Notes under the pieces: model-generated
Told to the model about the DNA's origin: nothing
The model's database searches: none
What the model saw: the letters and a program-made list of their open reading frames with translations, nothing else
Origin: an archaeon
Lineage (GTDB): Archaea; Undinarchaeota; Undinarchaeia; Undinarchaeales; JBDRKL01
Length of the DNA: 64,000 nucleotides
Direction of reading: 5' to 3'
NCBI GenBank assembly: GCA_043814055.1
Contig: JBDRKL010000010.1
Location: 85,433-149,432 of the forward strand
In this document: one piece after another, positions 1-64,000 of the stretch
Position numbering within the stretch: position 1 is the stretch's first letter
How the letters are laid out: each line of letters opens with the position of its first letter
Position numbers and translations under genes: made by a program

Positions 1-337
1 TGTAGCTGACGGCGTGATATTTTCAACCGCAACCGGCTCAACCGCGTACGGGATGAGCGCGGGCGGACCTCTAATTGACCCAATACTTGACGCCTATGAG
101 ATAGTTCCTATTTCGCCGTACAAACTGAGCTCGCGGCCGCTCGTGGTTCCTGCGGACACTCTGTGCAGGGTCAAAATCCTCAGGGAAAAAGACGCAGTTC
201 TGGTCATAGATGGCGCTACTCAGCACAGGGTTACGCGGAAGGATAAAATAGAAATCACCAAGTCCTACAACAAGGCATACTTCATCAAGTTTGAGAAAGA
301 CTTTTTTAACAAGATGAAGAAAAAGTTGATTAAGTAA
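1..337 (+). CDS. nadK: NAD kinase, C-terminal part (truncated by window start)
   Basis: DG-VIFSTATGSTAYGMSAGGP motif typical of NAD kinases. Confidence 0.9.
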   Translation, partial: VADGVIFSTATGSTAYGMSAGGPLIDPILDAYEIVPISPYKLSSRPLVVPADTLCRVKILREKDAVLVIDGATQHRVTRKDKIEITKSYNKAYFIKFEKDFFNKMKKKLIK

Positions 338-338
338 G

Positions 339-1136
339 ATGCAAATCAAACGCGAAAAGAATTCTCACAAGGGCTCAAACGGAGTAGTTCTGGTCATCGG
401 CGGTTCTGAGCTTTATACAGGCGCGCCAGCGCTGAGCGCGCTTGCCGCGCTCAACGTGGGATGCGACCTTGCGTATATCGCAGCTCCAAGAAGAGCTGCG
501 GATATCTGCGCAAAGTTCTCCCCTGACTTGATTACAATCCCACTCACAGGAACTTACTTCAAAAAGGAGCACCTTGCAAAACTCGCGCAGTGGGTGAAAA
601 AGGCAGACGCGCTTGTGATTGGTCCAGGGCTTGGCAGGGAATCTGAAACAATCCTCGCTGTGCTGGACTTTGTAAAAACCTGCAAAAAGCCGATTGTGAT
701 TGACGCTGACGCGCTCAAGGCAGTTGCAGGGCATTTGGAAGTTCTCAAGACCTGCAAAGCGGTTCTAACCCCGCATGACAGGGAGTTTGAGATTCTTTCA
801 GGAACAAAGCCGAGCGAGGCGAATGTTAAAAGTTTTGCAAAGAAGCACAGGGTAATCGTGGTAAAGAAAGGCGCAGTGGATATTATCACAAACGGCAGCT
901 CAGTTAAGTTAAACTCAACCGGGAATGAGGGCATGACTGTAGGAGGCACAGGGGACGTGCTCACAGGGGTTATCGCAGGATTAATTGCGCAGAAAATGGT
1001 TCTTTATGAAGCTGCAGAGCTTGGAGCAAAGGTGAACGGCACTGCTGGGGACTTGTGCGAGGCAGAGAAAGGGTATGACTACACAGCCACGGATGTGATT
1101 GAGAAATTGGCTGTAGCGATGAAGGGGGCGAAGTGA
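339..1136 (+). CDS. nnrD: ADP-dependent NAD(P)H-hydrate dehydratase
   Basis: SHKG..G.VLVIGGS..YTGAP, IGPGLG, IDADAL, LTPH..EF, GGTGDVL motifs. Confidence 0.92.
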   Translation: MQIKREKNSHKGSNGVVLVIGGSELYTGAPALSALAALNVGCDLAYIAAPRRAADICAKFSPDLITIPLTGTYFKKEHLAKLAQWVKKADALVIGPGLGRESETILAVLDFVKTCKKPIVIDADALKAVAGHLEVLKTCKAVLTPHDREFEILSGTKPSEANVKSFAKKHRVIVVKKGAVDIITNGSSVKLNSTGNEGMTVGGTGDVLTGVIAGLIAQKMVLYEAAELGAKVNGTAGDLCEAEKGYDYTATDVIEKLAVAMKGAK

Positions 1137-1375
1137 ATAGAAAAGAAGCTGAAAAATTATACAGTAAATTGCACAATATTTTTTACAAATCTAAAATATC
1201 CCGTGATTATGCAACTGCAGCAAAAGCACTGGTTGAGATGCTAAATATTGCAAAAATTCTGAAGGACAAAGGCAAAAAAGAGGAAGTTTTAAAGCACTGG
1301 ACACACCTTCAGATGGAAATGTCCCCGGGGAATGTTGAGCCATTTCAGGAACAAATTGACAAAATACTTAATTAG
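1133..1375 (+). CDS. hypothetical protein (AT-rich)
   Basis: 80-aa ORF overlapping the nnrD stop; no recognisable motif. Confidence 0.55.
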   Translation: MNRKEAEKLYSKLHNIFYKSKISRDYATAAKALVEMLNIAKILKDKGKKEEVLKHWTHLQMEMSPGNVEPFQEQIDKILN

Positions 1376-3555
1376 GGCAGTAAAATCTTATACTTCCCGC
1401 CGCAGTGCGCGGTGATTAACTCACAAATCTCGGTTATCGCGTCGTTCACTTCTTTTTGCGGGATATTCTTGCTACCCTGCACGCACACTATGCAGCTTGT
1501 TGCGCCTTTCTCAATCTTCACGTTATCGTGCTCCTTGGTCAGCCAGCGCGTTAAAACTTTGTTCGCGTCGTCAGCGAGCACCCACTCTGTTGGCTCAATC
1601 TTCACAGCTTCCTTTGTCCCTATTGGCACGAAGTTCTCGTCGCCCTTTGCAACCCGCAGGTTCACGTTGCCCTTAATCTTCGCCAGGTCATACGCTCCCA
1701 TAATGAGCCCGGTCTTGAAAGAAACCAAGTTGTAAATGTCCGTAACCGTGTTTATGTTTGGCACCTGCCCGGTGTTCCGCGTAAACTCAACTATGTTCTC
1801 TGATGAAAGCCCTTCTGTGCCGCAGTCCCGCTTCTCGTCAAGCAAATAACTGTATGCGCTAATGGTCTTCAGGACTTTCTGCTCGTCAAACTCGCTGATT
1901 ATTTTCTTCTTGAGCCGCTCAACAGGGCCGCTCCTTCTTTGAACTTTAAATCCAATCACCTCTGCAATTGAGCAGGTTACATCGCCTTTTTCAAAGAGCT
2001 TCTGAATTTCTTTATCAAGCACGATCTTCTTGCCGGAGAATTTGAGCTCAGGCTCTTTGTATTCAATCTTCTCAATCAGCGGGCTCGGAGTCCCAATCGC
2101 TTGGTCTGGGGCAACTTCCTCAAGCGCGGCTTTCCAGCCCTTTTTGTCAATTTTATCTTTCTCTCCGAGCTGCTCCCATATTTTCTCAGAAGTTTCAGGT
2201 ATGAAAGGCCAGAACAGGACTGCCAGCGAGCGGATTAGGGTTGCGCAAACGCGGATTGACCCCAGGTCCTTGCTCTTCCACGGCTCTTTCTCGTTCAAGT
2301 ATTGGTTCCCCAGGCGAGCCAGGTTAAGAGTTTCCTGCAGGGCCTCGTAGAACTTGAGCTGTTCAATCTTCTTGTCAACAGATTCTGAAACTTTTCGGAT
2401 TTCTGAGAGGACTTTCTTTCCTGCAGGGTCTATTTCAGCCCCAGGAACTTTTCCATCAGAGAGCTTGTTGATTAAAATCAGCACGCGGTGCACGAAGTTT
2501 CCAACATTATCTGCGAGCTCTGAATTGATTAGCTGCGCCACATCTTTCCGCGAGAAATCCCCGTCTGCGCCAAAGGGCATTGCCTTGAGCAGGGCGAACC
2601 GCGTGCGGTCTGCTCCGTAGCTCGTGTACAGTTCTTCTACTGTGATTGCGTTTCCTTTTGATTTTGAAATCTTGTCGCCTTCAACTGTCCACCAGCCGTG
2701 GCCGAACACTTTCTTTGGCAGGTCTTTCACCCCAGCGGAGAGCAGCATTGCAGGCCAGATTACTGTGTGAAACCAGAGGATGTCCTTGCCAACTAGGTGC
2801 ACATCTGGCGGCCAGAGCTCAGCATATTTCCGCCCTTTCTTCAGCCCTGAAATATAGTTCACGAGCGCGTCAAACCAAACATAAGTTACGTGCTTGTTGT
2901 CCAGAGGGAATGGAATGCCCCACTTGAGCTTTGTGCGCGTTATGCTGAGATCGTTCAAGCCGTCCTTGACGCGGTTTATGATTTCCTGGCGCTTGCCCTC
3001 TGGCGAGATGAACTCCGGGTTTTTTTCATAGAAGTCTAGCAGAGGTTTCTGATATTTTGAAAGCTTGAAGAAGTAGGTCTCTTCCTTGAGTTTTTTTACC
3101 TCGCGGTTGCAGTCCGGACACTTGCCGTGGCTCAGCTGTGTTTCAGTCCAGAAAGTTTCGCACGGTACACAGTACCAATCCTCGTACTCGCCAAGGTAGA
3201 TGTCCTTGTTCTTGAAGCACTTACGGATTATCTCGTTCACGATTTTCTCGTGGTCCGGGTCTGTTGTTCTTATGAACTGGTCGTAGGAAATGTTCAGCTT
3301 GCTCCACGCGTCCTTGAAATGCTCAACGAGCTCGTCGCAGAACTCCTTGGGCTCCTGCTCGCGTGCGTTTGCTGCCTCCTGAATCTTCTCTCCGTGTTCG
3401 TCAGTCCCAGTTAGGAAAAAAGTGTCCGCGCCCTTCAGGCGGGCCCAGCGGGCGAGCACATCCGCGGCTATGGTAGTGTAAGCGTGGCCTATGTGCGGCA
3501 CGTCATTCGGATAGTAGATAGGGGTCGTGACATAATATTTTTTGAACGGAATCAC
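1372..3555 (-). CDS. metG: methionine--tRNA ligase with C-terminal B3/4-like domain
   Basis: TTPIYYPN..HIGH, TGTDEHG, single Zn knuckle, YVWFDAL, KISKS; C-terminus PNINTVTDIYNLVS..GAYDLAKI..LR...GDE.F.PIG. Confidence 0.93.
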   Translation of the reverse strand: MIPFKKYYVTTPIYYPNDVPHIGHAYTTIAADVLARWARLKGADTFFLTGTDEHGEKIQEAANAREQEPKEFCDELVEHFKDAWSKLNISYDQFIRTTDPDHEKIVNEIIRKCFKNKDIYLGEYEDWYCVPCETFWTETQLSHGKCPDCNREVKKLKEETYFFKLSKYQKPLLDFYEKNPEFISPEGKRQEIINRVKDGLNDLSITRTKLKWGIPFPLDNKHVTYVWFDALVNYISGLKKGRKYAELWPPDVHLVGKDILWFHTVIWPAMLLSAGVKDLPKKVFGHGWWTVEGDKISKSKGNAITVEELYTSYGADRTRFALLKAMPFGADGDFSRKDVAQLINSELADNVGNFVHRVLILINKLSDGKVPGAEIDPAGKKVLSEIRKVSESVDKKIEQLKFYEALQETLNLARLGNQYLNEKEPWKSKDLGSIRVCATLIRSLAVLFWPFIPETSEKIWEQLGEKDKIDKKGWKAALEEVAPDQAIGTPSPLIEKIEYKEPELKFSGKKIVLDKEIQKLFEKGDVTCSIAEVIGFKVQRRSGPVERLKKKIISEFDEQKVLKTISAYSYLLDEKRDCGTEGLSSENIVEFTRNTGQVPNINTVTDIYNLVSFKTGLIMGAYDLAKIKGNVNLRVAKGDENFVPIGTKEAVKIEPTEWVLADDANKVLTRWLTKEHDNVKIEKGATSCIVCVQGSKNIPQKEVNDAITEICELITAHCGGKYKILLP

Positions 3556-3659
3556 CTTGCGTATTCTATGTTTAACCAGGTATAAATATTGTTTTGCCAG
3601 TTTTATTCAGTTCTGATTAATAATGTTTAAATAAGCGGCTAGCCACTATATTCCATACA

Positions 3660-5819
3660 ATGAGTGTGGATTTTAAAATCTGGGTAATTATCGGAGTGGT
3701 CGCAATTATGGGAATCGCTGCTCTTGTTTTTCTTGACGAGCCATTGCTCGGCGGCTCATTGCACGACGCGTTCTCAGGCGCGGGCGGCGGAGGTGGCAGC
3801 AGTAGTGCATCCTCAGGCAGGGGCTCTCAAGTTCAGGGCATAGATGGCAAAAGTTATACAGTTACAGGCGACTGGTTTGGGCTGATACTCTTAGTTGTAA
3901 TTCTGTTCGGGGGCGCGTGGAAAGGCATTAATTTGTTGAAGAAGCGGAAAGCTGAAAACGCTTCAGATTCGCAAGCAGTGGACGAAGGCGCTAAAGGCAA
4001 ACGTCCTCGCCATCGAAATGACATTGAAGTAAAAGTTCTTCTCGGCAAGAAGCCATTTTCCGGAGTGACCGTGACTGCAGTTGGGCTTGATGGAACTACC
4101 ACAATTGGCGAGGCTACTACAAACAAGGAAGGCATTGCTAAAGTGCGTAACAAGGACAAAAAGCTAATTTCCCGCATAACTGCAGAAACTCCTGAAACAG
4201 AAGTGCGGACAAAAAATGTGGTTAATCCTACGGGTAAAGTAACCCTGATTTTCAAAGCAGAGCGCGCAAAAAAAACAGGCGAGTTCCAGGCAATTAACCT
4301 AAAGCTTATAACTCCTACAATGGAACCTGTCAAGTTTGACAAAGGTCAGCCTGATGTGTCTTATGCAACTCTCACTATTGAGGTTATTAACAAATGGAAG
4401 GGTGACCTGGATACTGTTGTTGCTGAAATAGTGGAAGGTCCAAATTGGCTTTCTTTTAACAATAAGTCAACAAAAGCAAAGATAACTCTTAAAGACTCTA
4501 ATAAAATACACCTCACAGAGGAAGAGGGCGACACGGATTTCGTTCCATTGCCTGTCCAGATAAATCCCGTGGCTAAGCCAGACAGCAATAAGCACATAAA
4601 AATCAATTTCAGGATTCCAGGTCGCAAAGATATTTTTTCAATAAGAACTGCAAACCCTGTTCAGATTGATTTAGATGAGGATAATAATGTAAGTGCAAGC
4701 AGCCCAACTTCTACCACTATAGGGGGTTCTGGCAGTGCTGGATTAGCCAATCTTGACGATGTTTATAGAATAAAGGATGAGAAATTCTATGAGGATGTTG
4801 TTAAGGCAATTTCAGAAATATTTAAAAAAAGGTCGGACGGATATGAACCATTATTTGATTTGTTTGAGGGGGATGACAAGTGGCTTCGGGATGAAATTCA
4901 CAAGGATTTTGAGGATATTCGTTTCAAGTTCAAGTATCCTAAGTACAACGACCGGCAAACTATTTATGAGAACATTCTTCATTTTGATACCACTAACCCA
5001 GAAAAAACAATTGATAAATGGCAATTAGGTGAATCTCGGATGAACACGTCAATTAATCCAGACTTTTATGTTACTGCCGGCGCTCTTGAATATTTGTTTG
5101 AGACCTTTAGCGCTCCTAAATTGAAGGGCGAGGTTGAGTTGTTTCTTAGGTTCTTTTCACCTAATATTAATATGGGTGTGAAAGAACAGCACTTCCAGGC
5201 AAAACTCCAGGAAATCTATAAAGATGCAAACAATAAGGATTTTGTAGAAATTAAGGGTGAAATTTTTGAGCGCCTGTTAGATGACTTTGAGTCTTGGGAT
5301 GCTGATATAGAAAAACTAAAAGAGGAGGTTCTGTGGCTCCCAAAAATCATAAACAGAATAGCCAGAGAGCGCTCAATGCTGTCGCTGGGCAATGGGATTC
5401 GCGGAGATGACAAGGCACAAGAACGACTGAGGGAGTACGCTTCAAGTTTAAAGGGTATTCTGGACGGGAATTCCAGCCAGTCGGGTCTTAGAGACCTTGT
5501 GAATGAGGCATATTACCGTTTTTGTTCCGCAATACTTGAACAGTACACTGATGAAACTGTAGTAGAGAAGTTTGTGGAATCTTGGGTGGATGAGAATATA
5601 ATTGAAGACACAAACCCGACAAAAGAGAGAATCCAAAATGGCGCGGAGCAGCTTCTTTATGGCACATTTGAGCCCTTGGCAAATTTCCTTGCAGTAATGA
5701 AGCTCTACGTGTTTTTAATGGACAAGCTTGTCTACTATTTGCTGGATGATTGGGAAGCTGGAGAAGCTGAAGATTCCAATGATTTTACCGACGGCATAGA
5801 TAACAGTATTTTTAAGTAA
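3660..5819 (+). CDS. large membrane-anchored hypothetical protein
   Basis: Two N-terminal hydrophobic segments around a Gly/Ser linker, beta-rich middle, acidic helical C-terminus. Confidence 0.75.
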   Translation: MSVDFKIWVIIGVVAIMGIAALVFLDEPLLGGSLHDAFSGAGGGGGSSSASSGRGSQVQGIDGKSYTVTGDWFGLILLVVILFGGAWKGINLLKKRKAENASDSQAVDEGAKGKRPRHRNDIEVKVLLGKKPFSGVTVTAVGLDGTTTIGEATTNKEGIAKVRNKDKKLISRITAETPETEVRTKNVVNPTGKVTLIFKAERAKKTGEFQAINLKLITPTMEPVKFDKGQPDVSYATLTIEVINKWKGDLDTVVAEIVEGPNWLSFNNKSTKAKITLKDSNKIHLTEEEGDTDFVPLPVQINPVAKPDSNKHIKINFRIPGRKDIFSIRTANPVQIDLDEDNNVSASSPTSTTIGGSGSAGLANLDDVYRIKDEKFYEDVVKAISEIFKKRSDGYEPLFDLFEGDDKWLRDEIHKDFEDIRFKFKYPKYNDRQTIYENILHFDTTNPEKTIDKWQLGESRMNTSINPDFYVTAGALEYLFETFSAPKLKGEVELFLRFFSPNINMGVKEQHFQAKLQEIYKDANNKDFVEIKGEIFERLLDDFESWDADIEKLKEEVLWLPKIINRIARERSMLSLGNGIRGDDKAQERLREYASSLKGILDGNSSQSGLRDLVNEAYYRFCSAILEQYTDETVVEKFVESWVDENIIEDTNPTKERIQNGAEQLLYGTFEPLANFLAVMKLYVFLMDKLVYYLLDDWEAGEAEDSNDFTDGIDNSIFK

Positions 5820-5864
5820 AGTATTATCGCAACCTAATTAAAGCACTTAAATCATAAATTAATT

Positions 5865-6530
5865 ATGGCAAAAAACGTTATGGAGCTGTATAGCAGGGCA
5901 GAGCTGTTGTTTACTAAAGTTCAGGAATCGTCAAAGGTTGAGCAAGATGACCTGGAGGATGCGTTTTCTACAATATCCCAGGCACTTGAGCTTGCACCAA
6001 ACAACAAGAAGGTTCAAGTACTTCACCGCAGAATTTTGAATAACTTGGTTGAATTTTTATACACACAAGCCGAGGGTTTAGTAACCCGCGGCGATATGGA
6101 AACGGCAGACCAGATTGTAACCCGCGGCTTGATCCTAAACAGCAGACATGCTGGCTTGAAAGGGCTTCATACAAAAATACTCGCAGCAAAGTCTAGGCGC
6201 GAGGGCAAGAGCGGTGTTGAAAATGCAAGACGCGCTGTGCTTTCTGACCCAAAGAACCTGGTTTTGTACGAGCGCCTGATAATGGCTCTTATGCATCGCG
6301 GCAAAAAAGGAGATTTCAAGGCGGCTGATGAATGGCTTGACAAGCAAAAAGCAAAAGCCAGGGATTTTATCAAATCGGGCAAAACAGACAAAGTTCCTGC
6401 TGATATTCTCAAAGACCCTGCTGGTTATTTCAAGGCAAAAAGAAAGGCAATTAATGATGTGCGGCAAAAGCGAATAACCGAAGCGGTTGCCGAACAAAAG
6501 AAGCGAAAAGCAGCAAAAACTAAGAAATGA
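5865..6530 (+). CDS. TPR-like helical repeat protein
   Basis: QALELAPNN, GLILNSRH, AVLSDPKN TPR-like helix-turn patterns. Confidence 0.65.
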   Translation: MAKNVMELYSRAELLFTKVQESSKVEQDDLEDAFSTISQALELAPNNKKVQVLHRRILNNLVEFLYTQAEGLVTRGDMETADQIVTRGLILNSRHAGLKGLHTKILAAKSRREGKSGVENARRAVLSDPKNLVLYERLIMALMHRGKKGDFKAADEWLDKQKAKARDFIKSGKTDKVPADILKDPAGYFKAKRKAINDVRQKRITEAVAEQKKRKAAKTKK

Positions 6531-7543
6531 AAGAGCGCATTAGCACACTAATCAAAACTCTTGAGTCAAAATACTCAACCTCAGGGGACTCCAGCTTCAT
6601 GCTCTCAAGCTCTGGGTTGAAGCGCTACGAACTACATCCAATTGAAAAAACCAATTTTAACACTTTCTCACCTTATGACGCGGAGAAAAAGTTTAACACC
6701 GCAGCTGCGGACTCCGGTTCGCTCCTGATTTATGAAACTCCAGGCTGGAGCATTGGCTACTACAAAATGTCATTTCGCCTGTTTGAAATCTGCCTCAAAG
6801 GCAAAACGTGCAATACGATTCAGACGCGCAAGGCGTTCAAGGAGGACTTCGTGCTCATAGTGAATGGGGAAGGGACAAATAAAGACAATGTGATGTACAA
6901 AAAGCCCGGCAAAGACGCTGAGACTGCGCTGAACGAGTTCAGGTCACAGCGCGAGGTTGAATTCGTGCTTGAGCACTGCAAAACATTGAACAAAGAGGAT
7001 TTGCTCCTCCTGGACGGCTCGCTTGACCACGAGAACTCCAAAATAATTGAAAAACATCCTAATGTTCTAGGACTTTCAAAGAAAACCGGGCTTTCAATCG
7101 CAGGCCATTCTGCACCATCATTTTTCGCACTCAAGGCAACAGAGCACAATGTGCCTGAAAAACCCTGGTTTTACCACCCGCTTGTAAAGCGCTCACAGGC
7201 AGACTCTACAACAAATCCGGAAATCATATTTGGAACCTTAAAACCAAACTCTGTTGTTTTCAGAATCGACTTCCCTAACTCGGCAAAGAAGGACTCAATC
7301 GCGCAGAAGATGAAACAGCTCGGCGTTTGCTCATTGGACGCGAAATACCGCTCATACCCCTACCCGCTCGGCGCAGTTCATTCAGACTCAGTGATGCGCA
7401 AGAATACTAAAGAGCTCGTGAAGCGCTTCATCAAGCGCGAGTTGAACGAATACAAGGCGGGCAGCGCAAGGGACGTTTTCGCGCTGATTGAGAAAGACAT
7501 ATTGCATGCGGATTGGTATGATAACTTGAGGAGGTGCAGCTGA
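6527..7543 (+). CDS. nurA: NurA-family nuclease (divergent)
   Basis: AAADSGS, LLLDGSL, GLSKKT, FRID, YPYPL..VH motifs; upstream of a HerA. Confidence 0.8.
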   Translation: MKERISTLIKTLESKYSTSGDSSFMLSSSGLKRYELHPIEKTNFNTFSPYDAEKKFNTAAADSGSLLIYETPGWSIGYYKMSFRLFEICLKGKTCNTIQTRKAFKEDFVLIVNGEGTNKDNVMYKKPGKDAETALNEFRSQREVEFVLEHCKTLNKEDLLLLDGSLDHENSKIIEKHPNVLGLSKKTGLSIAGHSAPSFFALKATEHNVPEKPWFYHPLVKRSQADSTTNPEIIFGTLKPNSVVFRIDFPNSAKKDSIAQKMKQLGVCSLDAKYRSYPYPLGAVHSDSVMRKNTKELVKRFIKRELNEYKAGSARDVFALIEKDILHADWYDNLRRCS

Positions 7544-8478
7544 TGGCAAGCTCAAAAACAGGACTTACCCCAGAGGAGCTCAGCGGTTTTCTGCTTGACG
7601 GAAACCGGTTAATCGAGCTCAAGCCAGAGCACAGGCTCCTCTTGTGGCACATATTGGCGGCAAAGGACAGCAAAAAAAAGTTTAGGGCCAATTGGACTCG
7701 GAACTCTGCCAAGATAACAAGCCTTGAAATTGCACGTTCAATCTTAGAATTGAACCAAGAGCTGAAGCTGAACCTGACACACATTGCATTTGTGACAGAC
7801 CTCCTGCGCTCAGGCGTTGCAGACGGATACGAAACGCTCACTCTAAGAGTTTCGCCAAGGGCAGTGTACTTCTTTGGGAGAGAAGGGTGCAAAAAGCTTG
7901 TGCTGAAGAGCAGGCGCATCTGGATAAACAGGCAAAACAAAGCCCAGTGGAGAAAAACAAAAAAATACCTAGCCGATATGAGAGAAAAACTGGGAAATGT
8001 CATAACCGAGTGCGGCGAGGTCCCAAATGCAGGGGAGATCCGAGACAGGAGGTTCAAGAGAAACCGAGTGCCAAACAAAATGCTCAACGAACTGAACGCC
8101 CTGAAAGACCTGGGAAATATTTACAACAACCTTTACAACGAAGGCACAGGATTCTTATTCACAGAACTTCATCTCATATCAATGATGTACGAAAAAGAGA
8201 TTAAAGGAAAAGCCAGCGAGGAGAAACTGAAAAGCGGGCAAGAGAGGGTGGTAATGCTTGTTAATGAGTATAAAAAACTTACCGGGAGCGTACCGACAAT
8301 CAGGATGATCCAAAATCCTATTCACCTGCCAAGCATTGCCAGCGACCGGGCAGAGAAGATAAGAATACTGAATGCCCTGCAAACGCCAGCCTCAAGGCTC
8401 ACTGGGAAAAGATTAAGTAGGATAGATGAGATGAAAGACTGGAGGTCGGCTCTCCGGAGGCTCGGACTAATAGAATGA
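7534..8478 (+). CDS. basic hypothetical protein between nurA and herA
   Basis: 314-aa ORF overlapping both neighbours; start may be ATG 7543. Confidence 0.7.
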   Translation: MQLMASSKTGLTPEELSGFLLDGNRLIELKPEHRLLLWHILAAKDSKKKFRANWTRNSAKITSLEIARSILELNQELKLNLTHIAFVTDLLRSGVADGYETLTLRVSPRAVYFFGREGCKKLVLKSRRIWINRQNKAQWRKTKKYLADMREKLGNVITECGEVPNAGEIRDRRFKRNRVPNKMLNELNALKDLGNIYNNLYNEGTGFLFTELHLISMMYEKEIKGKASEEKLKSGQERVVMLVNEYKKLTGSVPTIRMIQNPIHLPSIASDRAEKIRILNALQTPASRLTGKRLSRIDEMKDWRSALRRLGLIE

Positions 8479-10109
8479 CACAAGTAGGCAAAGTTGATTA
8501 TTTTGACGGCGCAAAGCGAAAATTGTATTTCTTCGTGGAAGAAGAGGACGGAGTAGAGGAGGAAGGATTCTACAAGGTTGACACCCCGACTAAAGTGTTC
8601 TATATCTTTGTCACGAGCCTGAGCGAGCAGCCGCTTGACTCAGAGCTCGGCTCACGCTACTCAAAAGAAGGCTTCTCATACGACCTTGACGAGCGTTTTC
8701 TCCTGTACGCACAGGCGTCAATACTGCTTGAATACCGCAAGGCAGAAGACCACAAAATCGTTGGCTATAAGACTATTCCAAGGCACGGCGCAGGCATATT
8801 TGAGCTTGAGGACTCTGATTTTGACATACTCAAGCTGCCCAAATTGGACTTTGCGAACGTGCGCTCAGGGAGCAAGGAGCTCGCAACAAAAGTCGGGTTC
8901 AAGAAGGAATCATACATCACGCACTGGCTGCTCAGCGGTTGGACAAACTCAGGAAAAACCAACTCTGCAAAAGTTCTGCTTGGGGTAACGCTCAAGGGTG
9001 AAGAGGGTGACAGTTTCGCAGGCGGGGTAGTTATTGACCCGCACGGCGAATATTACAAGGATTTGAAAACAATGAACTCGGACGGCGATGTTCGCCTGGT
9101 TCACATGACAATAAATCCTGAGACAGGTGATTCAAACGAGCGCGCATTGGGCATCCCGCTCAGCATGTTAACTCCAAATGACCTCTACGAGGTCGCGGAC
9201 TTCAACCCTGAGACACAGGGCGCGTTCATGTGGCGCTGCAGGGACTACTTTTGGCGGCTTGAGAAGAGGAATACCCCTGACACGCTCAATATACTTTCCG
9301 CGTCAAAGAACTGGATTGACATGATAATCAACAGCGACCACAAGCTACTGCCTCAGCTCGGCGACGACTACAAAGACTCAACTGGACCGAAAGTGATGGA
9401 TGCTACCAAGCGACGTCTGATGCGCATAATCAAGGATGACCAAAGCGTATGGCTTCCTGAGTACACTCCGATTGTTGAGGACATACTTGCTGGAGTCTCA
9501 CGCGGCGTCTGGTACGTGATTGACGTGAGCTCAATAAGCAACAGCACTACCAAGCTCATAACTTCACTTATTGCATACAAGCTCTTCAAAAAGTACAAAG
9601 ACACAGCGATAAACAACCGCGCGGAGTGGAAGACCTACAAGCCAGCAGGCATTCTGGTTGAGGAAGCGCACAACTACCTCTCATCAGATGAGTCCAGCAA
9701 GGGCAACATAATCGCGAAGATTGCAAAAGAGGGCAGGAAGTTCAACGTGTTCTCTATCATTGTTGAGCAAGATCCGAGCGGCATAGACGAGCGCGTCCTG
9801 AAGCAGATTCACAACAAGATAACGCTCCAGCTCATCCCGGTTGACGCGAGCGCGATTGTGAAAACAACGCCGTACATCGCCGAGCTTGAGAACAAGATAC
9901 CCTATTACCAGACAGGGGAAGGTGTGTTTGTCTCAACAGGCAGTTTCACTTTCGCATTGCCTGTCAAATTCCCGCACATCTCAACCTGGCTTAATAATAA
10001 TTCGCAGAAGTGCAAGGAATGCGACGAAGGCAGGAGCTTTGGGGCGAAAGGGATTTGCGGAAAGTGTTCTGGGAAGAAATTGAAGAAGGACGCGAAAGCG
10101 TTTATGTAA
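8475..10109 (+). CDS. herA: HerA-family ATPase with C-terminal Cys4 motif
   Basis: Walker A GWTNSGKT, IDPHGEY, Walker B ILVEEAHNY, IAKEGRKF, Q.PS.ID; CKEC...CGKC tail. Confidence 0.88.
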   Translation: MTQVGKVDYFDGAKRKLYFFVEEEDGVEEEGFYKVDTPTKVFYIFVTSLSEQPLDSELGSRYSKEGFSYDLDERFLLYAQASILLEYRKAEDHKIVGYKTIPRHGAGIFELEDSDFDILKLPKLDFANVRSGSKELATKVGFKKESYITHWLLSGWTNSGKTNSAKVLLGVTLKGEEGDSFAGGVVIDPHGEYYKDLKTMNSDGDVRLVHMTINPETGDSNERALGIPLSMLTPNDLYEVADFNPETQGAFMWRCRDYFWRLEKRNTPDTLNILSASKNWIDMIINSDHKLLPQLGDDYKDSTGPKVMDATKRRLMRIIKDDQSVWLPEYTPIVEDILAGVSRGVWYVIDVSSISNSTTKLITSLIAYKLFKKYKDTAINNRAEWKTYKPAGILVEEAHNYLSSDESSKGNIIAKIAKEGRKFNVFSIIVEQDPSGIDERVLKQIHNKITLQLIPVDASAIVKTTPYIAELENKIPYYQTGEGVFVSTGSFTFALPVKFPHISTWLNNNSQKCKECDEGRSFGAKGICGKCSGKKLKKDAKAFM

Positions 10110-10114
10110 AGAAA

Positions 10115-10699
10115 ATGGATGATGAAATCTGTTTTAGCAAAGAGGAAGAGGAGATTCTAAAGAGTGTAAAAGAGCTGGGCTCAGCTGAAAAGTTATTGAT
10201 TATTCTGGAGTTACTACAGGATTTGATTTCAAGAAACCTTATTGTTGTAAAGAAATATAGGGCATTTCAAATATATTTGATTAATGGAGCTATGAGGCAT
10301 CTAGCGACTCAGTTCAATCCAGATGACATTGATAGATATGATTTGGATCACCCAACCACCCAAATTACGAATACTAATTTGAGCAGAAAAGAGCGTAATG
10401 TGTTAAAAGGTATGATTTTGTCAAAAAGCTATACCAACTATAGCGTAACCGCAGTTGGTAATATTTACATCTTTATAGCAGGGGCTACGATTCGGCAACT
10501 TGCAAACTTAACTCTTACTGAGATCCGAGTCCTTGAATACCTGACCACAGATAAAGCTATTATAGAGTTTTTAAAAAACAAAAAGAAAAAATTTCCTATG
10601 AACAAATTTATTGTCATTTGTAAGCTTGTGGGGGGTATATCCATGCCATCCAATCTACTTACTAAGCAAACTAAAAAAGCCGCGGAAGCGTTAAAGTAA
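10115..10699 (+). CDS. hypothetical protein (AT-rich)
   Basis: ATG 5 nt after herA stop; no motif. Confidence 0.6.
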   Translation: MDDEICFSKEEEEILKSVKELGSAEKLLIILELLQDLISRNLIVVKKYRAFQIYLINGAMRHLATQFNPDDIDRYDLDHPTTQITNTNLSRKERNVLKGMILSKSYTNYSVTAVGNIYIFIAGATIRQLANLTLTEIRVLEYLTTDKAIIEFLKNKKKKFPMNKFIVICKLVGGISMPSNLLTKQTKKAAEALK

Positions 10700-10820
10700 T
10701 TAAACACCCATAGCCAACCTTAGAGTATTCCTCGCGACCTTTTTCTTTCCCGTTTGTTCAAAAAGCTCGACCAAAAACAATGTTTTAAACACCCATAGCT
10801 AAACGCAAAGTATTCCTTGC
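10700..10820. mobile_element. hairpin insertion with stranded, silently different copy of DUF63 3' end
   Basis: 10700-10735 and 10785-10820 both encode ARNTLRLAMGV* on the - strand; spacer carries GACCTTTTT...AAAAAGCTCGACCAAAAA. Confidence 0.7.
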
Positions 10821-11576
10821 CCCAGGCCCGAGCGTTACGCACAGAATTGCGAACTTAATAAAATTCTTGAATGGGGTATCCCCCTCGGTCTTGTCTATTA
10901 TGTAAAGAGCACCAAGAACAACTATGAACTTGAGCGGTAGCATTACCCACGCGCTGCCTGCGAGGCCGAACAAGTAATTTGGGAGCACGTGCTTCTCGCC
11001 GTAGCCGTAGAAGTCAACACCCACAAAAGTTGAGACCGCGTCAAACATCGCGGCAAGCATTATCGCTGAGTTCAGCGGGGTGAAAATCTTCGGCTTTAGC
11101 TTGTACGCGCCGAACAGCAAAACAGCTATGGCTGCGGTGTAGCTGAGTATCTGCAAAGCTGCTGCGTACTGGGGAAATCGCATATTAATGCCAAACCCAA
11201 AAAGGAGCATGACGCCGATTAGGAACATCAGGTAGTGGTATGGAATTTTCTTCTGGAGCTTACCAAACTCCCAACTGCACAGTAAAGCAGTGAACGTAAT
11301 GCCGAAGACTAAAAAATATATGAGCGGCGTGACGTAAATCGGGGATTTAACAAGCTCGGCGTCGCGCATCACGCGCAGGACCGCGGCGAGCACGATGTAA
11401 GGCAGGGTCGCGAAGAAGAACCTGCCGTTTATGGGTATTTTCATCTTCTGCATAACCCTGTAGAGCCCGAAGACGGCTATGACTAGGATTATAGCGTACA
11501 CTGGAGTGTTGTAAATGTTATAAGGTACGTCATTTTGGAACACCGGGCTGATGAAATACTCGTTTAGGAATCCCAT
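10785..11576 (-). CDS. DUF63-family membrane protein
   Basis: YN.YNT..YA, LRV..DA, DAVSTFVGVD..GYGEKHVLP, LGPGARNTLR. Confidence 0.85.
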   Translation of the reverse strand: MGFLNEYFISPVFQNDVPYNIYNTPVYAIILVIAVFGLYRVMQKMKIPINGRFFFATLPYIVLAAVLRVMRDAELVKSPIYVTPLIYFLVFGITFTALLCSWEFGKLQKKIPYHYLMFLIGVMLLFGFGINMRFPQYAAALQILSYTAAIAVLLFGAYKLKPKIFTPLNSAIMLAAMFDAVSTFVGVDFYGYGEKHVLPNYLFGLAGSAWVMLPLKFIVVLGALYIIDKTEGDTPFKNFIKFAILCVTLGPGARNTLRLAMGV

Positions 11577-11667
11577 TTTTCAGAACTTGTTTTAGGTTGT
11601 TTATATTTCTTTAGGAATAGCCATTAGTGGTTAGCCAACGAACAGCCAAATGCCAAGAGCCAAAAAG

Positions 11668-13794
11668 CTAAGCTGTATCTGGTCCGCTCACCATAAAAAC
11701 CTTTGTAGCCCCGTCAATCTCCTTGTCCCTTTCCAATTTATACAAGTGTCCTGAGACCGCGGCTTCCAAGCGCTCTTCGTGAGTGATTAAGAAAATTTGG
11801 TCAATTAACTTTGGCATTCGGGTCTTAAGCAGCTCAGCGAGCTCGTCTATGCTTTGCGCGTCCAGGTTGTGCGTAGGCTCATCAAGCACAAGCCAGCTCA
11901 AATTAGGCGCCAAAGCCAGAGAAAACGCGATGCGCAATGCAAGAGAAGCCATTGTGCGCTCCCCGCCTGAAACCCTGCCCTCAACGTCATACCAGCCAGC
12001 TGAAGTCTTTGCTCTGAGCACGTAGTCCCCTGCGTCTACAGCAAGTTTAACTGTCTCTATGTCGCCGTAGGGGTACAAAGTACCCCAAATCTCGTCCATA
12101 ACCTCATTTACTACCTCTATAAACTCCTCGCGCAGGGATTCCTGTGTCCTTTGGAGAGCTGTCTGGAACTTTTCCATTCCTTTCTTGGTCTCCCCGGTCC
12201 AGGCAAGGTCTTTCTCGTGCTCTGCTTTCAGGGCTTTTTTGCGCTCAATCTCATCAAGCCGCTTCTTTTTCTCCTCAGCAAGGCTTTGCAGCCCCTCAAG
12301 CTTTGCTCCTATTTCGCTCTGCTTTTTAATCGCTTCTTCATAAGAATTTCTCAGCTCTGCGAACAATTTATCGTCAAACCCGCTCTTATTTGCAAGCTCC
12401 TCAAGCGCTTTGGTTTCTGATTCAAGCTTTTCAAGCGCTGATTTTTCTGTTTTAATCTTTTTCTCAGCGGTTTGAAGGTTCTTCTTCCGCTCAGCAGCAA
12501 GTTTTTTCTGCGTTTCTAACTCAGCCTTGAAGGACTCCAGCTGTTTCTCAAGCGCTTTAATCTCATCAAGCGCCTCGCCAAGCTCCTTGATTTGTGGAAT
12601 ATTCACCTCAATAGTTTTGGCAAGCTCAAGCTTCTCAAGCCCTATGCTCTTTAATCTTTCATTATGCGCACTAAGCAGTTCTTTCTTTTTCCCGCGCTTC
12701 AGGTCAGTCTCGCACAGCGGGCACGAATCCTTGTCGTGGAGTTCATTCACGATGTGCTCGGAGTGCTCTGCGCGGGCAGCAAGGACTTTTAGGTCTTTTT
12801 CTGAATCCGCAATTTCTTTCTTAAGATTGTCTAGTTTTTTTGAAACAGTGTCCGAGTCGCCGTGCAGGTTTATCAGGTCAGCGAGCTTTGTGTTAAGTTC
12901 AAGTTCTTCCTTGTTTTCTTCTGCCGGGGCATCAAGCGTTTTTTGGGACTCAGCGAGCTCAAGCTCAAGGGATTTGATGCTTTCGCTTAATTGTGAAACC
13001 TGCCCCCGCTTGCTCTCAATTTTATTATTAAGCGAGTTCAACTCAGCCTGATTTTTCTCAAGCTTCTTGAGCTCAGCGGAAAGCTTGTCCGCTGCGCCTT
13101 TAAGATTTTTAAGCTCTTCTTTGAGCGTTAGTTCTGCCTCTTTTTGATTGTCAATTTCTGACTTGAGCGCAATCTCTGCTTTCTCATCGTCCTCGCTGAG
13201 CATTTCTTTAATCACTTTCTCTTTTGCAAAATAGCTCTCGTCAAGCATATTTCTGACAGAAGTCGCGGTCTTGCGCGCGGCTTCAAACTTGTCTATGCGA
13301 AGCAGTTTGTCTATTTGAGCCATTCGCTGGCCCTTAGGTATGCTGAGAAAATGGTCAATCTGGTTCTGCTCTGAGTAAACAGCACGCGAGAACAAGTCGT
13401 AGTCAACGCCAAGCAGCTTGCACACCTGCTCCGTGACCCTCTGGGAATTTGGGCCCTCAATGAGCTCGCCGTTCTGCCTTAGCTCAGACACAGTTGTGCC
13501 TTTCCCATAATTTACCTTGCGCAAAACAGTGAATATCTCACCTTTTGCCCCTAGAAATTCAAGTTCAACCTCAGCGCTCTGCGCCTGCTTTGGCTTGCTC
13601 TTTATCACATCGTCAAGCTTGAGTTTCCGCTGGTTGAGCAAAGGGAACGTGCCAAAAAGCCCAAAGCTAAGCCCGTCCATTGCGCTGCTTTTTCCAGAGC
13701 CCATAATGCCGAAGAGCGCGTTGACTCCTTTTGAAAACGTGAACTCAGAGTCCTCGTGTGATTTCCAGTTCTTCAGCTTGAGTTTTACAATCAT
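11668..13794 (-). CDS. rad50: Rad50 SMC-like ATPase
   Basis: GIMGSGKSS, coiled coil with CPLC zinc hook, SGGE signature, LDEPT, ITH. Confidence 0.92.
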   Translation of the reverse strand: MIVKLKLKNWKSHEDSEFTFSKGVNALFGIMGSGKSSAMDGLSFGLFGTFPLLNQRKLKLDDVIKSKPKQAQSAEVELEFLGAKGEIFTVLRKVNYGKGTTVSELRQNGELIEGPNSQRVTEQVCKLLGVDYDLFSRAVYSEQNQIDHFLSIPKGQRMAQIDKLLRIDKFEAARKTATSVRNMLDESYFAKEKVIKEMLSEDDEKAEIALKSEIDNQKEAELTLKEELKNLKGAADKLSAELKKLEKNQAELNSLNNKIESKRGQVSQLSESIKSLELELAESQKTLDAPAEENKEELELNTKLADLINLHGDSDTVSKKLDNLKKEIADSEKDLKVLAARAEHSEHIVNELHDKDSCPLCETDLKRGKKKELLSAHNERLKSIGLEKLELAKTIEVNIPQIKELGEALDEIKALEKQLESFKAELETQKKLAAERKKNLQTAEKKIKTEKSALEKLESETKALEELANKSGFDDKLFAELRNSYEEAIKKQSEIGAKLEGLQSLAEEKKKRLDEIERKKALKAEHEKDLAWTGETKKGMEKFQTALQRTQESLREEFIEVVNEVMDEIWGTLYPYGDIETVKLAVDAGDYVLRAKTSAGWYDVEGRVSGGERTMASLALRIAFSLALAPNLSWLVLDEPTHNLDAQSIDELAELLKTRMPKLIDQIFLITHEERLEAAVSGHLYKLERDKEIDGATKVFMVSGPDTA

Positions 13795-13831
13795 TCGCCC
13801 AGGCTCTAATAAGGCAGAGTAATAAATAAGC

Positions 13832-15100
13832 TTAAGCTTTATTGCCAAAAGCCTGGAACACGTAGTCAAAAATCACGCCGGAGCCGAACATTGCAACGGC
13901 AACGAGCAAGTATATTGGTTCCACAAGCAGCAGCATTGAAATTGCCAGCAAGGATGCGATGCCCGGAACCAAATAGCCAAAAGGCAGCTTGTAGCTAATC
14001 TTAAGGCCTTTCTTCCTGTGGATAGGCATTGACATAAACATCATTAGGTACATCATCATCGCGAGCGCAACGAGGATGTATATGATTTCTTCAAACCCTG
14101 CGAGGAAAACTGCGGCTGACGCAAACACGAATTGCAGTATCAGCGCTATGTGCGGAGTTGCATTCTTTTTGTGAATTCTCATAAGGGCTTTTGGAAACAA
14201 GCCGTCGCGGGCAAGAGCATATGGCAGGCGGGCTGTTGCAACCACCCAGCTATTGAGGCAACCTAATAGAACTATGATTGCACCAACTGCGATTATTATG
14301 CCACCCGGGGCGCCAAGAAAAGCCTCTGCTGCTAGTGCAATTGGATAAAGTGATGTCTTGAGGTGCATTGTTTGGATGATTCCAAGTGTTACAAATATCA
14401 CTGCGCAGTAAAGGATTGTTACGAATATGCTGGAGTAAACGATTGCGCGCGGGATGTCTCTCCTCGGGAACTTTGCTTCCTCAGCAAAATAAGTGATTGC
14501 TTCCCAGCCTATAAAAGGCTCTATTATAAGGACTGACGCTAGGGCAAGAGATGAAATTGTTATGTTTACGTTTGGTGTAAAATTGGACAGGTCAATAAAG
14601 TGCATGCCCCAGGTAATGAAGAACCAAAACACAAGGATTGAGATTGAAGTCAGCAAGTACTGAGCTTTCATGCCCCAATGCAAACCGTTGTAATTGAATG
14701 CTGTAATTAAGGCCAGAACTCCAATTGCTATTGCTATTGATTGCATATGACTTAGATGGACAAAATATTGCAAATAGTAGGAGACCGCCACCGCGAGCGA
14801 TGCAATTGTAACCCAGCTAATTAGCCACGCAAGCCAGCCTGATAAAAATCCTACTCTTTTGCCAAATGCTTCTTTCACGAATTGGTAAGGCCCGCCAGCG
14901 TGCGGATAAATGCTAGACAGTTCTGCCAGGCAGAGTGCCATGAAAATCGTGAGGATGCCGACTTCAAGCCAAACCCAGAACGAGCCAACATCAGCTATTC
15001 CTGCTGCAATCGCAGGCATTACGAATACGCCTGTGCCAATGACAGCACCTATGCCAAAAAAGATTAGGTCAGCGAGGCCTAAGGTGCGCTTAAGCTTCAT
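13832..15100 (-). CDS. APC-family amino acid permease
   Basis: LKRTLGL, IGTGVF, LAELSS.YP.AGG.Y, GWE, EEAK.PRR.IPRA; many TM segments. Confidence 0.9.
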   Translation of the reverse strand: MKLKRTLGLADLIFFGIGAVIGTGVFVMPAIAAGIADVGSFWVWLEVGILTIFMALCLAELSSIYPHAGGPYQFVKEAFGKRVGFLSGWLAWLISWVTIASLAVAVSYYLQYFVHLSHMQSIAIAIGVLALITAFNYNGLHWGMKAQYLLTSISILVFWFFITWGMHFIDLSNFTPNVNITISSLALASVLIIEPFIGWEAITYFAEEAKFPRRDIPRAIVYSSIFVTILYCAVIFVTLGIIQTMHLKTSLYPIALAAEAFLGAPGGIIIAVGAIIVLLGCLNSWVVATARLPYALARDGLFPKALMRIHKKNATPHIALILQFVFASAAVFLAGFEEIIYILVALAMMMYLMMFMSMPIHRKKGLKISYKLPFGYLVPGIASLLAISMLLLVEPIYLLVAVAMFGSGVIFDYVFQAFGNKA

Positions 15101-16329
15101 AATGCGCCACCTATCTCTTTCAAGTATTTATACGCTACGCTTGGATTTCCTTTTGCAAGAATGTTAAATAATTCCTCTGAATTTTGCACAGGGCACTCAA
15201 GCGCTTCAAGGTGTTTGTTGAGCAGTTCCTGCCCCATATCATCAACTGAGAGCTGCTTCTGCCTGAGCCGCTCAACCAAGTCCCTGCGTTTTATGGACTC
15301 GCTTGACTCAAGCTTGCCCTTGTCAATGCTCAGGAGGAACTTGCCGTGGTGCTCCTGCTCAATGCGCAGAAGCTTCAAGTGCTCTTCAGAAGTTCCTTCC
15401 TTAAGCGTGCCAGCGAGCGAAATCTTCACTAGCGGCTTGGGCTCAGCGGTTTCCAAAGAGCTGATTTCTGATTCTATTTGTTTAACTATTTCATTTGGCT
15501 CAGCGTCCTCAAAACTCAGCTTTTTATAGTAGAACTTTCGCTGGCGCTTCAGCTCTTTAAACCTTAACTCATTGTTCTCATATATGAAAAAACCCTTTGG
15601 TTTTTCAGCCTCAATCTTGCGCATCTGCGTTATAAGTGTTGAGCCAGGGAGGACAAACTTGCCTGTTCCGAGCTGTTTTGTTTCACTCCAATGGATATGC
15701 CCGTTTATCACCAGATCATAGTCCTGCGGGAAGTCCCCAAGCTTCAGCGTTGGATGGTCCTCGTCAGAGTAAATAAAAGGCTCAACTGACTGGTGCAACA
15801 TGAGAATATTCTTCGCATTCTGGACTTTACGCGGAGCCCATGTCTCAAGCACCTGCCTTGCGTATTTCTCAGGAACTCCTGACATCCCATGTATTGCAAC
15901 TTTTTCATCACCCAGCTTGAGTACGATTGAGTTGCAGTGTAGGTGTATCAAAAGCCCGGCTTTCTCAAGCAATTCAACCGCGTTGGTTAGCCCTTTCCCG
16001 CGGCGCTCGTGCGTGCCGTGTATGGCGATTACAGGGGTTCCGTTCAGCGCAGTTTTTGGAATGCTCTGCGCATCCTTGCCGATTGCAGACTCAATTTGAA
16101 CTCCTTGATTTTGAGAAGTCAATGAAATGAGAAATAGCTGCATCGCCTTGCCAAGAACATCCTGGCTCGGCACTCTGGAGTCAAACATGTCGCCTGCAAT
16201 TAGGATTGCGTGGACTTTCTCGTCAAGCGCTTTCTGAATCGCTTCCCCAGCCTGGATAAAAGAATCCTCTGCTCGCTCAGTGGTTTGAGCATAACCGAGG
16301 TGGAAATCACTGAGTATGGCGAGCTTCAT
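15097..16329 (-). CDS. mre11: Mre11 nuclease
   Basis: SDFHLG, AGDMFD, HGTHE, LHQ, GHIH, PGS; near rad50. Confidence 0.9.
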   Translation of the reverse strand: MKLAILSDFHLGYAQTTERAEDSFIQAGEAIQKALDEKVHAILIAGDMFDSRVPSQDVLGKAMQLFLISLTSQNQGVQIESAIGKDAQSIPKTALNGTPVIAIHGTHERRGKGLTNAVELLEKAGLLIHLHCNSIVLKLGDEKVAIHGMSGVPEKYARQVLETWAPRKVQNAKNILMLHQSVEPFIYSDEDHPTLKLGDFPQDYDLVINGHIHWSETKQLGTGKFVLPGSTLITQMRKIEAEKPKGFFIYENNELRFKELKRQRKFYYKKLSFEDAEPNEIVKQIESEISSLETAEPKPLVKISLAGTLKEGTSEEHLKLLRIEQEHHGKFLLSIDKGKLESSESIKRRDLVERLRQKQLSVDDMGQELLNKHLEALECPVQNSEELFNILAKGNPSVAYKYLKEIGGAL

Positions 16330-16389
16330 AGAGATGGCTAGGCGCTTGAAGTATAAAAACTTAAATACCAATCTTGCATACGCAGTTCT

Positions 16390-17097
16390 ATGATAGACCT
16401 CCTATTCCTTCTGCTAACATTCCTCGGCGCAGTCTACCTGTGCTTCGTGATGTTCATGGCGTTCAAGGAGCGCTCAATGGTGGTTGGCATAGTTGCGATC
16501 AATCTTATAATATTCATTTACACTTTTCTTTTTGCTCCGCAGATGATAACAAAATACGCGCTTTCAGGAGGTAGAATCGCTGCAGGCGCTGGGTACACAA
16601 TGATAACTTACATGTTCCTGCACGCCAACGTACAGCACATTTTCCTCAACTCACTCGGACTTTTGTTCTTCGGCTATCACATGGAAAAGGAGTTTACAGG
16701 CCCGCTGACCTTACTGATTTACTTTGTTTCAGGAATGTTCGCAGCGGCTGTGTATGTGTTGAGCGCGCCGGCGAATGTTTTGGTTGTAGGGGCTTCTGGA
16801 GCAATATTTGGCCTGATGGCGTACCTCACCCTTACGCGACCGTTTAAAATTAGCCCAATGCCTTTTATAATTCCAATGCCAATCGCTGTAGCGTCCCTGC
16901 TCTACGTGATATTCGCCGCGCCAGTGATGGCAACTGGCGGCTTGCTCGAAGGGGTTGCGCACAACGCTCACATAGGCGGACTGCTTGGTGGCTCGCTGTT
17001 GGCTCTTGCGATGAACCGGCAGGAAGCGCTAAAAGGAGTTATAATAGTTGTCCTGCTCGCGGCTTTGATATTTATTCTGCCGCCGTTGTTTATGTAA
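16390..17097 (+). CDS. rhomboid intramembrane serine protease
   Basis: TYMFLHA..QHIFLN, GASG, AHIGG. Confidence 0.9.
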   Translation: MIDLLFLLLTFLGAVYLCFVMFMAFKERSMVVGIVAINLIIFIYTFLFAPQMITKYALSGGRIAAGAGYTMITYMFLHANVQHIFLNSLGLLFFGYHMEKEFTGPLTLLIYFVSGMFAAAVYVLSAPANVLVVGASGAIFGLMAYLTLTRPFKISPMPFIIPMPIAVASLLYVIFAAPVMATGGLLEGVAHNAHIGGLLGGSLLALAMNRQEALKGVIIVVLLAALIFILPPLFM

Positions 17098-17112
17098 GCT
17101 AGAAGTGCTTGC

Positions 17113-17184
17113 AGTTAGTAGTTTGTAATAAGTAGTCAATGGTGGCCGTAGTAAACTACAAACTATCAACTACCAATTACTAAC
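17113..17184. repeat. degenerate 7-mer repeats in inverted arrangement
   Basis: GTTAGTA GTTTGTA ATAAGTA ... ACTACAA ACTATCA ACTACCA ATTACTA between convergent genes. Confidence 0.6.
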
Positions 17185-17203
17185 TTTAACAAATTTCAAA
17201 GAA

Positions 17204-17560
17204 CTATTTCTTAGGAACGCCTTTCCCCTTTGCCTTTTCCTGCAGATAAACAAGCTCGTCGCAGGAGCTGCACCTGATTGTGTAAGGCCCTTCAAACTCA
17301 ACAACTGCAGAGTCCGAGTTGCCGCAGGCGCACTCATAAGCCATCTTAAAAGGAGTTTCCCCGCTTTCCTGGTAAAGAATAAACTTACCCCTAAGCATAT
17401 TGCCAGATGCATCCTTTGTAACAACGTCATTGTGGATGAACATCTTGGGCCTCTGCTCCTTTTCAAAAATTAAAACGCGGGCCTCTTCCTTAATATCCTC
17501 GAAACTATCGTCTAGAGGCTCGCTTGAAATTAACTTGCCTAACTTAGGTTTCTTAGCCAT
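17204..17560 (-). CDS. hypothetical Zn-ribbon protein
   Basis: CxC...CxxC pattern; follows rpl12. Confidence 0.7.
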   Translation of the reverse strand: MAKKPKLGKLISSEPLDDSFEDIKEEARVLIFEKEQRPKMFIHNDVVTKDASGNMLRGKFILYQESGETPFKMAYECACGNSDSAVVEFEGPYTIRCSSCDELVYLQEKAKGKGVPKK

Positions 17561-17577
17561 TCTTTTAGTTGTTATTC

Positions 17578-17874
17578 TTAGCCGAACAAAGCGCCGAGGC
17601 CAGCAGATGCTGCGCCTTCGTCTGCCTTCTTGTCTTCAGTGGATTTCTCTTCCTTAGCTGCGCCTGCTGCTGCAGGGGCTGCTGCCGCTGCTACAGGGAC
17701 TGCTGCCTCAGAAAGGGCCTTCTCAATGTCAACGCCGTCGAGAGATGCCACAAGTGCCTTGACCTGTGCGTCATCCGCCTTTGCGCCGGATGCATCAACG
17801 ACCTTCTTTAGATTAGCCTCGTTTATGTCCTGTTTTGCTGAATGCAATAGCATTGCTGCGTATACATATTCCAT
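17578..17874 (-). CDS. rpl12: 50S ribosomal stalk protein P1/L12
   Basis: [11 protein letters not shown], Ala-rich hinge, GLGALFG. Confidence 0.97.
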
Positions 17875-17948
17875 TAGTTTTAACCTCCCAAAATCGGGAA
17901 CATATAGTTGTCTGGAGGGTTTATTAATGTTACTATGTTATCCCCACA

Positions 17949-18437
17949 CTAATTCCCACTTAGCCAGACCAGATGTTGATATTGCCACTCCTGCTCTTTA
18001 GCTATGGCATCGTCGGTATCAGAGGAATTTGTAGCCCTATGAATAGCTTGTAAGGCATAAATTGCAGAACCAATAGAATGAGGTGAGACGTGTGCTGTTG
18101 CCACAGCCTGACCTGCGGCACGGGCGGCAGAGTGGGCGGCAGTATCTTCTCCAGCCGCGCGGGCAGCTGCGTGAGAATCAAGCGATGCCTTGCGTATGAC
18201 CCCCATTTTAAACACACCAGTATCAACCCAAGTCTTAAGTGTTTCAATAGCTTTTTGAGGTCGGTAATCTTTCGGGTATTCTTTTTCAAAATAAGGCAGG
18301 ACACGTTCAGCGCAATCAATTGCCCAAATGGCTAGAGTTTTAGAATCAGTTTTTTTCACAAGCGCCACAATTCGCTCGTCATTTCTGTAGCGAGCAAGAG
18401 AAAATTTTGTTTTTTTCTTTTGAGATTCAACTTTCAT
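17949..18437 (-). CDS. Imm5-like putative immunity protein
   Basis: LAIWAIDCAERVLPYFE...D.RP..AI...AARAAGQAVATAH. Confidence 0.7.
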   Translation of the reverse strand: MKVESQKKKTKFSLARYRNDERIVALVKKTDSKTLAIWAIDCAERVLPYFEKEYPKDYRPQKAIETLKTWVDTGVFKMGVIRKASLDSHAAARAAGEDTAAHSAARAAGQAVATAHVSPHSIGSAIYALQAIHRATNSSDTDDAIAKEQEWQYQHLVWLSGN

Positions 18438-18445
18438 AGTATTAA

Positions 18446-18552
18446 TGCAGGAGGAGGGATTTGGGAACCTCCGCCTGCTTGCGGAGGATAAGCTACGAGA
18501 GATAGCGAGATTTGTTGGTCAACATTTTTGCGGCGTAGCCGGAAAAAGGTTG
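18446..18552 (-). mobile_element. hairpin element plus degenerate tRNA-Leu 3' end copy
   Basis: CAACCTTTTTCCGGCTACGCCGCAAAAA shared with 31857; 18446-18463 matches 18556-18573 at 15/18. Confidence 0.65.
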
Positions 18553-18641
18553 TGGTGCGGGAGATGGGATTTGAACCCACGGAGGTACTAAACCACAGGA
18601 TCTTAAGTCCTGCCCCTTAGGCCAGGCTCGGGTACTCCCGC
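18553..18641 (-). tRNA. tRNA-Leu(UAA)
   Basis: Cloverleaf, CAGGA-CTTAAGA-TCCTG, long variable arm, CCA. Confidence 0.95.
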
Positions 18642-18701
18642 AATTTTATTGAAAATCAATAAGACTCGCTAGTTTTTAAAATGAATCCTGCCTTCACAGG
18701 A

Positions 18702-19295
18702 CTAGTGTAATAAGCCCACGGCGCTCAATGTGAACAGCACGCGAATGAACAGCATCGGAAGCGTTATCACGAGCGCAGCCTTCCAAGAGACCTCATAGTT
18801 CTCCTGCATTGACCACAGGCAAAGCACCCATACCCAATAACCGGTTATGAACGCTGCGAATGGGAAAATGTTGAAGAAGAAAGGTACCATTGAAAGCCCG
18901 ACTAGCTTCAGGCTGCGGTGCATCACGTCAATATTTGAAATGTCCTTGCCGGACACGATTGAACCGAGAAAATGAAATATAGCAGTCCACATCACCCAGG
19001 CAAATACAAACCAAACCGGGAGCACTATAAAAGAGATGAACAGTTTAAGTGTGTAGCCAAGCGCGACAAAGATGTTTGAAGTTAGCGCAATATTCCAGAT
19101 TGCCCCGCCGAAAGCTGTCATTATTGCTGCGCATATTACTACCAGGAACGGAACTATGCTGTCCTGCGGCACAAGACCCTCCCTGATTATGCGCTTTATC
19201 GTCGGCTTCGGGTTGATTATTATGCCGTGCACGTGATCAGAGAAATGCTTGCCAATCTGGAAGCTCTTCTGCTTGACATAAGTCCTTGCTTTCAT
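18702..19295 (-). CDS. Yip1-like membrane protein
   Basis: IIINPKPTIK start, about 5 TM segments, SWKAAL near end. Confidence 0.65.
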   Translation of the reverse strand: MKARTYVKQKSFQIGKHFSDHVHGIIINPKPTIKRIIREGLVPQDSIVPFLVVICAAIMTAFGGAIWNIALTSNIFVALGYTLKLFISFIVLPVWFVFAWVMWTAIFHFLGSIVSGKDISNIDVMHRSLKLVGLSMVPFFFNIFPFAAFITGYWVWVLCLWSMQENYEVSWKAALVITLPMLFIRVLFTLSAVGLLH

Positions 19296-19397
19296 AAGAC
19301 CTTATTAATGAAAAGATGAGTTTTTATACGTTACTACTGGTGAGTTGCAGAGAGTTGGGAAGGTATATTAAGTTTTGAAATGAATAGTACAAAAGTT

Positions 19398-19529
19398 GGG
19401 GTCGTGGTCTAGTTTGGTATGATACTACCTCGGGGTTGCGTGGGTCGTGAGCATAAGTTGAAATATACTTCCGAGCGACACGCGACAAATAGGTAGTGGT
19501 CGCAAGTTCAAATCTTGCCGATCCCACCA
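19398..19529 (+). tRNA. tRNA-Pro with anticodon-loop intron (GGG with C33, or CGG in shifted register)
   Basis: GGGGTCG/CGATCCC acceptor, GCAAG-TTCAAAT-CTTGC T-arm, CCA; ~55-nt intron with GTTGCGTG/CACGCGAC helix; adjacent to proS. Confidence 0.85.
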
Positions 19530-19563
19530 AATTTATTTAAATCAAGCAAACATACTCAAAACT

Positions 19564-21003
19564 ATGCCAAAAGAAGAAATAATCGGAATGACAGTGAAGA
19601 AAGACGAAAACTTCAGCGAATGGTATACTGAAGTTGTGCAGAAGGCCGAGCTTGCGGACTATGCTCCAATCGCAGGCTGTATTATATTCAGACCTTACTC
19701 CTACGAGATTTGGGAATATGTCCAGGACTACATTAACAAGGACATCAAGGCAAGAGGCCACAAAAATGCTTACTTCCCGCTCTTTATCCCAGAGTCATTC
19801 TTCAAGAAAGAGGCAGAGCACGCCGAGGGCTTCGCGCCTGAGGTAGCGTGGATTGCGCAGTCTGAGGACGAGAAGGGACAGGAGCGCTACGCGTTGCGCC
19901 CGACTTCTGAAGCGATTATGATGGACTCCTACTCAAAATGGGTGCGGTCGCACAGAGACCTTCCAATTCTAATTAACCAGTGGTGCAACGTGGTACGCTG
20001 GGAGACCGCAGTGACCAAGCCGTTCCTCCGCACCCGCGAGTTCTTGTGGCAAGAAGGGCATACTGCCCACAAGGACAAACAAGAAGCCGAACAAGAACTT
20101 AAGGACTCGCACGAGATGTACCGCAAGCTCGTTGAGGAAGAAATGGCAATTCCAGTGCTCAACGGCGTCAAGTCAAAAGGAGAAACTTTTGCAGGGGCTC
20201 AATACACGCGTGCTCTTGAAGCGCTAATGCCCGACGGCCGTGCGGTGCAGATGTGCACCTCGCACTACTTTGGAAACAATTTCGCAAAGGCGTTTGACAT
20301 CAAATTCCTGAACGAGAAAGAGCAGAGCGAGTTCGCGCACACCACCTCTTGGGGTATGAGCACGCGGGTGATTGGCGCGATAATCATGGTTCACGGTGAT
20401 GACAAAGGCTTGATACTGCCACCACGCATGGCACCGATTCAGGCAGTCATAGTGCCGATTGTATTTGATAAGGAAAAGGAGAAGATTCTTAAAAAGGCAT
20501 CGGAGCTTAAGGAGAGTCTTAAAAACATAAGGGTTCAGCTCGATGACCGCGACACGTACAAACCGGGCTGGAAGTTCCACCACTGGGAGCTCAAGGGCGT
20601 TCCAGTCCGAATTGAAATTGGACCAAAGGACCTTGAGAAGAAGCAGGTTGTACTTGTACGCAGAGACACAGGAGAGAAAATATTTGTCAAAGAAACCGAG
20701 CTCAACAAGAAACTGCCTGAGCTTTTAGAAACTATCCAGAAGGACTTGTACAAGAAGGCTGCGAAGTTTATGAAAGAAAGCATTCGCGACGCAAAGGACT
20801 TCAAGGAGTTTTCAAAGATAATAGAGAAGCAGCGCGGCTTTGTCAAGATGAACTGGTGCGGCGAGCTCAAGTGCGAGCAGGAAATCAAGGACAAGACCAC
20901 TGCTACAGTCAGAATAATTGCTGAGAAAGAAAAGGCAGCGGGCAAGTGCCCGCACTGCGGGAAAGAAGCAAAGCACGTTGCGTATTTTGCTAAGAGTTAT
21001 TAA
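19564..21003 (+). CDS. proS: proline--tRNA ligase (archaeal/eukaryal type)
   Basis: LRPTSE, FLRTREFLWQEGHT, WELKGVP.RIEIGP, C-terminal AKSY. Confidence 0.97.
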   Translation: MPKEEIIGMTVKKDENFSEWYTEVVQKAELADYAPIAGCIIFRPYSYEIWEYVQDYINKDIKARGHKNAYFPLFIPESFFKKEAEHAEGFAPEVAWIAQSEDEKGQERYALRPTSEAIMMDSYSKWVRSHRDLPILINQWCNVVRWETAVTKPFLRTREFLWQEGHTAHKDKQEAEQELKDSHEMYRKLVEEEMAIPVLNGVKSKGETFAGAQYTRALEALMPDGRAVQMCTSHYFGNNFAKAFDIKFLNEKEQSEFAHTTSWGMSTRVIGAIIMVHGDDKGLILPPRMAPIQAVIVPIVFDKEKEKILKKASELKESLKNIRVQLDDRDTYKPGWKFHHWELKGVPVRIEIGPKDLEKKQVVLVRRDTGEKIFVKETELNKKLPELLETIQKDLYKKAAKFMKESIRDAKDFKEFSKIIEKQRGFVKMNWCGELKCEQEIKDKTTATVRIIAEKEKAAGKCPHCGKEAKHVAYFAKSY

Positions 21004-21025
21004 GCAGTTTGTTTATTATTGAGTT

Positions 21026-21585
21026 ATGGTTGAGATAAAAGTATACAAACATTGCACCCCTCGCGACTTTTGGGTATATGAACGGGCAAAAAATATGAGG
21101 CAAACATTCAACACGACCCAAATATAGAACACGAGCATTCAGGAACCATACGCCTAGCCTGGTTTAAGGACTCAACACACAACAAAAAATACCCAGTTCT
21201 TTTTTCACTATTGAATTTCAAATCAACTTCTGCATATGTCTGGGGCGTTGGCATTGAAAAAATGCAGAGATGGTGCACAGTTCCAGAATTTTTCTGCTAT
21301 TACTATTACATAAACAAGGACGGCGTTTTCAAGGACTTCAAAAACCCACCTAAAGAAGAGGCAGATAAAGCAGAACAAGAAGCCAAATTATTTTTTGAAA
21401 CCCTTGCGAATTGGATAGCAAAAAGGCACAAAGAGGTTAAAGCAGTTTATTACGAGTCTGAACTAAAGTTCTGGCGCGCGAATGATCGCATACCCCTCAA
21501 AATATCTGAACCTGATGAAGGTTATACCCAAAACTGGGGATACGAATTAAGAAAAATTCACCTCCCTAAGCGCTGGAAGCATTAA
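21026..21585 (+). pseudogene. hypothetical gene interrupted by a -1 frameshift
   Basis: ATG 21026 frame stops near 21128; frame of ORF 21211-21585 is open back to 21082; A6 run at 21088-21093. Confidence 0.45.
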
Positions 21586-21624
21586 TCAGAACATATTTAA
21601 CCCTTAATTTGGTATGGCTACGCT

Positions 21625-22422
21625 ATGGTTTTGAAAATCAATTCAAAGAGTTTTATGGAATTCCGCGAAAAGGTTGCAAGAAAGGAGGACCAGCTCTTTG
21701 GCAATCCAAAATACTTCCTGATTTTCTGCATAACCACAATCACACTTATTCTCGTCCAGTACTCACTCACCCTTAATGCGCTTGTGCCAGCAGTTACGCT
21801 TGGAATGCTATGGCTCATATTTTGGGGTCGCTCAACCGCCACAGGCAAGTCATACCTTGTCATCGCAACAGCAATCGGCTACTTGCACGAGATTATAGGA
21901 GTCCATTACAGCTGGTTCAGCTACGCGACAGGCGACTTTGGGCTTGGGGTACCGCTCTGGGTTGCGCTTGGCTATGGCTGTATTTACTGGTCAATAGAAA
22001 ATTTCTGGACGCACGCCGAGGACAAACATTATTTCCCAGAGAAAAACTTCAGGCTTGTTTGGGCGCTATCTCTGCTTTCACTGCCATTGCTGGATTATTT
22101 CGTGTTTGAAATGTCAGCAAAAATACTCCCTTATCTTGTTTTCATCTTCCTGCTTTTCCTGCTGTTTAACCGGGCAAAGGAACAGCACTTGGCAATAACT
22201 GTCGCGTTCTTCTGCGGCCTGCAGGAAGTGCTCGGCACCTTGCTCGGCGCGTGGAGCCACCCAACACTCTCGCTCGTTACAATAATACCGACTTACACGT
22301 TCTTTGTCTGGGTAATACTGTTTGCAGTGCACTTGCTTCTAAAAGATATAACAATAACAAGAAGAGAACTAGCAATTGCAGTGGCAATTATTCTGCTCTG
22401 GGTCTGGACCTGGTTTTTCTAG
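21625..22422 (+). CDS. multi-pass membrane protein
   Basis: E..G....W.Y....GVPLWV..G.G repeat pattern, also seen in 49292-49636. Confidence 0.75.
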   Translation: MVLKINSKSFMEFREKVARKEDQLFGNPKYFLIFCITTITLILVQYSLTLNALVPAVTLGMLWLIFWGRSTATGKSYLVIATAIGYLHEIIGVHYSWFSYATGDFGLGVPLWVALGYGCIYWSIENFWTHAEDKHYFPEKNFRLVWALSLLSLPLLDYFVFEMSAKILPYLVFIFLLFLLFNRAKEQHLAITVAFFCGLQEVLGTLLGAWSHPTLSLVTIIPTYTFFVWVILFAVHLLLKDITITRRELAIAVAIILLWVWTWFF

Positions 22423-22425
22423 TAA

Positions 22426-22620
22426 CTAAACCCTAAACTCAGCAACTTCGTCAAGCAAATCAACCTGCGAAAGAATCATTCTCCTGCAGCAGTATCTTTC
22501 AACTTCAACTGCGTCCATGGCTTCCTTCGGTGTCTTGCCCTGCTCAAGCAAAAGCTTGAACTGCTCATACTCGCTGCCGAGTGTTTTCCCGCATGTAAAA
22601 CATCTAACTGGTATTATCAT
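22426..22620 (-). CDS. rpoN: RNA polymerase subunit N (Rpo10)
   Basis: MIIPVRCFTCGK...RYCCRRM. Confidence 0.97.
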   Translation of the reverse strand: MIIPVRCFTCGKTLGSEYEQFKLLLEQGKTPKEAMDAVEVERYCCRRMILSQVDLLDEVAEFRV

Positions 22621-22626
22621 AGTATA

Positions 22627-23034
22627 TCACCTATAGCTCTTCTGTCTCCTTGATCTTGGAGAACTGTCCCCTGGCTTGTATGGCTCTCTCTGCCTTGAGT
22701 CACCTGCAAGTATCTTGTCGTCGTACTCTATAAGCATTTTCTTGACGTCTTCTTTTCCAGTGAATTTGACTATTGCCTTTGAAATCGCTGTTCGTGACGC
22801 TGCAGCCTGACCAAGCGCCCCGCCGCCGGTTACGTTCACGCTAATATCAAGGTCTTTTGAAACATTACTTATGACTGAAAGCGGCTCTTGTATAAGGGTC
22901 CGCTCAAGCATTGTGCCCCACTTTGAAAGCTCTACTGAATTAATGCGGACACAGCCCGTGCCCTTTGTAACTGTTGCGCGCGCTTTTGCACTCTTCTTCT
23001 TGCCTATTGCAACACTTGATTTTGTTACTGCCAT
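22627..23034 (-). CDS. rps9: 30S ribosomal protein S9
   Basis: GKKKSAKARA, GGG..GQA, QKSYR. Confidence 0.96.
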   Translation of the reverse strand: MAVTKSSVAIGKKKSAKARATVTKGTGCVRINSVELSKWGTMLERTLIQEPLSVISNVSKDLDISVNVTGGGALGQAAASRTAISKAIVKFTGKEDVKKMLIEYDDKILAGDSRQREPYKPGDSSPRSRRQKSYR

Positions 23035-23534
23035 TATTCTTTAGCCCTCTCAGCTTTCCCCTCTTTCACCCTGCTCTTTTTGGCCACTGCCGGAGCAACA
23101 GAAAGGGTTTGCATTGGCTTGCCGCCAACACGGTGCGATAGCTTTTCAAGAGTTATATACTTCCGCTTCTCAACTCCAATGATTTTTGCACCCTCAACTG
23201 TCTCAAACTTGGCATTCTCAAATTCAAGAGGAACACCGAGGTAAGTTGTGATGCGCTTGAATGCGTTGGCGCCGGATGTCTTTTTGTAGGGGAGCATTCC
23301 GCGGATTGTGCGCTTTAGAATACGGTCGGCTTTCTTAGGCGCGAATGGACCCTGGTACCTTGAACCAATGTCCTGTTTCTCAAGGTAGTCTCGCTTGGTT
23401 GTGGCCTGATTGCCAGTTATTACTGCTTTTTCAGAATTAACTATGACTATTGTGTCGCCGTTTAGCGCTGACTTTGCCACGCTGCTTGCCAGCCGACCAG
23501 CCTTCAGGTTTGTTGCGTCAATTAAGCGCCTCAT
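23034..23534 (-). CDS. rpl13: 50S ribosomal protein L13
   Basis: IDA....GRLAS.VAK, RTIRGMLPYK. Confidence 0.96.
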   Translation of the reverse strand: MRRLIDATNLKAGRLASSVAKSALNGDTIVIVNSEKAVITGNQATTKRDYLEKQDIGSRYQGPFAPKKADRILKRTIRGMLPYKKTSGANAFKRITTYLGVPLEFENAKFETVEGAKIIGVEKRKYITLEKLSHRVGGKPMQTLSVAPAVAKKSRVKEGKAERAKE

Positions 23535-23884
23535 TTGATTATCCTCAGCTCTTTTGGCTTTACCTTGAGAGCAGCTGTAATTGGCATTACCTTGCCGCCT
23601 GCCTTGGTTACTTTCGCAGATGCAGAATCGGATACCTTGTATGAATATACTGTGAGAGCGTGCTCAATGTTGCCCGCACCAAGCAGCTTGCCTGGTATCA
23701 CGACGGACTCACCCTTCTTGGTTACGCGGTTTAGATTGCTCAAATTAATCTCCGCCCAGTTCTGCCTTGGCTTCTCCAAGCGCTTGGCTAGGTCGCGCCA
23801 TATCGGGGCGCTGGATTCCTCTGAAGCCTTGTATAAGGAAGCTATCAGGGAAAGAACTTCAGTATTGCTCTTTCTAAGTTTCAT
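23531..23884 (-). CDS. rpl18e: 50S ribosomal protein L18e
   Basis: APIWRDLAKRL, INLS.L.R, VVIPGKLLGAG. Confidence 0.96.
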   Translation of the reverse strand: MKLRKSNTEVLSLIASLYKASEESSAPIWRDLAKRLEKPRQNWAEINLSNLNRVTKKGESVVIPGKLLGAGNIEHALTVYSYKVSDSASAKVTKAGGKVMPITAALKVKPKELRIIK

Positions 23885-23933
23885 AATGCGAAGCTAGTAT
23901 ATGGGTTAGGGGGTTTTTAAAGGTTTTGCAGCT

Positions 23934-24584
23934 CTACCTTTTAGCCTTGTTCAAGACATCCCCCAGCTCCTTTTTGGAGCTGGACTTGTATATCCTCTTT
24001 GGCTCGTTGTACGCGTCCTTGAAGAATTCAGAGCCAACAATCATTATTGCGAGAAGCGTTGCTATGAAACCAACTGCCCACCAACCGTTTGCGTTCCCCC
24101 TCATCGGCATTGTTTCACGCGCCATAACTTCAATTGCTGGCTTTTCAGGCAGGTTCTTGACTACAACATCAACGGTCCCCTGCGTGTAAAATCCCTCGCT
24201 TGATTTCAGGTAGTATGTGCCTAGGTATGTTTTTACTTCAGCACCCTCTGGGACATTAAAGGTTATAGTAAAATAATTCTCACTCCTTGGAGCTATTGAC
24301 GCAATGAGCTCAGGTTTAATTGTGAAATATTCTTCAGGTAGGTCCTGAAGTTCAAGCTGCACGTGGGTGATGCCGCACATAACATTGCTGATGACCACAA
24401 CCGCCTCCCCTGAGCCGCCTGGGTAAATGTTTATCGCAGACGGCGCGTCAAAATCAAAAGAAGACGTGCACGGGAACGGGTATGAGATAAAGCCCGTAAC
24501 CGAGCCACTTGAGACTACCATGCTGCTAATTAGTACAATGAGGACTAAAATCCCCAAAACGTAATTTTTATTTGCAATGTTCAT
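23934..24584 (-). CDS. membrane-anchored surface protein with Ig-like domain
   Basis: N-terminal signal/TM, beta-rich domain, C-terminal TM; start uncertain. Confidence 0.7.
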   Translation of the reverse strand: MNIANKNYVLGILVLIVLISSMVVSSGSVTGFISYPFPCTSSFDFDAPSAINIYPGGSGEAVVVISNVMCGITHVQLELQDLPEEYFTIKPELIASIAPRSENYFTITFNVPEGAEVKTYLGTYYLKSSEGFYTQGTVDVVVKNLPEKPAIEVMARETMPMRGNANGWWAVGFIATLLAIMIVGSEFFKDAYNEPKRIYKSSSKKELGDVLNKAKR

Positions 24585-24670
24585 GCCATAGGTAGTAGAC
24601 GAAGTAGGTTTTAAAGGTTTTGATACAGACAAAGAGATATCTTTTTATATGGGTAGTCCAAATAGTGCAT

Positions 24671-25603
24671 ATGGATTTCATCAAAAAAGTTTTTGGCAGA
24701 CCAGAACCTACTTACGAACATTCTTACCACGACGACGGAGACGACGAACTAGAGATTCTCGTAAAACAGCAAATTCCAGACAAGGGTCCGGAGCTTGACC
24801 TGGACAAGATGTTCCTGAATTTCCTCGCGCAGGAATTCGGATATACTGGAGACATCCCTGCACTCCAGCCTGCAGTCCAGCCAATGGCGCCGCCACTTTT
24901 CATACTCAGATCAAAAGAGAGCCAGCTCAGTGTGTGGTACAGACTTCCACTTAAGGGCGAGAGCGGCACGCTCCACATCCCGGACTTCGTTGTTTTCAGG
25001 GGCAATTACAGGACTGCGCCGAGAGACAAGAACCCTGACATAATCGTTGAGTGCAGAAACCTTATAGATGACTTATCAAACAGGACTGACCTACGAGTTG
25101 TGCAGGATGTTATTGGGAGGTCGCTTGAAGTACTTCCAGGCACTTGCGTTCTTTTAACAAACCGCGAGCTTTCAGGCTATGCGAGGGGGCTTGCAGAGAA
25201 GTACGGCATCGGGCTTGTTGAGCTTGACAACACCGCAGACCCTGGGTACAGGCTGTTTAAGACGCTTGTTTCAGACGAGCAACTGACGCGGGATAAGTTC
25301 ACGAGCATCGTCAACAAGAGCCTGAACAAAATGCTCCTGCTACAGAAGAAGACAAAGAGAACGCTTGGCGCGCACGAGGCAATGCAAAAAGGAACCGTTC
25401 ACGACCGCGTTTACAAGGTTATCCAAACGCACCCAGGCTCAACAGTTGCTGAGATATCAAGTGTAATCGGAATACACGACAATTTCATAGTCAATGCGCT
25501 GTACCTGCTTGAAAAGGAAAAGAAAGCAAAGATAACCAAGCATAGCAACCAGCCTAACTCGCATAGGTATCATGAGTGGAGCGCGGTAAAACCGACTGGT
25601 TAA
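24671..25603 (+). CDS. restriction-endonuclease-like fold protein with C-terminal wHTH
   Basis: HIPDFVV...DIIVECR, S.YAR.LAEKYGI.L (Mrr-like); HPGSTVAEIS..IG..AL..LEKE wHTH. Confidence 0.6.
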   Translation: MDFIKKVFGRPEPTYEHSYHDDGDDELEILVKQQIPDKGPELDLDKMFLNFLAQEFGYTGDIPALQPAVQPMAPPLFILRSKESQLSVWYRLPLKGESGTLHIPDFVVFRGNYRTAPRDKNPDIIVECRNLIDDLSNRTDLRVVQDVIGRSLEVLPGTCVLLTNRELSGYARGLAEKYGIGLVELDNTADPGYRLFKTLVSDEQLTRDKFTSIVNKSLNKMLLLQKKTKRTLGAHEAMQKGTVHDRVYKVIQTHPGSTVAEISSVIGIHDNFIVNALYLLEKEKKAKITKHSNQPNSHRYHEWSAVKPTG

Positions 25604-25833
25604 ACCGACTCAACTAATTTTACTCCAGGCACTTTCTCTTTCAGCATAGCTTCCACAAAAGTCTTCAGCGTTATTTGAGCCATTGGACAGGTCGCACAGG
25701 CGCCCTGCAGCTTCACTTTCACAACACCGATTTCTTCATCAACATTAATCAGCTCTATGCTGCCGCCGTCCTGCTCAAGCCCGGGCTTTATTTCCTCGTC
25801 AATTACTTTTTGGATTTGTTCTTTAAGGGCCAT
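25600..25833 (-). CDS. NifU C-terminal domain protein (Nfu-type Fe-S carrier)
   Basis: IKP.L..DGG.IEL...LQGACATCP. Confidence 0.92.
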   Translation of the reverse strand: MALKEQIQKVIDEEIKPGLEQDGGSIELINVDEEIGVVKVKLQGACATCPMAQITLKTFVEAMLKEKVPGVKLVESV

Positions 25834-25840
25834 AACATAC

Positions 25841-26536
25841 CTAGTGATTTCTGCTTATTAACTCTTGCCGAAGTTTCTCAAGAAGCCTTAGTTTTACAGG
25901 CGCTTCCCTTAGATTTTGTTCAGCTCCGACACAATCCTCTATTAAATCAGCCCAAAATTTAGGGTCAGTTTCCGTTTCCCGCGCAAGTGCGCCCACTACT
26001 TTGTGCTTCCAAGCCATCCCGCCTTTTTCAACTATGGACTTTACAAGAGTATACACAGCGTTATATTTACCTAACCCTTCTTCTGTATCAAGAGTTGAAA
26101 TTGCAGCAAGAATTGCCTGAGGTATTTTATCAAATTCAACAACTTCAAAATCATGGTGGATTTGTTTGAGCAAGGCGCCGTACTTGCTGTCAGATGTAAA
26201 AACAGTTTTAATTATTGCAACAAGCATGCCATTAACCAGCCGCTGAGGATACCGCAGGTTATTATTTTTGCAATACGCCATAACAGTTCGGAGAGTGGAA
26301 ATAACCTCAGTGTAAAGCGCTTCTCCTTTCTTTTCCTTTTCTTTCTGGCTTAGCTGGAAATAGCAGTTTGCAAGCCCGAGCAAGTATTTCATAGTGTTTT
26401 GAGAAACTTCAGAATCCTGTTTGAAAAGCTCACCATATAATCTGATAGCATCCTTCCACCGCTTTCTCTGTTCAAGATGCCATATCGTGGTCACTAATTG
26501 ATTTTCATTCTGGTCTTTAGAGGAAACCATACACAC
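25841..26536 (-). CDS. hypothetical helical/TPR-like protein
   Basis: W.DAI.LY, LGLANCYFQL. Confidence 0.6.
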   Translation of the reverse strand: MCMVSSKDQNENQLVTTIWHLEQRKRWKDAIRLYGELFKQDSEVSQNTMKYLLGLANCYFQLSQKEKEKKGEALYTEVISTLRTVMAYCKNNNLRYPQRLVNGMLVAIIKTVFTSDSKYGALLKQIHHDFEVVEFDKIPQAILAAISTLDTEEGLGKYNAVYTLVKSIVEKGGMAWKHKVVGALARETETDPKFWADLIEDCVGAEQNLREAPVKLRLLEKLRQELISRNH

Positions 26537-26607
26537 AATTTGTTTTAAATCATATATAATCTCTCGCCCAAGAAACTATTTAAACTTAACAATCGTTAAA
26601 TTTGGGT

Positions 26608-26730
26608 ATGAAATCACTTCACTACGCTTTCGCTTCGTTCAGTCACAATGAAACTTCAGAGAATATAAACAATAAAATTGCTGAAGCTTCATTGTGTTCA
26701 AAGCTGGTGAAGGAGGTGAAACTTTGAAAT
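26608..26730 (+). mobile_element. structured insertion between stranded ATGAAAT and new RBS/TTGAAAT start
   Basis: Hairpin 26644-26696 shared with tRNA-Lys intron; 26697-26730 shared with EF-2 leader. Confidence 0.65.
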
Positions 26731-27089
26731 TCCCGTGTGAAATCATAGTTTGGAAAGTCCTCCCAGCGATACGCGCTGAGATGGCGCGCAACCTTGCGAA
26801 AGAGGGGATGAACCAGAAGGAAATCGCAAAGGTAATGGGCATTACAGAAGCCGCGGTGTCGCAATATGCCAACAAGAAGCGAGCTGCAGAATTCAAGATT
26901 GGCAAGAGTTTTGGCCAGCGTTTCAAGGGCGCGGCAAAGCAATTAAAGGAAACTGGCAGCCCGATACGGACTGTGGAAGTGTGCTGTGAGATATGCCGCG
27001 AGATACGCGAGCAGGGCTGTATGTGCAGTCTGCACAAGGAGAGCTCGGACCAGCCAAAAGACTGCGCGCTTTGCAAAGGAAAGTGCTAG
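26724..27089 (+). CDS. HTH transcriptional regulator with Cys-rich C-terminus
   Basis: PCE.....LPAIRA..A..L...GM.Q.EIA..MGITEAAVSQY; GGAGGTGA RBS before TTG. Confidence 0.85.
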   Translation: MKFPCEIIVWKVLPAIRAEMARNLAKEGMNQKEIAKVMGITEAAVSQYANKKRAAEFKIGKSFGQRFKGAAKQLKETGSPIRTVEVCCEICREIREQGCMCSLHKESSDQPKDCALCKGKC

Positions 27090-27781
27090 CGGTGCTTCAC
27101 ATTATCAATATGCTTTTTCGCAGCTGCAACAAACTTGCTCATTTCTTCGTCGCTCTGCGACTTTAGCGCATCATATTTTGAATTCAGGCACCGGCCGGGA
27201 ACGAACTTTTGAAGCACGTATTTCTTCACACCCTTTATGCCTTTTGCAATCGCTTCAATATCCTTCTCAGTGTGCAGGCCGGGTACGACAGTGGTGCGGA
27301 GCTCGTAGTCAATGCCGGAGTCTTTCAGGATTTGAATGCTTTCCTTGATTTTTTCAAGGTCAACCTTGGCGCCGGACGCCCTGTCATACTTAGCCTGCTC
27401 AAGCTGGGCATTAATGTCCATTGCAAAGTAGTCCACTGCTTTTGCCTTAATAAGCTGTTTGATAACTTCAGGATTGCTCCCGTTCGTGTCAACTTTCACC
27501 AGCAAATCCATTGCCCTGATTTTCCTGCAGAAATCAGACAAGCCAGGCTGCAGCGTGGGCTCACCGCCTGTGATGCAGACTGCGTCAAGGAATTTCTTCT
27601 GCCTGCCAGCAAAGTTCAGGATTTTTTCTTCAGGGATTAACTGCTGTGTATCAGCCTCAAGAACAAGCGGCCTGTTGTGACAGAAAGGGCAGCGGAAGTT
27701 GCAGCCAGGAGTGAACACTACTGCTGAGATCTTGCCATCCCAGTCCAGAGTGCTTGAATCTACAAAACCTGCAATGTTCAT
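27086..27781 (-). CDS. nrdG: anaerobic ribonucleotide reductase activating radical SAM protein
   Basis: GCNFRCPFCHN, ITGGEPTLQ, DTNGS; downstream of nrdD. Confidence 0.92.
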   Translation of the reverse strand: MNIAGFVDSSTLDWDGKISAVVFTPGCNFRCPFCHNRPLVLEADTQQLIPEEKILNFAGRQKKFLDAVCITGGEPTLQPGLSDFCRKIRAMDLLVKVDTNGSNPEVIKQLIKAKAVDYFAMDINAQLEQAKYDRASGAKVDLEKIKESIQILKDSGIDYELRTTVVPGLHTEKDIEAIAKGIKGVKKYVLQKFVPGRCLNSKYDALKSQSDEEMSKFVAAAKKHIDNVKHR

Positions 27782-27790
27782 TATTAAAAT

Positions 27791-28054
27791 TTATTTGAGC
27801 TTTTCCAGAAGCTGTTCCTTGGTCGGGATTTCCTCGCTTCCGCGGAACACTGGCTCGTTGTTAATTAAGATTGAAGGCGTAGATGCAATTTGATGCATCA
27901 GCGCTTCAACTAGGTTGTCGCCATCCTCAATGTTCTTGGACTCGTAATCCACCCCTTCTTTCCAGTTCAACTCTTTTGCAACCTCAGCCACAACAGCTTT
28001 TGCTTTTGGGCAGTTCGGGCAGTTGCTTGCTGTGTAAAGTACTAATTTCGCCAT
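27791..28054 (-). CDS. thioredoxin/glutaredoxin-like protein
   Basis: CPNC and STPSI motifs; between nrdD and nrdG. Confidence 0.88.
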   Translation of the reverse strand: MAKLVLYTASNCPNCPKAKAVVAEVAKELNWKEGVDYESKNIEDGDNLVEALMHQIASTPSILINNEPVFRGSEEIPTKEQLLEKLK

Positions 28055-28059
28055 TCATA

Positions 28060-30417
28060 TCACCCCATTTTCCTGAGCTTTGCATCAACATCTTTTTCAA
28101 CTGTTGATGTTTGCGCGCCTGCTGCAAGGCCGTAGCGCCGCCTCTCGCTGAGCTCAGCCAGCTTTCCCTTGTTCCAGCCACCAACATTCTGGTAGTATCC
28201 AGTAATGCGGGACCACCAGTCAACCTTGGTTGAGTTGCAGTTTGAGCAGGTGTTACTCAGGCCGCCGCTCGTGAAGTTGCAGTCACTGCAAACTGTCAGG
28301 TCCTTGGTGAACGCGAAGTATTGTATCGCAGTCTTCTGCGCGATGCGCTTGGTCAGCTCGTATATGCCCTCTGTGTTCGGATTTGCTTCCCCAAGCCACA
28401 CATGGCTCATTGCCCCGCCGTCAGTGAGCGGGTGGAACGCGCCCTCAAGGTCAAGGCGGTCAAACATTGGCACGTCAGCGAACGGGCTCACGTGGAAGCT
28501 GTTCGTGTAATATGCACTGTTCCCGCTGCCCTGATAAACAGCCTGGTCCGGATACGCTTTCATGTCAATCTGGGCTAGGCGGTACGAACAGGACTCAGCA
28601 GGAGTTCTGGCGAGCGAAAAGTTCATACCAGTCTCCTTTCTAAAGTCTGCAACTATATCTTTTATATCCTTCATGAATTTCAGACCAAATTTCCAGGAAT
28701 CAGTTGATTCGTGCAGTTCTGAACCGGTGTGCGCCTTGAGCATTTCATTCATCCCAACTAGTCCAATTATGAAACTCTGCTTGTCCGGCTCAAGATAGCG
28801 ATCTCCTTTGTCATTAACAGATTGGGCCATGAAGGGCAATAAGCCATTTTTCAAATTCTTTGAAATTATTTTCTTCTTTAGTATATGCGCCTCTTTTGCT
28901 TTGTCCATTCTATCCTTTAGGAGTTCATAGAGTTTGCCATCATCCCCTTTTGCTTCATATGCTAACTGGGGTAGATTTATTGTAACAACTTGCAATGCCC
29001 CGCCTCGTAGTGTACCACCGACAATATCATCTTGTGTATTTGCATCACCAAGTGGCATTAAAAATGCACAGCACTGATAGCACGAGAACTCAGGCATGTA
29101 GGGCTGGTTTATAATATAATATGGAGTGCCAAACTTTGCTGCCAATTCTGAGACTTTAAGCAGAGTTTCTTCATTCTTGCCGTTCATTTCTTTTGGGTGC
29201 AACTGCACCTCAAACTTGGGGAAATTAAACGGCTTGCCGATTGCATCCCCTTCAAGATACACATCAACAAATGCATTGAACAATTTGTTTGTTTCATTGT
29301 CAAAATCAGCATATGTTGTACTATCCTTAACTACACCACCAGGCAGCACAGCTGGGATGTCCAGGAACTGCTTTGGCACGTGCATGTCGCAATCAATGCT
29401 TGAAAATACAGTCTGCCCACCGCGGGCCACATACATTTGACTCATCTCGTAGATGAACATCTGCGCCATCTGCCTGAGCTTCTTGTCATCCATGCCTGTT
29501 ACATAGGGGGACAGGAATGTGTTAAAGTACGAAAAACCCTGCCCGCCAGCGCAGTTTGTTTGCGCCGCAGCCAGCGCTTTCGCAGCGTGCAGGAAAGCAA
29601 CTTCAGCCTTCTTTGCAGGAGCTGCAACTGCAGTGTGATTACCCACCCCGTCCGCCTTGAACCCGTTCTTTAGGAAGTACCGCACATCGTGCGAGAAGCA
29701 GAATGGTCTCATTGCGAAGTAATCCAGGTCATGGATGTGTATCTGACCCCGCATATGGGCGTCAGACAACTCAACAGGGAGAACCTTGACTAGAGTGTAT
29801 TCTTTGGCAATTTGGTCAGCCATCAACTTGTGCACTGTCTCAGGGTTGTACTGCAGGTTGGCGTTTTCCTTAGAGCCTTTCTCTATCATCTGAGTTACGT
29901 CGTAGACAGGCATTCCGATTCTGGTGTAAAGCTTTCGCTCCTTCTCAAGGCCGTGTACAATAAGCTCGCGGTTCACAAGTTCCCTGACAAGCGGGGCTGA
30001 GAGGAAATTCAAGCCAAGGCGCCTTATCTCTGCTTCAACGTCCTTGGATATCTGCTCTGCCTGTTTTGGCGCGAGCTTTGTCTCCTTTACAAGAGAGTCT
30101 TTTATGCGTAAAGCGTCAAAGGAATCCATCACGTTCTTGGTCGTCCTCACGTAGATTCCATAGTCTTTAAAGAACATGCTTTTTAGCCCGTCATAAAGAG
30201 GAGAGTTTGTATTTATCTGGAAAACCAGCATGTTGCCCTCGGAAGTCTGGCCGAGGAGACCCGTCTCAGTGAGGCGCTCTAGCTCCTTGCGCACAGAAGG
30301 AACCGAAAGATTAGTCATCCTAGCCAGCTTTCGCAGGTGAAAGCTCTTGGTAGGATTTAACAGGAAAAGCTCAAGGAGCTTAACCCGCGTCTTTGATGTG
30401 AATAATTTTTCTAGCAT
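28060..30417 (-). CDS. nrdD: class III ribonucleotide reductase with N-terminal wHTH and ATP cone
   Basis: HIHDLDY, GGQ, TPAES, YYTNS, Cys4 site, glycyl radical SRITGYY. Confidence 0.93.
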   Translation of the reverse strand: MLEKLFTSKTRVKLLELFLLNPTKSFHLRKLARMTNLSVPSVRKELERLTETGLLGQTSEGNMLVFQINTNSPLYDGLKSMFFKDYGIYVRTTKNVMDSFDALRIKDSLVKETKLAPKQAEQISKDVEAEIRRLGLNFLSAPLVRELVNRELIVHGLEKERKLYTRIGMPVYDVTQMIEKGSKENANLQYNPETVHKLMADQIAKEYTLVKVLPVELSDAHMRGQIHIHDLDYFAMRPFCFSHDVRYFLKNGFKADGVGNHTAVAAPAKKAEVAFLHAAKALAAAQTNCAGGQGFSYFNTFLSPYVTGMDDKKLRQMAQMFIYEMSQMYVARGGQTVFSSIDCDMHVPKQFLDIPAVLPGGVVKDSTTYADFDNETNKLFNAFVDVYLEGDAIGKPFNFPKFEVQLHPKEMNGKNEETLLKVSELAAKFGTPYYIINQPYMPEFSCYQCCAFLMPLGDANTQDDIVGGTLRGGALQVVTINLPQLAYEAKGDDGKLYELLKDRMDKAKEAHILKKKIISKNLKNGLLPFMAQSVNDKGDRYLEPDKQSFIIGLVGMNEMLKAHTGSELHESTDSWKFGLKFMKDIKDIVADFRKETGMNFSLARTPAESCSYRLAQIDMKAYPDQAVYQGSGNSAYYTNSFHVSPFADVPMFDRLDLEGAFHPLTDGGAMSHVWLGEANPNTEGIYELTKRIAQKTAIQYFAFTKDLTVCSDCNFTSGGLSNTCSNCNSTKVDWWSRITGYYQNVGGWNKGKLAELSERRRYGLAAGAQTSTVEKDVDAKLRKMG

Positions 30418-30531
30418 TTTATTTAGGCCACCACCTTAGTGTAAGGAAAAGATATACGATTGTCATATATAAGTATTTCGGTGGATTTTCGGTAAAAATA
30501 GATTTATACCCCCTCAAACTATAAGATTAGT

Positions 30532-31578
30532 ATGAACACCAAAATCGTTATACTAACTTTGCTTTTGGCCGTAGTGATCTTTAGCGGCTGCATAGACATA
30601 AATGTTCCACCAGAGGAGACCCATGAAGATACTCCGATAGACATTCAGCAAGATGAGGAACAACCTGATGAAGTGCAAATTGAGGAAAATGTAAATGAAA
30701 CTCCTGCCTATGCGATAGTAGACAAAACAAAAATTGGCGACGGTTTGAATCCTGCGCTTGAAGTGTATAATGAAACACTATTCATCTTCCGGGAGAAATA
30801 TGCTGGCAACAATTATGATATTTATTACAACACATATGATGGCTCGCTCGGAGACAAAGTGCACGTAGAAGGCACGATCAAGGACGATAAATACCCATCT
30901 ACAACTGTGTTTGAAGAAAAACTTTACCTGTTTACAACTGAGATTGCATCAGAAACCAGCACAAATAATTTAATCACTTACAAGACCTACGATGGTAAGT
31001 GGGGCGATGCGCAAAAAATAGACCATATGGAGTATGATACTTATACGAAAACAGTCGCAGGGGTATACAATCACGACCTTTATATGTTATTCAGCCAGGG
31101 CCTGAAGAATCAAGAGGGAAAAATAAAGTCAAGGCGGCTTTCAAGCGCGTGGGTCGGTGGGCCAATGAACACACAGAGCATAGCCAGCGAGAAGAACCCA
31201 GCAATTGTAATAGAGGGCGGCAAGTTGCATATGCTCTATGAGAGCTATTATTCAGAAAAGAATGAGATATTCCACAGATATTATTATGACGGAAAGTGGC
31301 AGAAAGCGCAACAGATAACTAACAGCGAAAAGCCAGCCTACAAGACCACTGGAGACATTGAGATTTTTGAGGGCAAGCTCCACGCGACGTGGTACACCGA
31401 CGGCGAGATATACCTGAGCACGTATGAGGCAGGTATATGGAGCAGCGCAACCCAGCTCACCAGCAATGATTACAGCGACGAAACACCATCACTTGAAGTC
31501 TATGACGGCAAACTCTACATCGCCTGGGTTTCACAGAAAGAGCCAGCGCCGTATGTTTATTTGGGCGTTATAGAATAA
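30532..31578 (+). CDS. lipoprotein, probable beta-propeller
   Basis: Lipobox SGC; repeated P.L....GKLY/..DG.W blades. Confidence 0.75.
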   Translation: MNTKIVILTLLLAVVIFSGCIDINVPPEETHEDTPIDIQQDEEQPDEVQIEENVNETPAYAIVDKTKIGDGLNPALEVYNETLFIFREKYAGNNYDIYYNTYDGSLGDKVHVEGTIKDDKYPSTTVFEEKLYLFTTEIASETSTNNLITYKTYDGKWGDAQKIDHMEYDTYTKTVAGVYNHDLYMLFSQGLKNQEGKIKSRRLSSAWVGGPMNTQSIASEKNPAIVIEGGKLHMLYESYYSEKNEIFHRYYYDGKWQKAQQITNSEKPAYKTTGDIEIFEGKLHATWYTDGEIYLSTYEAGIWSSATQLTSNDYSDETPSLEVYDGKLYIAWVSQKEPAPYVYLGVIE

Positions 31579-31771
31579 AACAGTAGCAATTATATATTGA
31601 AACCTCCATTGAGAATGAGTTCTAATAGCCGAGGTGAAAACACAGACCTTAAATTTGGTTACTGTGTTAAACCTCGTCGCTGGAGAATATATAAAACGCC
31701 GAGGCTTGCATGCAGACCTTACAGTTTGCAACTGCATGAGTCGCGGCTTGCAAAGAAATTGGTTAAAACAA

Positions 31772-31858
31772 GCCGAGGTGGCACAATCTGGTAATGCGCG
31801 ACCCTGGAAAGGTCGTTTCCTCACGGATATGCAAGTTCAAATCTTGCCCTCGGCGCCA
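31772..31858 (+). tRNA. tRNA-Ser(GGA)
   Basis: CGACC-CTGGAAA-GGTCG, long variable arm, CCA. Confidence 0.95.
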
Positions 31859-32120
31859 ACCTTTTTCCGGCTACGCCGCAAAAAGCTTGACCAAAAAATC
31901 TCGCTTCGCTCGTAATTAATGTTTCTGGCGCCAACCTTTTTATTGGTTCTGTTTTTGAAAAAAGTTTGATCAAAAACTCGCTGACGCTCGTTATGAAAAT
32001 TGATTCTCCCATTTGACCAAAGGCATTCAAATTGCCTGGCAAGGTGGCTTCGGCTTTAGCCGAACGCCGCCTAATGTGCCGCCTGAAGTTGCAGGCGGTT
32101 CTGAATCTTGCCCTCGGCGC
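31857..32120 (+). mobile_element. mosaic hairpin array ending in a copy of the tRNA-Ser 3' end
   Basis: Two CAACCTTTTT...AAAAAG(C/T)TTGA(C/T)CAAAAA units; 32104-32120 identical to 31840-31856. Confidence 0.7.
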
Positions 32121-32129
32121 TTTTCAAGA

Positions 32130-32780
32130 TCAGAACATATTTTCGTCAAACTCTAGCACCCGAAGTTTTGCTTGTTCGCGCAAAATTGATCTTGACGCTT
32201 CAAATCGGTTGTCTAAGTCACCCTTTTTGTTAACTAACCTAAATTCAGGTATTGTAATCGGCTCAACTCCTTTTTCAAAAAATTCGTCCAATTTATGGCG
32301 ATCATATTTGATATAGCCCTTTGAGGGAATGCTTGCAGTTCCGATAAGGTAATAAATTTTTGGCGGGTTATATTGTACTTTATTGGAGTTCTGAAATTTC
32401 ATAGTTAATAAATGATTTAGTGCAAGACTCATACATTTTTCTCTAAAATGTCCTGCTACAAAAACAACTGTAGGTTGGATATTATTCTCTAATAATTTAT
32501 CATAAAAATTTCTACAAAAAAAGCGAGTATTATCCTTACACAAAAAAATCAGGTTAGATATGTCTATTCCTATTTTTTTAGCTCGTTCTAAAAGTGACTC
32601 ATCTTTATCTGCAAACACAATCTCAAATCCCTTTTCTTGGGCAATTTTCATAAGCTCTACTGCCGTTGTTCTGTGCTTTCTTGCCAAATGCCCGTATCCC
32701 CTGTGCATAAGTGATTCATCTCCGGTTCCAACAAAAAATAGGACAACTGATTTTTTTAAATTTTTAACATTAGTTTTCAT
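32130..32780 (-). CDS. hypothetical protein (AT-rich)
   Basis: 216-aa ORF; no firm motif. Confidence 0.6.
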   Translation of the reverse strand: MKTNVKNLKKSVVLFFVGTGDESLMHRGYGHLARKHRTTAVELMKIAQEKGFEIVFADKDESLLERAKKIGIDISNLIFLCKDNTRFFCRNFYDKLLENNIQPTVVFVAGHFREKCMSLALNHLLTMKFQNSNKVQYNPPKIYYLIGTASIPSKGYIKYDRHKLDEFFEKGVEPITIPEFRLVNKKGDLDNRFEASRSILREQAKLRVLEFDENMF

Positions 32781-32826
32781 GTGGTGTCTATTAATTTTTA
32801 TGTTGCGGCTTGTATTTATTTAAATC

Positions 32827-33402
32827 CTAAATGATCCCGCGCGCGCCCCCCAGCACATTTTTAACCTTCTTAAGAAGCAGTTCAAACTTGTCAAAGCCGG
32901 CAGCTGTGTTGAAATGCCCTGCGTTTGGAACAAACGTTAGTTCAGTGCCTAGCTGTTTAGAAGTTTCTCTCCCGTTGCCAATCGACACATAAGGATCCGG
33001 GTCAGAGTGAAAGACAAAAAAGTTTGAACAGTTTTCTTTTATCTTTACCCAATCAAAGGGATGTCCAATAAATGGTTTATCACCTTCATAGTTTTTGATA
33101 GGCAAAACTCCCACAGGCGCAGAAACAATGAAAGCTGCTTTTATTTTAATATTAGATTGCTCTAGTACGCGAAGCAAAAACGCGCCGCCCAAGCTGTGTC
33201 CAATTAGAATAGTGTCTTCAGTAAAATGCTCTTTGTATTGGTTAAACACAGGGAACCAAGTCGCAGGCGTTTGGTTTTCAGGCGTTGGAAACTGCGGAAT
33301 AAATACTTTGCACCCTAAAGATTCCAACTCAGCTTTTAGCCAGGGAAACCAGTTCTCTTCTGGATACCCACCTGTCCCGTGGAAGATAAAAACATTAGCC
33401 AT
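32827..33402 (-). CDS. RBBP9/YdeN-family alpha/beta hydrolase
   Basis: HG.GG....NWFPWL, GHSLG, D.YV, AGHFN. Confidence 0.9.
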   Translation of the reverse strand: MANVFIFHGTGGYPEENWFPWLKAELESLGCKVFIPQFPTPENQTPATWFPVFNQYKEHFTEDTILIGHSLGGAFLLRVLEQSNIKIKAAFIVSAPVGVLPIKNYEGDKPFIGHPFDWVKIKENCSNFFVFHSDPDPYVSIGNGRETSKQLGTELTFVPNAGHFNTAAGFDKFELLLKKVKNVLGGARGII

Positions 33403-33515
33403 AATGCACAGTAGGCAGGTCTGAATAAATACGTTTCTGAACCTTAATCTATTTCAAAGTCGCGCAATACCACAGCGTACCGTTCTTATACGCACTTAGC
33501 ACTGCATAACTTTCT

Positions 33516-34019
33516 TCAAATAAATACATTTCTTGCACCCTCCAGAACCGCGGTGTAGTCCATCCTGCGCGGCTCGCTGATTATTCCAAGGATTTCGTAG
33601 TCCTTGATTCGCTCGCCGAATGCCTGCCGGAAGCGCTTCAGGATTTCGCTGAAGTGCCCCTGGTCGCGGGCTGCAATTGTGATTGCGTAGTCATACCGGC
33701 CGACAAGGCCTTTTGCATTAACAATGTATTGGGAGGAATGGAGGTAGCGCGCAATTTTTTCCTCAGCTTCTGGCGTCAGGCTGTGGAATGAGACAAGAAC
33801 TTCGTTCAGCGTAGTGAAGCCGATTTCTGCAGGATTGAGCACTGCGAGAAAGTCCCTGATGACTTTCTTCTCGTGCAGTCTTTTGATGCGGTAGCGCACA
33901 ACCTCCTGGGACAAATCAACGCGCTGAGCTATGGTTGCGAGGGAGACTCGGCCGTCCCTGCACAGCTCCTTGAGGATGTTATGGTCCTTTTTGTCCAGTT
34001 TTTGCTCAGTTTTACCCAT
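33516..34019 (-). CDS. Lrp/AsnC-family regulator
   Basis: LD..D..IL..L..DGR.S...IA..V.LS...V.YRIKRL, G.YDY. Confidence 0.9.
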   Translation of the reverse strand: MGKTEQKLDKKDHNILKELCRDGRVSLATIAQRVDLSQEVVRYRIKRLHEKKVIRDFLAVLNPAEIGFTTLNEVLVSFHSLTPEAEEKIARYLHSSQYIVNAKGLVGRYDYAITIAARDQGHFSEILKRFRQAFGERIKDYEILGIISEPRRMDYTAVLEGARNVFI

Positions 34020-34184
34020 ATTTACTGATATGGAAAAGAATAGTATATAAACCTTTCTATTTCAGAAGAAATAATGATAATATTTCTTTTATAGAAAAAA
34101 TATAGAATATAATTAACTATAACAGTAAAAAGTGTGAAAAATGGCGTTTTTGAAGGCATCCTGCCTTAATATGAGAACTTTTAA

Positions 34185-34362
34185 GAAGTTTTTTACAGCT
34201 TCGCTCGCTAAAAAAGCTGGCGAAAAACTAAAGCAGAAACCTAACTCTTAATCTCTATCTCAGCTTTTTTGGACGTTCGCTACACTCACTAAAAAAGCTG
34301 GCAAAAAACCGTGCCGCAATCAAATTTGACAAGCGGCTGTTTAACTCTTGATTTCTATCTCA
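34185..34362. mobile_element. two hairpin units with stranded, silently different copy of rpsJ 3' end
   Basis: 34241-34262 vs 34341-34362 both encode EIEIKS*; CAGCTTTTTT...AAAAAAGCTGGCAAAAAA. Confidence 0.7.
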
Positions 34363-34652
34363 ATATTAACGCCGTCAGGAACCTGTAGCCTCATAACCTG
34401 CCGCATAACCCGGTCATTCGGCTCAACATCAAGAACTCGCTTGTGAATGCGCATCTGCCAGCGTTCCCAGGTTGCCGTGCCGTTGCCTGAAACGCTCTTT
34501 CTTGTTGGTATCTTAAGAATTTTAGTAGGTAGTGGAATAGGGCCTGCGTAATCAACCTTGCTCTCGCCTGCTATGTATTTAATCTGACTGCAAATCTCAT
34601 TGAGCTGATTTATGTCAACGCCACTGAGTCTGATACGCGCTTTAGTTGTCAT
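34341..34652 (-). CDS. rpsJ: 30S ribosomal protein S10
   Basis: GPIPLPTK, RKS..G.GTATWERWQMRIHKR. Confidence 0.97.
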   Translation of the reverse strand: MTTKARIRLSGVDINQLNEICSQIKYIAGESKVDYAGPIPLPTKILKIPTRKSVSGNGTATWERWQMRIHKRVLDVEPNDRVMRQVMRLQVPDGVNIEIEIKS

Positions 34653-34672
34653 TTAAAAATAGGAAACAGGAA

Positions 34673-34694
34673 GAGGGGTCTGCATTGACCCCTC
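34673..34694 (-). terminator. GC-rich hairpin between tuf and rpsJ
   Basis: GAGGGGTC-TGCATT-GACCCCTC followed by pyrimidine tract on the - strand. Confidence 0.4.
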
Positions 34695-34707
34695 AACCTC
34701 AGATTAT

Positions 34708-36036
34708 TTACTTTTTAGCCTTAGCCTCCGGTTTTTCTTTGGCGTCTGATTTTGTCTTACCCTCTACTTTTGCCTTGACATCAGTTACCATTCCAGCTCC
34801 AACTGTCGCGCCCATGTCTCGGATAGCGAACCTGCCGAGCGGCGGGAAATCAGCTGCTTTCTCAACCACAAATGGCTTTGTTGGCTTGAGCCTCACAATA
34901 GCTGCGTCACCTGTCTTGAGGAAGTCTGGGTTCGCTTCCTTGACCTCACCAGTTGCCGGGTCAATCTTCTTTAGAAGCTCAACGAATGTGCACGCAACCT
35001 GGGCTGTGTGGCAGTGGAACACTGGAGTGTAGCCCTTTGTAATTGCGGTTGGGTGCTGCAGCACGATTATCTGTGCTGTGAACTCCTCTGCAACTACCGG
35101 CGGGCTTGATGCCTCGCCAGCCACGTCTCCGCGCTTCACGTCGCCTTTTCCGATTCCTCGGATGTTAGCTCCAACATTGTCGCCTGGCTCTGCCTTTTCA
35201 AGCTGCTCGTGGTGCATTTCAACACTCTTTACCTCACCAGTTGCGCCTGATGGCTGGAATACCAGCTTCATGTTAGGCTTTAACACACCAGTCTCAACAC
35301 GACCGACAGGAACTGTGCCGACACCAGTGATGGTGTATGCGTCCTGAATTGGCCACCTGAGCGGCTTGTCTGTCAGCTTCGCCGGCGGGACTAGGTCGTC
35401 AAGCGCAGCGGTTAAATGCTTGCCCTTGTACCAGCCCATCTTCTCGCCTGCTGGCTTTGTAACGTTCTCGCCGCTTACGAAAGAAGCTGTTGGTATGAAC
35501 GGAACCTTGTCAATCTTGACGCCAATCGGCTTCAGAAGGTCTTCAACAGTCTTCTTGACCTCGTTGAAGCGGTCTTCCTTGTAGTCAACCTCGTCCATCT
35601 TGTTGATGCAGACGATAAGCTGGTTGACGCCGAGCGTCTTGGTAAGCCAAGCGTGCTCCTTGGTCTGGGGCTGTATGCCCTCTTTTGCGGACACCATCAA
35701 AACTGCAGCATCTGCCTGGGAAGCACCCGTAATCATGTTCTTCACGAAGTCCCTGTGACCCGGAGCATCAATGATTGTAAAGTAGAACTTGTCCGTGTCA
35801 AAGCGCTTGTGAGCAACATCAATTGTAAGCCCGCGCTCGCGCTCTTCTTTCATTCTGTCCATTATGAAAGCCAGACCAAAAGTTTCCTTTCCGTATTTCT
35901 TGGCCTCCTCCTGGATCTTCTTCATTTCCTGTTCAGGAATGTTGCCGGTGTCGAACAAAATTCGTCCGACTGTGGTCGATTTGCCGTGGTCAACGTGACC
36001 AACAACGACCAGATTCATGTGTGGTTTGTTTGCCAT
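34708..36036 (-). CDS. tuf: elongation factor 1-alpha
   Basis: [21 protein letters not shown]; GGAGGT RBS before ATG 36036. Confidence 0.98.
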
Positions 36037-36232
36037 TTTATGTAACCTCCATATTACTATTAAATAGATAACATTAGCTCGGTTAAGATACTTTTGCCAT
36101 CTCCCTTTAAACACCTAAAAGGTGCTCTGTTATATGGTTCTAAGGAGTATATAAAGTTTATCTCAAAGATGTGGAAGCTTCATACTGTACCACTTTGAGA
36201 TCAACTAAGTTACCAATTACAAAGTCTAAGTG

Positions 36233-38422
36233 TTATTCAAGGTAATCGCTTGGCTTTGGCAGGTCCTCTTTGAGCCCTTTCCTCTGCCTGATTTCCTTCA
36301 CGACCTTCATCTGGATTTCCTGCGGGAGCTGCTCAAACCCTGCGTTCTCTGTGCTCCAGAGCACGCGGCCCTCTGTTGCTGAGCGGATATCATTTGAGAA
36401 ACCAAACAATTCAGCCACAGGCGCCTTGGCTGTAATCTCAGTGCTGTCCCCTTCCTGCTGCATGTCCAGAATCTGCCCTCTACGGGACTGCATCTCCTTG
36501 TTCACAGCACCCATGTGCTCGTCTGGAACTCGGATAAAGAGCGTCTGTTTTGGCTCAAGCAATCTCACGCCCGCGGTTAGCATAGCGCCCTTGATAGCGG
36601 AACGCACTGCTGGAATAACTTGTGCCGGGCCCCGGTGAATGGCATCTTCGTGGAGTTTTGTGTCGTGCAGCTTGACCTTTACCCCAGCGCACGATTCATC
36701 GCAGAGCGGGCCTCTCTTCATTACCACCTCAAATGCCTCAATTGCGAGCTCCATAATTTCAGTAAGGTGAACCTCACCCTTGACCATGCTGATTAGCATG
36801 TTCTGGCCGCAGATGTCAGCAACACCCTTTGCCTCGTTTTTGTCAAGTCCAAGCTCCTGGAATTCAGCCAGATACTCCTTCTTCTTGACCTTGCCCTGCG
36901 CAAGCTTGCCCTGGAATATCGCAGTCTGGAGGGGTTGCTCAAGGGGCTCAACTGTTATGTAGAACTTGTTATGCCTGTTTGGGCTCTTGCCCTCAACCTC
37001 AGGCGATGCCTTGTCAATGGTCTCCCTGTAAACCACAATTGGGTCAGAGTGAGTGATTGGAATTTTCTTGTCGTGTTCTATCCTGTACCTCCAAATCTCA
37101 AGGTGCAGTTCGCCCTGGCCGGACATCTTGTGCTCACCAGTGGCTTCGTCAAGCTCAATCTTGATTGCAGGATCCTCCTTTTCTATGTTCCTGAGAACTT
37201 CAACCAGCTTAGGAAGGTCTGCTGTATTCTTTGCCTCAATAGCCTCTGTAACAACTGGCTCTGCCTCGTGGATTGCTTCAAATGGCTCAATTGGATTATT
37301 TGGGTCGCAGACAGTTTCCCCAGATCTTGCTGATTTCAAGCCCATCACTGCGATTATGTTGCCGGCAGGAACCTTCTCAATCTTTGAGCGTTCAGGCCCC
37401 ATGTAAATTCCAACCTGCTGGGTTCGGAAATTCTGACCAATGTTGCACAAGTGTACTTCAGCACCGTCATACAGTGTTCCTGAGAATAATCTGCCTGTTG
37501 CAACATCGCCCGCTTGCGGGTCAATTATCATTTTTGTAACCATTAGGGCGAGCGGACCCTCAGAGTTGCACTCTGCCAATTTTGCCTCCATTTCCTTGTC
37601 GTCACCAGGCCAAATCTGAGGTATCCTGTAAATCTGCGCCTGCTTCGGGCTTGGGTGGTGCTTTACGACCATATCAAGAAGAATCTTGTGAAGCGGTGCT
37701 TTCTTGTAAAGGTTCTGCCATTCCTCTGATGCATAAGAATCAAGAATGTCCTTGAAGCCGAGCCCGAGCTTCTTCATGTGCGGCAAAGAAAGCGCCCACT
37801 TGTGGAACGCTGAGCCGAACATGACAGAGCCGTCATCCACACCAACCTTGAACTGTTCATAGAGCTCTGGTGTGCAGTTCTTGCGGATGAGCTCGTTAAC
37901 ACGCGCTATAATCTTGACAAACCGCTTCTGCATCTCCTCAGGCGTAAGCTTGATTTCCCTGATTAAGCGGTCAACCTTGTTAATGAAAAGAATCGGCCTG
38001 ACGCGCTCGCGCATTGCCTGCCTGAGCACGGTCTCAGTCTGGGGCATGGCGCCTTCAACAGCGCATACCACAACAACCCCGCCGTCAACAGCGCGCATCG
38101 CGCGGATAACGTCACCGCCGAAGTCAACGTGGCCTGGAGTGTCAATCATGTTTATGAGATATTCCACACCATCAACTTCGTGCAAAAGCGAAACGTTAGC
38201 TGCATTAATCGTGATACCACGTGCCTGTTCCTGCTCGTCAAAATCCATAAACAGCTGCTTTCCTGCGTGCTCCTCTGAAATCATGCCTGAGCCGGCGACC
38301 AGGCTGTCCGACAGCGTGGTCTTGCCGTGGTCAATATGCGCTATAATACCAATGTTCCTGATTTTGTCAGGCTTCCACATCAATTCCTTTACCTTAGCAA
38401 TCAAATCTTCTTTTCGTGCCAT
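36233..38422 (-). CDS. fusA: elongation factor 2
   Basis: AHIDHGKTT, RGITI, DTPGHVDF, diphthamide loop HEDAIHRGPAQ. Confidence 0.98.
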   Translation of the reverse strand: MARKEDLIAKVKELMWKPDKIRNIGIIAHIDHGKTTLSDSLVAGSGMISEEHAGKQLFMDFDEQEQARGITINAANVSLLHEVDGVEYLINMIDTPGHVDFGGDVIRAMRAVDGGVVVVCAVEGAMPQTETVLRQAMRERVRPILFINKVDRLIREIKLTPEEMQKRFVKIIARVNELIRKNCTPELYEQFKVGVDDGSVMFGSAFHKWALSLPHMKKLGLGFKDILDSYASEEWQNLYKKAPLHKILLDMVVKHHPSPKQAQIYRIPQIWPGDDKEMEAKLAECNSEGPLALMVTKMIIDPQAGDVATGRLFSGTLYDGAEVHLCNIGQNFRTQQVGIYMGPERSKIEKVPAGNIIAVMGLKSARSGETVCDPNNPIEPFEAIHEAEPVVTEAIEAKNTADLPKLVEVLRNIEKEDPAIKIELDEATGEHKMSGQGELHLEIWRYRIEHDKKIPITHSDPIVVYRETIDKASPEVEGKSPNRHNKFYITVEPLEQPLQTAIFQGKLAQGKVKKKEYLAEFQELGLDKNEAKGVADICGQNMLISMVKGEVHLTEIMELAIEAFEVVMKRGPLCDESCAGVKVKLHDTKLHEDAIHRGPAQVIPAVRSAIKGAMLTAGVRLLEPKQTLFIRVPDEHMGAVNKEMQSRRGQILDMQQEGDSTEITAKAPVAELFGFSNDIRSATEGRVLWSTENAGFEQLPQEIQMKVVKEIRQRKGLKEDLPKPSDYLE

Positions 38423-38507
38423 TTCAAAGTTTCTCCTTTTTCTCCAGCTTTGAAATGCACACAAAGCTGGAGACCTTTATGATGCTTTGTTGTGCCATTT
38501 TTTAAAA

Positions 38508-39110
38508 TTACCTCGCGCTCTGCGCCACTCGCTCAAGCTCGTCGCGCTTGCCGATTGAGTAGCACTTGTTGTCATAATTAGATGCAGCTATGATTTCCTC
38601 TGCCAAAGCAGATTCAAGTGTAGCCTTCTTTGAGAAAGACCTCTGAGCTGCGCCGTGCGTTACAAATTTCAATGCAATGTCCAATCGCCTTGCTGGCGCA
38701 ACATCAACTGCCTTATGAACTATGATTCCACCCTGCCTGATTCTTGTGGTTTCTTCCCTTGGTGCTGCGTTCTCAATTGCCTGCACCAAGACCTGGACTG
38801 GATTCTGCTTTGTCCTCTTTTCTATAAGGTCAAACGCGCTCTCTATGCTCTTGTAGGTGCGCTGCTTCTTCCCAGAGTCTCGGCCACTGATTCTCTTGTG
38901 GACTCTTGTGTCCTTGATGTGACCTGTAACCATGAGGTTATTTACCAGGCGCTCAACAAGGTGGATCTTTGACTTGCCAAACTTCCTGGTCGCGCCGAGG
39001 CCGAAAGAATAAGGAAGCGCCTTGTTTGGCAGGTTTATGTAGCTTCGCAGCCCAACGTCTTTGATTATGACACTTGCACAGTCCCATTTGTTGAATAATT
39101 TAACGTCCAT
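38508..39110 (-). CDS. rps7: 30S ribosomal protein S7
   Basis: NPVQVLV.AIENAAPREE, ERVAQSAR. Confidence 0.97.
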   Translation of the reverse strand: MDVKLFNKWDCASVIIKDVGLRSYINLPNKALPYSFGLGATRKFGKSKIHLVERLVNNLMVTGHIKDTRVHKRISGRDSGKKQRTYKSIESAFDLIEKRTKQNPVQVLVQAIENAAPREETTRIRQGGIIVHKAVDVAPARRLDIALKFVTHGAAQRSFSKKATLESALAEEIIAASNYDNKCYSIGKRDELERVAQSAR

Positions 39111-39114
39111 ATGT

Positions 39115-39552
39115 TTATTTCACCGGTTTTTCTTTTTTGCCCCGAACCATCTGATTCAGGCTTGTCCCCTTGACTTTCGTGACCTTGAAACGGACACCAG
39201 GAATATCACCCATTGACTTGCCGCGCGGACCGCCAATTCCTGCTATCTCAACCTCGTCGTGCTCGTCAATGAAACTTATGGCGTTGTTGCCAGGCGCAAA
39301 CGCTGTAACCATCCTGCCACTCTTGATAAGCTGAACCCTGACACACTTCCTAATACCTGAGTTCGGCTGTTTTGCTTCAAGCCCGACCTTCTCAAGAACA
39401 ATCCCGCGGGCCATTGGAGCGCCTCCGAGCGGGGATGACTTGATGTTAAGCTTAAGGGCACGCCTCTTGTAATCCATGTCGTGCCATCTAAAGGTCTTGC
39501 GCCTTTCTTCAAGTTTTCGTGCTGTAAACAGCCCCTTGGGTTTATTTGCCAT
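39115..39552 (-). CDS. rps12: 30S ribosomal protein S12
   Basis: [20 protein letters not shown]. Confidence 0.97.
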
Positions 39553-39556
39553 TTTA

Positions 39557-39979
39557 TTACTTTATTATTACCTCACTTATATTGTGGTGCCTCTTTAGTA
39601 GATCTTTTAGTATTTGAACCTTTTTCCCGCCCTTCCCGAGCACTGCGCCGCGGGATTTGAAGTCAACCTCTATTTGAATTGAGGTTAAACCAGAATCCTC
39701 CGTCTTTGTGACAGTCTTTTGCGCGATTGTGCTGAGCATGTTGCTCACGAACTTAACAGGGTCAGTTGAAAATTCAATGAGCTGTACTCTCTTGCCGAGC
39801 GCGGCATTGAGCTTTTTAACATTCACGCCGTTCTTGCCTATTGCCTTGCCGAGCTGACCCTCTTTCACGACGAACATTATTGTATCCTCGTTTGCTATGC
39901 AGTCCTTGACCTCAACACCGGTTGTGCTTTCAAGAGCAGCAATGTAACGCAGTGAATCCATGTTCAACTTTATCGTCAT
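39557..39979 (-). CDS. nusA: archaeal NusA (KH domains)
   Basis: AIGKNG.NV and LGKGG KH motifs; conserved position. Confidence 0.92.
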
Positions 39980-40251
39980 TTGCTTTTTGTTTCCTCTTTA
40001 AGCACAACAAGTGAAGATACTGGAAAAGGTTTTTTGCACAATGCCCCAAGGCTTTTTGAATCGCCCTTGAATTCAAAGAGTTCTGTACCGGAGCTCTCTG
40101 AGTACGCCCTGAGTTTCTCAAGGTTTGGGCAATTGCTTGCCGCGACTATGAATTTTGGGTTTCCCTGCTTGATTGCGCGGAGAGTTTCATCACTGCCGAA
40201 AACAGTTGTTCCACCCTGCACTATTTTTGGAAGTTCTTTTACTATGTCCAT
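39976..40251 (-). CDS. rpl30e: 50S ribosomal protein L30e
   Basis: ASNCP, LG.LC.KPF; synteny. Confidence 0.92.
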   Translation of the reverse strand: MDIVKELPKIVQGGTTVFGSDETLRAIKQGNPKFIVAASNCPNLEKLRAYSESSGTELFEFKGDSKSLGALCKKPFPVSSLVVLKEETKSK

Positions 40252-41396
40252 TATTTCTTCTTCACTATGCTCCTATTGAGCACCAGTTCAGGCACTCCTG
40301 TGCCCAAGTTAATTACCTGCCCAACTATGATATTTTCAACAACCCCATTGAGCTCGTCTGACTCACCATACGCTGCAGCCCTGAGAAGGTGCTTTACGGT
40401 TTCCTCAAAACTTGCCCTTGCGAGTATGGATGCCTTGTTCCCGGAAACCCCGTGCCTGCCGATTGCTTTTACCAGACCATCTGCACACATCGTGTCTGCC
40501 ACGAGCGTCACGTGCCTTACGTCAACACTCAAGCCAGCCTCTTTTAGAGTTTCAAGTGTTTCATCAACAAGAAGATTTCTTGCAGCTTCAACACCAAGCA
40601 CACGCTCAGTTTCCATTATGTCATTTGTGCGGGTCCTCTTAACGTCAACTTCCTTGACCAGCAACATATCCTTCAGATTTGTCCCCTTGGTGTAGAGCAC
40701 GTATCGGTGGTCCTCCTTCTGGATAACCACGTAACTTACGCCCTTGACACCTGAGACGTGAACCTGCTGGATTTCTTCCCTGAGCTTCTGAAGCGCTGAA
40801 GCGCTGCGCTTTGGCGCTTTTATGATTATTTTGTCCTTGACCACGGCTGCCTTGTCGGCGAACTTCTCTTCCAGTATCTTGCTGAGATTCTTGGAGGTAA
40901 CACCACGCTCGCTGAGTTTTTTCACGTCAAGAGTGATTGTAAGCTCAAACTTAGCGAAGTTTGATTCCATCTCTTTCATAACGTGCTTGATATTAGTTTC
41001 TTTTATGTGGTTTGCAAGCTTTTCCGCTTTCTCCGCAGTATTGTACTCGCTCTTCAGGAACACAGACATCATTGGAGTCTTTGGAGTTTTCCTTGCGTCA
41101 AAAATTTCAATAAGCCTTGGAAGACCCCGCGTAACGTCCATTGCAGTTCCTGCGTAGTGCTTGGTTCGCATCATCATCTGGGTGCCTGGCTCGCCGATTG
41201 ATTGTGCTGCAACAACGCCAACCCCTTCACCTGGCTCAACCTTTGCCTTTCCATAAACCTCAATTAGCTTGTCTAGGACTGGCTCAATATACTTCTTCTC
41301 TACTTTTGCGCGCTTGATTTGTATCTCTATTTCATTAACTAAGTTTGAGGGAAATTCAGCCCCTTTCTTTTCCAAGAGAATTTTTATGTCACTCAT
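40251..41396 (-). CDS. rpoA2: RNA polymerase subunit A''
   Basis: [28 protein letters not shown]. Confidence 0.97.
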
Positions 41397-44011
41397 TTTG
41401 AGCCCTTCCTAAGGGTGACGTCTTTTATTACTTTCTTGATATTAACACCCTTTCCGTGATCAGACTTTGCAGGGTCAATTCCATCGTCACCATACTTGAA
41501 CTGAATGATAATCCCGCGCCCGTCCTTTACGGTTTCATTATAATCAACCATTATGTCCTGCAGCGCGTTCACGAGACGCCTCTGTAGATAACCTGATTTT
41601 GGCGTTCGCATTGCCGTGTCTGTTAGAGATTCGCGGCCACCCATTGCGTGGAGGAAGAATTCAACTGGGTCCATTCCGCCCTTGTAACTGTTGCTAACGA
41701 AACCTCTAGACTTTGCACCAAGGTCGCCTTCCTTAAAGTGCGGTAATGTTCTTCCGTGATAACCACGCAAGATACGCTTGCCACGCACAGCCTGCTGACC
41801 AATGCACGCAGACATTTGAGTAATGTTAAGTGTACTTCCCCTTGCCCCTGTCTTTGCCATCACAAGCGCTGCGTTTTCTTTCTTCAGGTGTGCGCCTGCC
41901 ATTTCTCCAGCCTTGTTCCTGCCGTTGTTTAGCTCAAGCATTATTAGCTCTTCAAGAGTATCAGTAACTGTTTTGCCCTTTGATGGCTGTAGCTTGCCTG
42001 CCCTGTACTTTTCAACCAGTTCGTCAACTTTACCCCGTGCCTTTTCCAGAACCTTTGCAATTTCAGCACGAACCTCGCGAGGCAGATGCTCATCGTCCAG
42101 CCCAGTTGTGAAACCAACCAAATCAAGATATGCGATTCCCAGCTTTGTTATGCCGTCAAGGAAATCCTTGACCTTTGCTGGTCCGTGCTTCCTTAGTATT
42201 TCGTCAACCAAGCGGCCAGACATTGCGCCGATTGCGCGCTCATCAATTATTCCAGACAGCAGTTCGCCGTCCCGAATCAGCACATATTCGTTATACTTGC
42301 ACTTTGACTTTATACAATCCCCGCACTTGCGGCACATCTTTGACTTGAAACCGATTGAGAGGTCATCTGGGAGGAATATTGAGAATATCTGCTTGCCATC
42401 AATCATTCCCTTCTTTGACTTTGGCAATAGACCGTCATAGTTTGCCCTCGCAAGTATGTTCGCTGCTTCCCTCTCAGTGAACGTGGATGAGGTCAAGAAG
42501 TACAAACCGGAAATGTGGTCGTGAATAGCGCCTATGATTGGACCAGTAAACCTTGGTGAGCGAATCTGGGTCTGAACCCCCATAAGAATTCTTGCCTCGG
42601 TTCTGGCCTCTTCAGTCTGCGGCACGTGCAGGTTCATTTCGTCGCCGTCAAAGTCAGCGTTGTAAGGTGTGCATACACAAAGGTTAAGCCTGAATGTTTT
42701 GCACGGCAAAACACGGACCTTGTGCGCCATTATTGACATTCTGTGCAGTGATGGCTGCCTGTTGAACAAGACGATGTCGCCGTCCTTCAAGTGGCGTTCA
42801 ATGATATAACCTGGCTCAAGTTCCGCAATGAGCTCTTCAATGTTCTCATCTGTTATTTTCTTTCTCTTGCCATCTGGCCGAATAACATAATTTGCACCAG
42901 GGTGATTGCTTGGACCCCTGCGGATAAGCGCTTTCAAAGCTTCTAAGTTCATTTCTGTGGCGCGTTCTGGAATCGTGAGCTCCATTGCAATTTCGTACGG
43001 AATGCCGACCTCGTCAATGCTGATATTTGGGTCTGGCGAAATAACTGTTCGGGCCGAGAAGTCAACACGCTTTCCAGCCAAGCTGTGCCTGAACCTACCT
43101 TCCTTGCCCTTGAGCCTCTGCTTCAGTGTCTTGAGAGGCCTTCCAGAGCGGTGCCTTGCGGTTGGAACTCCTGTGACTTCGTTGTCAAGATAAGTTGTAA
43201 CGTGATACTGGACAAGCTCCCACTGGTCCTCTACAATCAAGTGCGGAGCGCCTGCCTCAATGTTCTCGCGGAGCCGCTGGTTCAGCCTGAGTATGTCAAC
43301 AAGTTTGTGTGTCAGGTCGTCTTCCGAACGCTCCCCGGTTTCAAGCGTGATGCTCGGCCTTGTGGTCACAGGAGGCACTAGTAAAAGTGTAAGGACCATC
43401 CACTCAGGCCTTGAAGTTTCTGAACTAAGACCGAAAATTTTGATATCATCATCAGGTATCTTTTCAAGGCGCTCTCGGATTTCAGTTGGCATTATGCGCT
43501 GACCGCCCTCAAGTATGGTAGTCGGTTTTTCAAGTTTTATCTTTAGCTGAACCTCGCCGCAGTGCGGGCACTTCTTTGCCTTTCGGGACTCACTGAGAAC
43601 CTCTGCGAATATTTTGTCAAGCTCTTCTGTTCCGCCGAGATTATTCTTTATCCGCCCCTTGTACTCATCAATCTTCTGCGGAGACAAGAGTGTCCTGCTG
43701 CAATCCTTGCAGGTTGAGCGTAGTAAATTGTAGACCAGTTTTGTATAACCAACGTGCAACACTGGTCTTGCGAGCTCAATATAACCAGGGTGGCCAGGGC
43801 AATCGCCCATCTTTCCCTTGCAAGTTCGGCAGCGGAGCCCTGGGTCTATGACACCCATTCTTGGATCCATAAGACCTGCCTTGATTGGGTAACCATCAGT
43901 ATCGTGAGTATCAGGAGCAATGACCTTGACTGCAGCCATCTTCTTTACCATCTTTGGTGAGAGCACTCCAAACTCAATTCTCTCTATCCGCTTGCTTATG
44001 AATTCCACCAT
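41393..44011 (-). CDS. rpoA1: RNA polymerase subunit A'
   Basis: [10 protein letters not shown] catalytic motif, NRQPSLH. Confidence 0.98.
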
Positions 44012-45852
44012 TATCCCTTATCACCTATCACGAGTTTTGGATATATGCTCATGGATTTTAATTCATCCAGAAGCAACTTGAACGCATATGAAATTTCAAC
44101 GAATTCTATGTCAACATTATCTCCGCAGACCGTGCAGTAGCTATAGTCTCGGAACTTGTCATAGATTGCAATCATGCCGCAGCTCGTGCATATTGGCACT
44201 TGTGTCTTGTCTGACTCATCCAGGAGACGCTCCTTGAGGAGCAGCGCTGCGCCGTGCGCAACCAAGCAGTCTTTCTCCATTTCACCCATTCTAAGACCGC
44301 CCTCGCGCGCCTTTCCTGAGGTTGGCTGCCTTGTGAGAATCTGCACAGGACCTCGTGACCTTGCGCGAATCTTATCAACAACCATGTGCTTGAGCTTCTG
44401 GTAGTATACAACGCCGATGAATATTTCAGCCTCAAGCTTCTGCCCGGTTATTCCGTCATACATGACTTCCTTGCCACTGCTCTTGAATCCCAGTGAGTGC
44501 AGTTCATCGCGCAGTGAGCGCTCTGGCTCACCTGAGAAAGGAGTTCCATCAATTGTGCGCCCGTTTAACGAGCCGACCTTACCGCCGAGCGTCTCAAGCA
44601 ATTGACCCACTGTCATTCTAGATGGAATTGCGTGCGGGTTAAGAAGCAAGTCTGGACTCATTCCAGAAGCAGTAAATGGAGCATCCTCCTGTGGAATTAC
44701 AAGACCGATAACACCCTTCTGACCATGCCTTGAAGCGAACTTGTCCCCAACCTCTGGGATTCGCTGTTCGCGAAGAGTGACCTTTACCATTTTGTCACCC
44801 TCAAGAGTTTCTGAAAGCATAACCTTGTCAACAATTCCGCCCTCACCAGAACGAACAACCACTGAGCTTTCCCTTCGGTTTTTCACAGACATTCCGAACT
44901 CTTCCATAACCTCAAGGAATCTTGGAGGCGATGTCTTTCCAATAAGAACATCGTCCTCGCCAACTTTGTACTCTGACTCAATGAGCCCGTCCTCGCCGAG
45001 GAACCTGTAGGATTCCTCTGAGAGATAGCCGCGGACTTCCTTGTCAGGAAGCTCTATGGTATCAACCTGCCCACCCGGATATTTGCGCTCTTCAGCGTTG
45101 TAGGAGCGGAAGAAAATTGAGCGGCCAAGACCGCGCTCTATTGAAGCCTTGTTAATTATGATGGCGTCCTGCATGTTGTAGCCGCCCTTTGAAATAATCG
45201 CAACCACAAAGTTCTGGCCGGATGGGCGCCTGTCATAATTAATTAGGTCAAGACCATGTGTTCGCACAAGAGGCGACTGAGGGTACACCATTAGGTGGCG
45301 CTGAGTGTCAGCCCGTGCATTGTAATTTGAGGTATAAACGCCGATACCCTGCTTGGACATGTTCGCACCCAGTGTTACACGGGTAGCCATGTTGTGATTT
45401 AGGAAAGGAACAACGCCAGCGCAGATTCCGAATATTGTAAGAGGGTCAATTTCAAGGTGCGTGTGCTCAGGGGTAATATCACCGTCGCGCAGGGCAACAA
45501 GCGTGTTTTCCTCCTCTGCCGCGTCAAGATACTCCACAATACCCTGGCTGACCAAGTCACTCCACTGCAGTTCACCCTTCTTTATCTTGTCAAGGTGCTC
45601 CTGTGTAATCAGTGGTTTACCATCAATAACTTTTATGAGCGGCCTTATGATTCTGCCCTCGTCTGAGTTTATGTGAACCTCATCAAAGTCCTTTGAACGT
45701 GAAATACTGACCTCAGCCCCGATTACACCCTCGGTTCGCATCTCCTTGAGCTCTTTAATAAGCGCGTCAGTGTCCTCGTGCTCTCCGATTAGACGACCGT
45801 TTAGGTAGATGCCAATTTTTTTCTTTTCTGGTTTTGTTTCTACTTTAGCCAT
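44011..45852 (-). CDS. rpoB1: RNA polymerase subunit B'
   Basis: GDKFASRHGQKG, GGLRMGEME. Confidence 0.97.
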   Translation of the reverse strand: MAKVETKPEKKKIGIYLNGRLIGEHEDTDALIKELKEMRTEGVIGAEVSISRSKDFDEVHINSDEGRIIRPLIKVIDGKPLITQEHLDKIKKGELQWSDLVSQGIVEYLDAAEEENTLVALRDGDITPEHTHLEIDPLTIFGICAGVVPFLNHNMATRVTLGANMSKQGIGVYTSNYNARADTQRHLMVYPQSPLVRTHGLDLINYDRRPSGQNFVVAIISKGGYNMQDAIIINKASIERGLGRSIFFRSYNAEERKYPGGQVDTIELPDKEVRGYLSEESYRFLGEDGLIESEYKVGEDDVLIGKTSPPRFLEVMEEFGMSVKNRRESSVVVRSGEGGIVDKVMLSETLEGDKMVKVTLREQRIPEVGDKFASRHGQKGVIGLVIPQEDAPFTASGMSPDLLLNPHAIPSRMTVGQLLETLGGKVGSLNGRTIDGTPFSGEPERSLRDELHSLGFKSSGKEVMYDGITGQKLEAEIFIGVVYYQKLKHMVVDKIRARSRGPVQILTRQPTSGKAREGGLRMGEMEKDCLVAHGAALLLKERLLDESDKTQVPICTSCGMIAIYDKFRDYSYCTVCGDNVDIEFVEISYAFKLLLDELKSMSIYPKLVIGDKG

Positions 45853-47325
45853 TTAATCTCCGAGTTTTACGTTCTTCTTTCTAAGTGTTTCCTCAATCAA
45901 AGCGTCGTCCGAGTACTTGCTTATCTTTGCCATTAGCGCAAGGTTCTTGACAAGACCGATGTTTGAACCCTCAGGAGTTTCATTAGGGCAGAGCCTACCC
46001 CAGTGGGTTGAGTGCAGGTCACGCGCCTCGAAGTGAGGCTGGGTCGTGCTCAGAAGTGATCGGACACGACGCCTGTGGGACATTGAAGAAAGATAATTCA
46101 TCCTGTCAAGGTGCTGCGAGACACCTTGCCTGTTGCCAATCCACGCACCGGTTGCAATGGCGTGCTGGATTCGCTCGGTGAGGAAGTTTGAGCGAACAGC
46201 AGTGAGAACTGAAATTTTTCTGTGCCGCTTAAACGCTTTTTCAAGAGAGTAAACAGTGTTGTTGATGAGCGCTCTGAAAGTCACCCTAAAGAGGTCCTCA
46301 AAGAGAGACCCTGCAAGGCGCAGGCGCTTGTTTGAGTAGTGGTCCTTGTCGTCAATGTCGTGCAGACCGATGTGCAGCTTGATTACCTTTTCAGCCATCT
46401 TCGCCACGTAATATGCCTTCTTCTTTCGGTCCTCGGGTTCAACTCCAACGTGAGGGAGAAGGAAAGTGTCAAGTATGCGCTTTGCGCGCTCAATTCGCTC
46501 CGGCCTGTTCTGGCCGAACGCGACCTTCTTGCCAAGGTAGTCAAGCGCATCATCAGTGCTGTTCTCTTCTGCTGCCTCTTCAAAACTCACGTAGAGTTCT
46601 GAGGAAACTCGCTGGTTAAGTGAAACCGCCTTTGCAAGCTCTGAGTCCTTTCCAAGGCCAAGTGCCCTGAGCAGAACCACGAATGGTATTGGCTTTGAGA
46701 ATGGCGGCATGTTCACGACAAGCCCGCCGTCCTTCTTTCGCTCAACCCCGTTCCTTCTTCGGTACCAGCCGCTCTCTGAGAATACACGAGCGCTCTCTGT
46801 GACTGTGCCGATTGTTGAGCGCTCAAGGTTGATGCGGTTCGCAGCAAGGTCCTCTACAAGAACAAGAACTCGTTCTGTTCCGTTGACTACGAAATACCCC
46901 CCGGGGTCATCAGGATCCTCACTGGCCCTGATTAATTCATCTCTCTTAAGACCCTTAAGCAGGCAGATGTTTGACTTGAGCATAATCGGAAGCTCGCCGA
47001 TTTTTGCCTCCAGCGTGTCTTGGTCAACCCCGTTCTTTATTGGAGTCATGTCAAGAAGAATTGGAGCAGAATAAGTCAGGTTACGAAGCCTTGCCTCGTT
47101 CGGGAAGATTTTTCGGATTGAACCATTTGCCTCTTTTACAGATGGCACACCAATATGAATATTTTCAAGCCGAATTTGGAAATTCTCAATCTCAGGCTCT
47201 ATAAGACCCATCTCATCAATTACGTGCTGCAACTTGTTCTCAAGGAAGTCATTGTATGAGTCTATCTGATGCTCCACTAGACCTGTCTGTTGCATATACG
47301 ATGTGATGACTGGTTTGTAATCCAT
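45853..47325 (-). CDS. rpoB2: RNA polymerase subunit B''
   Basis: DPGGYFVVNG.ERV, CPNETPEG.NIGLVKN. Confidence 0.96.
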   Translation of the reverse strand: MDYKPVITSYMQQTGLVEHQIDSYNDFLENKLQHVIDEMGLIEPEIENFQIRLENIHIGVPSVKEANGSIRKIFPNEARLRNLTYSAPILLDMTPIKNGVDQDTLEAKIGELPIMLKSNICLLKGLKRDELIRASEDPDDPGGYFVVNGTERVLVLVEDLAANRINLERSTIGTVTESARVFSESGWYRRRNGVERKKDGGLVVNMPPFSKPIPFVVLLRALGLGKDSELAKAVSLNQRVSSELYVSFEEAAEENSTDDALDYLGKKVAFGQNRPERIERAKRILDTFLLPHVGVEPEDRKKKAYYVAKMAEKVIKLHIGLHDIDDKDHYSNKRLRLAGSLFEDLFRVTFRALINNTVYSLEKAFKRHRKISVLTAVRSNFLTERIQHAIATGAWIGNRQGVSQHLDRMNYLSSMSHRRRVRSLLSTTQPHFEARDLHSTHWGRLCPNETPEGSNIGLVKNLALMAKISKYSDDALIEETLRKKNVKLGD

Positions 47326-47326
47326 T

Positions 47327-47569
47327 TTAAGTAACAACCCTGTAGTAAATCGCAGTGCCAGCAGTCTGGCTAGCGCGTGTTATCTTGATAATGTTGCCCC
47401 GAGCCGCCTTAAGGTGTTTTATCGCCGGGTCGTTAGCCAGAATCTTTGGAAGCTGGCGCTTGATGATTCCATACTCAATGAGTATTTCCTCGCCTTTTGC
47501 CTCAGAAACAATTTCGTGCTTTGGAACAAGCTCGTGTTCCAACACCAGTTTCATGTCTTCTATTTCCAT
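47327..47569 (-). CDS. rpoH: RNA polymerase subunit H (Rpo5)
   Basis: HELVPKHE, QLPKI...DP, TAG..IYYR.V. Confidence 0.96.
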   Translation of the reverse strand: MEIEDMKLVLEHELVPKHEIVSEAKGEEILIEYGIIKRQLPKILANDPAIKHLKAARGNIIKITRASQTAGTAIYYRVVT

Positions 47570-47587
47570 TGCGGTTTTTACTATGAA

Positions 47588-47661
47588 TGGGTCCGACGGG
47601 ATTTGAACCCGCGACCCCTTGGTTAAAAGCCAAGTGCTCTCCCAACCTGAGCTACGGACCC
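47588..47661 (-). tRNA. tRNA-Lys(UUU)
   Basis: CTTGG-CTTTTAA-CCAAG; no encoded CCA. Confidence 0.95.
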
Positions 47662-47668
47662 ATGGTAG

Positions 47669-47743
47669 TGGCGCCCTGGCCGGAAGTCGAATCCGGGTCA
47701 CGGCCGTGACAGGGCCGTATGATAACCACTACACCACCAGGGC
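47669..47743 (-). tRNA. tRNA-Asp(GUC)
   Basis: CGGCC-CTGTCAC-GGCCG, CCA. Confidence 0.95.
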
Positions 47744-47872
47744 GTAGTTCGTTACGGTGTGTCATAGATAGGGGTGGGTAGGTTAGTATGTACACTAGAT
47801 GAAATACTCTATTTGGAGTTTGTGTCACCTAAAGAAAACAATTGAATCATATACCCGCATCCATGTTGAAGT

Positions 47873-47990
<118 letters not shown>

Positions 47991-48091
47991 CTCATATAGA
48001 ACTACGGATAGGTATTTAAAGGTTTCGGAAAGAATAAAGAGGGTCTTAAACATAAGATATAAATAAGCCACTAAAGTACTAAGTTAAGCAA

Positions 48092-49282
48092 ATGAAGAAA
48101 ATACTCCTGACAATGATAGGGGTAGTCCTGCTAACTGCAGCAGGAGCCAGTGCATACACAATTCAGGGTGGCAACGCGTATTGTAGCGGCTGCAGCGACT
48201 GCGAGGCCGCACTTGACAGTGATTATACAACCACCTTCCTGGCGCAAGGCATAGCCAGCTTTGAAAGCAACTGCATAGAATGGCCAAAGCATGGGAAAGT
48301 GCTCAACTGCCAGGGATATGCTATAACTGGTAATGATAATAGCAATGTTGGCATATACTTGAGCAATAAAGATGGCAATATCATAAAGAACTGTGCAATC
48401 ACGGATTTTATGAAAGGAATTTATCTTGACTCTGACTCAGATGATAATCTCGTTAAGAACAATAACCTGAGCTCGAATGGCAGAGGCATAGCACTGGACG
48501 CAGGATCAAGCAATAACAATATAGAAGGAAACATAGCAAAAAATAACTACGAGGGCATCTCGCTGGTTGCAAGCGATGGCAACCTTTTAAAAGACAATAC
48601 ATTGAACAAAAATACTCAAACAGGCATATTTCTTCAGGATAGCGACAACAATGTTATTAGAGATTCCAGTATGAAATCCAATGGCGAAGTCGGAATATAC
48701 CTAGGCGACTCTTCAAATAATTTACTCATAAACAACACTGTGACCAAGAATTATAACGGGATAGAAGCCCAGGGTTTTGGCTCCAGCAATAACATTCTAA
48801 ACAACAACTATGTCTGCTCCAGCACAAATAAGGATATTAAAAACAAAGGCAATGGGAATACAGGGGAGAATAACAGGTGCAGCAAAGACAAGAACTGGAA
48901 TGACACGAACGAAGTCGGCTGTGAGCATATCTGCATTGAAGACGTTATTGAGAAGCAGGATGATTATATCAAGAAAGATAGCAAATATTATGGCATCCCG
49001 TGGCTGAGCAAAACCAAGCCAGGGAACACAAACTCTGGACCTGATACATCAGTAAAAAAGAGCATATCACCAAGCTATGATACAGCGCCTTCGGAGACTC
49101 TAACACCAAGCTATGATACAACACCTTCCAAGACTAAGACTTTGCCAAAAAGCTATGATACGGCGCCTTCCAAGACTCCGCCGAAGAGTTACAAGAGCTT
49201 AACTAAGCAGTCCTCAATAAGCAAGACGAGTTCTAAAATTCAGAAATCATTTTTAAAACTTAGAGTTATTGTGAAAAAGTAA
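48092..49282 (+). CDS. secreted right-handed beta-helix (NosD/CASH-like) protein
   Basis: Signal peptide; GI.L..S.NN.I..N repeats; SYDT.PS repeats in tail. Confidence 0.85.
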   Translation: MKKILLTMIGVVLLTAAGASAYTIQGGNAYCSGCSDCEAALDSDYTTTFLAQGIASFESNCIEWPKHGKVLNCQGYAITGNDNSNVGIYLSNKDGNIIKNCAITDFMKGIYLDSDSDDNLVKNNNLSSNGRGIALDAGSSNNNIEGNIAKNNYEGISLVASDGNLLKDNTLNKNTQTGIFLQDSDNNVIRDSSMKSNGEVGIYLGDSSNNLLINNTVTKNYNGIEAQGFGSSNNILNNNYVCSSTNKDIKNKGNGNTGENNRCSKDKNWNDTNEVGCEHICIEDVIEKQDDYIKKDSKYYGIPWLSKTKPGNTNSGPDTSVKKSISPSYDTAPSETLTPSYDTTPSKTKTLPKSYDTAPSKTPPKSYKSLTKQSSISKTSSKIQKSFLKLRVIVKK

Positions 49283-49291
49283 AGCTAGAAT

Positions 49292-49636
49292 ATGAAAAAC
49301 AAGCAACAAGCAGAAATTGCCACATTACTAATTGGCGCAACTTCCTTGATTTTTGTTACATATTTATGGACAACACCATTTATCTTAACCGCGATTTTGA
49401 TTGCCCTCGGAGTTTTAATGCTCGGGCTTTCCAAGCGGCTTGATGACATTTTGCTGTTTATTCTAGCAGGAGTAAGCGGAGCTCTTGCAGAAATTTATGG
49501 AATATCCCACGGCGCCTGGGCTTATGCAAATCCAACCTTCTTTGGCATCCCAATCTGGCTACCGATTCTTTGGGGAGTTGCAGGGCTGTATATGAGGAAT
49601 CTGCATAGTATGATTAAAAGATGTATAGAAAAATGA
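49292..49636 (+). CDS. small membrane protein
   Basis: AEI.GI..GAW.Y..P..FGIPIWLP.LWG. Confidence 0.75.
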   Translation: MKNKQQAEIATLLIGATSLIFVTYLWTTPFILTAILIALGVLMLGLSKRLDDILLFILAGVSGALAEIYGISHGAWAYANPTFFGIPIWLPILWGVAGLYMRNLHSMIKRCIEK

Positions 49637-49710
49637 GTCCCCTCCCCAGGATTTAGGAACGTCCGCCTGCTTGCGGACGAAAAGCAGCTTCGCTTAAACA
49701 CTTAGAAATT

Positions 49711-49884
49711 TGGTCCCCTCCCCGGGATTTGAACCTGGAACCTGCCGGTTTCTGCACGATGCGTATCCTTTGCTGTGCACAGGGCAATTGTTGCCCCGGC
49801 AACAGGTTAATCAGCTACACATCGTGTACGCGCAAAGCACGTGACGTTCTACAGCCGGCCGCTCTACCGTTGAGCCAGGAGGGG
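49711..49884 (-). tRNA. tRNA-Tyr(GUA) with 99-nt intron at 37/38 (49750-49848)
   Basis: GCCGG-CTGTAG|intron|A-CCGGC, BHB helix CTGT/GCAG, CCA. Confidence 0.92.
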
Positions 49885-50039
49885 GCTCTTAGATGTTTAC
49901 CGTAGTTATAGAGGCGTCGGCTTTAGCCGAACGCCTCCGACCTTCCTCCGAGGCCAGTCGGAGCCGACTGAGCCAGGAGGGGAATAATGGTAACCCTATC
50001 TAATGCAAAACCTTCTTTAAATCTTTTGCTCTTGGGGCT

Positions 50040-50594
50040 TTATTCGTAAACCAACACGGTGTTGCCGTTATCGTCTACAATGGAAATTGGCAGCCCTTCA
50101 GTCCACATGCCTTCAGTTCTGCCCATGTAGACGTTGATGCTATTACCAAGACCCATGCCAGTGTTTATTCGCAGTTGCCCATTAAGGTTGAAGTAGTTGT
50201 TCCCGAACTTGAACATCTCAGTACCGTTGGTCTCAATAGTCCAGCCGCGCACATCCATGTTCTTCGCATTAAGGTCCATCCACTCATCCGCGTCGTCGTA
50301 GTTAACCCCTGTGATGGCAATGTAGCCGGACTCTTCAACAGCACAGCCGGATGCCAAAAGATTGACGCAGGTGCCGTCGTTGCAGTTGTCAGTTGTGCAG
50401 AAGTTGTCGTCGTCACAGTCGTCCTTTACTTCACACTCAGCTTCAGTTTCTGGCTCAGGTTCCAATTCAGATTCAACCTCAGTATCCGCAGGTGGTGCGT
50501 ACACGCCGCTGTCATCTGAACTATCTTCAACGCAGCCAGACACGAAAACCAGAGCAATCAAGGCAAATGCCAATACCCACACTCTTGTATTCAT
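50040..50594 (-). CDS. lipoprotein with Cys-rich repeat and lamin-tail-like domain
   Basis: SGC lipobox; CDDDNFCTTDNC; I..VNYD...EW..L....D..GWTI. Confidence 0.7.
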   Translation of the reverse strand: MNTRVWVLAFALIALVFVSGCVEDSSDDSGVYAPPADTEVESELEPEPETEAECEVKDDCDDDNFCTTDNCNDGTCVNLLASGCAVEESGYIAITGVNYDDADEWMDLNAKNMDVRGWTIETNGTEMFKFGNNYFNLNGQLRINTGMGLGNSINVYMGRTEGMWTEGLPISIVDDNGNTVLVYE

Positions 50595-50793
50595 AGGGCA
50601 AGATAAAATTTCAGGGTATAAATAGGTTTGTAAAAGCATTCCAATCCGAATTTTTTAAAGAACAAATAATATAAAGGTGGAACGCAATTTTCCTACGACT
50701 GGGCTGGATCTCAATAGTTCAATTAACCCGGCAAGGTGGCTTCGCGAACGCAGTGAGCGAATGCCGCCTAATTTCCCGGGGTAATTTGACGCC

Positions 50794-51023
50794 GCCGATG
50801 TAGCTCAGCGGTTAGAGCGCCAGACTCATAAGTTCGCTTGTGAGTTATGACCCTTCGGGGAATGATAAGCGCGCTAAGACATCTGGAGGTCACGTGTTCA
50901 AAACAGCGGCAAATTCCGCTGGCAAATTGGGCCGCGTTCGGCTTCGCCGAAGCGACCCTGCTCGCATCCTGCGAGAAAGCCAAAAGCGAGTTTGCTGTTG
51001 AGAAATTCACGTCATCGGCACCA
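50794..51023 (+). tRNA. tRNA-Met(CAU), elongator, with introns at 37/38 (50831-50880) and 59/60 (50903-51006)
   Basis: GCCGATG/CATCGGC, CCAGA/TCTGG, ACGTG/CACGT; removing both inserts gives a normal cloverleaf. Confidence 0.88.
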
Positions 51024-51200
51024 AACTTTTTATTTGTTATATTTGTCCAAAAAGTTTGATCAAAAAACTCGCTATCGCTCGGTTGTTTGAATTTGACCGA
51101 AGGCATTGAAATTGCTTAGCAGCGCTGCATCACAAGTTATTTTGCAGCGCAACTTTCCTCCGGAGTTTGCCGGAGTGATCAAAAAACTCGCTTCAGCACA
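51022..51200 (+). repeat. mosaic hairpin array after tRNA-Met
   Basis: CAAACTTTTT...AAAAAGTTTGATCAAAAAACTCGCT; modules shared with 32011-32041 and 52916-52954. Confidence 0.7.
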
Positions 51201-51262
51201 CAGCGCATGAGCGCCGTGTGTCTCTACATGCTGCGCATGTAGATCGCTCGTTAAGAAATAAC

Positions 51263-52738
51263 TTACCGCCTCGTATACGCAGTCCTTTTTGCCCTGTTCC
51301 CGCCCTGAGGCCTTCCGCGGTTCCCGCCTTGCGGTCTTCCCCTGCCGCCGCCCTGCTTGTAATTACTCCGCTTGTTTTCAGTGCGCTTCATTACTGCCTG
51401 CTCAACATACGGCACTTCCTCGCGCTTTATGTCCGCAGCGGTATCGCGCTTGACAAATCCAAAATTCTCATAATCCCTGCTGGAGAGTATGTTTATGGCC
51501 TTGCCTTCTTTTCCTGCCCTAGCAGTCCTGCCTATCCTGTGAATGTACTGCTTGCTCTCCTTGGGTATGTCATAATTGTAGATGTGCGACACCCCTTTGA
51601 TGTCCAGCCCCCTAGCTGCAACATCAGTACAGACGAGCACTTTTATGTTCTGGGCGTGGAACTGCTGCATTGTCTTATTCCTCTTGGACTGATTCTGCCC
51701 GCCGTGTATTGCTATGGCGCTGATGCCATTCGCTTTCAGGTTGTCTGCAATTTGGTCAACATATCTTCGGGTGTTGCAGAATACCATTACAAGCCCTGAA
51801 GAGTTTTCGTGCTTCAGGAGGTGCACCAGCAGAGAGAACTTGAGGCTGTCCCGCACGTCGTAGTAAACCTGCTTGAGCATTCGGGGATCAACCTGCGACT
51901 CTGCAGCTATATCTATTGGAGCGTTCATGTACTTCTGGGCGAGCTTGCTTATCCCTGTTGAAACCGTTGCAGAGAACAGGAGAGTCTGCCGCTTTTTTGG
52001 GCAGCTGTTGATTATCCGCTCCACATCAGGCAGGAAGCCCATGTCAAGCATCCTGTCCGCCTCGTCAAGAACTAGTATGCTGACACATCTCAGGTCTATG
52101 GTTTTCCTTTGCATGTGGTCAAGCAGCCTGCCCGGCGTGCCCACTACCACGTCAGCGCTTCGCAGTGAGTTTATCTGCCCCATTATTCCAACGCCGCCGT
52201 ATACTGCAGTGATGCGCAGGGATTTGTACTTTGAGAATCCATTTAGCGCGCCCTTGATTTGCTCAGCGAGCTCTCGTGTAGGAGTTAAAATAAGCGCTTG
52301 TATGCCCTTGCCCCGCTCAGAGTTCTGGATTATGCCAGAGCCGAAAGCGAGTGTCTTCCCAGAGCCTGTTGCAGCGCCTGCTATGATATCCTTGCCATCC
52401 ACAACTAGGGGTATGGACTTGATTTGCACCTCAGTCGGCATCACAAAACCCTGTTCTGTTATCGCTCTGAGCACTGGCTCTGTTATCCCGAGCTTGCGGA
52501 ATAGTTCAATTGAGTCTGGAGCGCGCTCTGTATTAAGTTTAGGCGCGGAGTGAGGCGAAGCCTCTGCTACACGCTCGGTTTTGCCAGGCTGTGCCGCTTC
52601 AGTTTTGCCTTCATTTGGCATTTCTTTAGTTTGTTCTTCATGGGTTGCGCCTTCTTTTTGTTTCTTGCGCACCCATTCTGTAGTTTTCACTATAGTCTTG
52701 TTAGTCTTGTTTTGTTCTAATTCGGTCATTTTATACAT
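51263..52738 (-). CDS. DEAD-box RNA helicase
   Basis: ATGSGKT, PTRELA, DEAD, SAT, ARGLD, HRIGRTARAG; RG-rich tail. Confidence 0.96.
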   Translation of the reverse strand: MYKMTELEQNKTNKTIVKTTEWVRKKQKEGATHEEQTKEMPNEGKTEAAQPGKTERVAEASPHSAPKLNTERAPDSIELFRKLGITEPVLRAITEQGFVMPTEVQIKSIPLVVDGKDIIAGAATGSGKTLAFGSGIIQNSERGKGIQALILTPTRELAEQIKGALNGFSKYKSLRITAVYGGVGIMGQINSLRSADVVVGTPGRLLDHMQRKTIDLRCVSILVLDEADRMLDMGFLPDVERIINSCPKKRQTLLFSATVSTGISKLAQKYMNAPIDIAAESQVDPRMLKQVYYDVRDSLKFSLLVHLLKHENSSGLVMVFCNTRRYVDQIADNLKANGISAIAIHGGQNQSKRNKTMQQFHAQNIKVLVCTDVAARGLDIKGVSHIYNYDIPKESKQYIHRIGRTARAGKEGKAINILSSRDYENFGFVKRDTAADIKREEVPYVEQAVMKRTENKRSNYKQGGGRGRPQGGNRGRPQGGNRAKRTAYTRR

Positions 52739-52973
52739 CTAGAAAAATAGCGTTGTATGCACTTTTTTCTATCCCCGTCTTTCAACTATGACTATTTATG
52801 TGAACGGCGTTGTATTTAATACTATGGTAGGAACACCAAAACTTATTTAATCAGAGCAACGATTTAGTATGAGTTCAGTTTGGTTGGCAAATTGCAAAGC
52901 AGGATGACTTGCTCGGCAGCGCTGCAGCATCACCAAAGTGATGCAGCGCAACTTGTCAACTGAGTTCGCAGTT

Positions 52974-53048
52974 GCCTCGGTGGCTCAGTGGTAGAGCGGC
53001 TGTCCTGTAAACAGCAGGTCGGGAGTTCAATTCTCCCCCGGGGCTCCA
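52974..53048 (+). tRNA. tRNA-Thr(UGU), C at position 33
   Basis: GCTGT-CCTGTAA-ACAGC, U73, CCA. Confidence 0.9.
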
Positions 53049-53051
53049 AAT

Positions 53052-53219
53052 CAAACTTTTTAGTAAAAAAGTTTGATCAAAAACAAAAAGAAGAAACACA
53101 TTAACCTTTAACCCACAACAAACTTTTTAGTAAAAAAGTTTGATCAAAAACAAAAAGAAGAAACACATTAACCTTTAACCCACAACAAACTTTTTAGTAA
53201 AAAAGTTTGATCAAAAACA
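53052..53219 (+). repeat. 2.5 x 67-bp tandem repeat (palindromic core plus stranded gene end)
   Basis: CAAACTTTTTAGTAAAAAAGTTTGATCAAAAACA at 53052, 53119, 53186. Confidence 0.9.
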
Positions 53220-53239
53220 CAATACACCTCTGGCACAAT

Positions 53240-53701
53240 TTACCCCCCTTTCACCCACATTAAAATAGCCCAGCCGAGTTTTGAGAAGATTAAGTAATTA
53301 AATAATATAGAGAGCATTGCAAACTTGACCAGGCGGAACCAGTTTGAGCCCATAAACATCCAGATTATGTTTGAGACAATGTTGTAGCCAATCACAATCA
53401 TCATTGAGTTGAGCAGGAAGTTCTTCGCGGTTATGTCAAAGAACGTTGCGGCGAAGAGCGTGCCTGCAAGAGTTATGCCCATAATGAACAATCCCTGGAT
53501 TTCATAAGGGAACAGGACGAACGAGATTATCAGGATTGAGATTGCGAAGAGGAAACCCCACAGCGGGCCGAATGCGTAGGTCAGAATCAGGCCGAATGAG
53601 AGCCAGATGCCGACGCCCTGCATCTCAAAGCGGCGCATCCAAAACTCAAGGAAGCCGCCAATCATCACGAGCCCGATGAGCGCGAGGAGTTGGTAAAACA
53701 T
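53240..53701 (-). CDS. multi-pass membrane protein
   Basis: About 6 hydrophobic helices, FGP.WG motif reminiscent of ECF S components. Confidence 0.7.
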   Translation of the reverse strand: MFYQLLALIGLVMIGGFLEFWMRRFEMQGVGIWLSFGLILTYAFGPLWGFLFAISILIISFVLFPYEIQGLFIMGITLAGTLFAATFFDITAKNFLLNSMMIVIGYNIVSNIIWMFMGSNWFRLVKFAMLSILFNYLIFSKLGWAILMWVKGG

Positions 53702-53781
53702 ACTTGGGAATACTTGGAAGGTGTATTTAAGTTTTGAGAAGAAGTTATATATTACTAAATAAATAGTGTTGAGTCTAACGT

Positions 53782-54004
53782 GGGCTCGTGGCTCAAGCTG
53801 GTAGAGCATCTGACTCTTAATCAGAGGGTTGAGGGTTCAAATCTCCGCCGCTGCGGACACAATGAAACGCCAGAGATGTAATAAAATTGCTGGCGATTCA
53901 TTGTGAGGATAGCAGGGGGCTTGGTGAAAACCAAGCATTCAGCCTTCGGCTGAAGCCCCCCTATAAAATGCAGCTTCGGACTGAAAATCCCTTCGGGCCC
54001 ACCA
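53782..54004 (+). tRNA. tRNA-Lys(CUU) with 146-nt T-loop intron at 59/60 (53842-53987)
   Basis: TCTGA-CTCTTAA-TCAGA; BHB TTCA-AA|T ... TGAA-AA|T; GAGGG/CCCTT; CCA. Confidence 0.88.
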
Positions 54005-54127
54005 ATCACAATATCGGGGCTTCGGCAACAGCCGAATGCCCTCGGCCTACAAACACGCAAAGCGTGTTGTACAACCCGCTGTCGCGGGTTCGTACCTCCG
54101 CGGCCAGGCGGAGCTTCGGGCCCACCA
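54005..54127 (+). mobile_element. hairpin array ending in a copy of the tRNA-Lys 3' end
   Basis: CTTCGGGCCCACCA at 54114-54127 identical to 53991-54004. Confidence 0.7.
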
Positions 54128-54162
54128 AAACCTTATAATAAACAATAGCTAACTTCATACTC

Positions 54163-55452
54163 ATGAACTGGAAAACCCTTGCAGAAACAGACCCTGAAAT
54201 TTTGAAAGCGCTGAACGGCGAAGTCACTAGGGAGAACGAGGGGCTTGAGCTTATCCCGTCGGAGAATTACATCAGCAAGGCAGTGATGACCGCGATGGGC
54301 TCGATTCTTAACAACAAATATTCAGAGGGCTACCCAGGCAAGCGCTACTACGGCGGACAGGAATTCACGGACATTGTAGAAAACCTTGCGATTGACAGGG
54401 CAAAGAAACTCTTCGGCGCTGAGCACGCAAATGTCCAGCCTTACTCAGGAAGCCCAGCGAACCTCGCGGCTTACCTCGCGGTTATGAAACTAGGGGACAC
54501 GCTGATGGGCATGGCGCTTCCGATGGGCGGACACTTGACACACGGTCACTCAGTGAGCGCAACAGGCAAATTGTTCAAAGCAGTGCAATATGGAGTTGAT
54601 GAAGAAACCCATTTGATTGACTACGATGCAGTTAGGAAACTTGCCCAAGAGCACAAGCCGCAGGTGATTGTCTCAGGCGCAACAGCGTATCCAAGAGAAT
54701 ATGATTTCAAGGAGTTCCACGCCATAGCTGAAGAAGTTGGAGCTTACTCAATGGTTGACATGGCGCACATCGCCGGCCTAATCGCAGCTGACGCGCACCA
54801 GAGTCCTTTCCCATTCACAGACATCATCACGACCACGACGCACAAGACACTGCGCGGGCCGAGAGGGGGGATGATACTTTGTAAACAGGAAGACCGATTG
54901 AAGGAGAAGTATCACGCAGAGTCCAAGTGGAACCTCGCAGAGCTGATTGACCGCTCAATATTCCCAGGACTTCAAGGCGGGCCACACGAGCACACAATCG
55001 CTGGGCTCGCAGTTGCGTTGCTTGAGGACTCCCAGCCCGAGTTCAAGAACTACGGCAAGCAAGTTGTGAAGAACGCGAAACACCTTGCTGAGAAATTAAT
55101 GGACTTTGGATTTGAGCTAATCACTGGCGGAACAGACAATCACTTGATTTTAATTGACCTCACGAACAAAGGCATTGCCGGCGGGGAGGCAGAGGCTGCG
55201 CTGGACAAGGCAGGCATCACAGTGAACAAGAACACAGTGCCTTACGACAAGCGCAAGCCATTTGACCCGTCGGGAATCCGGCTCGGAACTCCAGCACTCA
55301 CAACGCGCGGGATGAAAGAAGGCGAGATGGAGCAGGTCGCTGAGTTTATGAACAAGGCGATTGCAAATGTTAAAGATGAGTCTGCACTCGGCAAGATTAA
55401 GGCAGAAGTTAAAGAGTTGTGTGACAAGTTCCCGTTGTATGAATTGTATTAG
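54163..55452 (+). CDS. glyA: serine hydroxymethyltransferase (bacterial-like)
   Basis: LIPSEN, EGYPGKRYYGG, TTTTHKTLRGPRGG, SGIRLGTPA. Confidence 0.97.
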   Translation: MNWKTLAETDPEILKALNGEVTRENEGLELIPSENYISKAVMTAMGSILNNKYSEGYPGKRYYGGQEFTDIVENLAIDRAKKLFGAEHANVQPYSGSPANLAAYLAVMKLGDTLMGMALPMGGHLTHGHSVSATGKLFKAVQYGVDEETHLIDYDAVRKLAQEHKPQVIVSGATAYPREYDFKEFHAIAEEVGAYSMVDMAHIAGLIAADAHQSPFPFTDIITTTTHKTLRGPRGGMILCKQEDRLKEKYHAESKWNLAELIDRSIFPGLQGGPHEHTIAGLAVALLEDSQPEFKNYGKQVVKNAKHLAEKLMDFGFELITGGTDNHLILIDLTNKGIAGGEAEAALDKAGITVNKNTVPYDKRKPFDPSGIRLGTPALTTRGMKEGEMEQVAEFMNKAIANVKDESALGKIKAEVKELCDKFPLYELY

Positions 55453-55499
55453 TAGCTCCACGAAAACTTTAAATACCCAGCAACTTACTTGATTGCACT

Positions 55500-55733
55500 A
55501 TGACCAATCAGCGACCATTTGATTCTTTGAATGAAGCTATCGGCAGCGAAGTCATATTGAGACTTAAGGAAGGCGGCGAAGTTCGCGGCACCCTTAAGGC
55601 TTTTGACGTGCACATGAATCTGGTGTTGGACAAGGCAGAGGAAGTCTGCGAGGATACCACCAAGAGGTTCGGCATGTTAATCGTGCGCGGCGACAATATA
55701 ATCTTCGTTTCACCGAACAAGAACGGCGAGTAA
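55500..55733 (+). CDS. Sm-like (LSm) protein
   Basis: RP...L, G.L..FD.HMNLVL, RGDNI; upstream of L37e. Confidence 0.94.
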   Translation: MTNQRPFDSLNEAIGSEVILRLKEGGEVRGTLKAFDVHMNLVLDKAEEVCEDTTKRFGMLIVRGDNIIFVSPNKNGE

Positions 55734-55738
55734 AGACG

Positions 55739-55867
55739 ATGAGCAAGGGAACAACCTTTTTCTGTGCGCCTTCGGCGCTTGAAAAACGTTGACGAAAAAG
55801 AAATTTTGCAAAGCAAAATTTCAGCCGCTCACGCGGCAATTCATAGGTAAAAAATGAGCAAGGGAAC
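55739..55867 (+). mobile_element. hairpin insertion with duplicated rpl37e start
   Basis: ATGAGCAAGGGAAC at 55739 and 55854; AACCTTTTT...AAAAACGTTGACGAAAAAG between. Confidence 0.72.
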
Positions 55868-56021
55868 TCCAAGTTTTGGAAAGCATAACAAGAAGACGCA
55901 CATCCGCTGCAGGCGATGCGGCAGGGGCGCGTACCACAAGACCAAGGCGGTCTGCGCTAGCTGCGGCTACGGCAGGTCAGCCAAGCTGAGGAGCTTTGCG
56001 TGGGGAACGTTGGGGAGGTAA
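55854..56021 (+). CDS. rpl37e: 50S ribosomal protein L37e (absent from ORF track)
   Basis: [26 protein letters not shown].....CASCGYG. Confidence 0.97.
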
Positions 56022-56026
56022 AAAAA

Positions 56027-56266
56027 ATGGGTAAATACAGACTATTTTCAGTTATTTCAAAAGGAGTCAATACTTATGTGCATATGCAGGCAGCAAAGGA
56101 AGTTTTTAAAGGTAGCATATTAAGCAAAAGATATAAAATCATTGAGGAAGCTGGCGAGGTCGTTATTGTTACATACCAAATAACAAATCTTAATACTGAA
56201 CTTCGCGAAATCATTAAATACTTGTATAAAAATGGAGCAGAAGGAGTAAGTGTGTTTCAGCACTAA
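56027..56266 (+). CDS. hypothetical protein (AT-rich)
   Basis: GGAGGT RBS; fills the L37e-S8e gap. Confidence 0.6.
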   Translation: MGKYRLFSVISKGVNTYVHMQAAKEVFKGSILSKRYKIIEEAGEVVIVTYQITNLNTELREIIKYLYKNGAEGVSVFQH

Positions 56267-56274
56267 AAAATAAA

Positions 56275-56658
56275 ATGGCAATATCACAAGAAAGGTCAAA
56301 AAGAAAGAATACGGGCGGCAAGTACCACTCGCTCAAGGGGAAGAGGAAGCGAACACTTGGCAATGCGCATCTTGAGGTCACCATTGGAGCGACCAAGAGG
56401 AAGACTGTAAAGGGAATGGGCTCCACCACACGAGTCCGCGCAATGCTTCTGAAAGAGGCGAACGTGCTTGACCCAAAAACCAAGAAATATTCCAAGAGCG
56501 AGATAGTCACAGTAAAGGCGAACAAGGCTAACCAGCACTACGTCCGAAGAAACACAATCACCAAGGGCGCGATAATCGAGACCAAGCTCGGGCTCGCCAA
56601 GGTCCTGAACAGGCCTGGGCAAGAAGGGCACGTGAACGCTGTTTTGGTTGAGAAATGA
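56275..56658 (+). CDS. rps8e: 30S ribosomal protein S8e
   Basis: RSKRK.TGG, RRN.ITKGAII.T, RPGQEG.VNAVL. Confidence 0.96.
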   Translation: MAISQERSKRKNTGGKYHSLKGKRKRTLGNAHLEVTIGATKRKTVKGMGSTTRVRAMLLKEANVLDPKTKKYSKSEIVTVKANKANQHYVRRNTITKGAIIETKLGLAKVLNRPGQEGHVNAVLVEK

Positions 56659-56978
56659 ACAAAGCAATTCTCATTGTTATAATCCTAATTTTAATAGCTC
56701 TATTTGCATGGTCTCCTTGGATTACTGCTGATTATGCTGAGGCTAGAGTTACTAACAAGTTCAATGACACTTGGATGGGCGTTATGGATGGCTGCGGTTT
56801 CTACAATGAGGCAACAGGTAGGATGGAGCCGAAAACTATAACGTCCAGCAAGACAGCTTTTGGCCGCTCGGTTGAGATAGGCTATCCCTGCAGCTGGACC
56901 CCTAAATACCCAGAGCTTGAGACAGAGACGGTATTTGTTTCCCCTCTAGGCACTGTTCATGGAATGCGCGGCTTGTAA
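56655..56978 (+). CDS. membrane-anchored hypothetical protein
   Basis: N-terminal TM; overlaps rps8e stop. Confidence 0.65.
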   Translation: MNKAILIVIILILIALFAWSPWITADYAEARVTNKFNDTWMGVMDGCGFYNEATGRMEPKTITSSKTAFGRSVEIGYPCSWTPKYPELETETVFVSPLGTVHGMRGL

Positions 56979-57022
56979 CAACAAACCTTATTAACTCAAT
57001 CTTCTGAATAAAGATTAGACAG

Positions 57023-57382
57023 ATGAAAGCAAAAGTTGGTTTATTTATCCTGGCAATCATAATTATTGCCGCAGTTTTTTTGATTTTAAGCAATCAACCC
57101 AACCTCCCTAAAGAAGAGGGAAAAACATGGGTAGACAAACATTTGACACAGTGTGCTGAGGACTGGCAGATGTGGGGAGCTGAAAAACTATACAGCCATT
57201 TAGATAATTTGATTAAGGATTTCTATGAAGAAGAGCATGGAATAACAATTTACAGCGTTCACCACGAAGAAGCAAGAGGCGATGCGTGCGAAGCCTGTAC
57301 TTGTTTAGCACCAGTTAGATTGTTTCTCCAGATTGCAAATGAAGATGCGGATAAAATGGAAGCATTGGGATATAACAGATAG
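57023..57382 (+). CDS. membrane-anchored hypothetical protein
   Basis: N-terminal TM; TQCA..W and CEAC.C motifs. Confidence 0.65.
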   Translation: MKAKVGLFILAIIIIAAVFLILSNQPNLPKEEGKTWVDKHLTQCAEDWQMWGAEKLYSHLDNLIKDFYEEEHGITIYSVHHEEARGDACEACTCLAPVRLFLQIANEDADKMEALGYNR

Positions 57383-57433
57383 GCCTTCCCAAAACAATAA
57401 ACCTTATTAACTTCTAATTCTGATTAGACCGCT

Positions 57434-59188
57434 ATGCAAGAAGCACTATTGATTGACCTTGTCACGATTATATTAGCCGCGACTGGCGTTGCGTTTGTCG
57501 CGAAGCTGCTAAGGCAGCCGCTGATTCCCGCCTACATTATAGCTGGTGTTTTAATCGGCCCGCTGGGCTTGGGAATTGTACGCGACCTTGAAACTGTTTC
57601 AACTCTCGCCGAGCTTGGCATTGCGTTTCTGCTGTTTATCGTGGGAATGGAGCTGAGCGGTCGCAGGCTGAGGAACATTGGGAAGGTTTCAACAATTATC
57701 GGCGTCCTCCAGGTTGGGGTAATGCTCGGGCTGGGCTACCTGATTGCATTGTTCATAGGGTTCAGCGAGATTGAGGCGATTTACATCGGATTAATCGTTG
57801 CGTTCAGCAGCACAATGGTGGTCATAAAGCTGCTTGATGACAAGGGCGAGCTTGACACGCTTCACGGCAGAATCACGCTGGGTGTCTTGCTAGTGCAGGA
57901 CATTATCGTTATCATCGCAATTTCATTCCTTATAAATCTCGGCAATTTAGACATGACATTCATACTCGGCACAGCTGTGAAGGGCCTTGGAATGCTCTCA
58001 ATTGCAATCATAGCGAGCAAGTTCATCCTCCCGCATCTGTTCAAGTACATCGCAGACTCGCAGGAGCTCTTGTTCCTCTCCGCGCTTTCGTGGCTCTTCA
58101 TGTTCTCAGGCTTTGCTTATTTGAGCGGGTTCTCAATTGCAATAGGTGCTTTTGTAGCAGGCGTGGGCCTCGCATCTTTCCCATACAACCTTGAAATTGT
58201 GAGCAGGATGAAATCGCTAAAGGATTTCTTCATCACGATATTCTTTGTCATACTAGGGGTTGAGCTGGCAAGAGTGCCTAGCAGCGCGGTGCTTCCAGCG
58301 TTTATCGCGCTCACGGTAATGGTAATAGTCCTCAAGCCGTTCATTACCGCGCTCGTTGCTTCCTTTATGCGCTACGGCCGCAGAACATCTTTCCTGACTG
58401 CAATAAATCTGGGGCAGGTCAGCGAGTTTTCACTTATCATAGCAATGATGGGCCTTGAGCTGGGGCATATCGGCGAAGAGCTCTTCGCAACCACAATAAT
58501 AATCGCGCTCGTCACAATCACGATTAGCACATACTTCATCGCATTTGACCAGCAGATGTTCGCGCTCTTCGGCAGGATAATCCCAAGGTTCCACAAGCTG
58601 ACGCACGAGGAGGTGCTTAGCGAGAAAGGAAAACTCAAGGACCATATCATTCTTCTCGGCTGCCACAATACAGGGCACGCGATATACCAGGAGCTCAAAA
58701 AGCTCAAGATTCCGTTTATTGTAGTTGACTTTGACCCTGAGATAGTTGAGCACTTGAAATCAATGGGAACAAACTGCATCTACGGCGACGTGAGCGACAT
58801 TGAGCTATTGCACAAGCTCAACCTGCGCAGGGCAAAGATGATAATTTCAACAGTGAGGAATGAGGAGGACAACGCGCTCATAATTGATGAGGTTCGCAAG
58901 GTCAACAAGACTGCGCCGATAATAATGGCAGCGAAGGAAATTGAAGAGGCGCTGATGCTCTACGACAAGGGCGCTGACTACGTGATACTGCCACGCATAG
59001 TCGCTGGCGAGCGCATCGCGAAGGGAATTGACAGCTTCTTCAAGAAAAAGATGGACATAGAAAAGGTGAGGAACGAGCACCTGAACAAGATTAAGAAAAT
59101 ACAGGATGAGAAAATATTATACAGGTACGGGCCGCGTGCGAAGTTCAAGCTGAGGGAGAAGCTAAGGCAGGCCAGAGCCAAGAAGTGA
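57434..59188 (+). CDS. CPA2/Kef-type cation:proton antiporter with TrkA-N domain
   Basis: AELGIAFLLF.VG.E, SST, LL.QD, SEFS, YGD, GADYVI.P. Confidence 0.92.
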   Translation: MQEALLIDLVTIILAATGVAFVAKLLRQPLIPAYIIAGVLIGPLGLGIVRDLETVSTLAELGIAFLLFIVGMELSGRRLRNIGKVSTIIGVLQVGVMLGLGYLIALFIGFSEIEAIYIGLIVAFSSTMVVIKLLDDKGELDTLHGRITLGVLLVQDIIVIIAISFLINLGNLDMTFILGTAVKGLGMLSIAIIASKFILPHLFKYIADSQELLFLSALSWLFMFSGFAYLSGFSIAIGAFVAGVGLASFPYNLEIVSRMKSLKDFFITIFFVILGVELARVPSSAVLPAFIALTVMVIVLKPFITALVASFMRYGRRTSFLTAINLGQVSEFSLIIAMMGLELGHIGEELFATTIIIALVTITISTYFIAFDQQMFALFGRIIPRFHKLTHEEVLSEKGKLKDHIILLGCHNTGHAIYQELKKLKIPFIVVDFDPEIVEHLKSMGTNCIYGDVSDIELLHKLNLRRAKMIISTVRNEEDNALIIDEVRKVNKTAPIIMAAKEIEEALMLYDKGADYVILPRIVAGERIAKGIDSFFKKKMDIEKVRNEHLNKIKKIQDEKILYRYGPRAKFKLREKLRQARAKK

Positions 59189-59340
59189 CAAAGGCTTAAA
59201 CAATCTCTTTTTTCCCGTATTTCACTTCAACAACATTCTTGAATTCTTTAGATCACAAAAATAAAACCTAATTTAAAGATGAAACAGTTTAAGTCCAAAG
59301 CAGATACTATTTTAAGTGAGGTCATAGTAGGTATAAAGTA

Positions 59341-60693
59341 ATGACAAACATCACATTTCACGGCGGCGCGAATGAAATCGGCGGGAACAAGATACTTTTG
59401 GAAGAGGACAAGACCAAGCTCTACTTGGACTTTGGAGAGTCGTTCAATTTTGGCGAGGAATATTTCTACGAGTACCTGCAACCGAGAACAGTAAATGGCC
59501 TTGAGGTCATGTTTGAGTTTGATTTGATGCCCCGCACAAGCAATCTCTACAGCGAAAAAGCGCTCCAATTCGCGGACATGAAGTATGAAAAGCCAGACGT
59601 GGATGGTGTGCTCATAAGTCACAGCCACTCGGACCACATCGGCCACCTAAAATACCTTGACGAGAGCATTCCAGTCCACATGGGTCACGGCACTTACCGA
59701 TTGTGCGAGGCATATGCCAAGCTCTTCCCGCAGTTTGGGAAGCTTGGCGAGCACGGCATGAAACTTTTCAAAACCGGGGACAAGTTCAATGTGAAGAACC
59801 TTGAGGTTGAGCCAGTTCACGTTGAGCACTCGGCTCCTGCTTCTTATGGGTACATAATAAAAACGAAAACAGGGCCGCTTGTCTACACCGGAGATTTCAG
59901 GCTTCACGGCCCCACTGACTTAACAGATGATTTTATTAAAGAAGCCTCAAAGAGCAAACCACACGTAATGCTGTGCGAGGGCACACGGATGGGACGGGAG
60001 GAAGATAAGAACTACACAGAGACAGAGGTACAGGGAAAGATTGAGGGGATAATTGAAAATGCGAAGGAAAGTGTGTTTGCGTATTCCTCAATGCTTAACC
60101 TTGACCGCGTAATGTCACTCTACAACGCGGCTAAAAAGACTTCGCGGAGATTAGTAATTGACACGCGCCTTGCTTACATAATAGATAGCATGCGCGACAA
60201 GATGAAGGTTCTGCCAAACCCGCTGGAAGATGATAATATTGATGTTTATTTTAGAATGGCGAAGTCCTGCAAGTTCTGCGAGAAGGATTATTCACCCTGG
60301 GCGCGAGAATACATGGACAAAATGGTTTCGTACAAGGACCTGCGAAAAAGCCCAAAGGAATACATAATGCACCTTGGATTCTACAGGCTAATAGAGCTAG
60401 TATACATAAAACCGAAGCGCGGCGACTTTATCTTTTCACAGTCAGAGCACTTTTTTGAAGGAGAAGAAAACAAGGAGCAGAAGCAGGTCTGGGAGAACTG
60501 GATGGAGCACTATAATATTGAATTCCACAAGGCGCACTGCTCTGGGCACGCGAGCAAGGATGATATTGAAAGCACAATTAAGAAAATCAAGCCGGATGTG
60601 CTTGTCCCGATACACACAGATAACGCCGAGGCGTTTAAAGAGATTCACGATAATGTGATTATTCCGGAGAAAGGAAAGAGGGTTGAGGTGTAA
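59341..60693 (+). CDS. MBL-fold beta-CASP hydrolase (RNase J-related)
   Basis: GGANEIGGN, HSHSDH, YTGDFRLHG, EGT, HCSGHA, PIHT. Confidence 0.88.
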   Translation: MTNITFHGGANEIGGNKILLEEDKTKLYLDFGESFNFGEEYFYEYLQPRTVNGLEVMFEFDLMPRTSNLYSEKALQFADMKYEKPDVDGVLISHSHSDHIGHLKYLDESIPVHMGHGTYRLCEAYAKLFPQFGKLGEHGMKLFKTGDKFNVKNLEVEPVHVEHSAPASYGYIIKTKTGPLVYTGDFRLHGPTDLTDDFIKEASKSKPHVMLCEGTRMGREEDKNYTETEVQGKIEGIIENAKESVFAYSSMLNLDRVMSLYNAAKKTSRRLVIDTRLAYIIDSMRDKMKVLPNPLEDDNIDVYFRMAKSCKFCEKDYSPWAREYMDKMVSYKDLRKSPKEYIMHLGFYRLIELVYIKPKRGDFIFSQSEHFFEGEENKEQKQVWENWMEHYNIEFHKAHCSGHASKDDIESTIKKIKPDVLVPIHTDNAEAFKEIHDNVIIPEKGKRVEV

Positions 60694-60767
60694 GTTATTT
60701 TATAAATTATTGAATACTTTCTAAGCCCCTATATTATTTCTTAACTCCACCACTCCCTCAAGATTCT

Positions 60768-61319
60768 TCATAAACCGTTCCAAAGTGCAAGGAACAAATC
60801 TGTATATAAAACCACGATTGAAATTATGAGGATTATGCTCACCCCGACTATGAGTGTGTTGAACAAGTGCCACATGAACTTATTGTCAGTCTTGTGATGC
60901 TTCTCAAGCGCGTTGAGCATTATGTACATTGGTACTACTGCAATAAGCGTTTCAAGCACTGGAAGGTAGCTGGTTGTTGCGCTTCCCAGATAGCCAGACA
61001 ACAGCGAGTAAACCATATAACCAAGCGCAGTGCCGCCAAGATAACCGCTCACGAAGCGAATGTCATTGTCGCTCTTCCTCAGTTTGAAGTACTGCGTCAC
61101 CCAGTCAAAAGCCATTGGATAGAAGAATAGAATCAGCCAGATTGAGTTTGTATTCAGGCTGAAAAAGCCGTAGAAGAAAAGCATAATTAGGAAAGAAACC
61201 AGGAAACCGCTGTAAACGCCGAGGCAGCGCGAGCAAATGTGCAACGGCTCCTCGCAGAAGTGGTAGCACCGCTCAGGCATTTGGTGGCACACATATTTGA
61301 ACAAGTTTTTGAATTTCAT
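60768..61319 (-). CDS. DUF2085-family membrane protein
   Basis: CHQ.PER, CSRC.G.Y.G, D..TQ...LR.S.N..RF.SG. Confidence 0.85.
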   Translation of the reverse strand: MKFKNLFKYVCHQMPERCYHFCEEPLHICSRCLGVYSGFLVSFLIMLFFYGFFSLNTNSIWLILFFYPMAFDWVTQYFKLRKSDNDIRFVSGYLGGTALGYMVYSLLSGYLGSATTSYLPVLETLIAVVPMYIMLNALEKHHKTDNKFMWHLFNTLIVGVSIILIISIVVLYTDLFLALWNGL

Positions 61320-61420
61320 TAAAATAACCAGATAAAGACGATGAGGATTATCACGACGATGCAACAACAGCTGATTGGACTCTTACCATCACCCCTTGTA
61401 TTTTGCAGTAATCTTAACAT
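61319..61420 (-). CDS. 33-aa single-TM peptide
   Basis: MLRLLQNTRGDGKSPISCCCIVVIILIVFIWLF*; TAATG overlap with DUF2085 start. Confidence 0.55.
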   Translation of the reverse strand: MLRLLQNTRGDGKSPISCCCIVVIILIVFIWLF

Positions 61421-61505
61421 CTACTTCTCCACTTTTATTAAAGAGCCTGCCTATTTAAAACTAACTGCGAAATGGATATAAGCTGGCTTGGGCATAGGAA
61501 ATACA

Positions 61506-61583
61506 ATGAAAAACCTGATAACCGTGCTGAGGATAACCGGCGTGATTCTAATAGGCTTCGCTTTAGTGTGGTACATAGTATAA
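61506..61583 (+). CDS. 25-aa hydrophobic peptide
   Basis: MKNLITVLRITGVILIGFALVWYIV*; TAATG overlap with next ORF. Confidence 0.45.
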   Translation: MKNLITVLRITGVILIGFALVWYIV

Positions 61584-61855
61584 TGACAATTTCAAAAGCT
61601 GCAACAATCGGAGTATTTGTCACAATTGCGACACTAGTCCAGGGATTTGACCCAGTGTGGGCGTTTGCAATAGGCGGCATTGGAGTGACTGCGATTTACC
61701 GCGGGCTCAAGGGCTGCTTGAATTTTATCAACCCGATGGCACTCACCGGCGCAGGCGCAACAGTGCTCGTGTTCGGCTTCACAGGCGACTGGGTACCAGC
61801 GCTCGTCGGCGGAATGATTGTTTCGCTGATAGTTGGGATTCTTGTGCCGGCGTAG
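61583..61855 (+). CDS. small membrane protein
   Basis: Gly-rich hydrophobic helices with internal two-fold repeat. Confidence 0.65.
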   Translation: MTISKAATIGVFVTIATLVQGFDPVWAFAIGGIGVTAIYRGLKGCLNFINPMALTGAGATVLVFGFTGDWVPALVGGMIVSLIVGILVPA

Positions 61856-61890
61856 TTAACTTTAAATATCTCGCTGGATTACGCAGGGTT

Positions 61891-62655
61891 ATGGCAGTGA
61901 AAACAGCTACTTCTAAAATTGCCCCGGAAACCAGTTTCATAAAGAGCGGAGTCCCGGGACTTGATGACCTATTCGTAGAGAAAGGAATACGGAAAAAGAA
62001 CACGGTCCTCGTGACTGGCGCGCCTGGCACTGGAAAGAGCATACTCCTCTGGCAGTTCCTCTACAACGGCGCGATGCAGGGCGAGCCTGGCTTGCTTTTG
62101 ACAATTGAAGAGCCTGCCGAGAGGGTGAGGGAAAATGCAAAATCACTCGGAATTGATTTCACTGAACTGGAGAAGACCAAGCAAATCAAGATAATTGAGC
62201 GCCCCCTCCTCACGAAGAGTCTGTTCGGCGCTGGCGAGCTCATAGAGAACATAAAGAAGATGAAGGCAAAGCGCGTCGCGGTTGACTCGCTCACAATGTT
62301 CAAGCACCTTTACCCTCCTGAAACAACAGAGTACAGGACCGAGCTCCTCAAGTTCATGGAGTATATGAAGAATGAGGGAGTCACGATGCTCTGCAGCTCA
62401 GAAAGAGAAGTAACTGACTGGGACAACTTCGCGTATGAAGCCCAGGACTTCCTGTTTGACGGCCTTGTCGTGGTTGGCAAGATACGCAAGGGGCTGAACT
62501 ACGAGAGAATACTGAACATCGCAAAGATGCGCGGGCAGGATCACTCACTCCTAATAGCGCCGACAAAAATTGAGAAAGGCGGGATGCATGTCTATTCAAA
62601 ATCACCATCCTTCGCGATGATAGATAAGGATCTGCGAGGAGGCAAGAAAAATTAG
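61891..62655 (+). CDS. single-domain KaiC/RAD55-like ATPase
   Basis: SGVPGLD.L, GAPGTGKS, EE, RVAVDSL, KMRG. Confidence 0.9.
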   Translation: MAVKTATSKIAPETSFIKSGVPGLDDLFVEKGIRKKNTVLVTGAPGTGKSILLWQFLYNGAMQGEPGLLLTIEEPAERVRENAKSLGIDFTELEKTKQIKIIERPLLTKSLFGAGELIENIKKMKAKRVAVDSLTMFKHLYPPETTEYRTELLKFMEYMKNEGVTMLCSSEREVTDWDNFAYEAQDFLFDGLVVVGKIRKGLNYERILNIAKMRGQDHSLLIAPTKIEKGGMHVYSKSPSFAMIDKDLRGGKKN

Positions 62656-62668
62656 CAAAACTACAGGA

Positions 62669-63250
62669 TTGGCAGGAACTGAAATCTACAAGAAGATTAA
62701 GCGAGGCATTTCAGGTAATGAGGGCGGGATAACACTCCTGCTCGTGGACTCTGTGAACTACCAAAAAGCCAACCTCAGCTTGCTGCACTACCTCTCAAAC
62801 GAGAAGAATATGCCCGGCGTGTACGTCACTTTTAACAAGCCGTATAAAACCCTCAAGAAAATTCTTGAAGAGAATGGAATAAATCCAAACAAGATGATAT
62901 TCATTGACGGCATAAGTGAAGTAACTGGAACTAAAGAGCAGAATACCGCAGAGTGCTTGTATATCGGCGGGCCTGAAAAATTGACCGACGTGAGCATTGC
63001 AATGGATCACGCTGTTGAGACGCTTAGTGGCAAGGACAAGTACGCATTCCTGGATTCGCTCTCAACGCTACAAGTTTACCACGAGAGCGGGACTGTTTCA
63101 AAATTCGCGCATTTCCTCACTACAAAAATGCGGGAGTGGGGCATTGTAGGAGTCATAATAAGCATGGAAAAAGAGACTAATGAAACCCTTTTGGGCCAGT
63201 TGGTTCAGTTTTGCGACAACGTGATAACAATAGGAGGGAAAAATGTATGA
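62669..63250 (+). CDS. inactive KaiC-like domain protein
   Basis: YVT.NKP, FID.IS, FLDSLSTL..Y, QFCD; no Walker A. Confidence 0.75.
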   Translation: MAGTEIYKKIKRGISGNEGGITLLLVDSVNYQKANLSLLHYLSNEKNMPGVYVTFNKPYKTLKKILEENGINPNKMIFIDGISEVTGTKEQNTAECLYIGGPEKLTDVSIAMDHAVETLSGKDKYAFLDSLSTLQVYHESGTVSKFAHFLTTKMREWGIVGVIISMEKETNETLLGQLVQFCDNVITIGGKNV

Positions 63251-63593
63251 AGTTATTTTTGCAGCAATCATAGTCATGATTGGCTGGGTTGCAGGTTCTA
63301 TGATATATATGGGCTGGAAGGAAATGAGCCCAGGGCTCACCAAGAGAATGATGGCATGGCTGATGATTACTGTCATTGGCTGCGGGTTCCCATACGCGTT
63401 CTGGAACTTCTTCCTCTACGCAGGCGTTGTGAACATAACAAACCCATTCTACAGGGAATTGCCAGGAAACCTGCTAATGGCGCTCTTTTTCGTGCTGATG
63501 CTCAAGACAGGACATGTGGCAAAGGAGATGGGTGTGCAATATGGGTTTGCCAAGCAGAATAAGAAAGTGGAAGAAGCAATAAAGAAAGGCTGA
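63243..63593 (+). CDS. 3-TM membrane protein
   Basis: Hydrophobic helices; overlaps previous stop. Confidence 0.65.
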   Translation: MYEVIFAAIIVMIGWVAGSMIYMGWKEMSPGLTKRMMAWLMITVIGCGFPYAFWNFFLYAGVVNITNPFYRELPGNLLMALFFVLMLKTGHVAKEMGVQYGFAKQNKKVEEAIKKG

Positions 63594-63636
63594 GAGCGGC
63601 ATAAAGTATATAACCACGAGGGGACACGGAATAATT

Positions 63637-63849
63637 ATGAATGCAACCAGAGTCACGGACAAGATGCTAGGGCTGTTTTTGACAGTTGTAACAATATCTG
63701 TCCTGTTCTCAATGGCAAAATTATCAGGTTTTAGTGTCAGCGGTTTTGCAGGCACTGAGAGTGCGAACAGCGGCTTTGGAATAATTGCAGTGTTTGCGCT
63801 TTTGGCAATGGGCGCCATAGCATACTGGTCTTACAAAGCGCAGAATTAG
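63637..63849 (+). CDS. small 2-TM protein
   Basis: Two hydrophobic segments; own TATA-like box upstream. Confidence 0.55.
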   Translation: MNATRVTDKMLGLFLTVVTISVLFSMAKLSGFSVSGFAGTESANSGFGIIAVFALLAMGAIAYWSYKAQN

Positions 63850-63908
63850 GACTTTTTAAGTAGGTTACGAAAGATATATATACCAGAAAAACAGGTCTAT
63901 TTAAAACT

Positions 63909-64000
63909 ATGCGTTTGATAGGGCAAGTTCTTCATTCTTCAAAAAACAGCCGGCTTGTTCTCCGTACGGACTGCGTTCCAAAGGGAAACGAACGGGTTTA
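63909..64000 (+). CDS. gar1: H/ACA RNP protein Gar1, N-terminus (truncated by window end)
   Basis: MRLIGQVLHSSKNSRLVLRTDCVPKGNERV resembles archaeal Gar1 N-termini. Confidence 0.65.
   Translation, partial: MRLIGQVLHSSKNSRLVLRTDCVPKGNERV

Follow-up and report, generated by a model that had tools for sequence, protein, structure and literature searches.

A tRNA-Lys(CUU) gene in the 64,000-nt stretch of undinarchaeal DNA analyzed here (the window) is interrupted in its T-loop, at position 59/60, by a 146-nt intron (Table 1; contig coordinates C10:139274-139419). The intron is probably real and spliced, and of a known kind; it is unusually long for that kind, and a history of copying and growth is readable in it. 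Taken together, the data make it likely that this is a working tRNA gene whose T-loop intron is enzymatically spliced, was copied between tRNA-Lys and tRNA-Arg genes, and was lengthened by a hairpin repeat.

Table 1. Features of the interrupted tRNA-Lys(CUU) locus and of related loci. Positions refer to the window unless a contig (C) is named.
Feature	Position	Strand	Basis or remark
Hairpin copy outside any tRNA (C10:112076)	26644..26696	+	Alignment, 79% identity
tRNA-Met(CAU) T-loop 59/60 intron	50903..51006	+	Read by hand; gene 50794-51023
Candidate archaeal TATA box TTATATAT	53745..53752	+	Read from sequence; putative promoter
Exon 1, tRNA-Lys(CUU)	53782..53841	+	Sequence, Rfam, in silico splicing and ARAGORN
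BHB 5' half: UUCA 53836-39, bulge AAU 53840-42	53836..53842	+	Predicted cut after 53841
Intron, 146 nt, position 59/60, BHB-bounded	53842..53987	+	Excision, orthologue gap, constrained fold
BHB inner helix 5' strand: UCCG, CC loop, GCUGC	53844..53854	+	Pairs with 53970-53980
48-nt palindromic hairpin repeat, CACAATGAAACGCCAG ... CTGGCGATTCATTGTG	53858..53905	+	Lys/Arg gap; genomic copies
Inner three-way element, common to Arg intron	53915..53961	+	Folds, Lys/Arg alignment
22-nt bulged hairpin module, GCATTCAGC-CTTCG-GCTGAAGC	53935..53956	+	Motif search; alignment
BHB 3' half: GCAGC-UU-CGGA, unpaired C53981, UGAA 53982-85, bulge AAU 53986-88	53970..53988	+	Predicted cut after 53987
Exon 2, tRNA-Lys(CUU)	53988..54004	+	Sequence, in silico splicing, orthologue alignment
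Multi-hairpin cassette (109 nt, 54005-54113) and copy of tRNA 3' end	54005..54127	+	Sequence, module motif
tRNA-Arg(UCG) T-loop intron, 96 nt	C12:115354-115449		Full-length alignment to Lys intron, interrupted by one gap
EndA, 177 aa	C6:30516-31070	-	Pfam domains, 110.3 and 69.3 bits
RtcB	C4:82918-84204		558 bits

In unspliced DNA, ARAGORN found no tRNA at this locus, whether run on the window or on the whole genome in its intron mode, which is limited to introns of the anticodon loop; Rfam reported a weak tRNA over 53782-53853 (34 bits, cut-off 29). A genome-wide scan for bulge-helix-bulge (BHB) motifs yielded 70,384 candidate excisions, each of which was spliced in silico before ARAGORN was run again. 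This gave 19 tRNA calls, one of which is tRNA-Lys(CUU), obtained upon excision of exactly the 146 nt that the original prediction had proposed as a T-loop 59/60 intron. The segment 53782-54004 reads as a normal tRNA only once those bases are removed, and their removal restores a complete cloverleaf, the criterion for an archaeal tRNA intron spliced by the endonuclease EndA.

Exon 1 holds the 5' acceptor strand, the D-arm, the anticodon arm (loop CTCTTAA), the variable loop and the 5' T-stem strand GAGGG, and ends with T-loop bases 54-59 (TTCAAA). Exon 2 supplies T-loop base 60, the T-stem strand CCCTT, the acceptor strand CGGGCCC, the discriminator A and an encoded CCA. The predicted junction, 53841/53988, reads ...TTCAAA followed by TCCCTTCGGGCCCACCA, giving a spliced T-arm and acceptor strand (GAGGG-TTCAAAT-CCCTT-CGGGCCC-A-CCA) identical to those of uninterrupted Lys orthologues in three sister-family genomes. 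Over 62 nt, exon 1 shares 89% identity with its uninterrupted counterparts in G006, G010 and G002, and alignment with six uninterrupted Lys(CUU) genes of relatives opens a gap at exactly 53842-53987. Because the D-loop has one extra base, gene position 60 corresponds to the standard 59/60 site. About 30 nt upstream of the 5' end lies the candidate TATA box, at a spacing that fits an archaeal promoter. The neighboring glyA gene is not syntenic with Lys(CUU) in relatives; the glyA relatives among the 80 loci kept are bacterial or from Methanosarcinales, at 56-63% identity.

The intron boundaries lie in a BHB of the hBHBh' form, with two 3-nt bulges, a 4-bp helix and flanking helices. Its outer helix is the T-stem (53831-35 with 53989-93; 5 bp, one G·U), its central helix pairs UUCA with UGAA with no mismatch, and both bulges read AAU. 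The perfect central helix and the 3-nt bulges had been predicted; a C53843/C53981 mismatch that precedes the inner helix had gone unmentioned and is the one deviation from the motif. Because it adjoins the 5' bulge, the 5' site is slightly relaxed rather than strictly canonical. The inner helix (UCCG/CGGA, a 2x2 loop, GCUGC/GCAGC) occurs in both the minimum free energy (MFE) and the constrained folds. The fold constrained to the BHB reaches -94.3 kcal/mol, compared with -94.7 for the MFE structure, a difference of 0.4 kcal/mol, and relative to shuffled sequences the complete precursor has a folding z-score of -5.16.

In the canonical archaeal BHB, cleavage follows the second base of the bulge. 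Since AAATC occurs at both junctions, the sequence alone would allow a cut anywhere from 57/58 to 61/62; it is the BHB geometry alone that pins it at 59/60. From these features we infer both splicing itself and the cut sites. In the precursor, the T-loop UUCA would pair with the UGAA near the 3' end of the intron, and the T-stem and the intron-internal helix would flank this pairing to form a BHB with two AAU bulges. A single EndA would cut both bulges, and RtcB would ligate the exons and probably circularize the intron.

Both enzymes are encoded by the host. EndA, whose architecture the original prediction had singled out for checking, is a single gene with N-terminal and catalytic domains. 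No second subunit gene was found, and there is no EndA paralogue among 7,901 six-frame ORFs, which assigns the enzyme to the alpha4 type in an assembly that is 82% complete and from which a second subunit could be missing. Across 13 genomes of the order, an EndA search gave exactly one match in 11 and none in two. The protein matches M. jannaschii EndA (1a79) collinearly over its full length (127.9 bits) and would, by this comparison, assemble as a homotetramer. It has residues aligned to the catalytic Tyr, His and Lys reported for ARMAN-2 EndA in the available text of PMC3488258. In pairwise alignment, a 9-residue insert of A. pernix EndA falls on a gap in this EndA, and Tyr and His are as far apart as in M. 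jannaschii and 5 residues closer together than in ARMAN-2, so that the ARMAN-2 insert is absent too. Thus, as far as pairwise alignments go, EndA carries none of the broad-specificity inserts L1 (CSL), L2 (ASL) or L3, loops beside the active site that are defined in PMC5829648 and PMC3488258. In the portion of PMC5829648 available to us, cleavage of relaxed motifs is tied to such loops. The genome nevertheless contains D-loop, T-loop and triple introns, and a tRNA set disrupted in this way, served by an only detectable EndA that lacks the associated inserts, poses an enzymological puzzle.

The Lys intron is one of four at the T-loop 59/60 site in this genome, the others being in tRNA-Gly(CCC) (21 nt), tRNA-Arg(UCG) (96 nt) and tRNA-Met (104 nt), implying that the cell must process this site routinely. 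A strict T-loop intron filter returned 18 rows, of which three are real tRNA ends. The strict BHB scan missed the Met intron because its 3' bulge is 5 nt long; the 5' half is canonical. The T-loop of tRNA-Pro(UGG) (C12:132988-133084) is contiguous.

The Arg(UCG) intron is a paralogue of the Lys intron; it occupies the matching T-loop site in a gene with three introns on another contig. The two align with a single 49-nt gap, and their identity ranges from 86.7 to 96% by segment (96% over 27 nt, 88% over a 100-nt stretch that takes in exon 2, and 86.7% over 83 nt confined to the intron). The two have the same BHB bases, C·C mismatch included, and the same inner helix, which in Arg has one more base pair. 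None of the metagenome contigs searched matched exactly a 24-nt pattern that runs across the 3' splice site into exon 2. The pair forms a cross-isotype transposed intron family as defined by at least 80% identity at the same position in different isotypes, the threshold given in section 2.5 of 10.64898/2026.10.13.758758. Similarity between the two genes continues from the intron into the T-arm exon, suggesting that a segment made up of T-arm and intron was recombined or converted as a unit and that the intron did not move by itself. GAGGG...CCCTT is found in the Arg(UCG) and Lys genes of this genome and in the Lys genes of the sister family. In relatives, the Arg(UCG) T-stem reads GGGGG, GCGGG or AGGGG and never GAGGG, among the eight genes recovered by a pattern that matches only genes intron-free in that stretch (8 of 16 relatives were uninformative). 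Because the Arg gene now has a Lys-type T-arm, intron and T-arm were most likely copied from Lys to Arg, a direction that depends on a single T-stem base.

The gap between the two introns records the growth of the Lys copy. It holds a 48-nt palindromic hairpin that is absent from the Arg(UCG) intron and has five further copies in the genome, at C12:9100, C10:26419(-), C11:6858, C10:112076 and C4:80970(-); the six copies, dispersed over four contigs, have terminal inverted repeats. One of them, at 26644-26696 in the window, matches the intron hairpin, as had been proposed from the sequence. Stem changes among the copies are compensatory (CGCCAG/CTGGCG, CTCCAG/CTGGAG, CTTCAG/CTGAAG). With the Lys intron as the filled site and the Arg intron as the empty one, lengthening of the Lys intron by hairpin insertion is documented directly at the level of the alignment, in agreement with the idea of growth by element insertion. 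The target-site duplication is at most 1-2 nt. IS200/IS605-type mobilization was considered and rejected: the 82%-complete assembly gave no Y1_Tnp match, and its TnpB-type matches fell below the cut-off.

The same gap could also be read the other way around, with the 146-nt form ancestral and the 96-nt Arg(UCG) intron produced by precise loss of the hairpin. A comparison of two sequences cannot polarize an indel, and palindromes are prone to deletion through replication slippage. We nevertheless find shrinkage quite improbable. The missing block coincides within 1 nt with an independent 48-nt repeat that has its own terminal inverted repeats and whose other copies lie in two further, unrelated flank contexts, as insertion predicts, and a deletion would need to have removed exactly that unit.

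Another reading is that the gene is a pseudogene. A composite repeat that landed in the T-loop might have killed Lys(CUU), leaving AAG codons to tRNA-Lys(UUU) or to a second copy missing from the assembly, and the BHB-like pairing would then be a by-product of the conserved T-loop. A tRNA-Lys(UUU) is indeed present in the genome and might cover AAG codons, so that Lys(CUU) may be dispensable; the insert consists of repeats also found outside introns, and the C·C mismatch weakens the 5' site. On the other hand, ARAGORN run genome-wide, the BHB scan with splicing, and a pattern search detected only this Lys(CUU) gene, at an assembly completeness (82%) that leaves room for a second one; the original prediction had named an intact second copy, together with the absence of a spliced product, as the mark of a pseudogene. 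The exons are undamaged and match orthologues that look functional, with identical T-arm and 3' end. UGAA-AAU lies at the exact BHB distance from the T-stem, the BHB with its inner helix is kept in both paralogues, and the hairpin, lying in an internal loop, left every BHB element intact. Furthermore, three other tRNAs, several of them the sole gene found for their anticodon, have introns at the same site. We therefore give a pseudogene little credence and continue to regard the gene as probably functional.

Comparison across the phylum supports the origin of the intron in this lineage. Nine of the 11 Lys(CUU) genes examined, three of them from other orders, have an uninterrupted T-loop, and at the syntenic Met-Thr-Lys locus of G006 the Lys gene is intron-free. 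However, in G001, which belongs to the same order but to a different family, Lys(CUU) is likewise interrupted at 59/60, by a 35-nt intron. By eye, it has no homology with the Lys intron beyond the splice-site bases. The proposal of intron gain thus holds with respect to presence and absence in relatives, but the date of the gain is less firm, because the G001 intron allows an older one: there may have been a single older gain with later turnover of intron content. From the alignments we infer an order and direction of events as follows. The intron would have been gained within this order; together with the T-arm, it would then have been copied between Lys(CUU) and Arg(UCG), most likely from the former to the latter; finally, the 48-nt hairpin would have entered an internal loop of the Lys copy, enlarging it from about 97 to 146 nt and leaving the splice motif untouched.

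The second repeat within the intron is a 22-nt bulged hairpin module. The original prediction had listed relatives of this CTTCG hairpin, and a single motif recovers all five sites (32047-67, 49914-34, 50934-53 inside the Met intron, 53935-56 and, inverted, 54019-39). Genome-wide, the motif has 15 copies compared with none in each of 20 shuffles. An exact 23-nt copy lies at C10:28968-28990, 39 nt from the 3' end of tRNA-Ser(CGA). In both the Lys and Arg introns, the module belongs to a three-way element made up, in order, of GGGGG, the hairpin CTTGG-TGAAAA-CCAAG, the bulged hairpin module and CCCCC.

These structures might mean that the long intron is kept for a function, as a structured or circular RNA, as a protein-binding hairpin platform or as an internal promoter. 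The 146-nt intron alone folds strongly (-65.3 kcal/mol), one fully compensatory pair (A-U to C-G) preserves the module hairpin between the Lys and Arg introns, and a TATA-like run, TATAAAAT at 53962-53969, is identical in both; moreover, 12 of the 15 module copies lie within tRNA genes or next to them, and their orientation follows a strict pattern. Even so, we hold such a function to be very doubtful. Both orientations are represented among the modules, and some sit outside transcribed tRNAs; this is more in keeping with DNA-level repeats than with a dedicated RNA. Relatives, moreover, lack the intron. A group I or other ribozyme was rejected, as no Rfam family reaches its gathering score within the intron. 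So was a C/D-box guide RNA: by eye there is no C/D-box pair, and the only CUGA belongs to the BHB.

Directly behind tRNA-Lys lies a 109-nt cassette that carries the inverted copy of the module. It is followed by CTTCGGGCCCACCA (54114-54127), in which the last 14 nt of tRNA-Lys (53991-54004) recur without change, an arrangement resembling the scar left by integration at a tRNA gene. The shared hairpin module is the only link between this scar and the T-loop intron. A broader and tentative suggestion, on balance unlikely, is that tRNA-locus hairpin cassettes serve as vehicles of intron gain. An integration system working at the DNA level would place mosaics of hairpins at tRNA genes and leave 14-30 nt target duplications at gene ends; where the cassettes landed in T-loops, their ends and the duplicated AAAUC would fold with the T-loop into a BHB and be tolerated as introns by a plain alpha4-type EndA, and the Lys, Arg, Met and Gly introns would all descend from insertions of a single mobile family that became domesticated. 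In that case the genome would display the birth of archaeal tRNA introns in progress, and would do so with an EndA lacking the loops that heavily disrupted tRNA sets are thought to require.

The locus bears on the ways in which archaeal tRNA introns arrive and spread; for Asgard archaea, a census of tRNA genes from 2026 gives, in the part of its text available to us, no general arrival route (10.64898/2026.10.13.758758). Our literature search gave no paper on repeat-derived (miniature inverted-repeat) archaeal tRNA introns, judged by title and start of abstract, and none on Undinarchaeota tRNA introns among the matches listed, judged by title and abstract. The locus offers a concrete and datable series of events within one genome: an intron common to two isotypes, filled and empty hairpin sites, and the same modules in scar-flanked cassettes at tRNA ends. 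It thereby makes intron gain by mobile DNA a testable idea.

Several known systems resemble parts of this picture. REP/BIME elements and MITEs are prokaryotic palindromic repeats, and like them the 48-nt and 22-nt hairpins are short, dispersed, palindromic and non-coding, keep their stems by compensatory changes and combine into mosaic cassettes. They differ in that there is no clear target-site duplication, the assembly yielded neither a Y1 transposase nor a TnpB, and the 22-nt module is strongly concentrated at tRNA genes and their introns.

The closest counterpart of the splice site is in ARMAN-2 (Ca. Micrarchaeum), where, according to the available text of PMC3239211, pre-tRNA-Cys(GCA) and pre-tRNA-Pro(GGG) have introns at the same T-loop site and the 13-nt Cys intron is cleaved in vitro at 59/60. 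There too, T-loop bases and the 3' end of the intron form the BHB, removal is by EndA and ligase (predicted in our case), and the archaeal host combines a small genome with many disrupted tRNA genes (PMC3239211). The Lys intron is, by contrast, 146 nt long with nested repeats, and ARMAN-2 EndA is a three-unit epsilon2 enzyme with a specific loop, whereas the enzyme here is a plain 177-aa alpha4-type EndA without one.

Integration into archaeal tRNA genes leaves partial tRNA-gene duplications and has been linked to intron gain in a Caldiarchaeum model, as outlined in the available part of PMC3293823. The repeat of the tRNA-Lys 3' end behind the cassette resembles such a duplication, but the Caldiarchaeum element is 1.8 kb with a recombinase (PMC3293823), and the cassette here consists of 109 nt of hairpins with no recombinase gene. 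Finally, the Lys(CUU)/Arg(UCG) pair recalls the 'transposed' introns of Thermoproteales, which are closely similar introns at the same position of different isotypes within one genome (Fujishima et al., 2010, as represented in the review PMC4090602 and in 10.64898/2026.10.13.758758). It differs from that family, as those sources present it, in its host lineage, in that the shared block reaches into the T-arm exon, and in that one copy, in tRNA-Lys, has since been enlarged through repeat insertion.

The host assembly, 979,685 bp in 14 contigs with about 46% G+C and an estimated completeness of 82%, is archaeal: it encodes the splicing endonuclease EndA, the ligase RtcB and many tRNA genes with introns. 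In the window, the anticodon arm TCTGA-CTCTTAA-TCAGA marks a tRNA-Lys with anticodon CUU. Its T-stem strand GAGGG and the following TTCAAA lead into 146 nt foreign to a tRNA, after which the gene resumes with T-CCCTT-CGGGCCC-A-CCA. For the first 72 nt the Rfam score was just 34 bits (cut-off 29). The unspliced gene was missed by ARAGORN, both in the window and genome-wide with the intron option, which covers anticodon-loop introns only. On both strands of the entire genome we looked for bulge-helix-bulge (BHB) splice motifs with a 4-bp helix and two 3-nt bulges around introns of 12-350 nt, requiring 3 bp or more in the outer helix and 3 bp or more (alternatively 4 of 5) in the inner one. In silico splicing of all 70,384 candidates, followed by ARAGORN, produced 19 tRNA calls across a junction, mostly known canonical introns or false excisions bordering intact tRNAs. 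Excision of the 146 nt yielded a tRNA-Lys(ctt). The same segment is the sole gap in an alignment with six relatives whose Lys(CUU) gene is uninterrupted, and the T-arm and 3' end flanking it are identical to those of the relatives G006, G010 and G002. We conclude that the T-loop intron proposed in the original prediction is real.

The predicted central helix and 3-nt bulges were also confirmed, with one feature that had gone unmentioned: a C53843·C53981 mismatch precedes the inner helix, making the 5' site slightly relaxed. Archaeal splicing cuts after the second bulge base, which makes 53841 the last base of exon 1 and 53988 the first of exon 2 and puts the intron at 59/60. By sequence alone the cut is ambiguous, from 57/58 to 61/62, because five bases, AAATC, are present at both junctions. 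A fold constrained to the BHB reaches -94.3 kcal/mol, compared with -94.7 for the minimum free energy structure, and the two differ in the four central pairs only. The precursor is far better folded than its shuffles (z-score -5.16). We consider it quite likely that the intron is spliced as predicted.

Features of the tRNA-Lys(CUU) locus and related elements (plain coordinates, window; C, contigs of the host assembly; minus sign, reverse strand)
Feature	Position	Description
tRNA-Lys(CUU)	start 53782	
T-loop intron of tRNA-Lys	53842-53987 (C10:139274-139419)	146 nt
BHB outer helix	53831-35 with 53989-93	T-stem
BHB central helix	53836-39 with 53982-85	UUCA with UGAA
BHB bulges	53840-42, 53986-88	AAU and AAU
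BHB inner helix		UCCG/CGGA, 2x2 loop, GCUGC/GCAGC
Palindrome in Lys intron	53858-53905	CACAATGAAACGCCAG...CTGGCGATTCATTGTG
Five further palindrome copies	C12:9100; C10:26419(-); C11:6858; C10:112076; C4:80970(-)	
TATA-box match in Lys and Arg introns	53962-53969; C12:115424-115431	TATAAAAT; hand-counted
Bulged modules in the window	32047-67; 49914-34; 50934-53; 53935-56; 54019-39	
Exact copy of the Lys-intron module	C10:28968-28990	23 nt
tRNA-Arg(UCG)	C12:115217-115466	three intervening sequences: D-loop, anticodon loop, T-loop
T-loop intron of tRNA-Arg	C12:115354-115449	96 nt
tRNA-Met(CAU)	50794-51023	two intervening sequences: after anticodon loop; T-loop (50903-51006, about 104 nt); hand-read
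tRNA-Gly(CCC)	C5:11221-11344	introns: 20 nt after anticodon loop; 21 nt at 59/60, strict BHB
Cassette 3' of tRNA-Lys	54005-54113	109 nt, three or four hairpins
tRNA-Lys 3' end and its copy	53991-54004; 54114-54127	CTTCGGGCCCACCA
Cassettes between protein genes	C7:14450-14870; C7:33700-34120	contain the bulged module
glyA	54163-55452	serine hydroxymethyltransferase
EndA gene	C6:30516-31070(-) (L021:1474-2007)	177 aa

T-loop introns occur four times in this genome, in the Gly(CCC), Arg(UCG), Met and Lys genes. When partly spliced, tRNA-Gly(CCC) was miscalled Phe(aaa) by ARAGORN. The BHB of the Met T-loop intron combines a canonical 5' half (UUCA, AAA, then CAGC/GCUG) with a 5-nt 3' bulge, AAAUU; this motif is clearly relaxed, and a plain EndA would need to cut there.

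BLAST of the Lys locus against its own genome returned a second copy in the tRNA-Arg(UCG) gene (C12:115343-115466), with 96% identity across 27 nt and 88% across 100 nt. The Arg T-loop intron has the same BHB bases as its Lys counterpart, C·C mismatch included, and the two can be aligned end to end apart from one 49-nt gap. In the Lys gene this gap holds a 48-nt near-perfect palindrome; C10:112076, one of its five other copies, is the hairpin at 26644 that had been recognized inside the intron from the outset. Together with the intronic copy, the palindromes stand in three different flank contexts, and compensatory changes keep their stems. In the predicted structure the palindrome lies in an internal loop that has the inner BHB helix on one side and a three-way element on the other, leaving every splice determinant undamaged. 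The simplest reading is that a mobile hairpin would have inserted into a pre-existing intron of about 97 nt, with a target duplication of 1-2 nt at most. Neither a Y1 transposase nor a TnpB above cut-off was found in the assembly at its 82% completeness. The original proposal of intron gain or growth by element insertion is supported. A good match to the archaeal TATA box is also kept in both paralogous introns, some 20 nt before the 3' splice site; it may be an internal promoter or a linker that is A/T-rich by chance.

The T-arm bears on the direction of copying. Host Arg(UCG) has the T-arm GAGGG...CCCTT, identical to that of host Lys(CUU) and of Lys(CUU) in the sister family. An Arg(UCG) pattern that by design can fit a gene only if nothing interrupts it between the anticodon loop and T-loop base 61 recovered eight genes from 16 relatives, all eight intron-free; their T-stems read GGGGG, GCGGG or AGGGG. 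Because host Arg(UCG) carries a Lys-type T-arm, we somewhat favor a history, resting on one base, in which a segment of T-arm plus intron would have moved from Lys to Arg before the hairpin entered the Lys copy.

For Lys(CUU) we used a pattern running from the D-stem through the variable loop; since it is silent on the T-loop, it does not bias the intron survey. Of 17 genomes searched from the phylum, host included, 11 gave a match, a gene count that leaves out one further G002 match (L040). In nine of the 11 the T-loop is uninterrupted: three from other orders (G015, G016, G014) and six from the same order (G007, G003, G010, G006, G002, G005), the G005 gene (L035, G005:C73) having a 33-nt D-loop insert. 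Besides the host, G001, which is 98% complete and from another family, carries an intron at 59/60 (L036, G001:C21); it is 35 nt long, its central helix is imperfect, and it shows no visible similarity to the 146-nt intron. This presence and absence, among relatives all outside the host's own family and genus, points to rapid turnover of Lys(CUU) introns within the order. G006 keeps the window's Met-Thr-Lys gene order around an intron-free Lys gene. A search of the intron sequence against 40 relatives found nothing except an 18-nt chance match. The adjoining glyA gene is not syntenic with Lys(CUU) in relatives; its best matches, among those listed, are in Methanosarcinales and bacterial genomes at 56-63% identity, and it may possibly have been acquired horizontally.

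The intron also contains a small bulged hairpin, GCATTCAGC-CTTCG-GCTGAAGC, with an 8-bp stem and a bulged purine (family motif GC-R-TTC-N-GC / loop / GC-N'-GA-(A or C)-GC). It occurs 15 times in the genome and not once in any of 20 block-shuffled genomes, and all five originally listed sites are among the 15. Twelve of the 15 are at tRNA genes, five inside and seven within 189 nt (distances to 40 ARAGORN calls, some doubtful, and four hand-annotated genes); tRNA genes with 200 nt on each side make up only 2.3% of the genome. One exact copy of the Lys-intron module and the 3' end of tRNA-Ser(CGA) are 39 nt apart. Orientation follows a rule: all five intron copies are in tRNA sense and all six 3'-flank copies antisense, and the sole copy in a 5' flank, which precedes tRNA-Tyr by 30 nt, is in tRNA sense. 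Several copies are followed, in their own orientation, by a TATA-like run, of which CTCTATAA and CCCCCTATAAAA are examples. The Lys and Arg intron modules differ by a compensatory A-U to C-G change and in their loops.

Directly 3' of tRNA-Lys is a hairpin cassette, and behind it the final 14 nt of the tRNA gene recur exactly, as though an insertion at the tRNA end had duplicated its target. Two cassettes on C7 are bounded by direct repeats of the gene junction of about 25-29 nt, for example TGCGCAAAGAATCAGAGCAGTTTGAGGAG, present twice. In G016, from another order, a 19-nt copy of the 3' end of the intron-free tRNA-Lys(CUU), ATCCCTTTAGGCCCATTCT, lies about 85 nt downstream (L030, G016:C2) and would be a scar of the same type as that behind the host gene.

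EndA is encoded by one gene, and no paralogue was found among 7,901 six-frame ORFs of the host. Collinearity over the full length with M. jannaschii EndA (1a79; 127.9 bits) suggests that its architecture, which the prediction had left to be identified, is alpha4-type. A Pfam search across the order gave exactly one match in 11 of 13 genomes and none in two. Host Y113, H123 and K154 align with the ARMAN-2 triad Y236, H251 and K282. In ARMAN-2 EndA the catalytic Tyr and His lie five residues further apart, and a gap in the host protein faces a 9-residue insert of the A. pernix catalytic subunit; judged by alignment, these inserts would correspond to the loops tied to relaxed-motif cleavage by Kaneta et al. 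and Hirata et al. (PMC5829648, PMC3488258). At the A. pernix insert site the host loop is two residues longer than that of M. jannaschii. It contains a Lys in the host and in two of four usable relatives (G009 left out), the other two having Lys one residue earlier. Genomes of the order appear to encode just one EndA, about 180 aa long and lacking CSL, ASL and L3-type inserts, and beside this enzyme the host's introns include D-loop, T-loop and triple ones. With four T-loop introns in the genome, EndA evidently must handle 59/60. Either near-canonical geometry is enough for a plain alpha4-type EndA, or a component is absent from the assemblies.

Overall, the Lys intron belongs to a known kind, because position 59/60 is documented and intron families that cross tRNA identity are known. 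A 13-nt intron at this site in ARMAN-2 pre-tRNA-Cys is cleaved in vitro (PMC3239211), whereas the host intron there is 146 nt. Similar introns in tRNAs of different identity, as in Lys and Arg here, are a hallmark of Thermoproteales "intron transposition" (PMC4090602); 28.3% of Thermoproteales intervening sequences fall in such families, in a report that describes the route of intron arrival as still open (10.64898/2026.10.13.758758). Our literature search, among the matches listed, returned nothing on repeat-derived archaeal tRNA introns or on tRNA introns of this phylum. What is new is how long the intron is, a mobile hairpin whose filled and empty sites within an intron are clean, the hairpin modules common to introns and scar-flanked cassettes at tRNA ends, and the plain EndA in a host with such introns. 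The locus contributes the Lys/Arg paralogy and the nested insertion: ordinary in its class, the intron is a useful natural experiment on the spread and growth of archaeal tRNA introns.

Follow-up and report, generated by a model that had tools for sequence, protein, structure and literature searches.

A small hairpin element inserted at the start of the ribosomal protein gene rpl37e in an archaeon of the order Undinarchaeales

Background

MITE-like non-autonomous intergenic repeats that enter transcripts include the Correia elements of Neisseria, the ERIC sequences and the Rickettsia palindromic elements. The element analyzed here, which lies at the start of the gene for ribosomal protein L37e in an archaeal genome, belongs to a family that resembles these repeats in being short, multi-copy, free of protein genes and endowed with hairpins, in sparing the genes it lands beside or inside, and in its capacity to bring expression signals. 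It departs from them in several respects. The rpl37e insert lacks inverted repeats at both ends, its palindrome being located at one end alone; the flanking repeats of the family are variable (13-58 nt), whereas the target duplication of a MITE is short and fixed; and the hairpin modules of the family are shuffled between copies, with no matching transposase found in the genome. A different MITE-like family, associated with C/D sRNAs, is described for Pyrobaculum (PMC6009581).

The REP/PATE-type hairpin repeats are moved by Y1 transposases of the IS200/IS605 type and are not known to generate target duplications. Like them, the present family combines a conserved hairpin with a short conserved motif that follows it, and is found in both bacteria and archaea. 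In contrast, it has target duplications, and no match to Y1_Tnp or TnpB was found in this genome. Casposons and other integration systems of the Cas1 family generate target duplications of 14-15 bp. The 14-nt repeat at rpl37e and the location of other family members at tRNA 3' ends are reminiscent of these systems, but Cas1 was not detected in the genome, the element lacks terminal inverted repeats, and the family repeats extend from 13 to 58 nt.

For archaeal tRNA introns, transposition between tRNA genes has been proposed, reportedly by Fujishima and colleagues in 2010. Members of the present family occupy the canonical intron position both in this genome and in four other archaea, and one of them forms a textbook BHB motif. 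The rpl37e copy, however, shows no BHB in a strict scan and is inserted in the start of a protein gene between the two copies of a target duplication, whereas introns are not known to have such a duplication.

A further parallel is offered by the att duplications of integrative plasmids and viruses at tRNA and protein genes of archaea, where a direct repeat of a gene end flanks the foreign DNA and the gene remains intact. In the tRNA-Thr model from Caldiarchaeum (PMC3293823), a partial gene duplication (attL/attR) results from an integrative element. One family copy elsewhere in our genome, at C4:51166-51400, shares this organization, its 34-nt core being identical and the arm after it being recoded by synonymous changes only. 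Unlike an integrative element, the rpl37e insert of ~100 nt carries no integrase, there is no Phage_integrase match in the genome, and the targets of the family are numerous and unrelated in sequence, in contrast to the single target of a site-specific recombinase. Finally, the rpl37e leader region has no counterpart among the curated structured RNA leaders, as no covariance model of Rfam matched positions 55400-56100 at E values up to 1.

MITE-like repeats, tRNA introns, att duplications and casposons are the closest known kinds, and from each of them the element departs in at least one of the defining features tested; a search of the openly searchable full-text literature, with subscription journals outside its reach, returned no description of the family or its 16-mers. 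The insertion event itself is real and well supported, and the element is viewed here as a variant of the small non-autonomous repeats. The novel aspects of this work are the rpl37e case with its comparison to relatives, a negative splicing test, and the analysis of an upstream ORF and a ribosome-binding site (RBS); to these are added a rule on the position of repeat edges at ATG codons, a repeat with exclusively synonymous recoding, and the spread of the palindrome across domains.

Results and discussion

Duplicated start of rpl37e and anatomy of the insert

The analyzed stretch of DNA (hereafter, the window) comprises 64,000 nt of contig JBDRKL010000010.1 (positions 85,433 to 149,432) from assembly GCA_043814055.1, a 980-kb genome that consists of 14 contigs and is 82% complete. 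Within the window, the gene for an LSm (Sm-like) protein precedes rpl37e (Table 1). The stop codon of the former is separated by five bases, AGACG, from the 14-mer ATGAGCAAGGGAAC, and the same 14-mer opens the 55-aa L37e ORF at a start-to-start distance of 115 nt. When up to one mismatch is allowed, the window contains exactly these two matches, against a chance expectation of 0.03, and two or more matches were obtained in none of 100 shuffled sequences. These results bear out the first-pass annotation of this DNA, which had noted a duplicated rpl37e start, once 5 nt after the Sm stop and once 115 nt further on, and had placed a family palindrome, two additional hairpins and an AGGT between the two copies. 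All three hairpins are present in the predicted fold of positions 55725-55885, and the AGGT is found at 55845-55848. The boundary of the insert is ambiguous by one base, since C55752 can be taken either to close the repeat or to open the palindrome; microhomology at the junctions does not exceed 1 nt.

Table 1. Features of the LSm-rpl37e junction (positions in the window)
Feature	Position	Strand	Basis
LSm (Sm-like) protein gene, 77 aa, stop codon TAA at 55731-55733	55500..55733	+	ORF; Pfam LSM, E 2.8e-21
Left repeat copy (ATG + 11 nt), a relic of the ancestral start of L37e, 5 nt past the LSm stop	55739..55752	+	sequence; position fits the 6-nt spacers of relatives L003-L005
Upstream ORF arising from the event, opened by the ATG of the relic and extending into the palindrome, 17 codons, MSKGTTFFCAPSALEKR*, TGA at 55790-55792	55739..55792	+	translation
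Module P1, arms CAACCTTTTT / AAAAACGTTG enclosing GCGCC-TTC-GGCGC, then ACGAAAAA; T5 in the left arm	55752..55799	+	fold
Inserted element, 101 nt, unique as a whole, made from family modules	55753..55853	+	blastn, full-length self-match only
Hairpin H2, perfect 10-bp stem, 3-nt loop	55800..55822	+	fold
Hairpin H3, GCCGC-TCAC-GCGGC, 5 bp	55824..55837	+	fold
Element tail AATTCATAGGTAAAAA, with AGGT at 55845-55848 (-9 to -6 from the ATG)	55838..55853	+	sequence
Right copy of the duplication, working rpl37e start	55854..55867	+	sequence
Intact rpl37e, 55 aa, N-terminus like that of relatives	55854..56021	+	ORF; Pfam Ribosomal_L37e, E 2e-23

In the RNA fold of 55725-55885, the left arm of P1 (55752-55761) is paired with the right arm (55782-55791) around an inner hairpin at 55767-55779. 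The fold energy of this region is only moderately better than that of shuffled sequences on the plus strand (z -1.94, a value equalled in 10 of 200 shuffles) and reaches z -2.83 on the minus strand, where none of 200 shuffles was as good. The insert starts with CAACCTTTTT and finishes with AGGTAAAAA, and the inverted partner of its left arm is located 30 nt inside rather than at the terminus. Several parts of the insert recur elsewhere in the genome. The 18-mer AAAAACGTTGACGAAAAA of P1 is present as an exact match in four genome loci, and the inner P1 hairpin is identical to the third hairpin of a copy at C4:51120-51170. The tail CATAGGTAAAAA closely resembles the tail CATTGGTAAAAA of another copy, which splits the 5' end of a tRNA-Glu gene, with the common stretch CATWGGTAAAAA; the tail is therefore a part of the element. 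Downstream of the junction, an 88-aa ORF of no known function occupies positions 56000-56266 between rpl37e and the S8e gene, and overlaps the end of rpl37e if its first GTG is used.

The hairpin family in this genome

The palindrome had been assigned to a family from inspection of the window alone, and a genome-wide search supports this assignment. A regular expression composed of CAAMCTTTTT, a variable centre and AAAAAGYTTGAYCAAAAA, which represents the palindrome with its 3' extension, gave 37 matches in the 980-kb genome, of which ~34 were judged convincing and 9 are located within the window; the probable chance matches at C5:3486, C9:61253 and C10:26553 have long odd centres. Nine copies begin 0-4 nt past a tRNA 3' end, and three are found inside the introns of tRNA-Gly(GCC), tRNA-Val(TAC) and tRNA-Met(CAT), where the first base of the element coincides with the canonical splice site. 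Other copies split gene ends between direct repeats. The flanking repeats in this genome measure 14, 14, 20, 17, 18, 34, 48 and 58 nt, while many copies have no repeat of at least 9 nt.

Six full-length copies were folded, and all of them have the organization palindrome, hairpin, hairpin, with differing stem sequences. According to these folds, the two hairpins are kept in structure and not in sequence, and the distribution of modules among the copies indicates that hairpins have been shuffled between them. This family of small, non-coding, multi-copy elements joins phenomena that are usually kept apart, namely gene-end duplications, cassettes that trail tRNA genes, and canonical tRNA introns.

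Three additional arrangements were observed in or near the window. Just outside it, at C10:83335-83483, the tRNA-Ile(GAT) gene is enclosed by two opposite palindrome modules, one at its first base and one at its CCA end. At window positions 53046-53246, three tandem 67-nt units directly follow tRNA-Thr(TGT), each of them opening with a minimal palindrome module. At 53991-54128, four GC-rich hairpins, with no palindrome module, are flanked by two copies of CTTCGGGCCCACCAA at a distance of 123 nt; this repeat looks like the 3' end of an RNA gene, and ARAGORN detects no tRNA there.

Probable consequences for L37e expression

Our reading of the locus, which taken as a whole we consider to be probably correct, is that a hairpin element was inserted into rpl37e with duplication of the gene start, that the resulting spacer is retained in the mRNA, and that L37e initiates at the AGGT borne by the element. 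A modular non-coding element comprising P1, two hairpins and an A-rich tail entered rpl37e at a point 13-14 nt from its first base. Everything between the ATG and this point was duplicated; the downstream copy keeps the gene intact and the upstream copy is left as a relic. The insert would be co-transcribed with LSm and stay in the mRNA as a 120-nt structured spacer. Ribosomes finishing LSm could then restart at the relic AUG to make a 17-codon peptide that ends inside the palindrome, and L37e, uncoupled from LSm, would initiate alone at the AGGT-N5-AUG provided by the element tail.

The stop codon of the upstream ORF lies 61 nt ahead of the functional L37e ATG, and the two reading frames differ; the old coupling to LSm may now feed a dead-end peptide. 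With respect to initiation at the downstream copy, the first-pass annotation had proposed that the insert supplies an RBS-like site, and this proposal stands at the level of sequence. Among 847 ORFs of at least 150 aa, the upstream AGGT starts have a peak at position -12 (24 cases) and number 11 at position -9, compared with background counts of 1-5 between -30 and -17, a distribution that argues for the use of Shine-Dalgarno-like sites in a minority of genes of this organism. The AGGT of the element is located at -9, within the enriched positions, which makes the element tail a plausible new initiation site, albeit through a match of only 4 nt. Evidence against its use is that the otherwise near-identical tail of the tRNA-Glu copy reads TGGT and stands ahead of a tRNA, where no RBS is needed. 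On balance, L37e probably initiates on its own at the element-borne AGGT.

The relationship between the two genes could also be explained by transcriptional uncoupling, where the T5 of the left palindrome arm terminates the LSm RNA and a promoter within the insert drives an L37e mRNA with a short leader. The location of P1 directly after nine tRNA genes, where an oligo-T terminator is expected, is compatible with this explanation, and the nine relatives with LSm-L37e spacers of 20-71 nt often have TTTATAAA- or TTTAAATA-like boxes in them, from which it follows that L37e can own a promoter in this group. We nevertheless consider it improbable. The insert has no A/T box like those of the relatives, its sole A/T-rich stretches being the arms of H2, and the same T5-bearing arm is located inside the introns of tRNA-Met(CAT) and tRNA-Gly(GCC), which are necessarily transcribed; thus, T5 need not halt RNA polymerase, although the run could terminate a share of transcripts. 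Given that the T5 arm is read through in tRNA introns and that no A/T box is found in the insert, co-transcription with LSm is the simpler reading. A scan for sigma-70 promoters and intrinsic terminators, which applies bacterial models to an archaeal host, returned a single terminator-like match that corresponds to H2 on the minus strand. The idea that the repeats start at the 5' ends of leaderless mRNAs was also considered and rejected as a poor fit for rpl37e. This gene lies 5 nt after LSm, and ~37 nt separate the sole TATA-like stretch (~55697-55704) from the relic ATG downstream of it, a distance too great to place a transcript start at this ATG.

Splicing of the insert from the mRNA, which had been raised as a possibility in the first-pass annotation, found no support. 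According to this explanation, the insert is an archaeal BHB intron that is excised by the tRNA splicing endonuclease and RtcB, and the 14-nt repeat restores the compact ancestral mRNA. Its attraction comes from the tRNA genes, as the same family forms the introns of tRNA-Gly(GCC), tRNA-Val(TAC) and tRNA-Met(CAT) with its first base at the canonical splice site, and in tRNA-Gly the first bases of the element, GACCT, constitute the inner helix of a textbook hBHBh' motif. Moreover, P1 starts at position 38 of intron-bearing tRNAs in four other archaea, and the genes for EndA (C6:30540-30794) and RtcB are present in the genome. However, a strict BHB scan of positions 55668-55928 found no motif that brackets the rpl37e insert. 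It gave only one match, with outer helices of 3 bp, the use of which would delete the L37e start, and at least one match was obtained in 35% of shuffled sequences. The scan recovered its positive control, tRNA-Gly(GCC), exactly, and missed the real introns of tRNA-Val, tRNA-Met, tRNA-Trp and others, so that more relaxed motifs may have escaped it. In addition, the tail of the rpl37e copy has no GGGTTG-type segment, which in the Gly and Met introns pairs with the 5' end of the element. Excision is therefore very unlikely in our estimation, and the insert most likely stays in the mRNA, as is expected from the strict scan.

The rpl37e event is best read as a tolerated selfish insertion rather than a regulatory device. 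An essential ribosomal protein gene that is normally translation-coupled would have survived the rebuilding of its start by a selfish element, with coupling being replaced by a 120-nt structured spacer, an upstream mini-ORF and an element-borne RBS-like site. The case exemplifies how, in a compact archaeal genome, a leader and an upstream ORF can be gained in a single step.

The LSm-L37e spacer in related genomes

The closest genomes compared were 12 members of the same order, none of them from the same genus or family. Thirty LSm-L37e loci were fetched, of which 28, including our own, contain both genes, leaving 27 other loci for comparison. Their spacers measure -4 to 12 nt in 15 loci, 20-71 nt in nine, and 162, 513 and 561 nt in the remaining three, and none resembles the 120-nt spacer of our genome. 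In the same-order relatives L003-L005, the junction reads TGA|AGAACG|ATG or TGA|GGAAAG|ATG, which closely resembles the TAA|AGACG|ATG of the relic. Metagenome loci were additionally collected through the LSm protein (n=80, the best relative having 77% identity); 51 of them have both genes in line and could be measured, with spacers of 6-51 nt, and the P1 palindrome is present in none of the 80. In total, a spacer of this type is found in none of 78 other LSm-L37e loci, most of which have spacers of at most 12 nt. Together with the position of the relic, these data indicate that the 120-nt spacer is not a conserved leader and that the upstream ATG marks the ancestral start site. They agree with the earlier view of the upstream copy as occupying the usual Sm-L37e position and of the event as an insertion that duplicated the gene start, a comparable spacer being present in 0/27 genome loci and 0/51 measurable metagenome loci; the comparison of spacer lengths in relatives, which had been suggested as the means to distinguish an insertion from a shared ancient leader, is decided in favor of the former.

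The same junction has been modified elsewhere. In one species of a related genus (L024, genome G002), the spacer is 66 nt long, contains a different TTTTT/AAAAA palindrome and is accompanied by a changed LSm C-terminus, whereas two other species of this genus (L020, G010; L022, G006) have a spacer of 2 nt. The occurrence of 66-nt and 2-nt spacers within one genus suggests that the LSm-L37e junction was hit independently. In a distant archaeon (L014, G017), the 162-nt spacer contains two clear hairpins of unrelated sequence.

The same comparison bears on the idea that the spacer has long been maintained by selection as a regulatory leader of L37e, such as an autoregulatory binding site for a ribosomal protein, and that the repeat is incidental. 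Structured leaders are frequent in ribosomal protein operons, a general precedent for this idea, and the hairpins of the insert are well formed. Against it stand the absence of the spacer from all 78 other loci and of any Rfam match, the presence of its modules at ~34 unrelated places in the genome, and the exact repeat of the gene start in the ancestral position. We consider this explanation to be largely refuted and barely credible.

A contig of 151 nt from a sediment sequencing run spans positions 55631-55781, from the end of LSm through the relic and 29 nt into the insert, with 9 differences and 0 gaps; it indicates that a somewhat diverged population also carries the left junction, and no more than that. 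That the repeat is a product of misassembly or chance, as could be suspected of an assembly of 14 contigs and 82% completeness, is the least credible explanation of all, given the chance expectation of 0.03 matches, the gapless crossing of the left junction by an independent contig from another run, and the recurrence of the architecture at other genes and in other genomes.

How the family may move

Searches of the 82%-complete genome with the profiles of Cas1, RVT_1 (reverse transcriptase), Phage_integrase, Y1_Tnp and TnpB (TNB domain) gave no match. In control searches, Cas1 was found in seven genomes and Phage_integrase (Xer-like, six-frame) in 14 of 14 reference genomes. The Rep_1, Y2_Tnp and Viral_Rep profiles had no match in the genome, and their controls had none either. 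A link to IS200/IS605 elements was rejected: apart from the absence of Y1_Tnp and TnpB here, Y1_Tnp is present in three and absent from two of five other P1-rich genomes, and at the loci around the Y1_Tnp genes of these three genomes no P1 was found within ~1.5 kb.

The repeats themselves are informative about the process. Their length varies from 13 to 58 nt across the family, with values of 22, 25, 38 and 39 nt in the relatives. Repeats were detected at five protein-gene starts, namely those of rpl37e, of a class-II amidotransferase-like gene (C2:8801) and of three genes from two other genomes of the order. In every case the ATG forms the left edge of the repeat, as only 0, 0, 1, 0 and 1 bases upstream of it are identical. 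An intact gene requires the repeat to include the ATG and not to begin there, so selection alone does not demand an edge at this position. Simple staggered-cut insertion explains neither the varying length of the repeats nor their start at the ATG.

Two tRNA-Leu loci provide a further clue. At tRNA-Leu(TAA) (C10:103944-104073) and tRNA-Leu(GAG) (C9:11409-11539), the decayed relics of the tRNA end differ at only 2 of 27 positions, and the right half of the cassette together with this relic is nearly identical between the two loci, while the palindrome parts differ. The relic at tRNA-Leu(TAA) is closer to that of the GAG locus than to its own tRNA, and the preceding hairpin is common to both; the likeness of relic and hairpin across the loci indicates that cassette and relic were copied as one unit.

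The third clue comes from C4:51166-51400, outside the window, where a family copy is flanked on each side by the last 19 codons and the stop codon of a 636-aa gene. This repeat is identical over its first 34 nt. Its final eight codons plus the stop contain nine base differences, which affect six of these codons and the stop; all are synonymous, including TAA versus TAG, so that both copies encode MYSLDTYAMKNLEAIRLR*. On this pattern, the repeat resembles an att-type core joined to a foreign arm rather than a decaying duplication.

The variable lengths, the ATG edges, the co-copying at the tRNA-Leu loci and the synonymous recoding argue against ordinary transposition with staggered cuts. They suggest movement through a recombination or copying process in which gene ends would serve as the homology, perhaps via small circular intermediates. 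Our best guess is that the mover consists of host enzymes or of an enzyme supplied in trans and that it acts at the DNA level, as opposed to classical cut-and-paste transposition. The mechanistic puzzle lies in the combination of variable repeats, ATG edges in five of five cases, recoding that is only synonymous, and no visible mobilizing enzyme.

A broader interpretation can be put forward tentatively, although we regard it as rather unlikely. The rpl37e insert may be the product of an undescribed, transposase-free process that places cassettes exactly at functional gene boundaries and copies the neighboring gene end, where such boundaries may comprise start and stop codons, position +1 and the CCA end of tRNAs, and the canonical splice site. 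Canonical tRNA introns across Archaea would then derive from the same cassettes, and the palindrome would be a cross-domain mobile signal for a widely shared enzyme or host pathway.

Wider distribution of the palindrome

Within the order, four further genomes contain the strict palindrome pattern, which flanks gene-start or tRNA-start duplications there and occurs in one tRNA intron; gene-start duplications with the same palindrome were found in three same-order genomes. At least 121 stretches with the palindrome were identified in a collection of species-representative genomes, 80 loci of which were classified by their record titles. Archaeal loci account for 39 of these 80 (46 copies) and belong to Methanosarcina, other methanogens, several DPANN groups and one member of the Thermoproteota. 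The 41 bacterial loci (43 copies) are mostly from Clostridia. Among the loci listed, the carriers in Clostridia include both MAGs and isolates, and the Thermoproteota carrier is one MAG. Only archaeal copies are tied to tRNA genes among the 80 loci classified from the at least 121 stretches, with four inside tRNA introns and five abutting tRNA ends, the bacterial counts being 0 for both. Repeats of at least 14 nt accompany 15 archaeal loci, some of them as tandem arrays, and one bacterial locus.

The module itself is preserved almost letter for letter in distant groups, in the form CAAR-CTTTTT, a short centre, AAAAAG-YTTG and then AYCAAAAA. At almost all loci the palindrome is completed by the four bases that precede the pattern, though the pattern did not require it. 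The palindrome was also detected in 16 stretches from viral contigs, mostly very AT-rich and binned as giant-virus MAGs; on inspection of these stretches, no obvious autonomous partner was seen. In Methanosarcina isolates, palindromes form tandem arrays with a period of 83 nt, and the presence of the module in this cultivable genus means that its mobility may be testable there.
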